DNA of 64,000 nt, taken from Octopus vulgaris (lineage: Eukaryota). The notes beneath the pieces were generated by a model. It was not told where the DNA came from. It did no database searches and saw only the letters and a list, made by a program, of their open reading frames with translations. Below, piece after piece: positions 1 to 64,000 of this stretch. The position numbers and the translations under genes are program-made. The DNA is taken from assembly GCA_951406725.2 (NCBI GenBank), contig OX597823.1, positions 7,626,001 through 7,690,000 on the forward strand. Reading direction: 5' to 3'. How positions within the stretch are numbered: position 1 is the first letter of the stretch; each line of letters begins with the position of its first letter.

Positions 1-27
1 TCCTAATCAATAGCTTCAATGGTATAG

Positions 28-258
28 GGCGGCGAGCTGGCAGAATCGTCACCACGCCGGGCGAAATGCTTAGCAGTATTTCGTCTGCTGCTACGTTCTG
101 AGTTCAAATTCCACCGTGGTCGACTTTGCCTTTCATCCTTTTGGGGTCGATTAAATAAGTACCAGTTACGCACTGGGATCGATGTAATCAACTTAATACC
201 TATGTCTGTCCTTGTTTGTCCCCTCTATGTTTAGCCCCTTGTGGTTTATAAAGAAATA
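28..258 (+). mobile_element. tRNA-derived SINE family A
   Basis: ggcggcgagctggcagaa head, B-box-like gagttcaaatt, core gcctttcatcct...gtcgat, TSD ggtatag; near-identical copies at 14610 and 48887. Confidence 0.85.
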
Positions 259-1140
259 GGTATAGTCCTCTTAGTTAACGGGAGGACATATCCATATTAA
301 AATTTTTGGTGAGAAACTTATAGTTGTAAGCTTCATTAGAGGATGCTATACAATGTGTGTTATGTTTTGGAAGCAATTAAGACAGGTAATTATGATTCAA
401 TAACTTCAAATGAGTCTTATGTTGCAGTGATTTCAGAAGAGGAATTTTTTCATAGGTTTTTGTTTTTTTGGGGTTTTTTCTCTTGAAGCAGCACCACATT
501 AGTCTTCTACAGGTAATTCTGTTATTGAGGTGTGGATAAGGATTTGAAGAAGTTAAGAATTTGGTTGATCAATTATTTTCACTGGCAGTTGTGGTGTTTA
601 GCAATTCTTTTTGTAGAACAATTTATTTTTTGTTTTTAGTTTCATATTACATTTATTCAAGGGAGCAAAATATATGCACTTAGTCATCCTTCAAGAACTA
701 ACCTGACTGATGAGTGGATAAATTGAGATAATTCTTGTATAATTGTTTTGGAAACCCTTTTACATGTGAATACCATTTTAGCATCAAAAGTAAACAAAAA
801 TATATACAAAATATTACTTACATGAAACAGAGCAGTTCTGAACCAATTATTTCTTTCCATCTTAGTTTATTATTGTACTAGTTTTGTTTAAATACTGTTA
901 CAACCTGTGTTCATTTTTTTTATCTTCAAAGATGGTAATCAACATTTAATATTTGATTCTACCTGTTATATTTTGCTAATATTAAAATCTTAGCAGGGTT
1001 GATATCTAATTTCTGAATGTTTTAAGTAAATTGGAAATATTTATTTTAGGTATATTGATTTGCACTAAATTGTTATTCAGGCCATACATGCATATACTAT
1101 TCAACTGTACAAATTGTTAATTTCTTTTCATTAAGATAAA

Positions 1141-1540
1141 GAGTGGCTGTGTGGTAAGTAGCTTGCTTACTGACCACATGGTTCAGGGTTCAGTCCCACT
1201 ACGTGGCACCTTGGGCAAGTGTCTTCTACTATAGCCTTGGGCCGACCAAAGCCTTGTGAGTGGATTTGGTTGATGGAAACTGAAAGAAGCCTGTCATATA
1301 TATGTATGTGTATGTATGTGTGTGTGTGTATCTTTGTGTGTCAGTGTTTGTCCTCCCAACATCGCTTGACAACCGATGCTGGTGTGTTTACGTCCCCGTA
1401 ACTTAGCGGTTCGACAAAAGAGACCAATAGAATAAGTACTAGCCTTACAAAGAATAAGTCCTGGGGTCGATTTGCTCGACTAAAGGTGGTGCTCCAGCAT
1501 GGCCACAGTCAAATGACTGAAACAAGTAAAAGAGTAAAAA
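1141..1540 (+). mobile_element. tRNA-derived SINE family B (~400 nt, internal TA/TG microsatellite)
   Basis: A box tggctgtgtgg, B box gggttcagtccc, then ccttgggcaagtgtctt and tail gactgaaacaagtaaaagag; more than ten copies in the window. Confidence 0.88.
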
Positions 1541-1734
1541 AGTGTATGATAAGGTTATTTATAAAATAGCATTTATTATCATTTTTTTCAGATTTCATTT
1601 ACCAAAGTTCTATATTATAGAACTTTTACTGAGCCCTCAACATTGAATCAGTTATGAAAATGCTAAATAACGTATTTCCACTTTATGTATTCTTTCGTTA
1701 TGTTTTTGTTTATAAATAAACAGTATATAAATAA

Positions 1735-2133
1735 CTAGCATTATCGCCCGGCATTGCTCGGGTTTGTAAGGGAAATAACTACATAAGCATTTTTAGAGAG
1801 TTATAGCCAAAAATTAGCCAAAAAATGCATTAAAAATGGAAAAAAAATGATGGTAAATTTTTTTTTAAATCATTGACTCATCGTAGACATTTTTAGAGAG
1901 TTACTTCCCTTATATAATAGCGGAAAAAATGCATTAAAATGGAAAAAAATGATGGTAAATTTTTTTTTAAATCGTAGACTCATCATAGACGCGCGCTAAT
2001 ACCCAGAAGGGCTCGATATGAATCACGACTATAAGATACCCGGTTTTGGTTAAACTGCACCGCAAAATGTGGGAGTAGTTAGGAATCTAAATCGTAGGAG
2101 ACAGACACACAACCTTACTTTTATATATAAAGA
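1735..2133 (-). mobile_element. Non-autonomous Helitron
   Basis: On the - strand: 5' TC, 3' CTAG with a subterminal GC hairpin (cccgagcaa.gccggg), inserted between A and T, no TSD. Confidence 0.88.
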
Positions 2134-3619
2134 TAATTACATATGTTGCACATTTTCATTTAAACATTGAATATGCTAGCATATTTTTTACTGGTAAAAT
2201 AAGTATACAAATAAATGTTTAGAAACCATGATGCTAGCAAAATGGACATAAAGATAAGTGTTAATTTCTTTAGAACTTTCAATAAGAATTTGTTCTTTGA
2301 TAGACATGACATATGAGGATTTCAGCCAATGAGTCTTATATACAGCTTTCACAGTCAGGACAAAACTCACTTCCAGCAGAACTATTTTTCTAGATCATTA
2401 GCTTTCTTATGCTTTTAACTTTGCTTTTTGGCATCATACAAATGAGATTTCAGCAACAGTACCTGCTGCTTTAGGTAGGTTTTTTTTCTTTTTTTTTAAG
2501 GATATATCTTTCTGCTTTTTTATTTCTTCCTAATATTAGTTTGTTCAATCTAATGATCTGATCTTTGTGATAGATCACTTTTTAAATCGTTCAATACTAG
2601 TTGATTAGCGAGGATGATTGAGTGTGATCCATGACGGAAACTGATTGATATTTACATATTAGCAATTTGAATTTTGTGTCACTTGTATTAAAGCAATGAG
2701 TGAAGGATTGCTAATTGGATAGATAACTTTCTTTGGAGACAGATTTACTACATTGAACATGGGATATCATCCCAATTTGAGCAATATGCAACATTGGTCA
2801 CCAGCATGAAAGATGTGTGTTAAATGACGATGATGAAATCGTGCTTCAAGAGTATGATGAAGATACATTGTAGGGTGCACTTTTACAGAATAGAATGTTG
2901 TGAGTTGATCAAATTATGGAATGATAGAATACATTTCTGACGATCTGATTTAGATGTGTATTTTTAAAAAATAGATGAATATAAGATAACAGGTTAAATA
3001 CTTATAGTTGTGTATGAGGAAAAATTACATTGCTGTATTGTAGATCTCTCAAAGTGATATCAGCAGTTTTCTTTACAGAAGTGAATCTGAGTAAAAAAAA
3101 GATAGTGCCCAAAATTCTGAAAAGTAGCTTGAAATAGATAGTAGTAGTTAAAATGGTTAATGTTAAATTTCAATTCATTTTGGGTAATGGTTCAACAGAA
3201 AATATTGCAGAGACAGATAGACTGGTCAGTGGATTTTGGGAATTACAGATAGGTAAAACACTAATCTAGGTTGTTTGACACACAAAATAGAGCGCAGTAG
3301 GAAGGGATGTTGATACAGTTGGCTACATCTTCATTTTAAAAAGACAAAATTGAAACGTATATAATTCTGAAGACAAGAAAAATTGGGAAAAAATACAAAA
3401 GATGTTATAACACTGATTAAAATGAATATATATTAATTTAATTAATGGATCTCATTTATTATAATGCTATTCATGGTTAATTGTTTGAAACTAACTTAAT
3501 TAAATACTATTGCATATACATATGCTCAGTCACACACTTGGGTGTATAGAGTATATATACAAACATCTGAAATGCATGCACAGATATATACACATACAGA
3601 TGTTTAGTTTTGCTTCACT

Positions 3620-4950
3620 CACATTGTAAAGATGACTAAGAAGCAAGGAGGAGATCAAAGCCTTGCTAATTGTAAGATTTAAAGGTAAGCTGAAAGTATT
3701 AAGTAAGAAATAGATCTAAAACAAATCATTGTTCATACAGATGAGACAAAAATATCAAAATTTATGGAATAATGCAGTATTGAAAGCCTATCCAAGTGAT
3801 GGGGAAAAAAACATTAAAACTGTGATTGCTGTAATAAAGATGACAATAGTGAAAAAGACAGCCTCCTGTGTTAATATTATAGAATACGCACACAAACAAA
3901 CAAGTCATGCAGTGTTGTAGAAGTCAGCTGCCTAGCGTGTGTGAACCATCAAACGTTCAGGGAAAAGAGAACATTTTGTTGAACTAATACAGAACCAGAA
4001 ATGTCTATTGTATCATATTTCTGTTGAAGACATTATACATACGATCAGTAGCTACCCAAAAATGTCATCAAGGTACTACCTCCTGGTATGACATGACATC
4101 TTTATATATAAAAGTGAAGTTGTGTGCTGTCTGTCTCCTATGATTTAGATTCCTAACTACTCCCACATTTTGCGGTGCAGTTTAACCAAAACCGGGTATC
4201 TTATAGTCGTGATTCATATCAAGCCCTTCTGGGTATTAGCACGCGTCTACAATGAGTCTATGATTTTAAAAAAAATTTACCATCATTTTTTTCCATTTTT
4301 AATGCATTTTTTTTGCTATTATATAAGAGAAGTAACTCTCTAAAAATTTATTATTAAATCTCAGAACGTAAAAAGCTACAGTAACACCCCGCTTTGTGGT
4401 TAGCCATATTGAGATGGCTATTATACTTTACATCTCTAAAAATGCTTATATAGTTATTTCCCTTACAAACCCGAGCAACGCCGGCCGATACTGCTAGTTG
4501 TTATTAAAATAATATACAATCTCATTAAAAAAAAAAAAGACTGTCCTAGGATAAAATATATATAGATAGATAGATGGTCCTCCCTATTATTGAATGCATA
4601 TATAAACATCAACTGATGGAATATCGATAGAACATTCCTATCAAAACTTCTTCCAGGTGCAAACTTAATTTTGCGGGGATAGGCAGGAAAAATTGTGCCA
4701 TCACAAAGGTCAGTTGCCCTGAAAGAAGATTACTATGGACAAATGTCTCAAAGCCTTCAGCTTCTATACCTAGATTATAACTTTACATTTATAGCAATAA
4801 TAATTAGTGCTCTTGGTTTTGTGAGTAAATGACTAAGTGACAATTTGGAAAAGTTAGGGTTTTCAGAAATAGAAATCAACCAGCTAACTTGCATATTACA
4901 AATACAATTTGTAAGTAGAACAGTAATGATACGCAAGATTTTTTTCTAGT
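3620..4950 (+). mobile_element. Decayed R4/Dong-like non-LTR retrotransposon C-terminus, interrupted by a Helitron
   Basis: KCLLYHISVEDIIHTISSYPKMSSRYY (degenerate CCHC knuckle) near 4000-4080 and YNFTFIAIIISALGFVSK*LSDNLEKLG (restriction-like endonuclease end) near 4775-4860; boundaries approximate. Confidence 0.6.
4099..4497 (+). mobile_element. Non-autonomous Helitron (variant with a different internal segment)
   Basis: A|TCTTTATATATAAAAG...cccgagcaacgccggccgatactgCTAG|T. Confidence 0.88.
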
Positions 4951-5072
4951 TGTAGTATTGTTTTTATCTACATTTCAATTCTGGAGTTTTGTACCTTTGT
5001 TAGAAACCAACTCCTTCCTTAAAGAATGACTCTAAATGATTAAAAATAGAAAAGATTATACATAAATAAATA

Positions 5073-5510
5073 CATCATCATCATCGTTTAGCGTCCGTTT
5101 TCCATGCTAGCATGGGTTGGACGGTTCTACTGGGGTCTGTGAAGCCAGAAGGCTTCATCAGGCCCAGTCAAATCTGGCAGTGTTTCTACGGCTGGGTGCC
5201 CTTCCTAATGCCAACCACTCCATGAGTGTAGTGGATGCTTTTTACGTGCCACCCGCACAGGTGCCAGACAGAGCTGGCAAACGGCCATGACCAGATGGTG
5301 CTTTTTATGTGCCACCGGCACGAGGGCCAGGCGAGGCTGGCAACGGACACGAAACGGGGCGGTGCTGGCAACGGTCGCAAAACGGAAGGTTCTCTTACAT
5401 GCCACCGGCACTGGTAACACATCTGCAATTTCCATTGATCGATTTCGATTCTGATCCTCACTTGCCTCAACGGGTCTTCACAAGTAGAGTTTCGACATGC
5501 CACCGGCACA
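5073..5510 (-). mobile_element. RTE LINE 3' UTR / RTE-tailed repeat with (GAT)n tail
   Basis: Ends ccatgctagcatggaaaacggacgctaaac(gat)n on the - strand; same sequence follows the RTE stop codon in the 55250-56268 element. Confidence 0.78.
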
Positions 5511-7013
5511 ATGATTTAATAAAAGATCAAGAATTAAGCTTATAAATAAAGTGTTTGCAATAGGATGTCATGATAGTAAAAATACATTTGAAAAAAATGA
5601 AGATTTTACAATATTCTGGTCATATTTTTGATAACCTTCTAAGAAAAATATACTACTATTTATTGATTGTTTTTAATACATATTGCATTCATATTTCTTG
5701 ATAAATTCATTAGTTTAAGAACAGTGTCAAATGTCAGCAGATAGTTAAATTATGAAATAAACAAATATGGTTTGCAAAAGATATATGATAAACTTTTGTT
5801 TCATTGTCAAATATTTTTTGTTAGAATTCATGTTTAAATTTATATTATAAAAGTATAATTATTGTATCTATAATAACTTCTAAGTTAAACACTTTTCAAT
5901 TATTTACAATTGTTTCATTCAATCTAATTTTTGAAATACTATTAAAATTATTGGATTTGTAATTTCTCTGATGTGTTTGCATCTGTGTGTGTGTGTATAT
6001 ACATTCATTTTGAAACAGTTACAGAAATAATCAAATCAAATGTAAATATTGCCTTTTGATAACTCTTAATGTTTTCTTATTTGAAGTTGATGAAATTATC
6101 AATGAATTTATTGGGTAATTGCTCATTTAATTTATAATGTAAATATTTTGTGGAAAAACTTTTAAAGTGCTTTCCTGTTTTTAAACTGAATAACTTGTAA
6201 TTATGTAGTTCATTATTCATCTTAGATACATTTGCTTTAATAATACAATAAACTTTTGTTTCCAATAGTGTGCACTTGCTTATCCTGTCTGAAGTTACAT
6301 TATTCTGATAACAAAAGAGATGAAATAAGGATAAATATTTTGCTAAAGTAGTTCTAAACTATCAGCAGAAGGTATAATCTGGGGGTTGTTGGTTTATTTA
6401 AAAGAAAATTTTAAGATGTTATCTTATCAGTTTATCATTGAATACATGTCTATCATGAGAAATGTTTCCTGTAATAATTACATGCTCTTGTAAGTGCAAC
6501 ATGAACTTACCCATTTCTCAGAATTGGTTTTGTCAAAAATAAATTCTGTTTAATGATGATGAAGGTGCCGGTGACAATTATCAATTTAATGTCCACTTAT
6601 ATTTTTTTTTATTAAAATAAGGAAAAAAAATTGTCTATAAAACACAATGAAAAGCATTGATGAGTCAGAGTGGCTTTAAAATTCACTTATTCTTGAAATA
6701 ATTTCTTTATAGATGAACTTTTTCTGTTGCCTTTCCACTGATAAAATAGCTATCAATTGTTGACTCTTCATTCTTCAGTCCCTCCTAATTTTGGTGAGTT
6801 TTACCAAACTCTACACTAAGGGAAATCAAATGTAATGCATAGGTTTCTATTAATGGTGAGTATGGTTTTAAACAGAAAACATGCAATAATGAAGGATCCT
6901 ATTGGCTTTGCTTAAAATATATGATGATCTCCTTTATATTTTGTATACTTTGTTCAGTTAATATTGTTTTATAATACAGCTTTCTACACATGGTTGTTTT
7001 ATTTCTGTTTCAG

Positions 7014-7103
7014 GTGATATTATATGTGAATAAAGTCGGTCCATATTTCAATCCTCATGAAACATACCACTATTATCAGCTACCAGTTTGCAGACCGGTA
7101 AAG
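7014..7103 (+). CDS. TM9SF1: TM9SF1 coding exon A ([30 protein letters not shown])
   Basis: tttcag acceptor, 90 nt in phase 0-0, donor AAG|gtagat; peptide matches the recalled TM9SF1 N-terminus [26 protein letters not shown]. Confidence 0.95.
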
Positions 7104-8379
7104 GTAGATATCATTGATTACTTTTATTTTAAGTATGTATCATAACTGGCAGTGTTATCAGATTGTCAAAGTGCTTGATAGTATTTATTTTTTGGTTCAA
7201 ATCCCACTGAAGTCGACTTAGTGTTTCATCTTCTGCAATCAATAATACCAGTCATTATTAGTAGAGCCATTACGGTGTCAACAGGATGTGTTATGGTATT
7301 TGTGGTATTTGTTCTAGTGCTTTGCTTTCCAAGTTCAAACCCTGACATGGCCTACATGGGTGTTAAAGTTAATTCATAGCTTGGTTTAATGTCACACCTG
7401 ATACTTAGGTACCTTTACCAGGATCCACCCAGTTGCATGCATTTGGGGCATTCTTCCCATTTAAGGATACATTCTTTCCTCCCAGTAGTCTGAGACCCTG
7501 AAAATAGGTCATGACCTTTCCTCATGATTAAGCAATAAAAAACGATATCAGATATTAAATTACTGAGATATATAATAAAATACAAAGGTTGGAAATAAAC
7601 TAAGAATTGGAAAAATAGAAAAACAGAAAACGTGTATCATGGTCTGGGAAAAAATGGTAAACATTTAAAGGTCATGGTAAGAAAGAAAAGGAAGGAAGAA
7701 AGGCATTGTTCTGATAGGAAGGTGACCATAGCTTCTTTGAATTTAGGTAGATGTTTAAAATGGATCTATTTAGTATAAAAAAAATATTAGTAATTGTTAA
7801 ATTTTTATTATTTGGGTTCATTCAAGTATGTAAACATAGGTGTGAGGAGTTAGATTTATATAGGTCAAATTTATATAGGTCAAATAGGTCAAATTTAGTG
7901 GTCTGCATTAAAAGTTAACTTCCAAGTATATTTTCGCTTGATTAAGAGGTTTATGGTTAAGTACTGGTTTTCTCGGTTAAAAAATTTGTTACTGTTTCTT
8001 GTACAATTTTTTCCATGTTGGCAGATGGACCCAGATGTTTGTTGTTACTAATATTATAGACAATCTTGCAAGTTAGCAAGCATACACCTCCATACTCATT
8101 CACATATACACACATATATATAATTAAGCTTCAATTTACAAATATTTACATATATTTCAATATACATATATGTATATGCATGTGTATATAGATATGTGCT
8201 TTTGCATTTATGCATACTTTGATACATATGCACATACACATAGATACACATATATATAAGTATGTATGTATCTATGCAAAAATGTGTACATGTACATATT
8301 TGTATGCATAAATATTTGTATTTTAGAGTTTATATACATGCTTCAATTATATCCATATAGTAATTTAAATAAATACATA

Positions 8380-8414
<35 letters not shown>

Positions 8415-8429
8415 TAGATAGATAGATAT

Positions 8430-8610
8430 AAAGTTAATCCAAACATGAAAACACAAAGAGAAAATACAACAACGCGAGGACGTGGAACAAATATAGTATT
8501 ATTGGACGCTCAGGAAGGAAGGGAAGAAGGAGGATTTAACGTTTCGAGCAGAGCTCTTCATCAGAAACATAGGAAAAGGAAAGATCCAAGGAAGGGAAGA
8601 CAGAGGAAAA
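8430..8610 (-). mobile_element. Short (TA)n-flanked element, probably a Penelope-like pseudo-LTR fragment
   Basis: Bounded by TA repeats on both sides, pyrimidine-rich on the - strand, carries a hammerhead motif. Confidence 0.65.
8534..8568 (-). ncRNA. Minimal type I hammerhead ribozyme motif
   Basis: gttt-CTGATGA-a-gagc(tct)gctc-GAAA-cg-TT-aaat: intact core, 4-bp stem II, palindromic AACGTT in place of stem III, short stem I. Confidence 0.75.
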
Positions 8611-8624
8611 TATATATATATATA

Positions 8625-9400
8625 TGAATTATCCCAAAAGTAATGTAAAAGTAGATATAACATTTTTATTAACTGGTATAAGCTGTTCAAATTGCACGGT
8701 GGTCGATTAGTAAACTCTTTCTCCATACAAAGGTTCTACTGTCTCCATCACAAGCAATGAATTTGCACCATTGTTGCCCCTAATTCTCAAATCCTCTTTC
8801 AAAAAATTCAGGTGCACACTGTTGTAACCATTTCTTCATAACCATCTTCATCTTGCCATCAAATTGTGGTCCCCAAAGCCTGTCCTTCAGTCTACCAAAT
8901 CTGAGTTGTATTGTAGAGGGCCACTGGCCAACCCAGTTTGGACATTGTCTAATCTGTTGCCATCTTTGTATGTGCTTGCACATTATCATTGTGAATGTGG
9001 ATCATTATCTGATTCTTGTTAATATCTTACTCTTAAAGGCTTTTCTAAGCCTTTTGAGTGTCTCAGTGCACCATTCACTATTCACAGTACAGCTGCATTC
9101 CAGAAAAACAAGGAGAATGATGATCTTGTCATCCCATAAAACACAGTTACCATGACTTTCTATGTGGTTTGCTGACCCTTGAAGTTGTTAGTCCACGGAG
9201 GAGGGATGTAATGTCATTCAATGGAGCCTTTGTTTTCAGATCATAGAAATACTGTCTTATTTCATCCACTCTCACCAAATTGAGGACAAAAGGTGTTTCA
9301 CTGGCTTCAAATGCTTCCCACAGTTCAGACCAGATGTTCACCCTTCTTTTCTTCAAGTTCACTGTCAACTGCCATGGTGTCCACTATGCACACATGAATT
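8625..9400 (-). mobile_element. Decayed mariner-family transposase remnant
   Basis: FGRLKDRLWGPQF...KKWLQQCAPEFFERGF resembles the mariner C-terminus; an FLWDD...FL...TVNS...ETLKRL-like segment lies near 9050-9140. Confidence 0.65.
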
Positions 9401-10882
9401 GTGACTCACTGAGGCTAATTCTCTTCCTACTTTATTGAGCTATAACCTTTTCTCTTGCTGGTCCAGCAATTTGATACCCTTATTAGTAATTCTCTCTTGG
9501 GTATCTCCTTTATGCTCGTAAAAGTTGACAATATTGCTGCTGTTCCAGGTGTTGACAATGATACTTCATGTACAACTTGATGAACTATATAGGTGAATTT
9601 TAAGCATCTCAGCAGGACTTTCCCTGCTTTCATATCCTTAATTGCTTTATCTATCATACTTATGTCTGATGGTAGGTGATTATGTGGCTGTTTTTTTTAG
9701 TTTCAGCTGCAAACTATTACCTTGTTTCTTGTACCATAACCATAGCCTCTGTGTACCCTGAAGTCATCATGGTATTGATTAACATGTCCATTAAAATCAC
9801 CAGCTGCAATGATGAAACTATGGTCAGTTGTATCAGAAGATTAAACTTCTAAATTGCAATATATTTGCCTCCCTTCAATAATTTAAATGAAAAGACATCT
9901 AGTCAGTCTTTAGGGTATTTCAAGACATAATTGGTAATTTAAGGGGAAGGGTAAAACCTTTGCTTCCTATAGAATCATCATCATTATCGTTTAACATCTG
10001 CTTTCCATGCTAGCATGGGTGGGATGGTTTCTCAAGAGCCAGCCAGGCAGAAGCCTGCACCAAACTTCTGTGACTGTTTTGGTAGGATTCTTACAGCTGG
10101 ATGCCCTTCCTAACTCCAACCACTCAGCAGAGTGGACTTAGTGATTTTTATGTGGCACAAGCACAGGTGAGGTCAGTTTTGGCAAGGTTTTTACAGCTGG
10201 ATGCCCTTCTGAACACCAACCACTTTACAGTGGGGAGTGAGTGTTTTTAAGTGGCATCTGCATTGACAGGGTCACCAAGTACTTGCAAGACAAAAAACTT
10301 TCAAGAGGGTAGTGGGCATTAAAGGAGGTGATCTTGTGTCGAATGACAAAAGGTTATAGTGAGACAGAGAGACAGAAACAGGTGTCTTGCTGTAGAGGAA
10401 GTACAAGGTTACCTGGCCGGAGAGAAAGGGAGAGAGATCAGGAAGGAAAACAGAAACAGGTGTACTACCACAACGGAACTACATAGTTACCCAACCTGAA
10501 GAAGTGCAAGAGGAGAGAAAGAGTAGTAGACAGCAGGATGGAGATGGTGGCAAAATGCCAGGAATACTCAGAAGGGATGAGGATAAAAATATAAATGGGA
10601 TGGTTGAATAAAGGAAGAGAGAGAGATGGTGGCAAGTGCCAGGGCATACCCTAAAGTCTGAAATAAGAAAACTGGAACATCCCTATAAAATTATGGTGGG
10701 AATACATGCTGAGTGTAAATTATAAGACAACAGTTGATAAACAATAAAGTTAAAAATTGCTAAGAAATTTATGCCTTCTGGGTTTTTTTTTTTTTCTTCA
10801 TTTCATTGTTGAAATTTCTATCTGCTGTTTTAATGGTTTGTAAAAGTTATGTGTTTCAAATATTTTGAAACTTTCATTTCAG

Positions 10883-10964
10883 ATTGAGCACAAATCTCTT
10901 ACTTTAGGAGAAGTCCTTGATGGAGATCGTATGGCTGTTTCTTTGTATGAACTAAATTTTAAAA
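10883..10964 (+). CDS. TM9SF1: TM9SF1 coding exon B ([27 protein letters not shown])
   Basis: tttcag acceptor and gtaagt donor, 82 nt, phase 0-1; [10 protein letters not shown] is the TM9SF family motif. Confidence 0.96.
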
Positions 10965-11151
10965 GTAAGTCCTTTATAAATAAGAATTATATTTAAAATT
11001 TCAAAGATACTTAAACTGTTTTTACTAATTTTGTTTTGTAAATAATTATCATGAGAAATGTAGAGGTGTTATCTCGGTTCCAATATTAATTTGCCGCTCC
11101 TACAAGTACGCTAAATATGCAACACAAGCCAAATAATTCACTTAATCTATC

Positions 11152-11379
11152 TTAACACTTTTGTTACTAACCCAGCCAAAACCAGCTCTGGTTCTGTGGT
11201 AAAAAGTCTTGTTTTCATAATTTTTGAATTAAAACCTTCCACCAAGCCTTAGTCACAATTAACGTTCCTAACACCAGCTTAATGATAACTTGGTTATTTT
11301 ACTAAATTCTTTGTTATATTTAAAATAATTGAGAGAAACACAGAACGTCTCAAAATAAATACGGTAACGAAAGAGTTAA
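11152..11379 (+). mobile_element. TTAA-flanked MITE (piggyBac-like), family M1
   Basis: TTAA at both ends, TIR consensus ccctttcgttac / gtaacgaaaggg. Confidence 0.8.
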
Positions 11380-11791
11380 TGTATATGAATAATAAAAAAA
11401 TTTGACTACTGTGAAGACTCATTTGCCATCGGTTTTTGAATGACTGTATATCTAACAGAAAAGCCCGATGGGTTACAAATTGTGGAAATTTCAGATAAAG
11501 CAAGAAAATCTTGCATGCATATTTCAAGAAACATAAAAAGAGCCATTTATATATGCATCCCTAAAACACAATCTGTCTGAAATTCTTGCAGTTTAAAGAA
11601 TGGCAACTGTGGTTGTTTATATTGTTTTTGGTTTGCCTTAATAATATATAGCTAATCAAATGTTTGGGATCTAAATGTTTGGGATCATCTGGTGTAGAGA
11701 AATGAAGTATATATTGCCCTTGCCAAGCAGTGTTTCATAGTGTAGTCTTTACAGAAGCTGTCATTCATAATTCAAGTTAAATTTTGAATGA

Positions 11792-12432
11792 TTAACCCTT
11801 ACTGTATTTATTTTGAGATGCTCTGTGTTTCTTCCAATAATTTTAAATATAACAAAGAATTTAGTAAAATAACATATCAAGGCGCAGGAGTGGCTGTGTG
11901 GTAAGTAGCTTGCTAAACAACCACATGGTTCCGGGTTCAGTCCCACTGCGTGGCATCTTGGGCAAGTGTCTTCTGCTATAGCCCCGGGCCGACCAATGCC
12001 TTGTGAGTGGATTTGGTAGATGAAAACTGAAAGAAGCCTGTCATATATATGTATATATATATATATGTATGTGTGTGTGTTTGTGTGTCTGTGTTTGTCC
12101 CCCTAGCATTGCTTGACAACCGATGCTGGTGTGTTTACGTCCCCGTCACTTAGCGGTTCGGCAAAAGAGACTGATAGAATAAGTACTGGGCTTACAAAGA
12201 ATAAGTCCCGGGGTCGATTTGCTCGACTAAAGGCGGTGCTCCAGCATGGCTGCAGTCAAATGACTGAAACAAGTAAAAGAGAGTAAAAAAGAAAAGAGTA
12301 TTCAGCTAGTGTTAGGAACATAAATTGTGACTAAGATTTGGTGGAAGATTTGAATTCAAAACTTATGAAAACAAGACATTTATACTAACGAACCAGAGCC
12401 GGTTTCAGCCGGGTTGGTAACGAAAGGGTTAA
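11792..12432 (-). mobile_element. MITE M1 interrupted by SINE B
   Basis: The two halves join into an intact reverse copy with TTAA ends. Confidence 0.8.
11881..12299 (+). mobile_element. SINE family B inserted inside a TTAA MITE
   Basis: Full-length copy that splits the MITE at 11792-12432. Confidence 0.88.
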
Positions 12433-12876
12433 TGATTTTGTGGTGGTCACAAAGGAGACAAGCTAGTGTGTAAGCATCTTGAACTTTGTCATTCACTGAA
12501 GTTAATTACCAGTTAAACGCAAGGTCTGGCTTTGGTTATTTTGCTGTGTGCAAGAATTTCTGTTTGTTTGACTCAGGTTGGGGAAATACAATGCAGTATC
12601 ATCCTGGTGTGACCTTAATATGGACATGTAGTTTTGGGGTCAGCTGGAGGGGACAATTGCTGTTGATTGCATTACACAAGTGTCTGAGCGGTCAAATAAT
12701 TTTAACCTATGTCTTTTGAAGTGTAGGCAGTGTATGTTGTGTGTGTGTGTGTGTGCATATTTACTGTTTAGTATGGTGGTAGGGGGCATAAGTGTGCCAG
12801 TTAGTGGTTTTGTTTTTTGTTTTGATTTTTTATTAATGAAGGAAAAATTATGATTTCCAGGCAATAATGACATATA

Positions 12877-13274
12877 TCTTTATATATAAAAGTGAAGTTG
12901 TGTGTCTGTCTCCTACGATTTAGATTCCTAACTACTCCCACATTTTGCGGTGCAGTTTAACCAAAACCGGGTATCTTATAGTCGTGATTCATATCGAGCC
13001 CTTCTGGGTATTAGCGCGCGTCTACGATGAGTCTACAATTTAAAAAAAAATTTACCATCATTTTTTTCCATTTTAATGCATTTTTTCGCTATTATATAAG
13101 GGAAGTGACTCTCTAAAAGTGTCTACGATGAGTCAACGATTTTTAAAAAGATTTACCATCATTTTTTTTCCATTTTTAATGCATTTTTTTGCTATTTTTT
13201 GGCTATAACTCTCTAAAAATGCTTATATAGTTATTTCCCTTACAAATCCGAGCAACGCCGGGCGATACTGCTAG
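12877..13274 (+). mobile_element. Non-autonomous Helitron
   Basis: Same termini; internal ~70-nt unit duplicated as in the 1735 copy. Confidence 0.88.
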
Positions 13275-13716
13275 TTGTTAAAAAAATAATGTACTTTTTT
13301 TTCCTACTGTTATGCTACTGAACGCTTATGGTGTGTTTAATCATTGATATGTTATGAATTTTTGTACTTTCTGTCAACAGCATGGAAGTCATTGATGTTT
13401 TAATTAGTTCTTATAATTTTGAATTATATAGTGTCACTTTAATTGCCCTTGTTTTGATCAGGTCAACCTTGATAGAATAGATCCATTGTCAAAGGAATTC
13501 TATTCATGACTTTTTTCTTTTAATGTGAGATAGAACTACATAATTCATTGCTTCCTTTCTTTTTAGATAATAGAATATGATTTATGGGCAATTTTGGCTA
13601 TTATTTCGTATAGGTCAAGCTCTCTACTTTGCACTTTCTGGTACTTGCTTCTTACTCAGTGCATCTGAGGCATAAACATATGGTCTTAAGTAAATCCAGT
13701 ATGGTTCTTCCTAACT

Positions 13717-14106
13717 ACTCTTTTATTTGTTTCAGTCATTTGACTGAGGCCATGCTGGAGCACCACCTTTAGTCAAACAAATTGACCCCAGAACTTATCC
13801 TTTGTAAGCCCAGCACTTATTCTATCGGTCTCTTTTGCCGAACTGCTAAGTTACAGGGACGTAGACTCACCAACATCAGTTGTCAAGTGATGGTGAGGGT
13901 GGGGGACAAACACAGACGCACAAACATATGTATATAATATATATATGACGGGCTTCTTTCAGTTTCCATCTACCAAATCCATTCACAAGGTTTTGGTTGG
14001 CCCAAGGCTATAGCAGAAGACACTTGCCCAAGGTGCCATGCAGTGGGACTGAACCCAGAACTATGTTGTTGGATAAGCAAGCTACTTACTACACAGCTAC
14101 TCCTGC
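13717..14106 (-). mobile_element. SINE family B
   Basis: Reverse-complement full-length copy. Confidence 0.85.
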
Positions 14107-14609
14107 ACCTACTATATATAATTCCTACCTATCACTTTGCTTTTAAACAATTCTTTTATATGCTTTTGCTTGATTTAAAGCTCTTTACCATTACTGTGGT
14201 TATTGCATCTTCCCTCACCAAACATATATCTTGTATATTTGTTTTCAGAAAATTAAATTAATTTAGTAATTAGCATATTGCAAATAAGTACCAATAATTT
14301 TTCTCATCTAGAATTTAATTTAATTATTTTATTTCATCTACTTGTGACACTGCACTGATTTTTGCTATCAATGAAAGAAGGACAGGTCTTTTTCACAAAA
14401 CTCATTTCTGATGTATTATTTAACTGAATTACGTAGCTCTTAATTGTCATGAATAGTTATCTACTTTGGCAATTTTTCAGCATTATTAAATGCACAAAAC
14501 TGTTATTATCAGATCCTTTGATAACATGCAGTCTCGACTCTATAATGATTTTAATTTTTGCACTCATTAAGGAAGTCAGTATAAGTCAATATATACATCT
14601 TTAAGAATA

Positions 14610-14836
14610 GGCGGCGAGCTGGCAGAAACGTTAGCACGCCGGGCGAAATGCGTAGCTGTATTTCGTCGGTTGTTACGTTCCGAGTTCAAATTCCGCCGAG
14701 GTCGACTTTGCCTTTCATCCTTTCGGGGTCGATAAATTAAGTACCAGTTACGCAGTGGGGTCGATGTAATCGACTTAATCGGTTTGTCTGTCCTTGTTTG
14801 TCCTCTCTGTGTTTAGCCCCTTGTGGGTAGTAAAGA
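14610..14836 (+). mobile_element. tRNA-derived SINE family A, young copy
   Basis: Full length with a perfect ~22-nt TSD aatatatacatctttaagaata (14588-14609 and 14837-14858). Confidence 0.9.
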
Positions 14837-14868
14837 AATATATACATCTTTAAGAATAATACACGTTT

Positions 14869-15662
14869 ACCAGGAGGATGGATCTCCTACACTTTTCAGC
14901 TTCTAATGTCTAACTGCCAACTGATTCCCAGTTTCAGCTTTGCAGCCTTTAGTGTAACTCTACTTTCTAAAACCCTTTTCCATCATTGGTCTTCAGTATC
15001 CTATACTGAAACACACTAGAATGCAAGGTATAAGAGGTGAACATGCATCTGAAGCTCTGAGGTTGGGAATCAGTTGAAGGTTAGACATTATAGGTTGAAA
15101 AGTATAGGAAATCCATCCCCCGGGTATTCTTGTATTATCTTTTAAAGAAAAATCAAAACTATAAAATAGTGAAAATATGAAAAGGAAATCGACAAGTTAA
15201 GAAAATAACTTTTTATTTTTTTAATTTTTTTTTTTATTCTATCTAGTTTCATCTCACGAGCTGTGGCCATGCTGGGGCACCGCCATTTTAAACATTTATA
15301 AGAAAGATGGAAATAAATAAACAGCAAAATAGCTTTATAACTTTAAATGAAAATCAAATTGATGTTATCAAATACAGAAATATGAAAGAACTTTAATTTC
15401 AAAATATATTTTACTAAATTTCTTTATAAAATGCTTTATTTTATGTCATATACATAGCCTTCCAATTATATTTTTTACAAATTAGATGGGTGTTCAACTC
15501 TTACACTTTGCATTCTGTTGTGCTTCAGTATAGGATATTGAAAACCAGTGATGGAAAGGGGTTTTAGAAAGTAGTTATCCTAAAGTCTGCAAAGCTGAGG
15601 CTGGGAATCAGTTGGAGGTTAGACATAAGCTGAAAAGTGTAGGAAATCCATCCCCCTGATAT
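14869..15662. repeat. Inverted repeat cluster: one arm with two reverse-complement partners
   Basis: 14869-15043 is inverted at 15491-15662, and its first ~75 nt are also inverted at 15050-15125. Confidence 0.85.
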
Positions 15663-16106
15663 AATCCTCACTTCCATCAATTTCCATTACTGCTAAAGTC
15701 TGATGAAATAAATTAGGTCTACTATTGTACAATAAAGTAAGCGAATCTTAGCTTGTTTGCAAAAGTGAACAAAACCTGCATGACATTCACTTATACTGCT
15801 GGAACCTTAATATGCTGAGTCAATATTTTTGGTAAAGGCAATGTGTACCTAAAATTATTGATATAAATTTCTTTTTCTTTTATGCTTTGAAACAAAAAAT
15901 TAATATTCCCAATTTCACCACTTTGAAGTAACTTTATTTTATCATAAATATATATCTTCAAAAGTATAATTATCATAAATAAAGTTGCAAAACTATACAG
16001 ATAACATTTAGGAAAAGTCTAATTAATTGTATTTTTTCTTTGTTTTTGTTAATTACTTCTTGTTTTTAAAACTACTTTTGCATTGTTTCTGTATTCTTTT
16101 CTTCAG

Positions 16107-16211
16107 AGGATGAACAAAAACGTGAATTATGTAAAGTTAAATTTTCTGAAAATGATATGCGATTATTACGAGATGCAATTGAAGATCTCTACTATTTTGA
16201 GTTTGTTATCG
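16107..16211 (+). CDS. TM9SF1: TM9SF1 coding exon C (KDEQKRELCKVKFSENDMRLLRDAIEDLYYFEFVI)
   Basis: cttcag acceptor and gtaagt donor, 105 nt, phase 1-1; matches TM9SF1 LRQAIEELYYFEFVV. Confidence 0.95.
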
Positions 16212-17019
16212 GTAAGTAGACATAATAATGTAATTTTGCAGATCATCAAGAGATTCATTGTGTACATGTTTAAAATATCACTAAATTTATTTACATATTA
16301 ATTTCCTTTATTTTCAAAAAAATATATTCATCTTTCTGACATTTAATTTAAACATATATCCACCCTTGTAAATTATTTTTATTTCAAGTATGATACCAAA
16401 ACATGTATAATCATATAAACACATTCCTTATTCATTCAATTTTCAAACTTCAGTGTTCAGTTTATATTAATAATGATAGGCGAGGGTTTCAACAGATACC
16501 TGTGTCTTCTTGCACCCAAGTCATGCAGCACAAAACATAACTTGATAGGAAAACATTAGTAGACAACTACTGTCACAATGAAAGTAAAGAGTACACACAT
16601 GACTGTGGAATAGTCAACCATTTCACATAATTCAATGAACAGGTTGCTCTCTTGGGTTCTTCCTTCCAAATCTACCCACAATGCTTTAGTTGGCCTGAGC
16701 TATAATAGAATGCACTTGCCTACAGCGCCATACTATGAGACTGAACTCAGAATCATATGGAAAATAAAGTGAGAAGGGATGATACTGAGGATGTGGGATG
16801 GATGTCAAAAGTAGTGGTCTCAAGGAGAGGGGAAGATAACTACTAGCACCAAGGGGATGAAATATATGCAGAATCTGCTGTCTAACAAATGGCACTGGAT
16901 AATGCCACTGTTAGAAAAGTAATAAAAGGGTGGATGTTAGCAAGATGAGAGGTGGGGTAAGCTTAAAGGGCTCAGACAAGGCAGAAGCAGGATCCAGTGG
17001 ATAGACAGATATGAACATA

Positions 17020-18930
17020 ATGCTTTTAAGATCATGCTTTCGCTACAACAGATGGGTCTTTTCATGCAGAATGAAATACCTATCATCTCACTCCTTTGTA
17101 ATCACCATGGGGCTCAACAGCTTCTCACCAGCTTGGGCTATTCCCTTTTTCATGTCTTCTTGTGCCTCCCTTTTCCACAAGTCCCATTTACTTGAAGCAG
17201 TCAGCACTTCTTTATACAGCTGTCTTCATATGCATCACATGACCATATCCTCTGCTGTTTTCTTTCTTGTACACTACATCAGATTCCTCTTAGGCCCATT
17301 CTTTTCACAACATATTTGTGCTTTGTCATACAAGCACACTGATGTGGTACATCCATCAGAGAATCCTATCTTCATTCTTTTCTAGTCTTCAGTCGTCCTC
17401 TGCATTCAGGGCTCACATGTCACTACCACCATATAGCATTACTCTACATATAGAAGCATCAGACAATATCTTTCAATTTTGTTGCCAATGGAGATAATAA
17501 CTTCCTGAACTTTCTCCATACTATATTTTCGGAACATCCTCTTCCACTGCTAATTAGGTTACCTAGGTAAGAGAAATGATCTACTAATTCTAAGGAACCT
17601 CTTGGACATTGAAGAAAATCTATTTCCTGTGTGTTCTTAGTATTCATTACCCCTACACATCTGCCATGCATAAAGTCTACTTCTTCCCTTAACCTTCCTC
17701 TGATTCCACTGCACCTCTTGTGTCCATAGTTTCTATTGGCTATGCCTTATGAAATTTCTACCAACAATTTCGCTACATTTCAAGCAAGGCCATTTTCCTA
17801 AAGTGAGTAAAGTTGTATCTGTTTTCCTTCTTTCTAGAACTTTGGTTTTTTTTCTAAGTTATCATCAAGTTCATCAGCATATAGTAGTTCCCTAGGGCAA
17901 CTAGTCTTGTCTTGTTGCTATCACTTTACTAATAGCACTTCTGGCTCCATCATGGACCACCAGATCACAGAGTGAGGGATCCTATCAAAAGTGTTCTCCA
18001 GGATGATGAAACCCAAGTATAGTGGCTTCCTTTTAATGAAGTACTTTTCCAGCAGTTGTCTTACTAGAAAGAGGGCAACTGAGACATCTCCTTTATCTTT
18101 GTAACAGTGGACTATACCAGTCATTGGGCATGATATCTTCCTGTGCATTCTAATTCACTATTCAGGTGACTAGGCTGTATCCTACTCCCAGATATTTTAA
18201 ACATTTCAGCTGTGATTCCTGGTAGACCAGGTTCTTTCCCTACCTTCATATCCTTAATTGCTTTATCTGTCTTACTGCTGCCAACTAAGATAGTTGGTCC
18301 CTCTGTTGAGTCCCTGTCAAGAAGACTTTCTTTCTGCCATGCATTCTCCGCATTTAGTAAGCTTTCTAGCACTTCTATGCAACTTCGTTTTCAGAATCAC
18401 TAAGTGAAATCACACTGCTATCTATCCACACACATCTATCTATCCTGCAACATCAGAATTCTTTCTTATACACTGTCACACAATCCAAAGCATCTCATGT
18501 CTCAGACCTTCACACTGTAGAACATTCCTGTCTCCTTCTTTCCATGCTAAGTAGACTTGTTGCCTAGCTTCTCTTCTAACTACCTGGTATTGTTCTCTGC
18601 TCGCCAAACTTTTTCAATCTTACCAGGCAGGCTTGTCTTCCCACTTTTATGACCTTGTCTGCTTCATTGTTCCACCACTAGGTCACCCTTCATCTAGCTA
18701 GAACTTTGCATCAACTACAGGTTTGTCTGTGGGTTGTCTTGTATGAATTTCCAGTTGCCATCTCTGTCTCTTCCTTCTTTTTCTCCAATGCCATCTTTGA
18801 ATTTCTGATTGCTTGGTGGATCTAAGCTTCCATATTTTCTTTTTCTTGATTGTCTGAAATCACTAACAACTAATCTATGTTGCATTTTATTTTCTTTGCT
18901 AGGGAATGTCTTTGCATTCACAAGCATCTG
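17020..18930 (-). mobile_element. Decayed RTE-clade LINE ORF (reverse transcriptase region)
   Basis: DKAIKDMKVGKEPGLPGITAEMFK, KPLYLGFIILENTFDRIPHSVIWWSM and LELVDHFSYLG, with many frameshifts; related bits at about 9570-9830 (-), 35800-36220 (-) and 41440-41790 (+). Confidence 0.8.
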
Positions 18931-19564
18931 TCTATTTAAAAATTTGCTTTTTTTTTTTTCAAGAATGTTGAGGGACCATATTGAGGCCTTGATCATTTCA
19001 TATGGTTGTTCAGCAAACATTCACGCATTTGGAAATAAGTGATTGAATTCAAAAATAGACAACCTGTTGGTATGGAAGTGACATAAATATTCTGAAAATT
19101 AAGATGGGTAGTAGGGTGTGAGGATATCTTATTAAAATTTATATTTTGAAAAAAAGTTTGTTCAGAATTGTAATTTCCATATTTTTCCCTGTGAAATTGT
19201 GAAATTCCCAAAACATTTTCAAGAAAGTGAGAAACAAAACATTGTTGAGTGATTGAGTGTCTGAAATTTTGAAAAGCTGTTTGGGAAGCAGATGTGTAAT
19301 TTCCATTGGATTCTAAAGAAATTTTCGGAAAAGGAAAGGACAATGAAGGGTTGAACGCATATTTGATACATCCACAACCAATTTCTTTTAATTTTCAGTG
19401 CTTTATATTCAATAGTTACAGACCAGGACTACTTTCCATGGTTCTTATTGTTTACTCTATGTATACATGTGTGTGTGTGTGTGTTTGCACATCTCTCATT
19501 TTATCTCTTTCACTCACTCACTCTATCTCTCTCTTTCCCTCCCCCCTCTCTTTCTCTCTCCCTA

Positions 19565-19890
19565 CATCATCATCATCGTTTAACGTCCGTTCTCCATGCT
19601 GGCATGGGTTGGACGGTTCGACCGGGGATCTGGGAAGCCAGAAGGCTGCACCAGGCTCCAGTCTTATCTGGCAATGTTTCTACAGCTTGATGCCCTTCCT
19701 AATGCCAACCACTCCATGAGTGTAGTGGGTGCTTTTTACGTGCCACCTGCACAGGTGCCAGGCGAGGCTGGCAACGGCCATGGTTGGATCGGTGCATTTT
19801 ACGTGCCACCGGCACAGAAGCCAGTCGAGGCGGCACTGGCATTGGCCACGATTCGGATGGTGCTTTTTACGTACCACTGGCATGGAAGCC
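19565..19890 (-). mobile_element. RTE 3' UTR repeat
   Basis: Same family as 5073-5510. Confidence 0.78.
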
Positions 19891-20253
19891 AGTATATATA
19901 TATATATATATCATCATCATCATATAACAATTGCAGCATGGAAGACACATATTAGCCATTCAAAGACATACAAAAACCATTAACTTCACTTAAAAACATT
20001 TATTATTTGGTGTCAAAATTTTCACCGCATCAACTGTAACCTGGTCACTGATGTGATTTCACTGCGTTTAGTTTGTTGTGAGGTTGTTTGTTGGTATATA
20101 TATAAGTTCCAGGTGTATAATTTTTTTCTTTGTTCTTATATCTGTTAGTTGTTCTGGTTGACTCATCGTCTTTTATATATATATGTATGTATATGTACAT
20201 GGGTGAATGGACAAATGAATTAAGTGTCACTCGACACGTTTGGTAGGAGTTAC

Positions 20254-20563
20254 GGCACATAAAAAACACCATCCGAGCGTGGCCGTCTGCCAGCCTCGTC
20301 TGGCACCTGTGTAGGGGGCACATAAAAAACACCATCCGAGCGTGACCGTCTGCCAGCCTTGTCTGGCACCTGTGTAGGTGGCACATAAAATCAACCACTA
20401 CACTCTCGGAGTGGTTGGCGTTAGGAAGGGCATCCAGCTGTAGAAACACTGCCAGATCTGACTGGCCTGGTGCAGCCTTCGGGCTTGCCAGACTCCAGCT
20501 GAACCGTCCAACCCATGCTAGCATGGAAAGCGGACGTTAAACGATGATGATGATGATGATGAT
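20254..20563 (+). mobile_element. RTE 3' UTR repeat
   Basis: Same family, with two 63-nt units and a (GAT)n tail. Confidence 0.8.
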
Positions 20564-20564
20564 G

Positions 20565-20973
20565 AATTCATTCTTCAAAATGAACTCCATAATGTTCATT
20601 TATATGACGTATCATGTATACAAATCAGATTAACAATGAAGATAAACTCATTACATAATATTGAATGTGTGTGTGTGTGTGTATTATTTAATAACAATTT
20701 AACTCAGCTCCATATGACTTAGTTTTGTGGGCTTGTAGGACAAACCCATCTCATCAGATATCTAGGGAGTCTTCTCTAGATATCTAAATGAGATGGGTAC
20801 ATCCTCCAAGCCCATGAAACTTTAAGTCATATGGAGCTGAGACAAATTGTTATTAAATAATACACACACACACACAGTATTATATAATGTGTTTATTTCC
20901 ACTGTTAATCTGATATGTGTACATGATACATCATATAAATGGACATTATGGTGTTCATTTTGAAGAATGAATT
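20565..20973. repeat. ~410-nt foldback palindrome
   Basis: aattcattcttcaaaatgaac... mirrors ...gttcattttgaagaatgaatt, with arms pairing up to a tiny loop near 20770. Confidence 0.92.
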
Positions 20974-21378
20974 ATTAAAGTATTTAATGTAGTGCTATGT
21001 TATAGTGCAGTGTGTTTTGAAGGATCATTTCTTTTTAAACAATTTTATTTACATACATTTATATGTTTCTGTTCACCGTTCTTGTTATGTTTATATGTGA
21101 TACATCAACCCACATGTGTTTCAATGTCTATACAGCCCAAATACTTATGTGCAATTATGTTGTTTGTATGTGTTTTAAAATTCTTGTTTATTTTCATGTA
21201 TAAATATAACATCCCAAACACATAAACATATACTGAATGTCCATTAAAAGAAGGAAATATACTTATTGGTATGTGTGTATGTATATATATATATATATAT
21301 TTATTTATGTATTATGTATGTGTGTGTGTGTGTGTGTATGTATATATATATTTATGTATATATATATATATATATATA

Positions 21379-21529
21379 AAGGAATACAAAAAATGGGACA
21401 AGAATGCAAAACATCCAGACAGATGATACAAAAGAGGGTCAAGAAAAAACATGGACGGGTCATTCGAAGTTTTCTTTCCTCAGTTGAGTTCCAGATTATC
21501 TTTGCAATTTCAGCTGGTTATACTCGAGA
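21379..21529 (-). mobile_element. (TA)n-associated element, truncated copy of the 63212-63476 family
   Basis: Colinear similarity to 63212-63347 (gggacaagaa.gcaaaacat...cattcgaag...tcagt.gag...caatttc.gctg.tta). Confidence 0.8.
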
Positions 21530-22209
21530 CACATATATTGCCTTGCTTGGAAACTGGTGAAGGGTGGTTATAGGATGGGCATCTGGTGATAGACAATCTA
21601 CCTCAACAAACTCAGTCCAACCCATGCAAACATAAAAAAGTGGATAATAAAATGATGCCAATGGCCTGGCTCCCCATCAGTTACAACTAGTGTTCCAGTA
21701 AATATGGTCAACTGAACAGCCAACTCAGAAATTAACATGTTAGTGGCCAAGCACTCCACAGATATGCATGCCCCTAACTTAGTTATTAGTGAGACTCACC
21801 ATGACACAGAGTGTGGCTAAGTTGGCCCTTTGAATTACTGGTACAACTCATTTTTGCCAGCTGTGTGGACTGGAGCCATGGGAAATAAAGTGTCTTGGTC
21901 AAGGACACAATGTACCACCAGGGACCAAACTCAGAACTTTATGATCATGAACCAAATACCAAATCTATCATTGGTCCAGGGCTATAACAGAAGACACTTA
22001 CCCAGGACTTAACCTATGTGGTTGGGAAGCAAACTTCTTAACTACACAGCCACACTTGTGTGTGTGCATGCGCACACATTGGTTTATAGTCACACATCCT
22101 AACACACACACACACACACACACATTATTTTGAAGCTGGAAATACCTGAGCAGCTACTTTGGTGTGAAAATTCTTTTCAGATTCTATGTATTTACATATA
22201 AATGTGTAC

Positions 22210-22245
<36 letters not shown>

Positions 22246-23439
22246 ACATATATATATGTGTGTGTATATATATATATATATATCTGTATATATTCACGAG
22301 GCTTATATCTCCATATGTATGTGTGTGTGTGTGTGTGTATATATATTTATAAAATGTGTATATTTATATATACTCTCACGTATACATTTACATGTTACGA
22401 AGATTAGATCTACACAGTTAGGATATATACTCAGTGTATGTTCAGTATGTTTTTATATAGTTAATTTGCATATGTGTAAATTTGTGGGTGTATTTAATAT
22501 TTAAGATTTCTATGTAATTATATTTTCATTCTTTTGTCATTGTCTCCCACTTTCAATTTTTTTTTATTTTTTTTTTTCATACATATCTAATTGCATGCAT
22601 AATTTATTGTGGCAGATACAAAATTTATAAGAATTTTAGTATAATATATAGTACAGAATTTTAAGCAGATTTGATTTGTGTTCCTTTTTTTGTTTCTGTC
22701 TTTTTTTTTTTTTTTTTTTTTTTGTTGGGCAATGTTTCATTTAACTGTCAGAACAATTTCATCTGTAATTTACAAGTCTTCATTGGACAGAACTTGTACA
22801 TTATAGAAAATGGAAAGTTAATCATCCACAGTAATTATTGAATTTCATTTTCTTTAAGTTATCATAATTGATTTAAATATTTCATTTTTAAGGATTAGTT
22901 AATTTTGCCCTTTGAAATATCAATATACTTATTAAAAGCAATTTGAAATTTGAAAACCTTACATCAATTTTCCGAATTCCTTTAACCTGTAATTGAAACC
23001 TTGTTACAAGTAGACTGAAACTGTTTCAAGGGAGTATCTTTAAAAACTATATCGGAAATTGAACATTAACTTATATATTTAGTGATTGAGTTAAATGTGA
23101 ATGCTGACCCATAGTACATATGAATAGAAACCAAAGTTAGTACCCACTGGTAGATCTCAGGGCATTAGTCACTATGTTATGAACACATGAAAATTTATTC
23201 AATGTTTAGTAGTTATATATCTTGTGAGTTTTACAGATTTGCTTGACTTTGGGTGCTTGATTACAACTGTAGCTACCTGTAATTGTGATTTTAAGTCCTT
23301 TTCGTCTGACTCAGTCTTTGCGTGTGAGTGCCTTTTAATGTAATATTTCCTGTTAAAAAAAAAATTCTATTTATAAGTTCAGTTTAAGTAAATAATTTTA
23401 TATTTAACATTGGTTTGAACAAAGAATTTTTGATATACT

Positions 23440-23661
23440 TTAACTCTTTTGTTACCAACCCGGCTGAAACCGGCTCTGAGTACAAATGCCTTGTTTTCAT
23501 AAGTTTTGAATTAAAATCTTCCACCAAACCTTAGTCCCAATTTATGTTCCTAACACTAGCTTAAGGATAACTAAGTTATTTTACTAAATTCTCTCTTATA
23601 TTTAAAGTAAATGAAAGAAACACAGAGCATCTCAAAATAAATACGATAACGAAAGGGTTAA
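23440..23661 (+). mobile_element. MITE M1
   Basis: TTAA ends, TIRs, same body. Confidence 0.82.
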
Positions 23662-25251
23662 GGTGCTTTAATCATTGTCAGTTCTTAATGCTCTTCATTC
23701 ATACTTAGTTGTGAACTTATCTTTACCAGGTATATATATGTATATATTTCTAATACATGTGCTCATATATGTCCTTATATGTAGGTTTTCAGGGGTGGAA
23801 ACAACTGTTCTGTTCAAATAGCTTCAACATAAATTATATCAGAGAAATGTTAAAAAAACAAAAAAGAAGTTTTAATTTTTGTTGCAAGGATAAAATACTA
23901 AATATCTGATATAGTGGTAGTTTTTGTTTTCCTCTTAAACATTATAAATCATACACAATGTAGGGTAACCATGTCTTCTATAGCAAGACACATGCTCTTG
24001 TCCCATTATCATACTTTGGCCTCTCCCACTTCTTAATATCCTCTTGAGATTTACTTGGTGCCAGTAGCACACACACAAAAAAAAAAAAACCCTGTAAAGA
24101 GGGGCATCCAACTGTAGAAAAACTTTCAAATCTGACACTGGGGCTTGCTAGACCCTCTCAAACTATCCATTCCAGCATAGAAAGCAGGCATTAAATAGTG
24201 GTGGTGGTGGTGGTGGCAGCGGCAGTGGCGACAGCTCCTCCTCCTCCCTATTAATCACTCATGTCATTTAGTGTATTTTCAAACCTTTTCCAGGTACCAT
24301 TTTTCTGCAAATACATCTTTTAAAGCTTTCTACAACAATTTCTTCTACAATTTTTTTTCTGCAACTTGCCTCACTGTCAATTATAGTAATATTTCATGGT
24401 TGATTAGTCAGTTGCTGAAGCAGTATCCACAAGTAAAATCAACTACATCAAAAGAAGTCCTACAAATATTAAACATAGAAAACTGCAGGCAAATTTTGAA
24501 AATATATTCCTCTGACTCGCATTGACATTTTTTTTTTCTTTTCCTTGCAATACAATCCTGCAGAATGGTACATGAAAGTATCAAAAATCCTTATCATGAA
24601 TAGAAATTGGTTTCACGAAAGCCTAAGGATATGTTTATTTTATACATACATTGCACATGAAAATGATTGGAAAATATGCAGTTATAAAATATGGAATGAA
24701 ATACATCATACTTCATTGATATTTTCACATCTCACATATTTTTTTTTTCTTTTGAAGACTATTGGTTTAAGTCAATTTAATTGTTTTTTAATCAATAAAA
24801 AGTAGTTCTGTAACCAACTATTTTTTTTTATTTATTTAAATTTTTTTCCTGTACAAAACCACTTCAAAAATTTTCATGGCCATTTCCAAGTCACCATTTC
24901 TAATGATTTTGAAATTAATTTTAACTTTTTTTTTTTTGTAAATCCAGTACATGTAGGTGTGTGTATAAAATATAATGAAATTATTATATACAGTGCTCAG
25001 GTGCACCACAACTTGTCAAAAGTACGTATAGAGTATATGCAGTAATGTACAAATGTCTGGAAAGCGAACAGTGTATGTATATATAACTGTATGTGTGTGT
25101 ATGTATGTATATATACACACACAAACACATACATCCATAAAGTCAGAAACTATGGAAGGTGAATATATATTTAACCACATGACTTTCATAAGATCTTGGC
25201 TGTTTCACAAACTTCTTCATGTAGTATTAATTTCAGTATGGAAGAAGATAT

Positions 25252-25701
25252 TCTCTTTTACTTTCTTTTACTTGTTTCAGTCATTTGACTGCGGTCATGC
25301 TGGAGCACCGCCTTTAGTCGAGCAAATCGACCCCGGGACTTATTCTTTGTAAGCCCAGTACTTATTCTATCGGTCTTTTTTGCCGAACCTCTAAGTGACG
25401 GGGACGTAAACACACCAGCATCGGTTGTCAAGCAATGCTAGAGGGACAAACACAGACACACAAACATATACATACACATACATACATATATATACATATA
25501 TACGACAGGCTTCTTTCAGTTTCCATCTACCAAATCCACTCACAAGGCATTGGTCGGCCCGAGGCTATAGCAGAAGACACTTGCCCAAGATGCCACGCAG
25601 TGGGACTGAACCCAGAACCATGTGGTTGGTAGGCAAGCTACTTACCACACAGCCACTCCTGTGCCTGGTCGGCCCGAGGCTATAGCAGAAGACACTTGCC
25701 C
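25252..25701 (-). mobile_element. SINE family B with a short internal segment duplicated next to its 5' end
   Basis: Full copy 25252-25640; tggtcggcccgaggctatagcagaagacacttgccc occurs again at about 25666-25701. Confidence 0.85.
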
Positions 25702-26292
25702 ATGTTTGGAATTAATACTAAATGGCTATAACCCTATGGAAGTCACGTGGCTAAATTGATATCTATTCACCTCTCACACCTCCTGACTTTATGGTTTTAT
25801 ATACTCCTCATGAAATAATTTCATCAGTCAGATTTTCTGGTTTTCAGCTTCACAGACACTCTATGTTACTCTTCTTTCTAATTTATTGCTATGTGGACTG
25901 ATAACCAAGTCTGTAAGAGGAGTTTTCTATCATAGTCACATGATCCTCTGAATCATTTTATACTACTCACTTATATATATATATATATACAGGTTATGTT
26001 TAAAATTAAAGTTTAGATAGGAGATTTAAAATGTAGTATCCAAACCTTGTTTTGGGTATGTCCCTAGTTGTGTACCATCCTGCCACACACAGTAGCAAAA
26101 TGTATTATAAGACTGTAACGTCTTATGTGACCTGGTGAGGTTCCTTCTGCACTGTGCGGTGCATTTGATTCCACTATATCGTTTCCCACCCTCTAGGGAG
26201 CAGTGCAGATTTAAGCCAGAATGATCATTGTGCTACATAAAGCCTGCAGTACACTCTGTCTTTCCTATCAATTATTTAAAATATATATATAT

Positions 26293-27706
26293 TAGGGTGG
26301 CCCATTTTATAAGGGTGATTTTTACATTTCTTTATTTTTTATATATCACCCCTGCAGATTATGAGGTTAGGTATAAAAATGTCCTTAGTGAATTTTTAGT
26401 ATGATTGAACGATATTTGGTAGTGTCCACAAGGCTGATATATTATGGTAATATATATGCTCATACACACATATATATATCAGCAAACATATATACGTGTA
26501 CATTACTTGTTATGTATATATGCATATGGAGTATCTTTTCTACTGCTGAAGTAGTAGCAGATACTACTAACATTGCACTGTGATCACTTATTTTAGTACC
26601 ATCCAAAGCCACTGCCACATCAGCCTATATTATTTGCTCATGAGTTTTTGATCTTTTACTGGGAGGAGTTTGGGATGATCTCGTGGGATGATCTCGGTAG
26701 TGGCTCATCATTAGACTCACCACTGCTGTTATCACTGCTGCTTTCCAAAGTAACAACTGATTGCTCTTTCTTGCAAAAAATCTCTACGTCCCTTCTCTTC
26801 TTTTACCCGTTTGCATTTCCTCTGTTCCTCTGCAGCATAATTCCTGTCAATGGCACTCGTATAACCTCGCCTTACTTTTTCTCTCTGAGCATTTAGAAAT
26901 AAACGATCTTCCTCATTTGATATCATTTTCATTGCATCAGCATGAGCAATGTCAAATAAGTCATCCAAGCAATCCTTGAATTTGGTTTCATTTGCAGTTC
27001 GATTTTGATTTCTTCTTGATTTTGTTTTTTTGAAGTGATCTATATTGTTCATTCGTTTTTTGAATCTTGGTAAGCACATGTTGTTTGTCCGTGATTGGTA
27101 TCTTAGCATTGTCCCAGATCTCATTTATTTCTGAATACACAATATCTGATGCTTCCTTCACTGTTTTCTTATCATGTGTGAGATAGAAAAGGCACAGCAA
27201 TACATCTCCAACTGATGGGAGTTTTTTTTTTTACTACTAATCTTTTCAATCATGTATCCAATAAGCCAAATTTGTTTTTCACTTCTTTTCATTGAAACAG
27301 ACATGTTTAATCAAAACATTACGGCAGTGGGGCACTGGACATATTTACACATGACAAAAGCTACAACAATACTGATTAGGGGGGAATACAGCCTATGGGC
27401 ATAGAGTGAAGTGTAGCCTTACACAAGTAGGGAGAGGAGGAGATCATTTGAAATATGTATGTGTGTGTCTGCTGCATTGTTCAGATAATTTGGTCACTGC
27501 ACTAACTATTTTATATATTGATAAATGGAATACTTTTACTATCTCTTGCTTACAAGTTATTTATTATATTAAGTTTTATTTCATGCTGGAAATGGAATAC
27601 TGAATCACTTAGTAGCAACACTAAGTACTATGGAATTATCTTCAAATTTCAGGCAGACGGCCTGTGAGTTCAACATCTCTCAAATTTATTTTTTTGGTTC
27701 ACCCTA
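26293..27706 (-). mobile_element. Internally deleted hATm-type DNA transposon
   Basis: Termini TAGGGTG...CACCCTA, degenerate 8-nt flanks atatatat / acatacat, frameshifted ORF IWLIGY...KLPS...IWDNAKIP...LDDLFDIAHADA...EDRLFLNAQRE (family assignment from memory). Confidence 0.68.
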
Positions 27707-27743
27707 ACATACATAGATATATACATATTATATATAGGTATAT

Positions 27744-27964
27744 AAAAAGCACCATCCGACCGTGGCCGTTGCCAGCCTCGTCTGGCACGTAAAAAGCACC
27801 CACTACACTTACGGAGTGGTTGGCATTAGGAAGGGCATCCAGCCATAGAAACATTGCCAGATCAGACTGGGCCTGGTGCAGCCTTCTGGCTTCCCAGACC
27901 CCAGTTGAACCATCCAACCCATGCTAGCATGGAAAGCGGATGCTAAACGATGATGATGATGATG
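27744..27964 (+). mobile_element. RTE 3' UTR repeat
   Basis: Same family, 5'-truncated. Confidence 0.78.
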
Positions 27965-27989
27965 ATATATAAATTTTATATATTTTTAC

Positions 27990-29050
27990 AACAACAACAA
28001 ACGTAATGTGTGGAACCCAACCATCAAGGCTCAAAAAAAGAAAATACCCAACATTGAGGGATGGATTGCAGCACACTCACATCCAATCCCTTTCTTTGTC
28101 CTAACTGAGACCCACCTAAACGACTGTCATTTAGTGGCTGAACTGAAAATCAGAGACTTCACTGCCATTCATGCTAATTGGGCAGGCTGAAGAAAGGGTA
28201 GAATTGCTATTTTCCTCCATGATTCCATCAGCGCAGATACCAAGGACATTTTCTCCAGTGGCTACTGCAAATCAGTCTCTCTACATAACAAGTGTAAAGA
28301 CCTGTCTGTGATTGGGCCCTACAGACACCCACAAGCACCCTTAAACTATTTCCAAGAGTGCCTTGAGAAGATCAAATCATTCCTCCTGCAGTGTAACCCA
28401 GGAAATATTCTGCTGATGGGCAACTTTAACCTACACTCTGTAGACTGGTCCACTAATATTGTTTAGACCAGGAACCTTTATCTCAAGCTCAGACAAAACA
28501 GCAGTAGAGTTACTTTCTAAATTTATGGATAATTTTTTCCTCTCACAACTCGTCCATGAACCAACCAGAAATAACCAAAGTGTCTTGGACCTAGCAACCA
28601 TGCTAACACTATTCATAACATTACTGTGGAAAGAACCCTCCTGTCTGATCGTGACATAGTACTCTGTTACCTCAATCTTCAACATCCTAAAATTTGCATA
28701 AATCGCTAACTCCAGTGCAATCATTTGATAACATGAATTTACACAAGTCAAACTGGAGTGCAATCACTCAAGACTTATCACAAGTGGACTGGTCCTTCGC
28801 CCTTACTTCCTCCAATACCACAACAAACACAAACGCATGGCAACTATTTGAGGACACAGTCACCCACATGTGCTCAAACCACACACCCTCACGACTCATA
28901 AACAACAGTAGATGCAGGATTCCAAAGCAGAGAAATTCGCTCACCAGGAGAATAAAAAGAATAGACTGAAAAATGAGTACCCTAAATTACCACCATCACC
29001 ATCACACCCGATCAAGTACATTAACAACCTTGGGATCAAGGAAGCAACAA
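27990..29050 (+). mobile_element. Decayed CR1/L2/Jockey-group LINE, AP-endonuclease region
   Basis: VLTETHL, PYRHP, LLMGNFN and FLSQLVHEPTRNNQSVLDL motifs, with stops and frameshifts. Confidence 0.8.
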
Positions 29051-29059
29051 CTGCAGGAC

Positions 29060-30455
29060 TGGAATTAAATGCAGCTGTTATTCAAATTTTTTTGCTTCCA
29101 ACACATGTTTCGAAGATATCAATGTTATTATTCCAAAGGAATAAAATGGTGTAAAACAATGTAATCTTCTCTTCAAGAAAATGAAGAAATGAAACTCATT
29201 AAGACATTTTAACAGAAAATGATGGATATTTATAGTGATTAACTGAACACTATTAAGTCTGTTTCAAAAAAACTTTAGAGGATATAACGTCAAAGGTAGC
29301 CTATAGAAAGAGGAGAGGTAAAAAAACCCAAATAAATGAGAAATATATAACTATATGTATATTAACTAAAACCATATAGACTTGGAGAAAGGTATATCTT
29401 GTGAGTGTGAAATGTAAGAAGAAAATTAATGTTTAAATTATATATAATGATAGATATCACTTATATGAACTAAAGGTGTGTTTCTGCCAATGTTTACATT
29501 GGTATGCATGCTCTATAACCATGTTTACAAGGAGATTTTTAGAAAAAAGAATAAAAAATAGTTCAGAATTACAGAGAAGACAGAATTCCTTGCCTTTGTC
29601 ATAAGGTATCGAGATTGAGAGAATCAACCAATCTAAATTAAATTGTATATTGTAGTCTTTTAGCTACCAAATTAATTTACTAAGCCCTGTACTGTTACGT
29701 TTATTCCTATCCCTAAATGTAGAGTAATGATGAGAAATTCTTTTAGACAACTGAGAAGATGAGCTTCCTATATACAAAAATACTTCATTACCAGAAGTAA
29801 TTTTACACTGGTATATAGAATTTTTAATTTTAGTGTTACTTCATATAAACTTGATTCTGTTGTAATTGACTTCAGATACAATAACCTTGTTATTAATATT
29901 TCTAAGGGGATGGATGGTATTAGCTAAATTAATGTTGTATTAGTAAATGTACCAACATTTAACAGGTTAGTATTATATGAAGAGATTTTTTGTATTGGAA
30001 AAACCAATCCTAACTGTGTGAGAGTTGTTAATAGAGTAATATCTAGAATTCTGTGGAAAATTCCTTATAATAGCTTCTTGAAACTGCAAAGGAAAATTGG
30101 ATTTAATTTGCCTCCCATAAGGAATAATTAACCAAACAGTTTTACTATTAGTTACCTTATTTTTAGTGTAACTATCTTTGAAAGACATAGATTTACCTTT
30201 AGAATGAAAATAGGGGATTAAATAAAGGTTATCTCCCTTCTGTTTGGTGTTGTCGTATAAATTGGAATTGATATCATATCCTTACAGCTAAATTTCGTAT
30301 CTCAATTAGTAAAGGTAGAATAAAATTGAATGGAATTAATGTAGGTAACTTTCTCTGTATAACCTGCTTCAAGTAAGGAAGAGTTATAAAATTCTGCTAA
30401 TGTTGACATTTTCAATGTAAGGCCGAATTTTTATATACATAAAAATGATAAGGCC
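29060..30455 (-). mobile_element. Penelope-like retroelement 3' portion (linker, GIY-YIG endonuclease, 3' UTR)
   Basis: VWLIIPY...NFPQN...TVRIGFS linker, then IYQCKITSGNEVFLYIGSS...KRISHHYSTF...STGLSKLIW*LK...CLLCNSE...LLVN...CKH; 5' end abuts a (TG)n tract. Confidence 0.85.
29095..29181 (-). ncRNA. Degenerate type I hammerhead in the Penelope-like 3' UTR
   Basis: ttttc-tTGAAGA-gaagat...atcttc-GAAA-catgtg-TT-ggaag; C3 has changed to U. Confidence 0.6.
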
Positions 30456-30721
30456 AAATATATGTGTGTGTGTGTGTGTGGAGGAATGACAAAGGGAGAT
30501 AATCACTGGGGTTTTTTTCCCTTAAACACCAGGCTTTTTCTCCTCCATATTTTAAAGAGGTCTCAGGCCAGCAGTGTTTGTGATCTGTAGATACGCTGTA
30601 AGTCTGAACCCCTTATGAGCAAAAAACTCAGGGTAACCCCTTAAACCCCACTATAATATTAACTGCTCTACTGAGATTGTGCTTCTCCTCTGGATTTATG
30701 TATTTCTACAAATGATCCTAC

Positions 30722-30752
<31 letters not shown>

Positions 30753-30813
30753 AGTATGGTGGTGCAAACAAAAAAAATAAAACTTAAAATATGAGTATAT
30801 GTACAGTTTTGTT

Positions 30814-30946
30814 AATATTTATCAGAAGCACGGAGTGACTCAAGGTCCTAGAGTTTCATTCATTGGCACTTATCAATTACAATGATAAGTATCATCACAC
30901 AAAACTCTCAGACCTTGAGTCATTCTGTTGCTCCTTCTAAATATTT
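30814..30946. repeat. Imperfect ~130-nt hairpin
   Basis: ggagtgactcaaggtc..gagttt pairs with aaactc..gaccttgagtcattct; inner stem acttatca / tgataagt. Confidence 0.8.
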
Positions 30947-31579
30947 ATAAATATATATATATAATTGTTTATGGTACAAAGACATGAAGATGAGAAAAAA
31001 AGACTATTAATACAAAATATATATATATGTATATATGTGTGTGTGTGTATATATATATTTATATATATATATATATATGTATATGCTCGCACACACACAC
31101 ACAACACACGTATAATATATAAATCTGCCTCAACAAATTGTTTCTGACATATGGAAGCATAGGATAGTGGATGTTAAAATGAAAATATGTATGTTTTCAG
31201 ATGCATATTTTGATGCATATTTTGTGAAGACATTCTCTCCAAAAGAGCTTTTTGTTAAACTAAACATTATTATCATCTACACATCTATCTTGCCTGTCGC
31301 TAGTGCACAATTTTCTTGTTGATGTCTGTCAATGATGTTTGCTTACAGTGAATTTTTATCTTTAGCAAATGTTGTAATCCTTGGATACAAACAGACTCTC
31401 ACTATGCCCTTATGCATATACTTATATACACATATATAGATGTATCTATATGTGTGTGTATGTACGCAGGTTCTTTTTAAACAGACTGTCACTTTCCGAT
31501 CATTTTTTTTTAACAAATTATCCTATTAGAATACTATATAAAATACTAATGATATGAGATGACATTTAATCTGAAATAT

Positions 31580-31958
31580 GCAGACATGGTTATGTGATGG
31601 AGAAGCTTGCTTCCCAACCTTGTGGTCTTAGGTTCAATCCCACTGTGTGGCATCATGGGTGTTTTCTGATATAGCCCTGGACTGAGCAAAACCTTGTGAT
31701 TGGGATTTGGTATATGGAAACTGAAAGAAGCCCGTCATGTATGTATGTATATATCTACATGTGTATATTTGTGTTTGTGTTAGGTTTGCCCCAGCACCAC
31801 CACTTGACTACTGATGTTGGTTTTTCTGTGTCCCTGTAACTTAGTGGTTCAGTAAAAAGAGACTATCAGAATAAGTACTGTGGTTAATTTGTTTGATTAA
31901 ACCCTTTGAGGTTTTGCCCCAGCATGTCCACAGTTAAATGACTGAAACAAGTTAAAGT
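31580..31958 (+). mobile_element. SINE family B, diverged
   Basis: Recognisable head, core and tail. Confidence 0.75.
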
Positions 31959-32456
31959 TATAAGGTCTCTAGTTTCTCTGTGGGTATGATTACTGAAAAA
32001 TATTTTCTGTTCATTTATATTACTTTCTGTTGTATCTTTAACAGGTTAACATGATTGTTTGACCTAAGAGAAAAGTTGACTCAAAAAAAAAAAAAATCTC
32101 TAAAACCCTTTCAAAATATTCTTTAATAGATTACATAAACTTGCCATTAACTAGAGGTGAATTCCATTTGCACTTAATTAACTTACAAAATATATTTATA
32201 AAATACTGAGTAAATAATCTCTATTAAATTGCCACTATGTACATATGTAACACTTTAACTATGAAATAAGATGAAAGTGGTAATCCGTTATACATGCTAC
32301 TTTTTTTTATTATTTATAAGACAATTGACTGATAAATAAATATTCCAAATTAAATATGATTATATATATATACACAGTAACAAAAGGGTTAAATGAAGCA
32401 CAGTAACTGCCTCACTGAGCTGTAGATTTTATAAGCAATTGTGTGTATGTGTGATG

Positions 32457-32491
<35 letters not shown>

Positions 32492-32735
32492 TAATAAAAA
32501 GGGTTCAACAAAAGAATTGCCTCACCACATACCGAAGTTCAGAAATAGCAGCCAAAATCTTAGCCATTTCTTCTACTTTAAAAAGGGTCTTCCAGAGAAC
32601 CCAAAATACTTGAAGTTTAATCACACAGGCAGAGAGTAAAGTAACGAAAATCAATCAATGTCTGATCGTCCATAGATGCGCGTTTCTGAATTAGGTTTTT
32701 TCATAAAGAATATAAAAGTATATATATATATATAT

Positions 32736-33090
32736 CCCAGCCACATGGTTCCGGGTTCAGTCCCACTGTGTGGCACCTTGGGCATGTGTCTTCTACTTTT
32801 GCCTCCAGCCAACCAAAGCCTTGTGAGTGGATTTGATAGATGGAAACTGTAAGAAGCCCATAGTGTATACATATGTGTGTTTCTTTTCATCTGTGCTTGT
32901 CTCCTAGTACCACTTGACAACCAGTGTTGGTGTGTTTACATCCTTGTAACTTAGTGTTTTGGCAAATGAGACCAGTAGAATAAGTACCAGATTTAACAAA
33001 TTAAGTACTGGAGTTGATTCATTCAACTAAAAATTCTTCAAAGTGATGCCCCAGCACGGCCACAGTCTAATGGCTGAAACAGTAAAAGAT
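32736..33090 (+). mobile_element. SINE family B, 5'-truncated
   Basis: Begins at cccagccacatggttccgggttcagtccc. Confidence 0.8.
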
Positions 33091-33180
33091 GCACACACAC
33101 ACATACACGCACGCACACATACACACATTTATTTATAAAATCTACAGCTCAGTGAGGCAGTTACTGTGCTTCCTTTTCAT

Positions 33181-33632
33181 TTAACCCTTTTGTTACTGTA
33201 TTTATTTCGAGATGCTCTGTGTTTCTTTTGAATACTTTAACCCTTTAGCATTTAAACCGGCCATATCTGGCTGAAATGTTCTACTTGTTTTATGTTCAAA
33301 TTGGCCAGCTCCAACCTCTCGCACAGACCCTATAATATCATTCTTACAAATAAACGATTGCATCATCGAAATCTTGAAGCTACATGAAAATGCATGTTTA
33401 ATTCAAAACAATATAAGTTAATAAGCATTACAATTGACAGAATAATCTGAATGCTAAAGGGTTAAATAAACAAAGAATTTAGTGAAATAACTTAGTTATC
33501 ATTCAGCTAGTATTAGGAACATAAATTGTGGCTAAGGTTTGGTGGAAGATTTTAATTCAGAACTTATGAAAACATGACATTCGTACTCAGAGCCAGAGCC
33601 GGTTTCAGCCGGGTTGGTAACAAAAGGGTTGA
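33181..33632 (-). mobile_element. MITE M1 with a second TTAA MITE (M2, 33237-33465) nested in it
   Basis: Inner element ttaa-ccctttagcatt...aatgctaaaggg-ttaa; a decayed M2 copy lies at about 36650-36845. Confidence 0.82.
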
Positions 33633-36240
33633 TGGAACTGCAGATTTAAGTCCAGCCAATTGCATTTTACTCTGATATGGAAACAAAATGTATATAGTAC
33701 AGCACAGCTTGCTGAAATTTCTAAAAGCTTTACTTGCAGAGTAGTAGCAAAGCAGAATAATATTACAAGTAGAATATGTCTTTGATTTTACTCCATTGTT
33801 AAGGTTCTTTACGTTTTTTCACATAAAGATAAAAATCATAGGTAACAGCACTAAAGGTAGAAGTGATTGTAAGTCTATAACAAAACAAGGTTGTTTTAAA
33901 AGTTCTTGCCTTCAATACACCATCTCAAAAGTCAAATACTTTAGAAAAAATACAATTTGAAAAAAATTATTTCATCGTTCTCTATAAACTTCCAACAATC
34001 TTATAATTTTAAAAATAATTTGGGAATTTTATCTATCATCTTCTATAGAATTTCTCACAAAAATGTTCATTAAAAAGATTTAAGTCTGTGGAAATTGTGT
34101 AAACTGAAACTCTGCATTAAGAAAGTGTTTTCTTATTCATCTCACATTTATAATTTGCAAATTTCATTAAAACTGATATGGCAAAAGTTTAGTGGCAGTA
34201 CATGAGGTGTACAGGATGTGTGGACTGCACAGGGCAGCTAATTTTGTGTTTGCTGCTGTTAAAGGTATATGTGCAAGGAAAGGAGTGGCCAATCTACAGT
34301 ATGCCACTGCAAAAGTTTTCCTATTTTAAAACTGACCATCAAAAGAATGAATGATGAAAGAGTGAATTTTCTTTCAACAATTTTTTTTAAATGTTTTTTT
34401 TTTTTTGTTTCTTTGTTTTGCGATGCCAAGTAGCGTTAGATCAGTTTTGTTGATTGCTTCTTTTATCAGTGTTTGACTTTGACATATTTGCTTTTCCTCT
34501 AATTTGGACAATGGTATTGCATTAAATGGTCGAAATAATTGACCACATTTGCTATTGCTGCTGTAAGGCAAAATGTCGTTGAGTAGATTAAACAAGAATG
34601 AATAGTGTAAGCATGATTAACAGACAAATGGAATAGGAAATACTGATGATTGATCTGCTATTCTTTATACTTAATTTAATGCAGTAGTCATCAGTTATTT
34701 GTAGCTTTTCATTTGTTTTCATTCTTTGCACTGACACTTTCTATTAGATTATATGTTAGCAGATGTGGTCATTACTTTGGAAGTTTGTAAATATTCTGAT
34801 GTGATTGATTTAGATATTAATGTTGGTTCTTAGAAGGTAACAATGTATTTTTTTCTCCAAAACTTACTTGATTGTAGTATCCCTTGTGACTTATGTTAAA
34901 ATACTCATTAGGCTTATTTATATTGTATTTATTTGATGCTATTCAGTTATTTGATGAATGAAACTAATTTTTCATTTTTCACAGTTGTGTTGTTAGATTT
35001 GAAATTATGAATTTTATCTTAAGTTATACCATATTTGATTTATTGTAGAAAGAAAATATATATTCAATTACACTAGAAAATACAGTTGACAGTCTTATTT
35101 TTCTTTCCCCGTTTCACTATTTTAATTAGTGCAATTAAAAACCCAGTTGTTTATGATATTTTTCGATCTATCTTAATACATTACAATATTCACAAAGAAA
35201 GGACAGTAAAAGCCTTTTCTCTTGATGTTTTGTGAGAGCTTCTTTTTTAATTTAGCCACCATATTTGCTTTAGGCATTAAGATCATCAATATTTACTCAT
35301 TCAATTTAAAAGATGTTTTCCTACTAATGGTTATTATTAGCACTTGACTTTATTTATCAGCATCAGTTGAGTCACATTTTCAATGTGAGAAATAGTAAGT
35401 AATGAGTTTTGGGGATTTTTTTTTTTTTTTGCTCAGTTGTACTTCTTAAATTCTCAAAGTGGTGGCTTTGTTTCATAAATCTTTCACAATAGACTTCCTT
35501 GGTTACTAATACTTGATTATTTCTAACTTCTTTCTCGAAAGTCAATGTACATGAATATGTATTGTTGTATATGCATTTTATAAATCATTAGTTATTGTCA
35601 CCACTGTGACACTCTCTATCTCTATTCACTATATTTTAACAAATTAAGTAAATCTTCTTGATAAGGCAAAATGGTAGATTTTGCATCTGAATGAAGAAAT
35701 AAATAAAAAAAAAAAACAATTAAACATTTGTATAATATCTCTAAATGAGCAATATTTTAAATAAATTCAGGTTTTTGTTTTTTCTACGTTGCCTATTACT
35801 TAGGGTTGGAGATCATGAATGCATGCATCATCTCTCTCTGGCCATGGTTGCACATTCAGCCAGAGAGCTTCTGGTCTATACTTTGATGTTATCCAGCTCG
35901 ATGACTTCTTGGTCACCCTATTCTTCATTTCAGTATGTGGGTGCTGAGGTTCCAGGCCCTGATGACCTGCCCAAAATACTGCAGTTTTCTCTTCCTTACA
36001 GTTGCCAAAAATTCTCTTCCTCGTCCCATTTCCTCAAGTTTGTTCCATATCCTCAAAGGACTTGTTTGATGGTCAGTCCTATTAATCCTCAATACTCTTC
36101 AGTAGTACATTATTTCAAATGATTTAAGTCTGTCAGTGTTGTTTGCTCTTAGGGTCCAGCTTCCATATCCTCCCGATGCAACAGACCAAACTAGTGTCAT
36201 CAGGAGCTTTAACTTTCTGATAACTCTGTCAAATGTAATA

Positions 36241-36649
36241 CTCTTTTACTCTTTTACTTGTTTCAGTCATTTGACTGTGGCCATGCTGGAGCACCGCCTT
36301 TAATCGAGCAACTCGACCCCGGGACTTATTCTTTTGTAAGCCCAGTACTTATTCTATCGGTCTCTTTTGCCGAACCGCTAGGTAACGGGGACATAAACAC
36401 ACCAGCATCGGTTGTCAAGCGATGTTGGGGTGTACAAACACAGACACACAAACATATACACATACACATACATATATATATACATATATACAACGGGCTT
36501 CTTTCAGTTTCCGTCTGCCAAATCCACTCACAAGGCTTTGGTCGGCCCGAGGCTATAGTAGAAGACACTTGCCCAAGGTGCCACGCAGTGGTACTGAACC
36601 CGGGACCATGTGGTTGGTAAACAAGCTACTTACCACACAGCCACTCCTG
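36241..36649 (-). mobile_element. SINE family B
   Basis: Reverse-complement full-length copy. Confidence 0.88.
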
Positions 36650-37124
36650 TAATGCCTATTCATTCACATTGTTTTGAATTAAACATGCATTATCTTGCAG
36701 CTTTGAGATTTGGATGATGTAACTAGTTTTCGTTTTTTAGAATGGCATTGTAGGGTATGTGTGGGAGGCCAGATGTGGCTGATTTGAACATAATTTGGTA
36801 GAATATTTTGGCCAGATATGGCCAGTTTAAATGTTAAAGGGTTAGTTTGATGCTTTTATTCAAAGCTTTGTGTTTCTAGATCGTATCAGGTGATTTTTTT
36901 TTTTATGCTGACCTTGCTGCTTATATCTCCTGATTGTTCTAAGTTGGCACGTAAATACTTAATCTTGGTGACCTGCATAATTCCAGAATTTGAATATTTA
37001 TAAAACTATTTAAAGACGTATTTTGATAATGTGAACATACGAAATTTGATTTTTAAAATATATGACGAAATTTATTGTAATATGGCCTTTATCTAATTCT
37101 ATTTTGGAAGTTATATGAATATAG

Positions 37125-37272
37125 ATATGTATATATAAATACATACATAAATATATGCACACACACATGTGCGTGTTTATCTTTGTATGTATATCTGTAT
37201 ATCTATGTGTTTGTACATATATATACATATGTGTGTGTATATATATATATATATATATACACACACATGTGC

Positions 37273-37303
<31 letters not shown>

Positions 37304-37358
37304 ATATGTGCGTGTGTATTTATATATATATGTACTTGCACACACATTCATATATGTG

Positions 37359-37423
<65 letters not shown>

Positions 37424-37476
37424 ATATATGTGTGTGTGTATATCTATATATATGTGTGTGTGTGTGTATATATATA

Positions 37477-37525
<49 letters not shown>

Positions 37526-37582
37526 ATAAATATACGTATATGTATACAAAAGTATATGTACACAGACACATATACACATATA
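37125..37582. repeat. Long compound (TA)/(TG)/(CA) microsatellite
   Basis: About 450 nt of alternating purine-pyrimidine; similar blocks at 8090-8430, 21270-21378, 22190-22350, 38001-38108 and 61690-61910. Confidence 0.95.
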
Positions 37583-37584
37583 TC

Positions 37585-37995
37585 TTTTATTTTTTCAGTC
37601 CTTCAATTGCAGCCATGCTGAGGTTTCCTTAAGGAAGTTTTAGTCAAACAAATTAGCCCTAGTACATTTTTTTATTTTTAGTCAGACATTTATTCTACCA
37701 GCGTTTTTTGATGCAACACCATCTTTGAGATGTAAACAAAGGAACTCCAGTTGTGAAGCAGTGGTGTGGGACAAACTTAAAGACACATACAAATACATAT
37801 ACGTGTGTGTGTGTGTGTACACACATACACACACAACCTTACTCCCACTGTTCCCATGTACCAAGTTCACTCACAAGGCATTGGTTGGTCGGAGGTTATA
37901 GTCAAAGACACTTGCCCAAGGCGCCTCAATATGGGGCTAAACCAATAACCACGTGATTGCCCAGTGAGCTTCTTAACTGCAAAGCCATACCTGCA
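37585..37995 (-). mobile_element. SINE family B, diverged
   Basis: Degenerate reverse-complement copy between two microsatellite blocks. Confidence 0.7.
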
Positions 37996-38036
37996 CTTTT
38001 TATACATACACACACACACACACTTGCATGCATACA

Positions 38037-38102
<66 letters not shown>

Positions 38103-38110
<8 letters not shown>

Positions 38111-38242
38111 AAATTTAGAGGACTGACCACTAAAAGTGGACAGCCTATATGCTAGATATAGATGTCAAATCACCATTTAACGTCTATATCTAGCATATAG
38201 GCTGTCCACTTTTAGTGGTCACTCCTCTAAATTTTGTATATA
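38103..38242. repeat. 140-nt near-perfect hairpin
   Basis: tatatacaaaatttagagga.tgaccactaaaagtggacagcctatatgctagatataga followed by its reverse complement, loop cacc. Confidence 0.93.
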
Positions 38243-41200
38243 AAAAAAAAATTTATCTTCAGATTTTTTTTTAAATATGCTAGGCCACTGATTTTAATTG
38301 ATTAACATCAATTTCTACCCTTATTTAATTTTAAATATATATATATACATGTTTGTGTGCACATAAACACACATGTGCATGCACACACTTACACACACAT
38401 CTATATATTCTAATATGAGCTGAAACCCACTCCTAGTATATATCTAGTTTGCCTCAAAACCTCTCTCATAGCCATCAATCGTAATCACATTTTCACTGAC
38501 AAGTTATTATTAGGAAGGCCTTTCAACAATTTATCCATAAATAAATGAAATTGCAGTGTCAATTAGTGTATTCCACAGAGGAAAAAAAAAATATGAAAAA
38601 CCATATTTAAAAAATGTAATAGTGTATCTACTATTGTCATTGATGAGAAACCTTTTAATTTACTACCCATTAGTTTTATTCCATTGCAAATCTTGACCCT
38701 AGATCATGTTAATGAAAAGTATATACTAATTTAAGATTATGATAAACTAACCTTTTAATCTAATGTATACTGTGTAATATAGATATCAGCTATTGATATT
38801 TTATTTATTTGTTTATTTCCTTTGAAATATTATCACCATGGAAAATTCATTGTTCTGATTGTTATTTAAAGACTAGTTATTATTGCACTGAAGTAAGATA
38901 ATATCAAAACAGTAAATAGACATTCTATCTTAACTTATTTATGAATATTTCTCTACTTACCCATAAAGCAGAACGAAGAAAAATAAATATGTAAATTTTC
39001 ATTCATTTAAATTCTTTGAAATCAGGTCTAAGTAACTATTTAAAAGTTCAACAAAACAACATCAAATAATTACTTTCCATAATAACATGAACAAAGAAAT
39101 CTATATAATATTTGTATTATTGACAAGTATATAAATAGATATGCTCTTCTTAATCACTAAAAACTTTTATTGCTATCTCTGTCAAGTTTTTCTTGACATA
39201 TTTATTGCAAATCATCAGCCAAATCAAATCATATATAAAATTTGTAATGTACATCACAGTTGTCAGAAAGCTGGAAATGCTTAGAAATAATAATCTGCTT
39301 TGTAAATGATCAATACTTTCCTTGTTATAAAGCCAAGTAAAGTGAACCATTTCTAACAGCATGCATTGGACAATGTTTTTATGTCAGTCTTGCTAAAGTG
39401 ACATCTTATACATAGGCTTCTGCTTCTCAAGTAGCTATAAACTTACCTTGTCTCATATGGTAGCAGAGTAGCGGTAAACAATGAAGTTATTCTAGAAAGG
39501 GAGCTTTATTGAACCTTTACAAACATAACAACCACTTAACCTGTCAGTTGAACATAAGAAACTTTCCAAAATATATTTGAAAATGCAAATGAATGAGAAC
39601 GATAAAAAAAGAATAGATAAAAAGTAACTATCATATGAATTATGAAGAATCATATTGAAGAGTAACATATACATATACATTAAAGATGAAAATATAAGAA
39701 GTGTTGTGACGACTTGACTATTGTTGATTTTTTTCATACAAGATCTATGAAAGGAGAATTGTAAAAAAAGTTGTATAAAACTTTTAAGTAACTGATACAG
39801 ATGAGGGTTTATGTATATTCTTGACAGCTTGCTGCCTTTACTTTTTGTTGTCATATACTTTTACATGCACACAGTTGTTTATATATGTGAATTCAATTAA
39901 CTACTGCTATTATCTTAGTTTACTCACTTCATGCAGACAGGAGATGCCTATACATATTTAGCAATAGAATTAAAAATTCTTTACTGAATGTATATGTTGA
40001 ATCACATCAAAAATATTTTCTTTCTAAAACTTCTAATAACGATGATAAGTTTATTCATTTGTAAGAATTTAATTTCATACTTTTGAGGTCTTCAGTTTTA
40101 ATTATCTTTTTCTCCTTTGTTTTCATGAATGTTAATTTAGAATTTGTATCCCACTGCTGCAAAACTAAGTAGTATTATCTCATCTGTTTTCATATTTAAT
40201 TTAAAATAAAATATGCTCATACAGTTATATATATTCATTTGCATTATGTCTATCAAGTTACATGAAGTGCAAAAACAAGACAAAAGGCATAAAGTAAATA
40301 ACCAATTAGCATATACTGAAGCTGCAGTGGCAAAAGGCTGTACACCTGAAATCTTCAAAGCAGTGAAAAACAGCATTATATTTAAAACAACGTCATCAAT
40401 GATAAAAATAACCAAGAAACATCAGATCATGAAATGATAGAAAAGCTACAGGAAAAACACTTTCAATTTCAGTAAAATCTGACTGACCATGCCAACTCAA
40501 TAACAGAGTAATGGTACCCTGCATAATTCAGAATGATAGGCTGGAGTTTATAAAACCTACCCCTAAGACATATACACTTTTTGGCTAAAAGATTTTGTCT
40601 TCAGAAACAATGAATCTGAAATAACAGATAATGTTAACATTCCAAATCACACACATGCGTCTCAGTTCTTGTTTCACAACCCTTGCAACAGTCGTTATTT
40701 GAGTCTTCATTAAATTGATATGTAAAGCTAGTAATGGTGTGATAGTACCCCTTTTGAATAACACTTAAAGCCACTAGGAATAGCACAGAAATACTATTTT
40801 ATTCTCTAATTGGTTTTGGTTATTGGACTGTAGCCATACTGGAGTACTGACTTCAAGTGTTTTAGTAATTTAAAAAGTTTTTGTAAAGGACAGGTATCAT
40901 TGACACACACATACACAAACAAACACACAGGGTTATGCATAGTTTTGTCTACATGATAGTGGATACTTGTTTAATGTTTTACATAGTAGGATCTGACCCA
41001 GAATAATATAACAAAGGAAACTTCTCAACCACACAATCATACACACACACAAGCACATGTAATGTATTGAGGTAGTGTAACAGGCTACCAGATCAGTGTA
41101 AATAAACTGTCACAAGTGGTTGAGGAATACTTAAAAAACGACAGATGTTCAAAAAGAAAATAGTTAAGAAAATCTGTGAAATTCTTTCAGGTGCATAGAA

Positions 41201-44200
41201 TGCTCCATGAAGGTAGTTCATGAATTGTTTTACTAAAGTAACCTAATTCACAATGGAGGGAGGTACTCAGAAAATTCAGATGCTAAATAGAAAAAGTTTA
41301 GAGAGCTATATATTACATCTGCTGATGACAAGGGTTTCACCTCTCCAAGTGAGGGATAGATTGTAAATATGCCTGTGTTTGAAATGTTAGCAAAACATTG
41401 AATATTTAATGGAGATGAAAGGTGATAGCTGGAGAGAAATGAGGTCAGCATACTCTGCTCAGTGTATAGTGTTAGTATGAGTGAACAATGGTGCAAAAAT
41501 GAGTAGAGACTAAAATTTGTTACAAGCGGAAGCTGATGTAGTATGCAAGAGTAGAGAATGTGCTGGTATGGACATGTTATGTGTATGGAGGATAATAGTT
41601 GGGTCAAGAAATGTCAGGATTTCTTAGTGGAAGGAAACTGCCACAAATTGTGGAAAACAAGTGAAAAATTAGAGAAGCTAATCTTAGGATGTTGAACCTC
41701 ACAAAGGAGATGTGAAGTAACTGCAACATATAGCAAGATGCTATGCTGGAGAAGACTATCTAATCCATGCCAGCATGGAAAAATGGAAAATCACTTGTAA
41801 AATTATATAATGCAAATCTATATGCATGTGTGTCTTCCCATTGACATGGCAACCTTTGTGCAGCAAAATACATCCAGTAGACTCTCTAAGGTGGTTAGAG
41901 ATAAGAAGGGCATCTAGCCATAGAAACCAAACCCAAAAAAACACATGAGTGCCGGTCTATAAGGGTAGTGACTCCCAAAAGAACTGACTTGGCATATAAT
42001 AACCCATCCAATCCATAAAATCGATGAAAGTGGACAACAATCTCATCATTAGATATTGATTATATAAATACACACATCTGTCCAACCTGTGACAGTATGG
42101 AACATGAACATTAAATAGGAAAACACTGACACTGACCTCATAGTCTTACAAATGGTCAGGTAGTTTAACCGAGGCACAACTGACAAAACTTTGAAGTCAT
42201 TATCAACTTTTCCCTTCTGAAAATAAATGTGAATCTCACATGTGTTGAATAATGCATCAGTTAATGTTTTTAACTATGCATGAAAACAATCATTACTATA
42301 TTTGTGTGAATATGTATATATATGTAAGTTTGGTAGGACAAACAATAAATAGAATCCAAAACATAAGTATATATGATTTTTATTTTTAATCATTAGAAGT
42401 TACAAACTGACTCAAGGGCCAGGAGTTTCATGTATGGCACTTATGAAACTGACTTCAAATTTGTGAGACTACACTTGTATATGCAGGTACACTGTCCTGT
42501 CTCTTTGATACCACCTCATCTCTCTAATATCTCTATCATTCATCCCTCTGTCATAAATCCTTCTTATCACTTAACTCTCTCTTGTTTACTTTCACTGTAC
42601 TATGCTGCCTTTCTGAATGTCTCCTCTTCATTGTACCATAATTCAAGTATATCTATAGATGTCACTAGACCTATTTGATTCATTCTCTTTGATCAAAAAT
42701 TCAGCCCCACTCTGTCTCTCTCTCACTGCTTCACACATACACATATGCACATCAAGCTCTTATTCAGTAATTACTAACCTGTGTTAGGTTGTGCATTCTT
42801 TTATGGGATAAGACTCGGTATTTACAGCTATCTGTTTATCTCACTTCCTGATGAGGAAAAAGTCTTTCTGACTTTTATGTTCACCATATTGGAAGGTGAT
42901 TAAGTAGCTGGTTGTTTTCCTGGTGTTGATTCAGTTGCACCTCAGAGCTCTATAAAGCCTCTCTTCATTCCTAGAACCACATCCAATATCCATCACCTTC
43001 CATGGCAAATACACAATAAATAAATATATCTCATTCCTCATTTCCTTTGTTGTTGATGTCTTATTCTGCTAGAATGTAGGATAATGCTTCTCGTGCCCTT
43101 ACACTGAATTTGCATTGTTTCCCTCTCTCTTTCAACTACATTGTTTCACAATATTTATAGTGCTGTCTGTTGTTTTTAGCCATAACTTCCTTTCCAGTGC
43201 TAGGGCTGTTACAAATGTCCTTCATTAACAGCATCAAATTAAACATTAACCAAAAGGGAAAATTGCAATTCACAGATACATATTCAACCTTATGATATTC
43301 AATCCTTTAATGAAAGATCTCCAGAATGTTCATATTACTGCATTAACTTTGAATAAGCTAGCATTGTTTATTTGTATTTTTCTTAAATTATTAAAAGACG
43401 AAAAATAATTTAGATAACTATAGATTTACTATTTTTTTTTATTTCTAATATAACAGTTTATTGTAGATATTTTACATTAACTCTCATTAATGATTTGTTT
43501 TAAAGAATGAACATTAAGTATTAATCTTGAATTAAAACCAATAAAGTTAATGTTTTGAGTAGTTTTACAAATTCTCTTTAATTTTTAAACACTTTATTCA
43601 GTATCCTGAATTTTTCCAATTATAGTAGTCCTTATTCAATATCACTGTATCCATATTTTAATAACTTTTTTAAAGTTTATTTAGCCTGACTTTTCAAATC
43701 ATATTTAAGTTGCCAATGAATATTTTATCTGGTTAAATTTTGGCTTTGAATTACCTTCAGAAAAATAAATTATTTATTATCATTTTTTTTCTTTTTTTTT
43801 TTTGTATTAAAAAAAAAACTATTGCAAGAAAACATTGTTCCTCCTAGATTTTATACAGATTACACTGTAAATTTTATTGGTCATTCAATCCTGTCAAGAA
43901 TATTTAGGCATTTGTTATTCTTTTTGCAATATACTATTTTTTCTCAGTTATTTACAATTTCTTTTTCTTTTTATAAGAGAAAAAGGGATATTTAGATTTG
44001 TTTTGCTTGTAAAGCAATAGGTAATAGGAATCGCATTTTATATGTGTTGATGATATGCAATTCAGGATTCATTCTTTATAATTCTTTATCAAATTTTAGG
44101 AATTGTTTCAATCATATTTTTTTTTTATTGTTATTTGTAAAAACTGACATCAATTCATGAATCCTGTAAACATTGAGATGAGATCTATGATTGGCTTAAT

Positions 44201-47200
44201 GCTTAAGGAAAGCCATATTTTATAAATCATATCATTTTGATGCATACTGATAACTAAAAAATAAATCCAGGACTTAAACATATTTTGTATCCATTGAAAC
44301 TAAAAGCTATTACTCTATTTATGATGTTATCATTTCCTATCCATGTTGCTAAAGAAAAGCTGGATCACTATTATTCTCCTCTGCTGCTCAATTTCACTGT
44401 AAATGGCTAGAACTATTGCAATCATTTGATGTTGGAAAGTAAAAAAAAATTGGATTATTAATTTCATTATAATTTAAATATTAGCTACATTATTGGAAGT
44501 AAATTATGTGAGATTTTATGCATTGATTCAACTGATAATATGTTACTGTAAGAAATATTTGCTGATTAGATGTCTGATTAAATTCTCATGGATTCATCCA
44601 ACTAGAAAGTATTCTTCAATGTTTGAACAATTATATGAGAAGTAGGAGCAGTCCTTGAGTATTTCTTAAATTTAAAATCTTGAAATGTTTAGCTGATCAT
44701 ATCAATTTTTATATATATGAGTTTGACTCAGTTTAAGAAAAGAAAACATCTGCCTGATAAGAAATGACAAAAGAATTACATCACAGGAAACAAAAATTAA
44801 GTGGAAACAGTGTCTCCATATCAAATTGTCAAAACTGTATGTAACTTATGGCTCTGCAGGATAATCTTTACATTAATACTTTCTAAATGTTGTAAAACAA
44901 ACTATTTACAATTATGAATAACTGAATAACTCAGATTAGTTTGGCACTGAAATATTAGAATACATTGAAAGCTAACTTGTTCATAGACTTTTGTTTCTAT
45001 ATCACTTTCCTTAAGTTATGTTAAGTGTAATACAGAAGGCCTGAGAAATCGGTAGTAATGGAAGAGACAATGACTATACAGGAACATTATAGGAATAACA
45101 ATTTTTTCTGAAATTCCCTTTATATTTAAAATTAGGTTGTCTTTACAAAACAAAAACTAGAGTAGCTGCTAAAGGTAGAATGTTATCAAATGATGTACAG
45201 GAAAATTTTTTAAATCCATTTTAAAAGCAACACAAATGAAACGGTTGTGATTTAACAGAAGTCATTTTTGTTTAATACATAGGTTCAGGAAGAGAGACAG
45301 AGTCTATAGCTTTTGTATACTGAGGTTGACTGAATGGAAAATGTAGGTTGGGAGGGATTTCAGATTTTAGACCAGGAGAAATATTGAGAGAAGTGTTTAG
45401 TATCAGTTTAGAAAATGAAATATTGTAGCATTCCTAACTTTTCTACCATTGGGTACCCCTGACAAATCAACAAATAAATAACTGTGATGAAATAAATATT
45501 ACTATTACACCATGCCTTTCTTGGGGTTATTTAAACTTATTTTAGCATATTCATTTTAACTAAATAGAAATTTGCTTTGTTCTTTTTTCACTAAAGATGG
45601 AATTAGACTTTCCATTCAATCTCTAATTCCACACCAATTTAAATATATCATAATTTTGTGTTGAACCTAGAAATTTTAAAGCCCTTCTTTACCATATCTC
45701 TGTTAAAATACACTTAATCTGTATCAAATGATTTTCAAACTGTGAAGAATTTGATAAAATAATTGTCAATATTAATCTAGTGTTTGGAACATAAATTAAC
45801 ATGAAATTTTGATGGAGAATTTATAATTTAGATCTCATTAAAACCAAAAATTTGTATTACAGAACAAAGAGTAGTTTCAGACAGGTTGGTATTAAAAGAG
45901 TTAAAGTTGTAAATGACTTTGTGAGAAGTGGAGTTCTAAAATATGATTTACCAAGGAAAGAATTTTAGTCTGTTAGCAATACATTTTATAAGGAAAACAA
46001 GAATATCTCATTTCCTTTCCCTTGTAAATCAGTGACTTATTGTTATGTAAAGTCATATATAGCAAAGTATGAGCAACTTTGTATAACCCACAGGTACATA
46101 AACCTGTGCACAATAATTCAGTAGAACAATGTTGTGAAGTATTTTGATTTAATAGGTGTGATGATAATGATGCCTTTATTCACTTCAAGGGCAGCAGAAC
46201 ATAACACTGCATTATTATACAATTATGAAGTACATAAAACTTACTGCATGATTATTCGCTCATTTTACTTTCTTTTGTGCCACATCAGACAAGGAAGATT
46301 TGGAATTTTATCAGTAGAACCAAAATGTATTTATAAAAGTAGAAAGTAAATAATCTGCTATTAAGGCTGCACATTATTTTGATTTGGCAGCTAAATATAT
46401 GAAACAGCTTTACTACTAGGGTTTTGTAGCATTTAACTCCATTGAAGATTCTTGCTGCTTTTTCTCTCTTTTTTTAGGTTTGATTTCTCTTCTATATTTA
46501 TTGTCAATTAGTTCTTCATGCTTACAGAATATTTTTGTAGATTCCACTCATTTTGCTACTATACTTCCTATTGTTTGATGCTAGTTTAAAATCTTTCTTT
46601 CAAATAACTAATTGCACATACTGCACAACTTATTACAGCTTACATTTTTTTTTACTTTCATTTGTTTTCTTGGTAAAAACATTCTGAACAAATTAGAGTT
46701 TGTTTTGTTTTTATCATTTTCACTGTATTTTTTTTTTATCTTCTTTAGTTTGTATTCATTTAGAATAATTGATTTGCATTGTCACTACTCCATGGCCAGC
46801 CAAGTTCAAACACACAAGTAATCAAGTGATTTTTAATGAAACCACATAAAAGAGAGTACCATACATCCTTGATAAGAATCTGAAAGAAAGCAAAGCTGAG
46901 TTTGTTAGTCAAATATATGGAAGAAACTGAAAGCTTATTCATAAGATTAAAAGCACTTGAGAAACATTAATATTTCATAAGAAATATGCATAATTATCCA
47001 CATAACGAATTCTTCATTCTCATAAAATGTATTAAGTTGTTATTTATGTAATGTTAGAATTTTGAATGTTTGGGCTACATCGTTTCAAAAAAAGCTACAT
47101 GTTCCATATGCTACGCATGTTTCACATGCTAAATGAGTATACTGAAATACTAGAGAAAACATTTTGTTGCTTTTAATGACTTTTCTAAATGTTTTAGCAT

Positions 47201-48065
47201 GTCTGAATTTTTCTTCAAATTCACACAATTGAAATAAATCTTTTAAACTTCCTACTGCTAAATTTATCATGGACATTTGTCCATGATAAATTTATGTAAA
47301 AAGATTTTGTTGTACTCCAAAAACTTATATATAAAATAGACCTCTGTGTGTTCACTTTTCTCGCAAAAACAGTTGCACAAATTGGTTCCATACTTGGGGT
47401 GCATGAATAATTTGACCTGGGATACAATAATATGGTCTTCATTTATTTTTATATTAAAAATAAATAATATTGCTTTATATAAGGTGAACTTTTTGAAAAG
47501 GCTTTTCAATGTCAACTTCTGGTACTGACATAGCAACTGTGGCTAGCCAGACACACACACATGTATGCCTGACATAGCAACTCCCCTTCCTTATTCTCTC
47601 TCTCTTTCTCTTTCTTCCTCAGTCTATCAATAACTCAACTTCTTTTGATGTTACAAATGTCTATTTTTAATATTTGGGAGGCGTATTCCCTATCTAATTT
47701 CTCACTGTACTTCCTCTCTTTCTATTTCTTACTCTATCATTCTCTCTTCATTCTGTCAACCATTCAGTCTAGCATTTCTGGTACCAAAAAACTTATTACA
47801 GTTACTTTCATTGTTCACAATCTTCTGTACCGGTGTATTTGTGTATCTGTAAATAACATTGCCTAGAAGGAAGGTGTCAGATTTGTAACCCCAGTGTCAA
47901 GGTCAGCCAAAAGAGATGTCTCTATCAAGGGAAAGAGAGACAGAAGAAAAGAGGGAAACATGACAAGAAAGGAACAGACTGTGCACTACAGCAGCCAGAG
48001 CATCTGGGAATGTTGAGACAAGAGTTGCGCATCAAAACAAAAAAAAGAAAAACAGTTGTGTACTG

Positions 48066-48362
48066 GTGCTGCCTGAGCATCTCAAAGTGTTGAACAGAGG
48101 TATGCATGCCTGGCAAGGAATAGGATCTCCACTGCAGAAGGAAGAGCAGTTACAACAGCTCAAAGAAGCAACTTCTATGAAGCAGTTTTCAACTATGATC
48201 CAGCATTTTAATTATGGAGATGACACTAAAGTTCCCATTGGTGCAATGACAACTGAGTGCATACACTGTAAAGCAAGGAAGCGGCCTGAAGAGACACTTG
48301 GGCTGTGCTGCTGCAGTGGAAAGGTTAAACTCCCTGCAATGCCCCAGCCTCCAGAGCCGTGA
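48066..48362 (+). mobile_element. Helitron Rep/Hel N-terminal zinc-binding fragment
   Basis: IGAMTTECIHCKARKRPEETLGLCCCSGKVKLPAMPQPPEP matches the Helitron motif IGxMxxxCxxCxA...CCxxGKVxLP. Confidence 0.75.
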
Positions 48363-48886
48363 ATAAGACGTGCATGTAATGTACAGAAGTGTAAAACCAT
48401 TGAGTGTTAAAAGTATTACTTTCTGAGAAATACACTAATCTTACACTACAAGCAAAGAGTACTGCGTTAAGGCTTATGAATTTATAACCCAAGTGAAACC
48501 AGGTCCTTCTGCTTGTATATAAGTCAGTTGTTTATGAGACCTGTTTAAATTCATAATTATTTTAGCACTTTCAGACATTCCAGAGTTTATTCTTGTTAGA
48601 AATATAGTGATGAAATGATTGTAATGTTGAATTCTTCCAAATTGGAATGAATTGTGACAGGTCTGCAATACAGCTCCCTCCATACTGCGCAAACCTATCT
48701 TGTCTTATCTGTCAAGCTAAATGTTCTAAAACTTTATATAAATACTCCTCAGTCTTGATTGGTTTTTACTCTGAGTTCTTTTTACTATTAAATTTCAAAA
48801 ACACTTCCACTTAGCTGCAATTATATATCTGCACCAAAGTATGCATCTCTTTTATATGTAAGAAGAGTTTTACCTGTCATATGATA

Positions 48887-49117
48887 GGCGGCGAGATGGC
48901 AGAAACGTTAGCGCACCGGGCGAAATGCTTAGCGGTATTTTGCCTGTCGTTACGTTGTGAGTTCAAATTCCGCCAAGGTCGACTTTGCCTTTCATCCTTT
49001 CGGAGTCGATAAATAAAATACCAATTTCGCACTGGGATCGATGTAATCGACTTAATCCATTTGTCTGTCCTTGTTTGTCCCCTCTATGTTTAGCCCCTTG
49101 AGGGTAGTAAAGAAATA
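48887..49117 (+). mobile_element. tRNA-derived SINE family A
   Basis: Full-length copy with an atatgata-type TSD. Confidence 0.85.
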
Positions 49118-49197
49118 TATGATAGGTAAGTTTAGAAGTATACTTTTACCACAATGGATAACATCAGGAAATATGTTATACATGTAATAATTATAGT

Positions 49198-49426
49198 TTA
49201 ACCCTTTCGTTACTGTATTTATTTTGAGATGCTATGTGTTTCTTTCAATTAATTTTTAGTATAACAAAGAATTTAGTAAAATAACTTGGTTATCATTCAG
49301 TTAGTGTTAGGAATATAAATTGTGACTAAGGTTTGGTGGAAGATTTTAATTCCAAACTTATGTTAACAAGACATTTGTACTCGGAGCCAGAGCCGGTTTC
49401 AGCCGGGTTGGTAACGAAATGGTTAA
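49198..49426 (-). mobile_element. MITE M1
   Basis: TTAA ends, TIRs, same body. Confidence 0.82.
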
Positions 49427-51477
49427 CTATTATTAAATTTCTTGATGCTTATACAAAATGATGAAATGAATACTAATTTTCAAAAGAAAAATATTTATTA
49501 CCTTAAAATAAAATTAGATAAAACTCTTCCCTTAACTGTCATTTACTTACTCTCCTCCTCCTCCTCCTCTTGCCACCAAACCTATACATGTACTCATCCT
49601 ACAACTCTTATACTAACTCTCCCTTTACCTCTTTTTTTACTCTCTCTCTCTCTCTCTCTCTCTAATGACTGGAGAAATCAACGAACCAACTTTTATCCCA
49701 GCAATTATTATATAGAGGTAAATGATGTCCAGCCACTACCTAAATAAGTAGTTCATATCCAACTTATTCTTTATAATTGCTGTAAATCCTCCGTATTCAC
49801 TCTTTCCCATTGTAATATAGCCTAATTTTTAAGTGTGGAATCCTTTGTTGTCAATAAAAATCTAAGTTCTTTTGATTTCATTCAATTTCACTTTGATCAT
49901 TAAATTTGTATTTTAATAACATCACATTACTGCTACTTTCAATAAATCACCCAATCAGAAATCTAATAAATTTTTTCTATAAAAGAATTGATATGAAGCT
50001 CAATAGAACACAGGCCAGTTGATAAATTACAAAACAGCATAAATAGACATTTTGTTAAACTTTAAGGCTCCACGCATATGGCTAAACTGATAATGATGTT
50101 ATTGTTTTCTTTTTGTTTTCGTTTTAATATCTTTATTGATAAAGCCTCTGGTCTTGGAATACTTTGCTTGGAAAATAGCATTCATCTAATAAAAGAAATG
50201 CTTACACAAAGTTATATGCAAACCCTTTTCATACGTGCTATATAGAAGAACTGGAAGTATATACAAGTTTAGTGCAATAGCACTAGACAACTTTGAATAA
50301 AAGTTACTTTTAATTCATAGGGTGCTAGGATACTGTTCATATGATTATAAGTTCAAATCATTACCACAGCTACTATGGGTAACCTCTAAGCAAAGCAGAG
50401 TGATGTATATTCTTCTGTCTTACAAATAGAAAATTGTTCTCCTAGTTTAATAGATGAGTTTTTGGTGGTAAGAACTGTAAAGAATCTGCTCCAATAGATC
50501 CATTTAAGAATTGCGAAATAGAAAAATAAATGTAAAACAGTAACAAGGTAGTTCTTGTTTTATTCTTTGGATCCCTATGTTTTCAACAATAGGGATTCTG
50601 ATTTCTCAAATAAAGAAAGTTTAAGATTTCAACCTTCCCTTTTTCACTTTATTACTTTTTTTTAAAAAAGGTATCCTACCATCCCAGTTTTCAGGTTACT
50701 ACACCCCTGCTGTACAACTACCCAGGTATTATTAAACATGGCCTTTCATTTATGCATTCCTAAATGTCTGTTAAACAAAACAACATTTAGAAGGCCTCAA
50801 CACTATCATCTGAGTTAGAAATAAGTTATAGTTCCCTCAAATTTTTCTTTATTTAAATAATTTCTGTGGCTTATAATTTTGTTAAAACTTTTTTGTAAAA
50901 AACCCAGTTTTTTGGGGAAAAATGTTTTTCAAAATATCTATTTTATAAAATCTCCCTCCCCTAAATTAAATCCTGTAAAACTTTAAATATGTCCCTTTCA
51001 TTTGTACATGCATAGATGCTGCTATTAGATAAAAGAAAAAACTTAATAAACCACTACACAGCATTTAGGAGACCTCAGTGTGGTCACTTGGCATACTAGA
51101 AACAATAGTCAAAACTTCTTCAAACCCCTCATACCCCCTTCTTTTTTTATGTTTATTTTACAGAGATTCTAATTTTCTAAAAGAAAAAAAAAACAGGATT
51201 ATAAAATTTTAATTATTTACATCCCACTACCTTTTTTTGTTTTGAAATTATAATTCTAAAAGACACTTCTTTTTCAAAATTCTTTCCTACTCCATAAATT
51301 CTGTTGTATGAAGCTTTTTAAGTAGGCCTTCTCATTTGCATGTACTATTATTTTGAACAGATAAAAAAGAAAATTTAATAAATGAGAATTTAAAAAAAAA
51401 GAGAAAACTTATCATTTGTCTTGCAAAATATGTTTATGATACTTATATTTTGTGTGAGAGCTTACTACCCTGTGTTG

Positions 51478-51730
51478 ATAGTGGTGGTGTAGTTTTGTTG
51501 GTGACGATGTTGATGTTGGTGTTGGTGGTGGTAGTGATGGTAATAATGGTGTTATTGATGGGAAATGGCATTGGTGATTGTAGTTGTCTTGTTGTCTGTG
51601 TTAGTGATAGTGGTGGTGGTGGTTGTATTGGTAATGGGGGTGGTAGTGGTAGTGTTGATGGTTGTGGTGTTATTCTTGTTATTGGCAATGCTGGTAATAA
51701 TGGTTTTGGTGATGGTGATGGTGTCGGTGG
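51478..51730. repeat. Degenerate (GGT/GAT/GTT)n trinucleotide tract
   Basis: Low-complexity NRT/GGT periodicity that produces spurious ORFs. Confidence 0.85.
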
Positions 51731-54149
51731 GTCTAATCTACCCTTCTAAAATACTGAAACAACAGTTTAGATTAAGCAATACAATTCATCAACAATACCA
51801 CCATCATCACCAAAACTATCTCCAAAAATCTTTCAAAGTCAAAAACAAAAACTTGGAGGATAAGTGAAATTGAAATGTTAAAATGTTGTCTTTTTGGCAA
51901 AATCAAAATCTCCATTGATGAAAACATAGGAATTTCGAAGAAATTATTTTAAAAACAAAAAGTAGGTGTGTGAGGTTTGAGGGAAATTCGGTTGACATTT
52001 CTAGCATGTTTAGTGACCATATTGAGGCATCTTAAAAGTCATATTCTGGTTTGACAATCATCTATGCATGTGCAAAATAAATAAACATTTTAAAATATTC
52101 ATATTTTTGTTGTGACAGATGGGTGTGGCTATTCCAAAATCTTAGAAGATGGGCTGGGAGATCATTTTTTTTTTTTTAAATGGAATTTTGAAAAACCTTC
52201 CCTTCATAATCTCCATATTTTTTCTTTGGGGAATTAAAGGGAGGTTCTAGATAAAGCAAAAACAAAGAAATGTGGGAGAACTTTAAAATTTTGAAATACT
52301 TTTTGTTTTCTTTGGCAAAATTGGAGTTTGTTCCAAAAACAGGAATCTGAAGAAAAAGAAAAACAGAAAGAGGCGGGTAATATATTCAGCATATCTGCCA
52401 AAATAGTAAGAATGACTACAGATATATCACAACCCCTACAGTCATTATATTATATAGAATAAGCAAATTATCCCATTCATGTGCCTGATTGAGTGTGAAA
52501 AGATGTCTCAATATCCCAACCTTGCTTGATTCTGATAATTCATTGGCTATTTGTTTGCTCTGAAACTTCAGTGTTGACAATCTTTAAAATCTTCCTTCTA
52601 TTTCCTGTGGTTTAAATCATCTCATGTATCTATCCTACTTGTTAATAGGTACAATTGTTCAAGCTATTTAAAAGGATATGATATTTAAATGTTTATATGA
52701 AAAATATTTAAATAGTACATGAAATACATTTACAAGCAAACTTATATAGAAAAGCATTGGGAAAAAAAAAGAACTTTTTACTCATATTATAAAGACTAAA
52801 ATATTTAAAATTTTAACTGAAATAATGCAAAACATATTTGACATTTGATCTTTAAGTGAACTGGGGATTAACTTAAAATTTCTAAACCAGGCATTTCTAT
52901 TGTGATTTCTGTTGGCATTACCTCTTTTTGCCTTCTTTTCTTCCTTGTTTGACCATTTCCAAGTAAACTACTGACATGTCTATTTGCTGTTTGCATTATG
53001 TTACTCTGTATTATAAGTGCAGGATTACAGTTAATGGCTATCCACCTGATGATAGGTGGCTCATATTAATGCCTGCTAGCCAACTACTTACCATTTCTAG
53101 TTCAATGTCTTCCACTTCCACTAACATGATGATCAGTTGGCTGTCAGGAAGATATCAGCTGCCAGTCATGTAGGAAATATTAAGATTCTTACTGCTGTTT
53201 CTTGCTTCTTTTTCAATTACTTTACTTCTATTTGCTAGAAGTCACCACAGTATTGTCTAATAAGAAACATTGATTCTGCTTGGTATTTCCCTCTGGTACT
53301 GACATTTAGGACTCAGTGTATGGGAGATAAAAGGATGTAAGGACATACTGAAAGCATGATAGTGATAGAATATTGAGAATATTAAGCTGAAAATTATGCT
53401 TATGGTAGTAGCACTGTTTCTGATTAGTAACAACAGGATTTAAGAATACAGTGTGAAAACAAAGTGATGTCAGTTTATATAAACTGGTGTGTCTTTCAGT
53501 CAGGTGAAAGTTTTCAAAGACATTAAAGTATGCTTTAATTATTTATTTACTTATTTATTCCAGACTTTATTTTCCAGGTTTTATTTCTCTTTAATTTCTT
53601 TAATATGGTTAAACTTTTCCACCTCCCATTTACTTTCAAAATGGAGTATAAACATGTAAGGCTGATTTTTACTTATTTATTTATTTTGTTAGTTTTTGTC
53701 TTCTAATGAACTTAGTTGGGGAAAATTAGATGGAACATATAATCAGGAGTGTTTTCTGAGTTGTGTAGGTATGTTATCATCATCATCATCATCAACATAA
53801 CCTTTTAACATCTGTTTTCCATGCTGGCATGGGTTAGATGGTTTGACAGGAACTAGTGAGCCAGAGGGATGTACCAAGCCCTACTGTCTACTTTGGCATG
53901 CTTTCTGTGACTGGATGCCCTGCTTAATGCCAAGATAGAGATTAAATGAATTAGTAATGTGTTGGGTACTCAGGGTACCCCTCTCAAGAATTTTCAAATT
54001 CTGGAAGTATTGTTTTGTACAAAGGCTTGATAAGTAGTTTATGTTGTTTCTTGAAGGGGTAGATAACAAGGAATTGTAAAAAATTTGGCTGATGTAGTTA
54101 GAATAATGCAAGTGAGATTCTGGAAGGTCCATGGATAGTGGTTGTCATG

Positions 54150-54249
54150 NNNNNNNNNNNNNNNNNNNNNNNNNNNNNNNNNNNNNNNNNNNNNNNNNNN
54201 NNNNNNNNNNNNNNNNNNNNNNNNNNNNNNNNNNNNNNNNNNNNNNNNN
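54150..54249. other. Assembly gap (100 N)
   Basis: Run of exactly 100 N, so the true length is unknown. Confidence 1.
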
Positions 54250-55249
54250 ATTGAATTTTACTTCTTGTTTAATTCTTTCTGTTGAATACAAGTTTCCATG
54301 CAAGTTTTCTCTTCCTTTTGTCCTATATTTTTCTTATTTGATGCTGAGTTTTATTTTTGTTGTATTCTTGCAGTTATTTTTGCCTTGTGGTATTTATTTT
54401 AGGAACTGTTCATAATATAGTTGTAGAATGTATGTACCACTTATGTCTATGTTGGGAATTGTGAACGTCTTCCTACATTTTGCTGCAACTGTTAATTTGG
54501 TTGTAAGTCACAGTCGATCCCCTTCAAGAGTGACATGCCTAAATCCACTCCACTTACCCCACTCATGCTTTTTCTCCTTTATCTTTATTTCTTTTAATTA
54601 TTTCCTTCTCTTGTCCTTTAATTTTCTGTAAATTCCTTTACTTGGTCGCTCATCATTCTTGTTCTTTGAAAATTTATCAACTTTCATTTGTTAATTTATG
54701 ACTCACTATATGCTGATACTCAAGTTTCAATTATCATTTTTATTTTTTCAACAGACAACTGTCTGGTACTATAAAATAAAGGTTCCAAATTCACTAATAA
54801 CCTCATTTAGTGCAATTAAGTTAATCTGTCTTCAATACAGTCCTACACTATTTCTCACATACATATCAGAAGGTTATCTGCCTCTCTATATTTATGCAAG
54901 CTCCTCCCTCATATATATATCATAACTCACCAGATATCAGTTGTATTACTTTTTTTACCTTTGTCTGAGCAGATGAATATAGATCACATGTAATATGATA
55001 TTATATTATGCCACAATCATTTATATTCAGGTTGTGTCTGAACCATGTATTGTTGAAACAATCATAATAAAGGAATAAATGTAATACCATCACCTCCATT
55101 ATATACATACATATATATATATAAGTAGGTGAATGAATTATCCTATGTTTATCATCAGCATGGAAACATATGTCGAGAGTAAAGGAATTTTGTTAACATC
55201 TTCGTTCGACTCCATTCTTTCATTTATTCATATATATATATATATATAT

Positions 55250-56268
55250 CATCATCATCATCATCGTTTAACATCCGCTTTCCATGCTAGCATGGGTTGG
55301 ACAGTTCAACTGGGGTCTGGGAAGCCCGAAGGCTGCACCAGGCCAGTCAGATGTGGCAGTGTTTCTACAGCTGGATGCCCTTCCTAACGCCAACCACTCC
55401 GAGAATGTAGTGGGTGATTTTATGTGCCACCGACACAGGTGCCAGACGAGGCTGGCAGACGGCCACGCTCGGATGGTGTTTTTTATGTGCCACCGACACA
55501 GGTGCCAGACAAGGCTGGCAGACGGCCACGCTCGGATGGTGTTTTCTTATGTGTCACCGACACAGGTGCCAGACGAGGCTGGCGGACGGCCACGCTCGGA
55601 TGGTGTTTGTTACGTGCCCTCAGCACGGAGGCCAGTCATTGCGGTACTGGCTACGGTCACGTTCGGATGGTTTTCTTATGTGCCACCGGCACTGGTACCA
55701 CAAGGATACAAATTCCATTGATGTTCATCTATTTTGATTTGGTTCGATTTGATTCGATATGATTCGATTCTCACTTGCCTCAACAGGTCTTCACAAGTGT
55801 CACAAGAAGGAAGGTATGCACAGGTGGACTGACTACGTCCCAGGTAGGGGCCACGGATTATGGCTTCACTAGTCTTGCCGGGTCTTCTCACGCACAGCAT
55901 ACTTCCATAGGTCTCGGTCTCTAGTCATTTCCATGGTGAGACCTAACGTCCGAAGGTCGTGCTTCACCACCTCGTCCCAGGTTTTCCTGGGTCTACCTCT
56001 TCCACGGGTTCCCTCAACTGCTAGGGATTGGCACTTTCTCACACACCTATCTTCATCCATTCTCGCCACATGACCATACCAGCGCAATCGTCTCTCTTGC
56101 ACACAACAACTGATGCTTCTTAGGTACCTGGATACAGCATACATCCACACGTCTCCGTTCAAGCAGCTCTACAATCTCTCCAGACCTACCTTTCAATGTG
56201 CCAACGTTGAGCGTGCCAACTCTGAGGGTTTGGGAGGTGTGGGCATCAGAGACCCTGGGACGAGGGAC
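55250..56268 (-). mobile_element. Internally deleted (bipartite) RTE LINE
   Basis: APE N-terminus LRVGTLNVGTLKGRSGEIVELLERRRVDVCCIQ fused to the ORF C-terminus RRLRWYGHVARM...GRGRPRKTW..., then a 3' UTR with three 63-nt tandem units and a (GAT)n tail. Confidence 0.85.
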
Positions 56269-56981
56269 ATATATATATATATATATATAATATGTGTGTG
56301 TGTGTGCACACACATACATTAGAGAGAGAGAGGTGGGGTTATACATGTTTATATATTTCTGAAGATACCTATATCTATATATCATCATTTTAACATCCAC
56401 TTTTCCACGTTTGCATGGGCCAGATGAAATTCATTGAAGCAGGTTGTCTATAGCCAGATGCCCTTCCTGTCACCAATGCACATCCATTCCCAATAAGGGT
56501 AGTATTTCTCCACGGCAGGGCATCTTTTCATGTAGATATATGTGTGTGTGTGTATGCATGCATTCCTGTGTCAATATATGTATATGTACACACGCACATA
56601 ATTTTAGAGAGAGGTTTAGATTTAAAGGCAACGACAAAAAATCATATTTAGTAAAGCATTGTATTTCTGTGTATCCAAAGGAAAATTATGAGAAGGATTC
56701 ATATTATATCCTGATTTTCATTTGGTTAGAATCTACAGTTACTTAGTCACAGAGTACATTTAGAAAGATAGACCAAACAAGAGTTTGTTTATATAATATT
56801 TAGTTATATCATCTTACATATATAGAGAAATAGAAGCTGTTATCTTTAGTTGAAAATCTTTAGTGAAAAAAATCTTTGGGAAAATGACACGAGTTATTAG
56901 TTGTTCCATTTCTGCAACAACATCTTCTAACATTTCTTTTCTAGTCATATTGTTGTATTTAATTTATAATTTTTGTTTCAG

Positions 56982-57100
56982 ATGAAATTCCTGTTAGAGG
57001 TTTTATAGGGCATCTCGAAGAGGGAGGCTTTCTACCACACCATCATAAAATATATTTATGGGCTCATTTGCACTTCAATATAGAATACAATGGGAATCAG
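56982..57100 (+). CDS. TM9SF1: TM9SF1 coding exon D ([40 protein letters not shown])
   Basis: tttcag acceptor and gtgagt donor, 119 nt, phase 1-0, joins exon C in frame; matches [32 protein letters not shown]. Confidence 0.95.
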
Positions 57101-59264
57101 GTGAGTTTTGTTTTCTTAGATAACAGAATTTTTATCATGTTAACAACAAAATTACATTTAAAGTAATTCTTTTACATAGCAGCATTTGCATCCTCTGATA
57201 GACTGTGGAAGTACAAATGCCCAACCGTAACTGTTTGACAGAAGTTTTATAATTCTTTTCGGTTTCCTACAGACTAAAGAATTTTTTATTCTCTGAGGAC
57301 AGTTTATAGTAAACAAAAGCTAAACCAGAAAATGCTTTTGCTCTCAGAAGTTCCCAAATTAATAAAAAAAAAAGAAAACCATTAAAGTATTGCACTCCAC
57401 ACATGAACTATATCCCAAAATACCAAAGTTCCTACACTATTCAGCTCTGTGCCTCTTCTACCAAAGTGTTCCTTTGAACAATGAATTTGTATCTAATCCA
57501 ATTTGATATAGTTAAACCCAAAAATCATTTCATATGCTTGTGTCACTTATGTTACATTCTCCAAAATCTTATCAATTTACCTTGAAACTCTTATGAAATA
57601 CTTTGTGTAACCTTAATCAAAACTGCACTCATGTTTTCACTCCAAGTGTTACTGTGGAACAGTTATTGACTCTAGAACTGTTGAAATAACTATGTTACCT
57701 TACATATTAATATCTGTGTCTATTCTGACCCTGACAGCTTATTAATGTGCCATACTACTGTATATGACAATTAAGAGATTCTCTTTCTATTAGATGAATG
57801 TTGACTTCATTGTTAAGTTCGGAAAGTTACATGTACTTCTCAGTCTTTCTTAGGATGACTAAATAAAAAAGAAATGCACTTCCTATTATTTATGTTTCTT
57901 TGAATGCATAAAAAACTACCTACACTGTTTTTTTGTTGTTTTTTTTAGTTAATGTTTTTCACACCAAAATTTTTGTTTTCTCTTTTCACTGAAAGTTAGA
58001 AGAAATAATTTAATAATAATAATAATAAATAACTACAACACAACATAATAATTTATAAATCATAGTTACAGAATAAATTTAAATTAACTATTTTTATACT
58101 CGAATACAATATAATTTAAATACACCTTATATATGTATATAATATAAAACTTGTATAACTCAATATCCTAAAATATTATACCTAATAACAAATAATAATA
58201 ATAATAAATAACTACAACACAATTCTAATAGGTGGAAAGCATATGATTGATAAACTCAGTCACAATAGAGCAGAAAGACTTATATATCTTGAGAGTAATG
58301 AAAGAAACTTTTATTTTTAAACTAAGAAATAAGAAAGTACCAATGTATTACCATAAAGCATGTCCAATGTAACCTTTATAGTGACCAAAGGAAATGGGTA
58401 TTGTTAACTGCACCTTGTAATAATCAGTTGTTAAATGTTTTATGTTATTATACAATAAATTAAAGAATTGATATTGATGATGTATTTCACGATTTCATCT
58501 GAAATATTGAAATTCCTAATTTCAATTCACTTGGCTTTTTTTTACGAGATTCTTCAATTTCATAATTACCAGGAATTAAATATTGGAAGTTAACACATTA
58601 TTTTTGTATTTTGTTAAAAAAATTAAATGGCTAATTTCTTACTATTTTCTTTTACATTTTCAATGTTTTTGAAAATATAAAAATTTGGACTTGATAATCT
58701 TTATTTGACATGTAATATGAGTGAGATGAATTAACCATTTCAAAAAATTAGTGCCTGTACACTTAGAAAACTTTGACCTAACTATGGCTTACCAATACTG
58801 GGTAGAAAGTATTGTCTTTAGGATAGTGGAAGGGGAATGTAAGTAGCAAAAGGGACTGATTGATAGATAAGAAAGAACTAATACATCAATGCTTATGTTG
58901 ATTTTAAATCTAGCCATTTATATGCAGGTAACCAGTGTAGCTTCATAAATTATAAATGCATGCGTCTTCATAAAATAACACTCAACTTACTTGTAAATTT
59001 CAGAATAAGTCGCAAAGAGGTCAGGGAAAAATCTTTTTACAATGTTTGTATGACAATGTTTGTTACTCATGGTATTTAATTTATTGCTAATATATTTTTC
59101 CCAACTTTTTGAGTTTTTTTTAGTTTTTATAATGTAATTATTTAATAACTACACATATGCAATATTATTTTTAGCACAAATTACTACTTACATTTGAAAA
59201 ACTAATCTTTTCTGCAATACTGCCAATTTTCACATTAACCTGACCACAAATTGAGGATCTTTAC

Positions 59265-59962
59265 TTTTTGACCGACAGATTTAAAAAATAATTTTTAGTA
59301 ACTAAACACTTTCAAACTTCGTATACTGGTAGAATGTGTCACATAAAACATCTTTCACTCTTGGCGTTGTTGAAAAAATTCTGTATTTTGGAAGTTATTT
59401 TTTGTTAAAGTTGTCGTATTTTGGTCATTTCAACCAATCAATGACGTCTGTTGAGGTGAATACAATTACTACTGTTGTTTGTCAACAACAACTTCCGGCG
59501 GTGAATATTTCGTTATTTATGACATATTTCATCTCAGTTACGTTTGTATGAATAAACGAGTGTATCTGAAGCATGTTTACTTCATGGCACCACCATAATC
59601 GTTCATGCTTCATTTTTCATGTTTTTCCGTAACTCTAACCCTAAAACCCTATTCCTAAAACCCTAAAGCTAAAACCAGTGCAAATGCACGAACAATGTTA
59701 TAAATAACAGTGACAAACGAAATATACACCGCCGATAGATGTTGATAAACAACAGCAGTAATTTTATTCAGCTGAATACACGTCATTGATTGGTTGAAAT
59801 TACCGAAATACAACAAATTTAACAAAAAATAACTTCCAAAATACAGAATTTTCTCAACAATGCCATGAGTGAAAGATGTTTTATATGACACATTCTACCA
59901 GTATACGAAGTCTGAAAGTGTTTAGTTACAAAAAATTATTTTTTTAAATCTATCAGTCAAAA
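59265..59962. mobile_element. Foldback / non-autonomous TIR element with ~250-nt inverted arms
   Basis: Arms at about 59265-59515 and 59715-59962; the mirror-image ORFs 59336+ and 59891- reflect the symmetry. Confidence 0.85.
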
Positions 59963-60135
59963 TTGACACTGTAAGTATTTAAATAAACAAACCAAAGTTT
60001 AGGCATTTTCTGCTCGATCCTCAAAGGACTGGGCTTTTGACTTATAAATTTTTTGCAGGGTATGATTTTAATTACCAGTATTAATATAGATTTTACTAAT
60101 ATTTGAAATAATCATTTTCTTTTTATCATTTTTAG

Positions 60136-60245
60136 ATAATATTTGCGAATGTCTCAACAAAGGAACAGCTTCCTATAAGTTTGGATGAGGTTTCAGCACC
60201 TTATCTTGTTGCATTTACATACAGTGTTAAATGGCATCAAACAAA
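60136..60245 (+). CDS. TM9SF1: TM9SF1 coding exon E (IIFANVSTKEQLPISLDEVSAPYLVAFTYSVKWHQT)
   Basis: ttttag acceptor and gtaagt donor, 110 nt, phase 0-2; IIFANVS and TYSVxW motifs. Confidence 0.95.
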
Positions 60246-60948
60246 GTAAGTTTCTTTCTGTAAAATAAATATTCATGTATGTAATCTTAATAACATACAA
60301 CTAAGTCATTACTTGAAACAAAACAAATCTACAATATAAGGAATATAGTTTTCATGAATAGACTTACACATTTACAAACCTTCTCAATTAATTACATTCA
60401 TACATGTATATGCAATATCTATTTCCTTTTCCTTAACATCTTCATTATTGTCTCATTTCATTAGACTTAATTATGTATTCATGGTGTATGACACAAATAT
60501 TCAGTATCTCTCTTTTAATTCAATATATTTCTTAATTTATATTCCATTTACATAAACAGGCATCTTCGCATACAGGTTTTAAAATTATATTTTTGACATA
60601 TTAAAGATTGGTAATTGCACAGGCATAGTTTCAGGTTCAGTCCCACTGAATAGCACCTTGGGTAAATGTCTTCTACTATGGCCTCAGGCCAACCAAAGCC
60701 TAGTGAGTGGATTTGGTAGGCAGAAACTGAAAGAAGCCCATCATATACGTGTGTGTGTATGTATATATATATATATACGCACACACACACTTTTTCACTT
60801 TTGGGGCAGCAGGATCTTTGATCTATTTCACAAATTTTTACCCATAAAGTATTAACAATTTTGTGGGCATTTGGTTTAATACATTTTCTCCCTTTCCCAT
60901 CAAACAGAAAACAGAGCTAGTTCATGAATGAACAATGTGTGGGTGTAG

Positions 60949-60997
<49 letters not shown>

Positions 60998-60999
<2 letters not shown>

Positions 61000-61150
61000 T
61001 GCTGATGTGGTTCTGTGGTAAGATGTTTGCTTTCCACCTACATGGTTCCAGGTTCAGTACCATTGTATGACACCTTGGGCAAGTGTCTTTTTCTCTTTCC
61101 TCAAGCAAACCAAGGCCTTGAGAGTGGATTTGGAAACTAAAAGAAGCCTG

Positions 61151-61186
<36 letters not shown>

Positions 61187-61396
61187 CTTTGTATCTGTTT
61201 GTCCCTCACCACCACATGACAACTGGTGTTAGTGTGTTTATGCCCCTGTAACTTAGTGGTTCAGCAAAAGAGACCAATAGAATAAGTAACAGGCTTTAAA
61301 AATATTAAGTGTTGGGGGTCTATTTGTTTGACTAAAATTCTTCAAGGCAATACCCTAGCATGGCTGCAATCTAACGACTGAAACAAGTAAAAGATA
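60998..61396 (+). mobile_element. SINE family B immediately upstream of exon F
   Basis: Head-to-tail match to the family; a partial copy also lies at about 60625-60750. Confidence 0.82.
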
Positions 61397-61450
61397 GATG
61401 ATATGTATGTACATTTTTTTAATAAACATTTTCTTTTCTTTTTATTTCAG

Positions 61451-61514
61451 TGTAGCTTATGCAGATCGTGGCAGAAGATTAAGAGATAACAGTTTCTTCC
61501 CTAAATCTTTGGAA
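61451..61514 (+). CDS. TM9SF1: TM9SF1 coding exon F (NVAYADRGRRLRDNSFFPKSLE)
   Basis: tttcag acceptor and gtaagt donor, 64 nt, phase 2-0; ends at FFPxxLE just before the IHW start of TM1, so the gene continues beyond the window. Confidence 0.93.
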
Positions 61515-62747
61515 GTAAGTATAAATATTTGTTTTCTAACCACATGCTTTTCATCTTTTAAATATCCATTGTATTTATCTTTTTTATAATTTCATGTCTA
61601 TATACATGTATATGTGTGTGTGTACAACCTTCAACAAAGTAACAGTTATGTATACAACTTGAACAGACACATATCAGTACATAAACATACGTTCACATGT
61701 ACATATACATAGACACGTCTACACACTCTCCTAAATACTCACATACATACTTAAGTACATACATACATACATACATACTTACATACGTATAGGCATGCAC
61801 ACATGCATACGCATGTACACATATGCATATGCACATACATGTACACACACTCATACATATGCACATATATGCATACATACACACATACATGCGTACATAT
61901 ATATATATATTATGAACTAACTGTTACTTTCTCAGATGCAACACGAAATTTTGTCAGTGAATAGGTCGCGGTCTCAAAGCAACGAAAATATTTTGATAAA
62001 TTTAAATGTTGAAGTGAATCTAACGGTTATTGTGTGTTTCATAAATGGCTTATAAACACCTTCCATGCTGCAATTGTTTTCGTTCCAGCACACGATCTCA
62101 GATCAGGTCACTTGCTATGCAAGTACATCTCTGTAGTTTGAATTTAATATTTAAAAATATCATTTGTTTGTATGTTTTACTCTGAAATCTGACTCTTATT
62201 AAAAACTACATTTTAATATTGGTTTCAAACTTTGGCACGAGGCCAGGATTTCAAGATAGGGTGTAAGTCAATTACATTGACCCCTGTGCTCATTTGCTAC
62301 TCATCTTATCAGCCCTGAAAGGATGAAAGGTAATGTCAACCTTGGTGGAATTTTAACTCAAACTGATATTTTAATATTCCTATCATTTTGATTTAAAATT
62401 AAAATTACATACCCTTCCATTTATTTATCAAGCATTGTATAAATTAAAAATGGAAATAAAAATGAGACAGATGTGAAGCTTTATTCTATTTAGTGTAAGT
62501 GAATGGAATGGAAAAATCTTTTGAATATTCTTTTGATTGCCTCTTGTGTTTGCATCTATATCAACCACAAACTTTTGCTTTTTAGAAGAAATGTGAATTC
62601 TTTATTCCTTTTGAAATTAGTCTGCAAATAAACTTGAAGTAGTTGACTTTGAATTCTGATATGGTAGTGTATTCTCTGTATAGAAAAACATGAAGTATAT
62701 AATATTTGGAACAAAAAATAATTATGACTACAGATGAAAAGGAAAAC

Positions 62748-62782
<35 letters not shown>

Positions 62783-62789
62783 TATTTTC

Positions 62790-63182
62790 TTTTATTCTTT
62801 TACTTGTTTCAGTCATTTGACTGTGGCCAGGCTGGAGTACTACCTTTAGTTGAGCAAATCAATCCCAGGACTTACTCTTTGTAAGCTTAGTACTTATTCT
62901 ATCGGTCTCTTTTGCCGAACCACTAAGTTACAAGAGCATAATAAACACACCATCATCGGCTGCTAAGCAATGATGGGAGACAAACAATCAAACATACATA
63001 CATACATACATATATATATACATACGATGAACTACTTTCAGTTTCCATCGACCAAATCCACTCACAAGGCTTTGGTCAGCCTGAGACTATAGTAGAAGAC
63101 ACTTGCCCAAGGTGCCACGCAATGGGACTGAACCCAGAACCATGTGGTTGGAAAGCAAGCTTCTTACCACACAGTCACTCTT
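62790..63182 (-). mobile_element. SINE family B downstream of exon F
   Basis: Reverse-complement full-length copy. Confidence 0.85.
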
Positions 63183-63211
63183 GCACATATATATATATAT
63201 ATATATATATG

Positions 63212-63476
63212 TAAAAAAATACAAACTGGGACAAGAACGCAAAACATTTAGAAGACGATACAAAAAACACGGACAGGACATTCGAAGCCTTCAATCTTCA
63301 GTCGAGAACCGGATCATCCTCACAATTTCGGCTGATTAATCTTGCGATTGCTCCGGTCTGGCCAGCCCGAAAGGAAAATCTAAGCCAAGCGCATTAGATT
63401 CCTTGGAAGAAAGCCTCGAATGTATACAAAACAAGGACGGAAAACGGACGATGTTACACAAATGAGAATACAAAAA
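63212..63476 (-). mobile_element. (TA)n-flanked ~265-nt element with a highly structured hammerhead-like core
   Basis: TA repeats on both sides, U-rich flanks on the - strand, 144-nt core closed by a 14-bp helix. Confidence 0.75.
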
Positions 63477-63550
63477 TATATACATATATATATATATATA
63501 TCAATATATGTATCAAATGAAATAAATGAAAAACAGGACACAGAAGATGT

Positions 63551-63645
63551 TGTGGTACATATGTTTTGAGCTTTATAGAACACCTTATTCTTACATCAAT
63601 GCATAATCGACATAACAGATAGTTCAAAAGCCCTCTTCAGCCGCA
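63551..63645 (-). ncRNA. Degenerate type I hammerhead with a long stem II insert, in a TA-flanked element at about 63500-63940
   Basis: tgcgg-CTGAAGA-gggcttt...aaagctc-aAAA-catatg-TA-ccaca; G12 changed to A at a CpG; palindromic ACATATGT stem III. Confidence 0.65.
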
Positions 63646-64000
63646 TGCAATTGCTACACCAAAGACTTGTATCACATTATGAAAGGTTTCAGAAAAAACA
63701 TTTGGTATTGTTTATAATGGTTGGTAAACCGAGTATCACTGGGAAAGTATGTTTGTAAATCTTCATAGGTGTACATGGTATTATTAGACTCCAAAACAAA
63801 TCGTCTATACTGTTTTCTCACTCAATATAGAATGAATACTGGGTAGGTTCCTTCATGTAAGGGAAGGAATTGGATGTTAAGAGAAAGAGAGAAAGGAGGG
63901 GAAGGGGAGGAAACGTTAATCAAGTTGGGATCACAAAAAAATATATATATAAATATAAATGTAATTATAAGGGATAATAAGATATAAAATATACAAAAAA

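Follow-up and report, generated by a model that had tools for sequence, protein, structure and literature searches.

The described hammerhead ribozyme closest to the motif considered here is type SGC (HRIMA-1 and variants). According to the available passages of Eckert et al. (2023; PMC10085705), the reversed strand order of this type was found and shown to cleave in vitro, and its members have a stem I-stem II linker of about 3 nt and a helix between stems I and II (I-II helix). The same passages assume that CUGANGA and its strand of stem II are never apart by more than 1-2 nt, and they report type SGC from metatranscriptomes only and from no genome of a known organism. In the supplement text at hand, a word search found no Octopus, Acropora, Metazoa or Eukaryota. 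Type CSG, represented there by two metagenomic sequences, has the same reversed cyclic order and also a I-II helix.

Penelope-like elements are the second point of comparison. In the accessible text of Craig et al. (2021; PMC8557442), Naiad elements target (TA)n, form partial tandems and inverted copies, and are truncated at their 5' ends. They are reported there without canonical hammerheads; the Ovul and Esco entries are labelled 'HHR_half_core', and 'HHR_core' marks are also present, neither label being explained in that text. Canonical Penelope-like elements carry a type I hammerhead with the canonical nested order in their repeated terminal part, and have non-autonomous derivatives (passages of bioRxiv 10.64898/2026.07.22.740005); the Naiad passages of that preprint name no such motif.

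We analysed a 64,000-nt stretch of the Octopus vulgaris genome (contig OX597823.1; hereafter the window), for which an earlier note had proposed a hammerhead-like ribozyme with an unusual strand order near one end. The motif is confirmed to be real, as one decayed copy of a large family, and the strand positions given on the - strand were all recovered when rechecked in the sequence. We conclude that the locus is very probably a decayed copy of a hammerhead, likely self-cleaving, that belongs to the 3' end of a repeat; this repeat has no ORF, is inserted in (TA)n and is likely mobilised by Naiad elements. The parts of the locus are as follows.

63197..63478, - strand: decayed repeat copy, subfamily A, 5'-truncated, ORF-less and Penelope-like, flanked by (TA)n runs; copies share the 3' end and vary at the 5' end
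63409..63422, - strand: helix X, 5' strand
63368..63406, - strand: hairpin P, abutting G10.1; a private change at 63369 disrupts its second pair
63362..63367, - strand: 5' strand of stem II (GGCTGG), G10.1 being 63367; detached from CUGANGA
63355..63361, - strand: 5' strand of the stem I-II interaction helix (CCAGACC); 7 of 7 pairs, with other letters, in subfamilies B and C
63347..63351, - strand: 3' strand of stem III (GCAAT), with U16.1 at its end
63345..63346, - strand: predicted scissile bond, 3' of C17 (63346) in AUC, placed by hammerhead analogy and by the step in genomic 5' ends
63340..63345, - strand: 3' strand of stem I (GCAAGA); 63345 is a private change
63336..63339, - strand: 4-nt linker from stem I to stem II; 1-5 nt across 15 representatives
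63322..63335, - strand: 3' strand of stem II (TCAGCC), GAAA (63329-63326) and 5' strand of stem III (TTGT)
63309..63315, - strand: 3' strand of the interaction helix (GATCCGG)
63295..63307, - strand: 5' strand of stem I (TCTCGA) and core CUGAAGA (63301-63295); 63304 is a private change
63279..63292, - strand: 3' strand of helix X (X'); preceded by UU in the window copy, and abutting A9 in subfamily B and 10 metagenomic loci
63212..63278, - strand: 3' tail to the shared end at (TA)n
21358..21529, - strand: second copy, subfamily B, starting at most 2 bases from the predicted cut

Six positions (63369, 63356, 63345, 63322, 63304 and 63275) set the window copy apart from 33 aligned relatives. Stem I forms 6 of 6 pairs in all 33 other copies and 4 of 6 in the window copy, where both mismatches are private. 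The 4 of 6 pairs seen earlier thus reflect decay of this copy, which is probably impaired as a ribozyme. The hairpin previously drawn at 63404-63371 is present, but it extends from 63406 to 63368 and abuts G10.1. The second copy is also real, but it belongs to another subfamily, B, and it lacks the upstream strands because its start sits so close to the predicted cut. Next to the 3' (TA)n of the element lies an abundant SINE-like repeat (window 62781-63184), with further copies at 1127-1548, 11874-12293, 25250-25666 and 36251-36650. The window also holds 63-nt tandem units within a 298-nt inverted repeat pair, 95% complementary (20254-20560 and 55248-55618).

The strand blocks run in the order stem II 5' strand with the I-II helix, cleavage block, GAAA block and CUGANGA block; these four are framed by X and P, and they recur with unrelated stems in Naiad 3' UTRs. 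CUGANGA, GAAA and NUH are present and conserved, with the triplets AUC, GUA, GUC, GUU, AUA, AUU and CUC and a variable N7. The G10.1-C11.1 pair occurs in 14 of 14 families or loci, under a descriptor that demanded G10.1 and C or U at 11.1. Several pair types were seen at most positions of stems I-III (14 representatives). The compensatory change in stem I pointed out earlier between the two window copies separates subfamily A (TCAAGA/TCTTGA) from subfamily B (TCGAGT/ACTCGA). In subfamily B, stem II forms 6 of 6 pairs and the interaction helix 7 of 7; the latter is also complete in subfamily C, with a sequence differing from those of the other subfamilies, so the extra helix that had been proposed from only 5 of 7 pairs in the window is borne out. 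A competing register, also raised in the earlier note, could form in subfamily A; the CCAG/CUGG register is the one that subfamilies B and C favour. The proposed pairing scheme, with its opening between A9 and G10.1, thus holds across subfamilies and unrelated Naiad elements.

Loci that passed a strand-order descriptor numbered 28 of 30 in subfamily A, 8 of 30 among older loci of subfamily B and 5 of 20 in a third family (family N, below), and 40 of 48 unselected full copies passed the test of the stems. The descriptor found 84 matches in 718 kb of fetched, selected loci and 1 in 1.44 Mb of shuffles. Since its filters include stems I-III (X and P were not filtered on), perfect pairing of these stems among its matches holds by construction. 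As the earlier note had anticipated, Rfam gave no match at the gathering score in the window, nor in 20 loci, and none of its hammerhead models matched around the motif up to E 10; the nested order of types I-III (CUGANGA-GAAA-UH) was not found.

Like type SGC, the motif has the order cleavage block, GAAA block and CUGANGA with all core letters, a short linker between stems I and II (1-5 nt) and a helix linking the other ends of these stems (5-13 pairs; 15 representatives). The reversed order, which was upheld here, is therefore not new, because types SGC and CSG have been published and cleave, as the passages of PMC10085705 state; the same holds for the short linker and the I-II helix. The earlier note, which knew of no description of the motif, needs correcting on this point. 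What differs from type SGC is the 5' strand of stem II, which lies upstream and is reached through helix X and hairpin P instead of standing within 2 nt of A9. The split form corresponds to the CSG circle opened between A9 and G10.1, whereas in CSG itself block C is contiguous and first, with no X/P insert. For a split of the CUGANGA/stem II block, or for such a ribozyme in animal genomes, we found no description in our search, which covered few subscription papers. The passages at hand of PMC3088659, PMC10162972 and PMC13725137, and the main-text passages of bioRxiv 10.64898/2026.07.22.740005, hold none; to this extent the claim of novelty stands for the core split by X and the hairpin. We regard this split-core, non-circular hammerhead, residing in the tails of Naiad elements and their likely non-autonomous derivatives, as a real variant that is widespread and undescribed in the literature found.

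The copies called for by the earlier note were found throughout the genome (2.8 Gb searched), with the core letters and stems kept and pairs swapped between subfamilies. Subfamily A gave 2,914 first-look candidates, 40 of which were scored (each at least 96% identity), and subfamily B gave 2,273; a pattern across the GAAA and CUGANGA blocks had at least 5,803 matches, and its reversed control had 0. The copies have a common 3' end at (TA)n, about 120-170 bases beyond the site, and a variable 5' end. The longest units (0.7-1 kb) are pyrimidine-rich and without an ORF. Copies form partial tandems and inverted pairs, like Penelope-like elements. The family differs from non-LTR retrozymes in its strand order and in its mostly dispersed, truncated copies, in place of type I tandem monomers; non-LTR retrozymes with type I hammerheads were reportedly described by Cervera and de la Pena in 2014. 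The (TA)n insertion, fixed 3' end, 5' truncation, and partial tandem and inverted copies are all element traits, but they are not diagnostic of Naiad alone because other Penelope-like clades share them.

In this genome, the link to Naiad comes from family N, whose stems are wholly different and which has 279 exact matches to the published Octopus Naiad motif (control 0). It sits about 0.7-1.1 kb downstream of Naiad reverse transcriptase (RT) remnants. Among full-length proteins, the best relatives of this RT carry an N-terminal GIY-YIG; a 160-aa piece of RT used as a query found no homologous proteins. No Naiad ORF joined to subfamilies A-C was found among the fetched loci or behind 20 weaker Naiad RT matches. 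The search for a parent retroelement thus led to Naiad remnants for family N but to no joined ORF for the window subfamily, the Naiad dependence of which is for this reason only inferred. We consider it likely that Naiad elements mobilise this subfamily; it differs from the elements in the available text of PMC8557442 by having no ORF. In the Naiad elements that carry it, the motif lies in the 3' UTR.

A Neptune-type parent was rejected. An ORF of this type lies between two copies in one locus (L091), but it has its own 3' UTR of about 700 nt, and the family sequence occurs in only 3 of 30 loci, always beyond that UTR or on the opposite strand. The Neptune-type Penelope-like family itself is very young (L091:1486-3813 (-), L114-L143), with 100% protein identity in 150 of 150 scored matches and many open frames of 775 aa; its 3' UTR holds CCGAAGA ... 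GAAA in the canonical order, which may be a variant hammerhead. More families of the split layout, with other stems, were seen at L115:3561-3744 (-), L130 near 3278 (-), L176 near 889 (+) and L158 near 736 (+).

The 5' ends of genomic copies were examined in the first 100 listed of the at least 5,803 matches, which had been picked only for blocks downstream of +12; in 99 of them the anchor stood where it was expected. Among these listed matches, 28 of 99 copies have their 5' end in the interval +1 to +12 relative to the predicted cut (26 scored there and two scored at -3, which are without C17 and start at +1), and 3 begin at -36 to -1 (2 in -12 to -1 and 1 in -36 to -13). The rate per base is 0.024 at +1 to +12 as against 0.001 just upstream and 0.003 further up (Fisher p 8e-6; 1e-4 without reassigning the two copies). 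A second sample covered about 15 bases on either side of the site in copies joined to (AT)n (the first 100 each of 442 and 310 matches, giving 182 distinct loci); only 12-13 of the 182 loci among the matches listed keep any base 5' of the cut, by a hand tally. Exact starts at +1 are found in only 5 of the 99 listed copies, the biggest single peak being at an AT microhomology near +10/+11, and in partial tandems the starts of the upstream copies are scattered, with none at +1. Near the site, contig depth falls in the runs guessed to be RNA; run X15 shows the dip too, so that no conclusion follows.

The step in 5' ends would be best explained by partial cleavage, and judged from the genomic sequences it is likely a record of cutting in vivo. 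Stalling of the RT is the alternative: the fold may be real and be chiefly a handle by which the Naiad protein recognises the RNA, with little or no cleavage, and the pile-up of 5' ends would then come from stalling together with AT microhomology. Such a reading fits the 71 of 99 copies among the matches listed that run through the predicted cut, and so came from RNA uncut there, as well as the coincidence of the +10/+11 peak with microhomology; 5' ends past +17 are weakly sampled, and the downstream control from incidental copies is too small. We nevertheless consider it unlikely. AATC stands on both sides of the site (-4 to -1 and +9 to +12), yet among the matches listed about 30 junctions fall at the downstream AATC and 1 at the upstream AATC. 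Elements that are otherwise unrelated retain the catalytic letters and the NUH triplet, and in locus L212 a twister-like RNA fills the same 3' UTR slot. On the preferred reading of partial cleavage, the RNA would cut after AUC, and target-primed reverse transcription would then copy the 3' product, which has the fixed 3' end of the element, into (TA)n; copying from the cut would therefore yield an excess of copies starting at +1 to +12. Since the majority of copies extend across the site, such cutting is likely to be partial or regulated.

In the proposed structure, the blocks would fold into an ordinary hammerhead core, with A9 continuing into X, and P into G10.1. A four-way junction would thus arise from X, P, stem II and the G8-A13/A9-G12 tandem. 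X would stack on P, and stem II on the core, in place of the covalent A9-G10.1 step; the junction modelled in this way may keep stem II stacked on the tandem G-A pairs. As fitted, no more than one base is left unpaired where X starts at A9 and where P ends at G10.1 in subfamily B and 10 metagenomic loci, and two U-U oppositions lie beside the X/P junction in subfamily A. In 9 of 14 representatives, X and P did better than shuffled upstream DNA, with no more than 2 of 150 shuffles equalling them; this strict test was weak for 2 of the 14 and failed for 3, namely the window's subfamily A, family N and L211. A lenient form of this control was not discriminating, at 1258 of 2800 shuffles.

The core might also be completed otherwise, with X and P as bystanders, either as an ordinary type SGC through the strand after A9 or as a dimer of tandem copies. 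A GGCU lying 5 nt past A9 in subfamily A could pair over 4 bp with the 3' strand of stem II, partial tandems exist, and dimeric cleavage has reportedly been published for Penelope hammerheads. This explanation is improbable, as the GGCU is absent from subfamily B, stem II built contiguously after A9 has 0-3 bp in 14 of 15 representatives as against 5-6 bp through the upstream strand in 15 of 15, and a search of 80 Naiad 3' flanks for a contiguous block gave 1 weak alternative. Stem II completed by the upstream strand is therefore the arrangement that we retain.

The same layout was sought in 80 metagenomic Naiad loci, 69 of which had at least 250 bases past the ORF match. Ten of the 80 carry it with unrelated stems on the sense strand of the 3' UTR, and the other 70 are without the motif; the antisense strand gave 0 hits, as did 207 kb of ORF and upstream DNA, and 20 rounds of shuffling gave 1 (0.05 per shuffle). 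After the ORFs of the 70 loci without it, CUGANGA words occur 7 times in the first 2.2 kb, none in context. That short motifs in a repeat fell into this arrangement by chance, as the 4 of 6 pairs of the window stem I and the nested fold of the window fragment (z = -1.98 only) might suggest, has a negligible probability, being opposed by the shuffle, antisense and reversed controls and by recurrence at the same place in unrelated elements, and refuted by this metagenomic test. The carriers have ORFs with an N-terminal GIY-YIG and a C-terminal RT, and DKA in 9 of 10. In a quick RT tree, 9 of 10 carriers fall in one group (support 94) intermixed with non-carriers; because of this mixing, we make no claim of a single origin.

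Published Naiad consensus ends point the same way. By eye and with an unscripted count, we went through 49 of the 54 sequences in the part of PMC8557442 at hand, over their final 380-600 bases, and found the layout in 11 of 49 (Bfor, 3_Chem, Amil, Aacu, Anas, 2_Movir, Plae, EuTe, Obim, Ovul and Esco, the last with a worn stem II). They cover ctenophores, cnidarians, an acanthocephalan, a crustacean and cephalopods, and three of them are near-identical Acropora entries.

Other structures were seen in Naiad tails. Six nematode ends in File S5 of PMC8557442, as far as available (Naiad-1/-2/-3_Nbra, Hcon, Hpol and Asuum), hold by eye contiguous type-CSG hammerheads including the I-II helix. The twister-like RNA of L212 (3076-3135 (+)) scores 28.7 bits against twister-P5 (E 0.029; gathering score 37.6), and the 3' UTR of L270 resembles it by eye, without a score. 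Directly after the stop codon, the 3' UTRs of L258 and L244 have a structured motif (GRCGGGTG ... GCTYAC ... CACCTG) with no fitting Rfam match; the GRCGGGTG ... CACCTG motif, a candidate ribozyme or protein handle, is also present in bivalve and hemichordate Naiad ends among the published sequences at hand. In one Naiad clade (L269, L250, L236, L232, L234 and L260), a shared motif after the stop codon has the complementary ends TACTCCATGA ... TCATTGAGTA. Four Naiad-type proteins (P0046, P0049, P0070 and P0147) have a C-terminal ubiquitin hydrolase (UCH) domain, and the ORF of L210 is 1,344 aa.

As a joint reading, we find it reasonably probable that the motif is a seventh natural hammerhead topology, beyond the scheme of six orders, with the catalytic strand broken between A9 and G10.1 and rebuilt through a four-way junction; that it is the missing ribozyme of Naiad elements from comb jellies to octopus and is active in vivo, the start points of genomic copies being the record of this; and that it takes an interchangeable slot in the tail, which may be filled by split-SGC, CSG, twister-like or one further unnamed structured RNA. 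Such a motif breaks the stated hammerhead rule that CUGANGA and stem II cannot be separated, and it takes non-circular hammerheads from anonymous metatranscriptome contigs to animal genomes, in thousands of copies. Because current descriptors and Rfam miss it, there are likely further hosts not yet counted. Naiads could no longer be called free of hammerheads, as has been reported, and the 'half-core' marks in the text of PMC8557442 at hand would find an explanation. The step in 5' ends makes the role of the ribozyme in Penelope-like transposition directly testable.
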